Source of the DNA: an uncultured archaeon
Lineage (GTDB): Archaea; Asgardarchaeota; Lokiarchaeia; Sigyniarchaeales; SOKP01
Assembly (NCBI GenBank): GCA_964388035.1
Contig: CAYLZE010000124.1
Location: 1-13,850 of the forward strand
Length of the DNA: 13,850 bases
Direction: 5' to 3'
Positions 1 through 13,850 of the stretch are shown one piece after another; the stretch's first letter is position 1; the number at the start of each line of letters is the position of its first letter. The notes under the pieces are model-generated. The model worked only from the letters and a program-made list of their open reading frames with translations. It was not told where the DNA came from and ran no database searches. Both the position numbers and the translations under genes were made by a program.

Positions 1-70
1 TCAACACGGAATATGCTTCAATTGGGGGTCTTATTATTATTTGTTCCGGGGGAACTTTTTGTAACGTCAT
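1..70 (-). CDS. Radical SAM protein, N-terminal fragment (continues beyond the left window edge); likely paralog of 5842..6768
   Basis: Not in the ORF track. Reverse translation from ATG at 70 gives MTLQKVPPEQIIIRPPIEAYSVL, which matches the N-terminal RPPSEAYSLL of the radical SAM protein at 5842. Only 23 codons are visible. Confidence 0.75.
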   Translation of the reverse strand, partial: MTLQKVPPEQIIIRPPIEAYSVL

Positions 71-310
71 TATTCATCCATTATTTTCGATTATTTTTCA
101 TTTAAAGGCAGACATGCGGATTCTTTAATTTTGATAGGTTGGAAGAAAATATAGCTTTTCTTATTTTATAAAATAAATATGGTACTTTTTATTGCCAAAT
201 AAAATCGAACTTGAAAATTTCATTTTTTCTTTTATAATATATCTTTCTTTTCTATCTCATTAACCTATTGGATTTATCTAAAAGAATGAGAAAGGAAGAG
301 GATTTTTGGT

Positions 311-1384
311 TTAAAAATCTCTAAGAAAAACGAAATCGCTAAAATCTCTAAAGAATATTTTTTGTTTTTTGTTCAAATCGGGATAGATTTCCTTTAGGTT
401 CTGTTTAGCTTGCTCTATTAAGTTTTTGCTAAAATGTTCCGCCACAACTAAGGCATTTGTATCGGCAAAAATTAATTCTACCGTTTTAACATCTTCTTCC
501 TTTAATTCTTCTTTATTATAAATTTCTTTCAAAGTCTTTGATTGTTCTTCGTTAGTATTCTGTAGAGCTAAGATATATACTATTTTTTTTTTTTTATTCT
601 TGATATCTTCAAAAACATCAATGAGATCATCCCTAATGGCATGAGCTTGTCCCATTTTTAACAGGGCTTCAGATAGAGGATTTATTTGATAGTACAGGTT
701 TCCTTTAGCAAGAATAGCTCCAATTTTGGCAGACTTTTCAAATAGTCGTGCTCGTTGGAGTTCAGCAATGTTTAAATATTGCTCTAAAGACATCGTGATG
801 TTATGATAATACATGTATTCTTCTAGAATCATGCCTTTCATTAAATAGTCGATTGCTTGGGAGAATTCATTAATAGCCATCAATTTAATATTTTCAGAAA
901 ATTTTGAATTTTTGATGATGTCTAATCCTAATAAATATCCAAGGGAGCCCCCTAAGATACTCATGGTTTCTCCATAAGTAGTCGTGAGATCTGTTTGACT
1001 TGATGAAAACTGATTTGTAAACGTTTTACTTAATTCTTCTTTTAATTGAACATGAAAGGTGGGTTTGCCCCTTCGAGTTTCATCTTGATCAATTAAATCG
1101 TCATGAATTAAATGAGCATTGTGTAAGAATTCAACAGAAAGGGCCACTTCTCTAACCTGTTCTATTTGATCTTGCATGTAGGCAGGATTAACTACTCCCA
1201 TGAATGCCGCAATAAATAATATTGGATGAATTCTTTTTGCATTAGGATTTAGGACAAAGTCTTTGAACTGGCTTACAAAGTCATTGAATAAAAGATCCTT
1301 CTCATTTGTTAGCATGTTGCTAAAATATTGCTCCAATTTCTCATCGATTTCTTTCTTCTCGTTCTCAAAAAATTCTTCTAACAT
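311..1384 (-). CDS. Polyprenyl synthetase family protein (trans-isoprenyl diphosphate synthase fold), divergent
   Basis: KRIHP motif, first aspartate-rich motif LIHDDLIDQDETRRGKPT, second motif DDLID. Several other conserved motifs are degenerate (see findings). Confidence 0.85.
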   Translation of the reverse strand: MLEEFFENEKKEIDEKLEQYFSNMLTNEKDLLFNDFVSQFKDFVLNPNAKRIHPILFIAAFMGVVNPAYMQDQIEQVREVALSVEFLHNAHLIHDDLIDQDETRRGKPTFHVQLKEELSKTFTNQFSSSQTDLTTTYGETMSILGGSLGYLLGLDIIKNSKFSENIKLMAINEFSQAIDYLMKGMILEEYMYYHNITMSLEQYLNIAELQRARLFEKSAKIGAILAKGNLYYQINPLSEALLKMGQAHAIRDDLIDVFEDIKNKKKKIVYILALQNTNEEQSKTLKEIYNKEELKEEDVKTVELIFADTNALVVAEHFSKNLIEQAKQNLKEIYPDLNKKQKIFFRDFSDFVFLRDF

Positions 1385-1523
1385 TTTTCGTTTTTCCCTC
1401 TTTTAATGATCATATCAAATCATAATAAACAAACTAAGAATTTATCTTTTATATTTTATATTTTTAATAATAATAATATCGTAATTTAGATCTTCAATTT
1501 TTTAAACCCTTGAGATTTGGATA

Positions 1524-2030
1524 ATGAAAATAGCAGTAATAAGCGATACCCATGACCATCGTGATAATATTTTAAAAGCAGTTTCTATCATGAATGAAAG
1601 AGATGTAGATGCGCTGATTCATTGTGGTGATTATATCTCTGCTTTTGTCGTGAGATGGTTTGATGGTCTCAGCGATAAGATAAAAAAAAATTTTACAGGT
1701 GTGTACGGGAACAATGATGGTGACCGCGTGTTTTTGAAAGATAACTTGGGTCAAATCTGTAATCTAGTCGGAATGGAACTCATCGCAAATTTCGATAATA
1801 AACGGATTTTTGCTTCGCACATGCCTAATGAGGAGACAGTTAATGCAATTGCAACATCTGGAAAATTTGATATTGTATTATATGGACATACTCATTCTAC
1901 AGTAATAAAAAAATATGATAATGGCGTATTAGTCGTAAATCCGGGGGAAGCATGCGGATATTTGACCGAAAAAGGAACTTTTGCGATAATAGATACGGAA
2001 CGGATGGATGCTGAGATAATTGAATTGTAA
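1524..2030 (+). CDS. Metallophosphoesterase, YfcE/MJ0936/Vps29-like (calcineurin-like fold)
   Basis: SDTH, HCGD, GNND, SH, GHTH and NPG metal-binding motifs in canonical order; 168 aa. Confidence 0.9.
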   Translation: MKIAVISDTHDHRDNILKAVSIMNERDVDALIHCGDYISAFVVRWFDGLSDKIKKNFTGVYGNNDGDRVFLKDNLGQICNLVGMELIANFDNKRIFASHMPNEETVNAIATSGKFDIVLYGHTHSTVIKKYDNGVLVVNPGEACGYLTEKGTFAIIDTERMDAEIIEL

Positions 2031-2079
2031 TACTTTTTAATTAGAATAATATTCCATATCATAATAAATGTGAGTAATC

Positions 2080-3297
2080 ATGATGAGGTTACCCTTAGAA
2101 AATATTACCGTAATAGATTTAACACGCATGTTACCTGGACCCTACTGTACGATGATTCTGGCAGATCTAGGTGCAAACGTTATACGTGTAGAAGATCCCA
2201 AGTTTCCGTACGCAAACCCTCCGCCTTTTTTTCAAATGGGAAGAGTTCGTATAAGCGCTTTTAATTCCATTTTGATGAGAAACAAAAAATCCATGACTTT
2301 AAACCTTAAAAAGAAAGGAGCACGAGAAATATTCAATAAATTAATCTTAAATGCGGATATAATAGTTGAGACATTTAGACCGAAAATTGTAGACAAATTA
2401 AAAGTAGATTATCAAACGGTCTCAAAAATTAATAAATCAATCATTTATTGTTCTTTAACGGGATATGGACAAGATGGCCCGTATGAACAAATAGCGGGAC
2501 ACGATTTGAATTACGTGGGAATTTGTGGAATGTTAAATTTAAATCGACCCCGAAACACAATGGACCAAAAACAAAACAATAGGGCACCAGTAGTCCCATC
2601 ATTGCAAGCAGGCGATATTGGGGGCGGTTTGATTTCCACCATTGGTATTTTAGGTGCTTTAATTGAAAGAAACAATAATCCAGAAAGATTGGGTCAGCAT
2701 TTGGATATTTCCATGACTGATTCCGTGTTCTCTTTCATGCCCATGGCAGCGGCATATCATTTTTCTGAAAAATATACAGAAAAAGTTGAAACTCAAAATC
2801 CGCTACATGGAGACTTTCCTTTCTATACTGTTTATCGAACCAAAGATGATAAATTCGTTACTGTTGGGGCAATTGAAATGAAATTTTGGCATGCATTGTG
2901 TAAAGGACTCGGCCGTGAGGATCTCATGTTGAAACAAATGGCGCAGGGTGAGGAACGAGAGGAAGTATTTCATGAGCTTCAAAAAGAATTCTTAAAAAAA
3001 ACCAGGGATGAATGGTTTGAAGTATTTCATGATATTGATGCTTGTGTAATGCCCATTAATTCCTTTGCAGAAGCTTGCCAAGATCCTCAGATTGTTGCCC
3101 GAAAAATGGTAGTCAACACGACTCATCAAAAATTAGGAGAATTAAAAAATATAGCATCCCCAATTAAAATGTCTCGTACTCCTTTGACCATTAGAAATAT
3201 TGCACCAAAGGTTGGACAAGATACAGTGGAGATTCTCAAATCTCTAAATTATTCAGATGATAATATCTCCGAATTCAAGAGAAAAGGGATCATTTAA
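2080..3297 (+). CDS. CaiB/BaiF family III CoA-transferase / alpha-methylacyl-CoA racemase-like protein
   Basis: DLTRMLPGPYCTMILADLGANVIRVE, RNKKS, ETFRP, YCSLTGYGQDGPY, GHDLNY and catalytic Asp in AGDIGGG. The start could be 2080 or 2083 (ATG ATG). Confidence 0.92.
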   Translation: MMRLPLENITVIDLTRMLPGPYCTMILADLGANVIRVEDPKFPYANPPPFFQMGRVRISAFNSILMRNKKSMTLNLKKKGAREIFNKLILNADIIVETFRPKIVDKLKVDYQTVSKINKSIIYCSLTGYGQDGPYEQIAGHDLNYVGICGMLNLNRPRNTMDQKQNNRAPVVPSLQAGDIGGGLISTIGILGALIERNNNPERLGQHLDISMTDSVFSFMPMAAAYHFSEKYTEKVETQNPLHGDFPFYTVYRTKDDKFVTVGAIEMKFWHALCKGLGREDLMLKQMAQGEEREEVFHELQKEFLKKTRDEWFEVFHDIDACVMPINSFAEACQDPQIVARKMVVNTTHQKLGELKNIASPIKMSRTPLTIRNIAPKVGQDTVEILKSLNYSDDNISEFKRKGII

Positions 3298-3383
3298 TCT
3301 TTTTATAAAATAAGCTTTTATATTATTGTTTTTATTATTTTTAAAGAATCTATCTTCATTATTTGTAGAAAGTTTTAAAGTCG

Positions 3384-4964
3384 ATGTCAAAAGAATATAG
3401 AGAACCGAGTAAAGAAAACAATAAAAGTTCTGAAATAGAGCAATCTGATGAGCAAGAGGAGAAAGTAAAGGCTCCTACTACCCAAGAAGTGCAAGAAAAA
3501 CCCGTAATGATCAAAGCTGAAGCGTATAAGACAATCATATTGTACGCCAATAGATATGCAAATAATGCCATCCCCTCGAGTGAATGGAAAGAGATCTATG
3601 GAGTTCTAATAGGATATTCTAATGAAGATTTTGTTTATATTAATAGGGCTGAAGCATTAACTTATGGACATTCTACTGACGTGAAATTGGATGAAAAACA
3701 TTACATTTTTATTGATTCCATCGAACAAGAATTATTAGCGAATGGAAGTAATAATTATATTATTGGATGGTTTCATTCTCATCCTGGATTAAATTTGTTC
3801 TTCTCATACGTGGATATTATCAATCAGCTTGGTTTCCAAAACAATAATGAAGATGCAATAGGACTGGTCTATGATCATACCCTTTTAGGAAAGAAAAGAA
3901 AAGAAAAAATAGTTGATCAAGATGGGAAAGAACAGGAAATTACAAAATATGATACGGGATTCGAAATTTATAGGATTACCGACATAACCATGAGTGAAAA
4001 TGATCCTTCTTTTGATACTAATTATCATGAAGTAGAGTATTTCATGGAAGGTCTGAATAAATACTTTTTTGCAAACGTCATGGCAGAATTATCAGAATTG
4101 GTTTCCGCAGGCAAACCCTTACAATCTGCTTATGGTGAATCGTTAAATCAAAAATCTACTGAAACCATGGAAAGTACAACAAGGAAAAAAGATAATGATA
4201 TTCCCTATAACCTGTTAGAAGAAATCCCCCTCGACGAAGAGATTGTTTTTATAAATGAATCCATTAATTCCAGAAATGCTCAACCATATCAATTAGAAAA
4301 TGAGAGAATGATTGAACAAGCTGAAAGATTCGTAAATGATGGAATGAAAGCTTTTAAAAATAAAGACTCCATTACAGGAGTTGAATTATATAACAAGGGA
4401 ATTGATATTTATGAAAGTCTAAATAACTTTAATAAAGTTTTAGAATTATTACGAGATTTAGTCCAATATTGTATCAATAATAAGCATTTCATTTTAGCAG
4501 AAGAATTCTCAGATAAATTATTAGATTTAGCAGAACAGCAGGGTAATTTGTTCTATTTAGGAGAAGGTAATTATTACATTGGATACATTTTGTTGAAAAG
4601 AGGAGATAATGAACGACTAGAATTCGCATTGAAAAGTATTGAAAAAGCAGCAATCGACTTCGAAACAGATAAAGATTATGCATTTGCGGGTTTATGTTTC
4701 GAGAAAATTGGAATGATTTATCTAAATCGATTAAATATGACGGAAAATGCTTGTCTATTTTTTAGAGAAGCAATCCAAAATTACAACAAGGGGATTTTGA
4801 GAGGGCATTCTATGAGAACATCCTTATGGGGTAAACCAGAAATGCTAATTCAAAAAATTAAGGAATTAAGAGATGTAATGGAAGATTTAGTTCCAAAAAT
4901 AAAGAATTCTCCTTTAAAAGATAAAATTCTGCAAGATATGAAATCAATTCATTATAATTTTTAG
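3384..4964 (+). CDS. JAMM/MPN+ (Rpn11/CSN5-like) metalloisopeptidase domain fused to C-terminal TPR/SNAP-like helical repeats
   Basis: EIYGVLIG (catalytic Glu) and WFHSHPGLNLFFSYVD (HxH-x7-S-x2-D, 3768..3815). The C-terminal ~200 aa show TPR-like A/G/Y periodicity. Confidence 0.85.
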   Translation: MSKEYREPSKENNKSSEIEQSDEQEEKVKAPTTQEVQEKPVMIKAEAYKTIILYANRYANNAIPSSEWKEIYGVLIGYSNEDFVYINRAEALTYGHSTDVKLDEKHYIFIDSIEQELLANGSNNYIIGWFHSHPGLNLFFSYVDIINQLGFQNNNEDAIGLVYDHTLLGKKRKEKIVDQDGKEQEITKYDTGFEIYRITDITMSENDPSFDTNYHEVEYFMEGLNKYFFANVMAELSELVSAGKPLQSAYGESLNQKSTETMESTTRKKDNDIPYNLLEEIPLDEEIVFINESINSRNAQPYQLENERMIEQAERFVNDGMKAFKNKDSITGVELYNKGIDIYESLNNFNKVLELLRDLVQYCINNKHFILAEEFSDKLLDLAEQQGNLFYLGEGNYYIGYILLKRGDNERLEFALKSIEKAAIDFETDKDYAFAGLCFEKIGMIYLNRLNMTENACLFFREAIQNYNKGILRGHSMRTSLWGKPEMLIQKIKELRDVMEDLVPKIKNSPLKDKILQDMKSIHYNF

Positions 4965-5047
4965 GTAAAAGAAAGAAATCTTCTTTTTTAATCTATAATA
5001 ATAATAAAAATTATATTTCTTAAAACATTATCTTCCTCACTGCTTTT

Positions 5048-5785
5048 ATGGTGATCAATACCATTCCTAGAAGAAAACAAAAATTAAAATATTCAAGGAA
5101 AAATGCTTGCAAACATTTGGAACCGAAAGGAGATTATAGCAATAGCTTGCAACCATTATGTTATTGTCCTACAAGAGACTTGGTCTTAGGCACGCGGGCT
5201 TATGTATGTCAAGTATGTTCATTATACTCTCAAACAGAACGGAAAACTTCCGAAGTCTATGAACAAAGTAAAATTCTAGCTGAAAAGAGAATAAAGGAAA
5301 AAGAATTAGATCTTAGAGATTTTGAACTTGAAGAAGAAGAAGTAGATTTAACCATTGAGGAATTTGAAGAAGAAGAAGAAGAACTACCAACTAAATATGA
5401 AAAAAGAAAAGCAGGGAAAGATGAAATCGTAGCGGAAGATCTAGAAATGGAGTGTCCTTATTGCGGAGAAGTTGTGGAGGACATCGAATCACATTTAGAG
5501 ATATGCGAGCTAGCTCCAGAAGACGCTGATGTAGAGGATATAATCTCTGCTAAACTCCGAAAAAAGAAAAAAGTGAAAAAAGTAGGCAAATCCAAAGAAA
5601 GGAAGGGAAAGCCTTCCCCTAAAGAAAGTAAAGAAAAAATGGAATGCCCTTATTGTGGCAAGCAGTTTACTCGTTTAGCCCGACACCTCCCTTCTTGTTC
5701 AAAACGTCCGGAAGATGTGGATGAGGAAAAAGAGAATTCCTATATAGATGGAAAAATAGGATTGGATGAATTTCAAGAAAAATAG
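5048..5785 (+). CDS. Hypothetical protein with a Cys-rich N-terminus, acidic tract, Lys-rich tract and two C2HC zinc fingers
   Basis: CPYC-x9-H-x3-C at 5453..5506 and 5645..5698; N-terminal CKH...CYC...CQVC; poly-Glu and KLRKKKKVKK segments. Confidence 0.8.
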   Translation: MVINTIPRRKQKLKYSRKNACKHLEPKGDYSNSLQPLCYCPTRDLVLGTRAYVCQVCSLYSQTERKTSEVYEQSKILAEKRIKEKELDLRDFELEEEEVDLTIEEFEEEEEELPTKYEKRKAGKDEIVAEDLEMECPYCGEVVEDIESHLEICELAPEDADVEDIISAKLRKKKKVKKVGKSKERKGKPSPKESKEKMECPYCGKQFTRLARHLPSCSKRPEDVDEEKENSYIDGKIGLDEFQEK

Positions 5786-5841
5786 ATCAAATTCTTTCAT
5801 TATTTTAATATTAATAATTTTCAAGCCTGGTTCTATTAACC

Positions 5842-6768
5842 ATGGTAAGTCAAGACCGTATTTATTATAAAGAACCCGTTTTCAGGCCTCCCAGTGAAGC
5901 ATATTCTCTTTTGATTCAGGTTACGGAAGGATGTAGCTTTAAGTGTGATTTTTGCATGTCAAATTTACGTAAGCAGTTTCTTATTCGGAGAGTTGAAGAT
6001 ATTAAAAAAGATCTTGATATTGCAAAAAAATTATATGGAAATGGGGTTAGAAAGATTTTTTTTCTCGATGGAAATGCATTAACTACCCCTACAGAAAAAT
6101 TACTTGAAATTACGAACCATGCAAATCAACTTTTTCCTAAATTAGAACGGTGTGGCGTGTATGCTCATGCAAGAGATATATTGAGAAAAGAAGATTCTCA
6201 ATTAAGAGCATTATCTGATGCTGGACTGAAAATAGCATATGTAGGATTTGAAAGTGGGTACGATAAATTATTAGAAGCAGTTCATAAGCATGTTACTAAA
6301 GAGGAATTAATAAAAGCCTCAAAAAAATTGATGAATGCCGATATTACGTTATCAGCTACCCTAATCAATGGGTTAGGGGGGACAAATAATCCAGAGGTTT
6401 CTAATCTTCACGCAATCGAATCTGCCGATTTGATCAATAAAATATGCCCTGATGATGATAGAACATGGTATGTTGCATTTTTATCTTTGATGGTTCCTCC
6501 CGGAACGGTGCTACATGAGAAAAAAAGTAGGGGTCAATTTGAGGAAATGAGTCCTATTGAGATCTTAAAAGAATTACACACTTTTATTACAAATATTAAC
6601 TTCAAAAATAATCCTCATGCAAGGTGCATATTCAGATCAAATCACGCAAGTAATTATTTACCGATAAAAGGAGTTCTTGATAAAGATAAGCTAAAAATAT
6701 TAGAAATAATAAATTATGGATTAACTCATGCAGAAATATTAAAGCCAGAATTTTATAGAGGGTTATAA
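5842..6768 (+). CDS. Radical SAM superfamily protein (RPPSEA...QVTxGC type, no B12-binding domain seen)
   Basis: CSFKCDFC CxxxCxxC motif, FFLDGNA, YVGFESG, FRSNHASNYL. Confidence 0.9.
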   Translation: MVSQDRIYYKEPVFRPPSEAYSLLIQVTEGCSFKCDFCMSNLRKQFLIRRVEDIKKDLDIAKKLYGNGVRKIFFLDGNALTTPTEKLLEITNHANQLFPKLERCGVYAHARDILRKEDSQLRALSDAGLKIAYVGFESGYDKLLEAVHKHVTKEELIKASKKLMNADITLSATLINGLGGTNNPEVSNLHAIESADLINKICPDDDRTWYVAFLSLMVPPGTVLHEKKSRGQFEEMSPIEILKELHTFITNINFKNNPHARCIFRSNHASNYLPIKGVLDKDKLKILEIINYGLTHAEILKPEFYRGL

Positions 6769-6911
6769 AAACGCTTTAATTACCGAATTTTGCGTTTACT
6801 CTATTCTTTTTTTTATAAATCTACCTTTCATGATTCAATCGCTGAAAGAAAAAATAAAAAATAATAAAACCTTATCACATTCAAAATAAAATAATCCTTT
6901 AATGATAAATC

Positions 6912-7535
6912 ATGAAAATTACATTAATTAATGGATCTCCACGTAAAAATCGAAGTTGTAATTTCTTAATCGATCAAGCCATAAAAGGTCTCCAGATAGT
7001 CTCATCCGATTTCTTAACTAATAAAGTTCATATTACAGATTATAAGATTCTTCCTTGTAATGGATGTGACAAATGTTTAAGACCTCCTAATGAATGCCCC
7101 TTGGCAGAACAGGACGATACCAGAAAGATTGAAGAATTAATTTTAGGTAGTGATGCATTACTTATTGCTGCTCCCAATTATTTCGGTTCTGTAAACACTC
7201 AAATTAAAGTGCTAATAGATCGATCACGACCTTGGAAAATGAAAAATTATTTGCTTAAGGATGTAATCTTCGCCCCCATGGCAGCTACTGGTTTAAGAAA
7301 CGGAGGAGAAGGAGTTATATCAGATTTAATCAATTTTGCTCTCATTCAGGGAATGATAATTGTGGGAAATGCCTTGGGAAGCCCCGTGATGGAAGGAAAC
7401 ATTCCCATCACCAGCGTGCAAAAATATGAATTGAAACAATTTCTGGGAAAGGAAGAAAGCGATGAATTGGGAGGTTTGATTGCTTCTGATATTGGAAAGA
7501 GAGTAGGCGAACTTCTCATGAAATTTAAATCTTAG
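6912..7535 (+). CDS. Iron-sulfur flavoprotein (Isf) / NADPH-dependent FMN reductase family flavodoxin-like protein
   Basis: GSPRK FMN-phosphate loop, compact Cys motif CNGCDKC-x6-C, APNYFGSV, IDR, GLRNGG. Confidence 0.88.
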   Translation: MKITLINGSPRKNRSCNFLIDQAIKGLQIVSSDFLTNKVHITDYKILPCNGCDKCLRPPNECPLAEQDDTRKIEELILGSDALLIAAPNYFGSVNTQIKVLIDRSRPWKMKNYLLKDVIFAPMAATGLRNGGEGVISDLINFALIQGMIIVGNALGSPVMEGNIPITSVQKYELKQFLGKEESDELGGLIASDIGKRVGELLMKFKS

Positions 7536-7616
7536 TTTTTTCTCAATTCATTAAGATTTTTTCTTATTGTTATTACTTTACCGTTTTTCTTTATATATGG
7601 CACGCTTGTGCTTGCG

Positions 7617-7652
7617 AATCCCTAATCTTCTATCATTTAAAGATTAGATCAT
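7617..7652 (-). promoter_or_regulatory. Eukaryote-type SECIS element in the 3' UTR of the 7657..8040 gene
   Basis: Minus-strand RNA reads AUGA-UCUAAUCUU-UAAAUGAUAG-AAGAUUAGG-GAUU: an AUGA/GA tandem G-A core, a 9-bp stem (8 Watson-Crick pairs and 1 U-G) and AAA on the 5' side of the apical loop. It starts 4 nt after the UAA stop of a gene with an in-frame UGA. Confidence 0.85.
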
Positions 7653-7656
7653 TTTA

Positions 7657-8040
7657 TTATCCATATACATTTTGCTCTTTTTTAATAAATAACATTCCAA
7701 TTTGACCTTCACCCGTCTGCCCGATAGCGGCATCAATAATCACTATAGGTTTTTCCTGAAATTCATTCACGAGCTTTTTTTCCACATATACTTCGATATT
7801 CATGCTATCCTTAAAAAATTCGGCTATATTGGTATTTTCCCATAACATGAAATCAGAATCCTTATATACTTTCTTTTTTTCAATCAATTCAACGATATTG
7901 CCGCAGAAAGCCATGGTTCATGTGGAACTCGAGTGAAAAAATAATACCACTACTAATTTATCTAAATCGTGGGCATTTTCTTTTTTTCCTTGTTCACGAA
8001 TATAGTTCAATGCTTTTTGTGAAAAACTTAACTTGAACAT
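7657..8040 (-). CDS. Putative selenoprotein, 127 aa, HesB/IscA-like fold, Sec (UGA) at codon 41
   Basis: ATG at 8040 is in frame with the 85-aa track ORF: MFKLSFSQKALNYIREQGKKENAHDLDKLVVVLFFHSSST-U-TMAFCGN... The single in-frame TGA is at 7918..7920. AGGTG SD upstream and SECIS-like hairpin downstream. The N-terminal 'LSFSQKALNYI' and C-terminal 'IEVYVE...IIDA...GMLFI' resemble HesB/IscA patterns (fold call by eye). Confidence 0.8.
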
Positions 8041-8046
8041 GGCAAA

Positions 8047-8051
8047 CACCT
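8047..8051 (-). promoter_or_regulatory. Archaeal Shine-Dalgarno site (AGGTG) for the extended selenoprotein ORF
   Basis: Minus strand reads TTAGGTGTTTGCC-ATG, with 6-nt spacing to the ATG at 8040. Confidence 0.6.
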
Positions 8052-8158
8052 AACACATCAATTCTCCAAATACTTGAGATATAAAAATTATAAAACTCAT
8101 GATTAATTAATTTATTTAATTATATAAATTACAATTTATAGAATTCAATTAAATAACG

Positions 8159-10999
8159 ATGCAAACACAAAACATTAATGCTCATGCAATTGAAATTGAA
8201 GAAATTAAAGAAAAGTTGAATACTTCCTTAGAGCAAGGATTATCGGAAGAAGAAGCAAGCAAACGATTGGAAAAATTCGGTTTAAATGAAATCATACAAA
8301 AGAAAAAAATTTCCCCTTGGCAAATCCTTATTGATCAATTTAAAGATTTCTTGGTCTATTTACTATTGTTTGCAATAGCAGTCTCCATTGCCGTTGGTTT
8401 TTATGAAGTTTCTCGCGGTGGAGAACCATCTGAATTTTTGGATGCCTTGGTCATCTTTATCATCTTGGTTATCAATGCAGTGCTCGGATTTTATCAAGAA
8501 TTTAAAGCGGAGAAGTCATTAGAAAGCTTGAAAAAGATGGCCCCTCGCAATACTAAAGTGAAGAGAAATGGTACCGTCAAGGAGATCGCAGTTAAAAACA
8601 TAGTTCCCGGAGATTTGATCCAATTGGATGAGGGAGATAAAGTTCCCGCCGATGCGCGTCTAGTCATATCTTATTCATTATATATCGATGAAGCCATCCT
8701 CACGGGAGAATCCCAACCAGTACATAAAAAAAATGAAATACTCAAAGAAAGGACTCCTCTAGCTGACCGAAAAAACATGGTCTATAGCAATACCATAATT
8801 ACCCGTGGAAATGGATTGGCTATAATTATTGATACAGGAATGAATACAGAAATTGGGAAAATAGCAGAAAAAATTCAAGAAGAAGAACCCGAACCCAGCC
8901 CTTTTCAAATTGAAGTCAACCGCTTTGGAAAACTGTTAGGAAAAATCATATTAGTCATCTGTTTTGCCGTATTTTTTATCGAATTTTTCATTATTATAGG
9001 CACGGAAGGAATTGTCTTCGGGGAAACTGAAATCGAGGAAATTGTGGGTGCGTTAACCATCTCAATTAGTTTGGCTGTTTCCGCGGTACCTGAGGGATTA
9101 GTTGTGGTGATCACGGTGGTCATGAGTATTGGGATGCGCAAAATGGCAAGTAAAAATGCTCTGGTAAAAACTCTCACTGCTGTAGAAACTTTAGGAAGAG
9201 TAAATGTTATATGTTCGGATAAAACGGGAACTTTAACGCGAAATGAAATGACGGTGGTTAAAATTTTTCTCGGAGGCAAAGAAAATGACGTGGAAGGCGT
9301 TGGCTATAAAATACAAGGAAAAATTGTCGATGGCTCAGGTAATCCCGTGGAAGTTACGCCCGATCTGAAAAAATTCTTACAAGTGGCCATGTATTGCAAC
9401 AATGCGAGCGTGAACGTTAAAAGTGATGGAATTAACACGGATGTGGTGGGAGATCCTACTGAGGTTTGTTTAAAAATTCTCGCACTTAAAATGAAAATTG
9501 ACTCAAAAATCGAAAAATTAAATGAAATTCCGTTCAATTCTGATAGAAAGATGATGTCGGTGGCATTAAAAGTCGATGGAAAGCTTTTTTCCTTTATTAA
9601 AGGCGCCCCCGATGTCCTCCTAAATCATGCCGCAAAAGGATTGTTAAATGGTGAAGAAAAGCCAATAAATGAGATAAAAGATGTTATTCACCAGAAGAAT
9701 GAAGAGTTAGGCAAAAAAGCATTAAGAGTCTTGGGATTAGCTTATAAACCTTTAGCAGAAGGGTATAACAAGGAAGATTTAGAAACAGACTACACTTATC
9801 TCGGCTTAGTAGGAATTATCGATCCCGCACGGGACGAGGTCAAGGATTCCATAAAAGAAGCACGAAATGCGGGAATTAGAACTATCATGATCACGGGAGA
9901 TCATAAAGTAACCGCCATTGCCATAGCAAAAGAAATTGGATTAACAGATAATGATAGTGCTATTACGGGAGTTGAATTAGAAGATATGACTGATGATGAA
10001 CTAAAAAGAAGACTGGAAAACACGGATGTTTTTGCCCGTGTCACTTCCGATCATAAACTTCGTATCTTGAAAGTACTTAAATCCCAGGAATATGTCGTTT
10101 CAATGACGGGAGATGGAGTAAATGATGCTCCCGCGGTAAAGGGTGCTAGTGTTGGAGTTGCAATGGGTTTAAAAGGGACAGAAGTGACCCAAGAGGCAGC
10201 AGACATGATTCTAATAGATGATAATTATGCTACGATCGTCAATGCTATCGAAGAAGGACGCGGGATTTTCGAAACAACCAAGAATTTTTTCCGATACATG
10301 CTAAGTGCAAATTTTGATGAAATTGCGTTAATTTTAGTAGCATATATTTTACTTAAAGTGGCGGCAAACATATATCTGGCACAGCCGCTCGTCCCAATTC
10401 AGATTTTATGGCTTAACATTGCGACTGACGGAATACCGGCTATGGTACTTGGTCTTACCCCCACTGATCGCGATGTAATGAAGTTAAAACCCCGAAAAGG
10501 GTTTAACATGATTTCGGATATAAAAAATGCAATAATTTTTGCAGCAACGTTTGCCGCGATAACCAGTATTGCATTATATATTTTTCTCTGGTCAACTTTA
10601 ATTCCTGCTTGGACTGCCCTTGATCCTCGACTAATAAATGGCACGGAAATTTTTGGAATCACGTATTCAGCATTAGAGTATAAAATAGCACTCACTCAAT
10701 CGATCATTTTTACTAACGTGGTCTTTTTCGAACTATTTTTTGTTTTCTCTTGTACTTCAGAAACCAAACCAATGTGGTTATTTCCAAACAAGAATTTATT
10801 CTGGGCTACAGGTATATCCTTCGGATTACACTTTTTAATTCTTTTTACTCCGCTGGGGATAGCATTCCACGCGATTCCCTTAGACCAATGGTATTATTGG
10901 GTAGCCGTCCTTCTTGCTTCTTTTGGGATCTTGCCTGCCGATGAATTAAGAAAATATTTGATTCGACGTAAACGACGAGCAAACGAGCCATTACTATAA
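8159..10999 (+). CDS. P-type cation-transporting ATPase, P2A (SERCA-like Ca2+/Mn2+), copy 1
   Basis: TGES, AVPEGL (TM4), CSDKTGTLT phosphorylation site (9218..9232), KGAP, MITGD, MTGDGVNDAP, TM5 SANFDE, TM6 QILWLNIATDG, TM8 Glu (VFFEL). Confidence 0.96.
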   Translation: MQTQNINAHAIEIEEIKEKLNTSLEQGLSEEEASKRLEKFGLNEIIQKKKISPWQILIDQFKDFLVYLLLFAIAVSIAVGFYEVSRGGEPSEFLDALVIFIILVINAVLGFYQEFKAEKSLESLKKMAPRNTKVKRNGTVKEIAVKNIVPGDLIQLDEGDKVPADARLVISYSLYIDEAILTGESQPVHKKNEILKERTPLADRKNMVYSNTIITRGNGLAIIIDTGMNTEIGKIAEKIQEEEPEPSPFQIEVNRFGKLLGKIILVICFAVFFIEFFIIIGTEGIVFGETEIEEIVGALTISISLAVSAVPEGLVVVITVVMSIGMRKMASKNALVKTLTAVETLGRVNVICSDKTGTLTRNEMTVVKIFLGGKENDVEGVGYKIQGKIVDGSGNPVEVTPDLKKFLQVAMYCNNASVNVKSDGINTDVVGDPTEVCLKILALKMKIDSKIEKLNEIPFNSDRKMMSVALKVDGKLFSFIKGAPDVLLNHAAKGLLNGEEKPINEIKDVIHQKNEELGKKALRVLGLAYKPLAEGYNKEDLETDYTYLGLVGIIDPARDEVKDSIKEARNAGIRTIMITGDHKVTAIAIAKEIGLTDNDSAITGVELEDMTDDELKRRLENTDVFARVTSDHKLRILKVLKSQEYVVSMTGDGVNDAPAVKGASVGVAMGLKGTEVTQEAADMILIDDNYATIVNAIEEGRGIFETTKNFFRYMLSANFDEIALILVAYILLKVAANIYLAQPLVPIQILWLNIATDGIPAMVLGLTPTDRDVMKLKPRKGFNMISDIKNAIIFAATFAAITSIALYIFLWSTLIPAWTALDPRLINGTEIFGITYSALEYKIALTQSIIFTNVVFFELFFVFSCTSETKPMWLFPNKNLFWATGISFGLHFLILFTPLGIAFHAIPLDQWYYWVAVLLASFGILPADELRKYLIRRKRRANEPLL

Positions 11000-11036
11000 A
11001 ATAATAGAAAGAGATGAAACTATTTCGCCGATAAAA

Positions 11037-11051
11037 TTTTCTTTTTTTTTT
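11037..11051 (+). terminator. Candidate archaeal oligo-T terminator downstream of ATPase copy 1
   Basis: TTTTCTTTTTTTTTT about 40 nt after the stop. The AT-rich background limits specificity. Confidence 0.4.
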
Positions 11052-11365
11052 ATCCTCTTATATTTTAAACCAAAAGATGCCGTTACTTTTTCTTTAAAAG
11101 AATTATAAATTAATTTTGGCATATTCTATAACATTTTGATAAAGATTTTCCACCTTTTACTAAGAGAACATTCCTAAAGTAATACCAACAAAGTAAAGTA
11201 TGGGAATGGCTCTTGATAATTTGATAAATAATGCATTTTTCAGTAATTCTTTATTTTATAGGCAAAAATTATTTATATATTTACATATATAAAAAAAATA
11301 GTTAGGAATTATTACGTTCCAAACTATTGGAAAATGATATCCAACTTAGTTATATCCATTTTATC

Positions 11366-11395
11366 AAGAACTATTCAGGTAATTCAATAGTTCTT
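11366..11395 (+). repeat. Perfect 10-bp inverted repeat (AAGAACTATT-N10-AATAGTTCTT) upstream of ATPase copy 2
   Basis: Read directly from the sequence; ends 34 nt before the ATG at 11430. Confidence 0.6.
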
Positions 11396-11429
11396 AAAAT
11401 CAAATTAAACAAAATGGAGAGATATAGAA

Positions 11430-13850
11430 ATGAATAGAATAAAATCAGAACCGTATTACTCAACAATCGAAAATGTCAGAGAACTATTATCCACATCAAT
11501 AAAAGACGGATTGAGAGAAGATGAGGCAGTTGCTAGATTGAAAAAATTCGGACTAAATGAGTTAATACAAACAAGGAAAATTTCTGCATTAAAGATCTTT
11601 CTTTCTCAATTCAAAGATTTTTTAATTTACTTACTATTCGCCGCAATCCTATTTTCTTTTTTCGTGGGACTTTTCGAACTAATTATGGGAAATTACCCTT
11701 CTGAATTCTTGGATGCTATAGTAATATTTATAATATTAATAATTAACGCAATTTTAGGATTTTATCAAGAATTTAAAGCTGAAAAAGCTCTTGAAAGTTT
11801 AAAAAAAATGGCACCTCGCAATGCTAAGGTTAAACGAAATGGCATTGTTAAACAAATTGAGGTTAAAAATGTGGTACCGGGAGATTTAATCATGCTAGAC
11901 GAGGGAGATAAAATTCCTGCAGACGCTCGCCTGATAAAAGCATTTTCGCTTTACGTGGATGAGGCATTGTTAACGGGAGAATCACAGCCAGTGCTTAAAA
12001 ATACAGATGTTTTAGAGAAAAATAAACCTTTAGCAGATAGAAAGAACATGGTATATAGTAATACTATTATTACCCGAGGAAACGGGATGGCAATCGTGAC
12101 GGATACCGGAATGACTACTGAAATAGGAAAAATAGCTGAAAAAATTCAAGAAGTAGAACCCGAACCCAGCCCTTTCCAAAAAGAAGTTGATCGCTTTGGA
12201 AAGATATTAGGAAAAATCATTATAATTGTATGTATAATCTTGTTTATCATTGAAGTTGTACTCGTATTGGTCTTTAGCGGCGAAATGACACAAGCAGAAA
12301 TTTTAGAAGAAATTATTAATGCTATTACTGTCGCTATTAGTTTAGCCGTGTCTGCTGTACCTGAAGGCTTGGTAGTGGTGATCACGGTGGTCATGAGTAT
12401 TGGGATGCGAAAAATGGCAGAAAGAAATGCACTCGTTAAAACTTTAACAGCAGTAGAGACCTTAGGAAGAATTAATATTATTTGCTCGGACAAAACGGGA
12501 ACTCTAACGCGAAATGAAATGACGGTGGTTAAAATCTATCTGGGTGGCAAGGAATATCTCGTGGAAGGAGTTGGCTATAAAATTGAAGGAAGAATTCTTA
12601 GTTCTAATGGAGAACCTATCGAGATGAATCCATACTTGAAAAAATTCCTACAAGTAGGAATGTACTGTAATAATGCAAGTGTAAACGTTAAGGAAGATGG
12701 GTTTAGCACGGATGTCGTAGGAGATCCAACAGAAATATGCCTGAAAATTTTAGCATTAAAAATGAATATAAATTCTGAAGTAGAAAAGCTCGAAGAGATT
12801 CCTTTCAATTCTGATAGAAAGATGATGTCCGTGGTTGTTAGAATTGATGGAAATCTATATTCTTTCATTAAAGGTGCGCCCGATGTATTATTAAAAAATG
12901 CTAAAAACGGTATTTTAAACGGAGAGGAAAAATCCATTGATCAAGTGAAAGATGAAATTTCCAAAGTCAATGAGAAATTTGGCAGAGAAGCATTGAGGGT
13001 GTTGGGCCTAGCATACAAACCCTTAAATGAGGAATATAATAAAGAAGATTTAGAAAAAGACTATACTTACCTTGGGTTAGCAGGAATCATCGATCCTGCC
13101 CGCGATGAAGTGAAAGATTCTATTACACAAGCAAGAATGGCAGGGATTAGAACCATCATGATCACGGGAGATCATAAAATAACAGCCATAGCAATTGCGA
13201 AGGAAATTGGACTTACTGATAATGATAATGCTATTACGGGGGTCGAACTAGATGAAATAAATGACGATGAATTAACAAAAAAAGTAAATAATACCAATGT
13301 TTTTGCACGGGTGACATCCGATCATAAACTACGCATCCTTAAGGTTCTTAAATCTCAAGAAAATGTAGTATCCATGACGGGAGACGGTGTAAATGATGCT
13401 CCCGCCGTGAAAGGAGCAAATGTCGGTGTTGCCATGGGAATTAATGGTACCGAAGTTACCCAAGAGGCAGCAGACATGATCCTAATCGATGATAATTATG
13501 CTACGATAGTCAATGCTATCGAAGAAGGACGCGGGATTTTCGAAACAACCAAGAATTTTTTCCGATACATGTTAAGCGTTAATTTTGCAGAAATTGTTCT
13601 AATTCTTTTTGCTTGGATCTTAATTAAAATCGTTCCTTCTGTTTATCTGGCACAACCTCTTGAGCCTATCCAGATTCTATGGCTTAATATTGCTACTGAT
13701 GGAATACCTGCTATGGTACTTGGTCTTACACCTACTGATCGCGATGTAATGAAGTTTAAACCTAGAAAAGGCTTTAACATGATATCTGACATTAGAAATG
13801 CAATCATTTTTGCGGCGATAATAAATGCTCTAACTGATATTCTCTTATAT
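11430..13850 (+). CDS. P-type cation-transporting ATPase, P2A, copy 2 (tandem paralog; 3' end beyond the window)
   Basis: Absent from the ORF track, presumably because no stop falls in the window. Starts MNRIKSEPYYSTIENV...; GGAG SD at 11416..11419; TGES, AVPEGL, CSDKTGT (12489..12503), GDGVNDAP, TM5 SVNFAE, TM6 QILWLNIATDG. Collinear with copy 1 at an offset of 3271 nt. Confidence 0.95.
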   Translation, partial: MNRIKSEPYYSTIENVRELLSTSIKDGLREDEAVARLKKFGLNELIQTRKISALKIFLSQFKDFLIYLLFAAILFSFFVGLFELIMGNYPSEFLDAIVIFIILIINAILGFYQEFKAEKALESLKKMAPRNAKVKRNGIVKQIEVKNVVPGDLIMLDEGDKIPADARLIKAFSLYVDEALLTGESQPVLKNTDVLEKNKPLADRKNMVYSNTIITRGNGMAIVTDTGMTTEIGKIAEKIQEVEPEPSPFQKEVDRFGKILGKIIIIVCIILFIIEVVLVLVFSGEMTQAEILEEIINAITVAISLAVSAVPEGLVVVITVVMSIGMRKMAERNALVKTLTAVETLGRINIICSDKTGTLTRNEMTVVKIYLGGKEYLVEGVGYKIEGRILSSNGEPIEMNPYLKKFLQVGMYCNNASVNVKEDGFSTDVVGDPTEICLKILALKMNINSEVEKLEEIPFNSDRKMMSVVVRIDGNLYSFIKGAPDVLLKNAKNGILNGEEKSIDQVKDEISKVNEKFGREALRVLGLAYKPLNEEYNKEDLEKDYTYLGLAGIIDPARDEVKDSITQARMAGIRTIMITGDHKITAIAIAKEIGLTDNDNAITGVELDEINDDELTKKVNNTNVFARVTSDHKLRILKVLKSQENVVSMTGDGVNDAPAVKGANVGVAMGINGTEVTQEAADMILIDDNYATIVNAIEEGRGIFETTKNFFRYMLSVNFAEIVLILFAWILIKIVPSVYLAQPLEPIQILWLNIATDGIPAMVLGLTPTDRDVMKFKPRKGFNMISDIRNAIIFAAIINALTDILLY

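Follow-up and report, generated by a model that had tools for sequence, protein, structure and literature searches.

The question

Beyond the stop codon of a minus-strand gene of an Asgard archaeon, whose 127 codons (8040-7657) include a single in-frame UGA, stands a hairpin. The question raised by this locus is whether the hairpin is the signal by which the UGA would be read as selenocysteine (Sec, U) and, if so, to which class of SECIS elements it belongs. The window, i.e., the whole stretch of DNA that was analysed (13,850 nucleotides), corresponds to the whole of contig C124 from a genome (G000) of 5.47 Mb with 33% G+C. An earlier note on this DNA had described the hairpin as a SECIS of eukaryotic architecture located beside a UGA-containing gene. 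From the sequence comparisons presented below, the complete element (7669-7592, minus strand) is very probably a lokiSECIS (Asgard type I) belonging to the 127-codon gene.

The hairpin and its host gene

Read on the minus strand, the core hairpin (7652-7617) consists of AUGA, a 9-bp stem, a 10-nt loop, the return strand of the stem and a final GAUU. The AUGA begins 4 nt downstream of the UAA stop codon (7659-7657) and is separated by 265 nt from the in-frame UGA (7920-7918). The stem is devoid of any mismatch, eight of its nine pairs being of the Watson-Crick type and the ninth, located at the base, a U.G pair. The same hairpin is returned by RNAfold within a larger fold of -18.8 kcal/mol (z = -3.25 versus shuffles), and the coordinates and the description originally proposed (AUGA 4 nt past UAA, an upper helix, AAA in the loop, GAUU) are exact in the sequence. 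The loop position preceding the adenines is occupied by U here, instead of A. The features of the locus, all on the minus strand, are the following:

7657..8040, minus strand: putative selenoprotein gene of 127 codons, ATG 8040-8038, UAA 7659-7657; frame open when TGA is translated as U
7918..7920, minus strand: in-frame UGA, presumed Sec codon; same motif in the translated orthologs, Cys aligned there in a tandem paralog
7661..7669, minus strand: Helix I, 5' strand, UGUAUAUGG, contributed by the final codons; MFE fold and alignment columns
7653..7655, minus strand: two A residues pairing with UU 7618-7617 (short C-stem; column pairs 29-68 and 28-69), then A 7653, first bulge nucleotide of the K-turn-like core
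7649..7652, minus strand: AUGA core, 5' half of the G.A/A.G tandem; read directly, conserved in the 49 aligned orthologs
7640..7648, minus strand: Helix II, 5' strand (9 nt); RNAalifold, with compensatory changes in 9/9 pairs and 96.1% of cells paired
7630..7639, minus strand: apical loop of 10 nt, UAAAUGAUAG, with AAA at positions 2-4 and AG at the end
7621..7629, minus strand: Helix II, 3' strand; RNAalifold and covariation
7617..7620, minus strand: GA (7620-7619), 3' half of the core, then UU (7618-7617), which completes the C-stem; both nucleotides of GA and the U after them invariant in 49/49
7603..7616, minus strand: third arm: CGC and GCG strands enclosing an 8-nt loop, a small hairpin borne by the junction on its 3' side; MFE fold
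7592..7600, minus strand: Helix I, 3' strand, CCAUAUAUA; MFE fold, alignment and single-sequence folds

The host protein, which matches TIGR01911 weakly (E 1.2e-3), appears from this profile to be a distant HesB/IscA-like protein. Its relatives in public databases are held exclusively as 85-88 aa forms named "hypothetical protein", two of them labelled "Promethearchaeota archaeon". The Asgard selenoprotein families listed in PMC11227280 comprise SelD, FrhA, HdrA, FrhD, a Prx-like and a DsbA-like family, to which PMC13188914 adds a homologue of the AhpF N-terminal domain. The family of the host gene is absent from the Asgard selenoprotein lists of both PMC11227280 and the 2026 review PMC13188914, and "HesB" is not mentioned in PMC11227280 or its supplements.

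Comparison with known SECIS elements and K-turns

The lokiSECIS was defined by an AUGA preceding a 9-bp stem, an A-rich start of the loop, a loop ending in AG, a GA after the stem and a position adjoining the end of the coding sequence (PMC4989117). The "eSECIS-like" type I model of Huang, Xiao and Zhang 2024 (PMC11227280) is another name for this class of Mariotti et al. 2016 (PMC4989117). In this class, AUGA is rarely replaced by GUGA, the stem measures 9 bp (7-15 bp with at most two mismatches in the general model), the loop comprises 8-20 nt (11 in the first-described elements) with a last G usually preceded by A, and either GA or AA follows the stem. Every item of this description of sequence and position is found in the present element, which occurs a few nucleotides past the stop codon of a UGA-containing gene, in a genome endowed with Sec-decoding genes (SelD, SepSecS, EFSec-like) and with VhuD genes bearing the same element. 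The differences concern the length of the loop, which is 10 nt instead of 11 and still within the general 8-20 nt model, and the host family, a distant HesB/IscA-like one located outside the listed Asgard families. The closeness to the stop codon, which had been counted as a weak point, is in fact the norm for lokiSECIS elements (PMC4989117).

With the eukaryotic SECIS of form 1 (RF00031), the element shares a location in the 3' UTR from which it would act remotely on a UGA located upstream, the non-Watson-Crick AUGA/GA core and the unpaired apical adenines. It differs by a shorter Helix II (9 bp), by its position adjoining the stop codon, by a side hairpin inserted in the internal loop and by the lack of any Rfam match: the Rfam SECIS models matched neither the window as a whole nor the 141 nt of 7560-7700, even with E <= 10 as the cut-off. 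This is consistent with the literature, in which SECISearch3 is described as failing on Loki elements. The protein side differs as well: eukaryotes use SBP2, which published searches did not find in Asgard archaea (PMC4989117, PMC11227280), and the present genome offers only two small L7Ae-domain ORFs. The "eukaryotic SECIS architecture" of the earlier note applies to the core, to the adenines of the apical loop and to the location in the 3' UTR; because there is no Rfam SECIS match and the stem is of the short, 9-bp Loki form, the element is classified as a lokiSECIS, not as a member of the eukaryotic family.

The methanococcal (euryarchaeal) SECIS is similarly located in the 3' UTR, near the stop codon, but is built differently, since the element described here possesses neither the GAA_A asymmetric bulge nor the G-C clamps, and has an A-U rich stem. 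A Loki element did not function when tested in Methanococcus maripaludis (PMC11881835).

In its sequence pattern, the core also resembles a standard K-turn of the Kt-7 or box C/D type, as bound by archaeal L7Ae, in combining a 3-nt bulge (A-A-U), tandem G.A and A.G pairs and a short Watson-Crick stem on the opposite side. It departs from it by a C-stem of only 2 bp which leads into a three-way junction. A box C/D sRNA was considered and rejected: the element is devoid of guide and C'/D' features, no snoRNA family of Rfam matches at its position (window and 7560-7700), and it is tied to UGA genes.

Elements of the same type and Sec pathway in the genome

A pattern scan combined with a covariance model identified six canonical lokiSECIS elements in the genome, all made of AUGA, 9 bp, an 11-nt loop of the form AAAAAnnnnAG, 9 bp, and GA or AA. 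Their distance from the preceding stop codon is 0-15 nt, the genes concerned being four VhuD/FrhD genes (C4, C32, C45, C57) and two other UGA genes (C9, C81). Similar hairpins are thus found behind known selenoprotein genes of the same genome, namely the four VhuD genes, as the earlier note had suggested to check.

With respect to the decoding machinery, the genome contains a SelD gene with an in-frame TGA, a SepSecS gene (385 bits), an EFSec-like gene (237 bits, the candidate located on contig C59), a weak match to PSTK, and the two small L7Ae-domain ORFs of 132 and 124 aa (contigs C86 and C67). Among the 150 of 234 tRNA(Sec) candidates that were scored with RF01852, none matched, and aragorn called only 8 tRNAs, without a tRNA(Sec), in the 5.47-Mb assembly, which is rated 96.7% complete; the tRNA genes may contain introns or be largely unassembled. 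The MFE structure of the region 3' of SelD, folded as a single sequence (z = -0.56), contains no clear element of type II.

Chance level and model searches

The frequency of such hairpins by chance was estimated from ten genomes simulated with a first-order Markov model. A bare descriptor (ATGA, 9 perfect pairs, a loop of 10-11 nt, GA) occurs 6 times in the 5.47-Mb genome versus a mean of 2.2 in the simulated ones. When an A-rich start of the loop and a loop ending in AG are added, 4 real matches persist versus 0 in all ten simulations, and the three strict matches other than the present one are located downstream of two VhuD genes and of a third gene with in-frame UGAs. The expectation derived from the simulated genomes amounts to approximately 2e-5 within 100 nt on one strand.

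A covariance model was also trained on four lokiSECIS elements of the same genome, the candidate being excluded. Among its matches in the window, the candidate comes out on top (20.8 bits, E 0.004), with a score which alone is not significant genome-wide. The model was limited to four sequences, MAFFT having misplaced one VhuD element in two alignments. Used genome-wide, it scored 150 of 10,559 candidates and missed both the present element and the bona fide VhuD element of contig C4, so that this search provides no ranking. The second-best match of the model in the window (4338-4377, plus strand, 16.8 bits) starts with GGAAUGA, has a mismatched stem and a loop shorter than that of the model, and lies inside the JAB/MPN-domain ORF 3384-4964; it is probably due to chance.

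Conservation and covariation in orthologs

Orthologs were sought in six frames across 161 genomes of the class: 52 of the 134 genomes belonging to the same family have one, versus 0 of the 26 genomes of other families. Each of the 52 orthologs contains one in-frame TGA and aligns over residues 1-127, and in those translated, U occurs within the same motif. The downstream element was located in 50 orthologs, 49 of which were aligned, G148 being left out due to a 50-nt insertion in the apical loop.

In all 49 aligned elements, the A and U of AUGA, one adenine of the loop, the last G of the loop, the GA and the U that follows it are invariant, and the G and A of AUGA together with two further loop adenines are nearly so. 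Conservation of the core in UGA-containing orthologs, on which the earlier reading could have foundered, is observed, GA being kept in 49/49 and AUGA in 45/49 of them. The exceptions are AUGU in three related genomes (G117, G134, G115) and AUAA in G121, all with UGA, GA and stem maintained; they could represent tolerated variants of the core, decaying genes or assembly errors. The loop measures 11 nt in the orthologs, except for 12 nt in G145, and the 10-nt loop is peculiar to the genome under study.

From the 49 elements, RNAalifold recovers exactly the 9-bp stem, with compensatory changes in all nine pairs (9/9) and 96.1% of the Helix II cells paired. For the whole drawn structure, 88.1% of the cells are paired, a value that falls to 39-51% once the 3' partners are displaced by 1-3 columns, and none of 500 shuffles reached the observed pairing measures. 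About 32 G.U cells of Helix II would read as A.C mismatches on the opposite strand; the structure has therefore been selected on the strand of the gene.

In the SECIS of the G148 ortholog (contig C3), a 50-nt apical region which ends with an A-rich stretch followed by AG takes the place of the 11-nt loop. This region may correspond to a type II-like derivative or to a small insertion.

Tandem paralogs as a natural control

In two genomes (G052, C334:32300-34000; G047, C10:78100-79800, minus strand), the ortholog belongs to a tandem cluster of three paralogs, a Cys gene flanked by two U genes. Each of the two outer paralogs, which contain the UGA, is followed within 20 nt by an element made of AUGA, 9 bp, a loop of 11-12 nt, 9 bp and GA. 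The middle paralog exhibits Cys exactly at the aligned U position, and no such hairpin occurs downstream of it, even under a loose descriptor.

Taken together with the elements of the same genome and with the conservation and covariation in orthologs, this paralog control supports the identification of a eukaryote-like SECIS next to the UGA gene.

Alternative explanations

Among the other explanations that deserve attention, a conserved 3'-UTR K-turn hairpin with another job, e.g., an L7Ae-binding regulatory element, an mRNA-stabilising structure or a signal for 3'-end processing, with a UGA recoded otherwise or not at all, is improbable but the most serious of them. The core is a generic K-turn motif, two L7Ae-domain genes occur in the genome, and no lokiSECIS has so far been linked to Sec insertion by experiment (PMC11881835). 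Such a job would nevertheless leave unaccounted for the repeated association of the architecture with in-frame UGAs: it recurs in the same genome after UGA genes including the known selenoprotein VhuD, it accompanies the UGA paralogs and is missing after the Cys paralog of the same cluster, and UGA and element have been kept together in the orthologs found.

A transcription terminator, or a hairpin marking the boundary between the minus-strand gene and the convergent FMN-reductase gene (6912-7535), had been named from the start as the alternative to be considered, since the hairpin occupies a 121-nt gap between two convergent genes and can form on both strands. Its probability is very small. 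No terminator-like pattern matches around the hairpin on either strand; on the minus strand no U-run follows it, and on the plus strand the T-runs precede it. Moreover, the G.U pairs of the orthologs fit the minus strand only, and a terminator would not be expected to conserve AUGA, GA and the loop adenines. A fortuitous AT-rich hairpin flanked by AUGA and GA is less credible still: although the genome has 33% G+C and the bare descriptor is encountered about twice per simulated genome, the expectation calculated above for 100 nt on one strand is low, and the compensatory changes accumulated in 49 orthologs refute it in practice.

Lower helix, third arm and K-turn layout

The lower helix of the element had been judged weak in the earlier note, and the RNAfold MFE structure corrects this view, as it contains a Helix I of 9 bp formed by 7669-7661 with 7600-7592. 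It had been overlooked because the small hairpin 7616-7603 separates the GA from the 3' strand of the helix. In the 49 orthologs, the corresponding columns (12-19 with 88-89 and 101-106) are paired in 72-86% of the cells and exhibit U-A to C-G exchanges, which are largely confined to one clade. Single-sequence folds display at least 4 bp of Helix I in 33 of the 49 orthologs, and the helix is not evident in about a third of them; these constrained folds are noisy, as lower helix and third arm compete in the MFE.

The third arm has a homologous counterpart in the orthologs, where it is paired at 93.3% with compensatory changes in 3 of 4 pairs. A small hairpin similarly occurs 2-3 nt past the GA or AA in all six of the other lokiSECIS elements of the genome (C4, C32, C45, C57, C9, C81); these hairpins are short and G+C-rich, with UGC or AGC in most of the loops, and their single-sequence energies are individually not significant.

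Between these two arms, the A-U pairs 7655-7654/7618-7617 flank a 3-nt bulge located ahead of the G.A tandem, according to the layout of a K-turn. In the alignment, pair 29-68 of this C-stem is A-U in 49/49 orthologs; at pair 28-69, 34 have A-U and 6 have U-A. This sequence pattern fits a K-turn, from which we infer that the core would adopt the corresponding three-dimensional fold. The nucleotide that precedes the 3-nt bulge pairs with the one that follows GA, as G-C in four of the lokiSECIS elements of the genome and as A-U here.

The arrangement of the lower helix, the core with its upper helix and the third arm in a three-way junction is thus supported for this element. Both the lower helix, to which the last codons contribute, and the third side hairpin lie outside the published lokiSECIS models (PMC4989117, PMC11227280). 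It is tempting, albeit speculative and rather doubtful, to extend the scheme to Loki-type SECIS elements in general, which would then be three-way junctions composed of a lower helix, an upper helix carried by a K-turn, and a side hairpin that is conserved and rich in G+C. In such a scheme, the third arm could serve as a recognition site standing in for the missing SBP2, e.g., as the docking point of the Sec elongation factor or of a protein specific to Loki archaea, the K-turn being held by L7Ae, and the lower helix would, in the present gene, also sequester the last codons and the stop codon.

Possible mode of action and significance

As a working model, AUGA and GA would come together below the 9-bp helix in a tandem of sheared G.A pairs resembling that of a K-turn, and the loop of this helix would present the conserved adenines and the terminal G. 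The lower helix, borrowed from the last codons, and the third hairpin would close the core into a three-way junction. A factor recognizing the shape of the core, for which L7Ae is a guess, would act together with the Sec-specific elongation factor, possibly the product of the candidate gene on contig C59. Both would deliver Sec-tRNA(Sec) to the ribosome paused at UGA 7920-7918, which would be read as selenocysteine, and the UAA adjoining the element would be read as a stop.

Owing to the presence of the element, UGA 7920-7918 is therefore presumably readable as selenocysteine, and a protein of 127 residues is restored from what otherwise appears as a fragment of 85-88 residues. The signal itself is of a type already known, the lokiSECIS, and it is the gene family which is new with respect to the lists of PMC11227280 and PMC13188914. 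Since the archaeal selenoproteome is currently put at 11 families (PMC13188914), it would be extended by this IscA/HesB-like family, distributed in 52 of the 134 genomes of one Asgard family. In addition, the alignment of 49 sequences offers an unusually clean covariation for a lokiSECIS, and shows a lower helix and a third arm beyond the published hairpin model, two targets for understanding how a eukaryote-like SECIS can be decoded by Asgard archaea in the absence of SBP2. The interest of the locus resides mainly in a selenoprotein family validated by its element and in the junction architecture documented for the latter.

Other genes of the genome and of the window

Two of the canonical lokiSECIS elements of the genome (C9:106082-106116 and C81:2544-2578) are located 10-12 nt past the stop codons of genes with several UGAs. 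The read-through frames of these genes comprise about 155-175 codons and contain two or three consecutive or nearly consecutive UGAs (SSSUGUUAK, HADUUADN), and their products may be multi-Sec proteins, absent from the lists of PMC11227280 and PMC13188914.

The neighbours of the host gene in the window all look ordinary. Besides the convergent FMN-reductase gene on the plus strand, they include, on the same strand, the JAB/MPN-domain protein 3384-4964, whose C-terminal half is helical, and two P-type cation ATPases arranged in tandem (8159-10999 and 11430-13850), and are accompanied by genes for a radical SAM protein, a family III CoA-transferase, a metallophosphoesterase and a polyprenyl synthetase.
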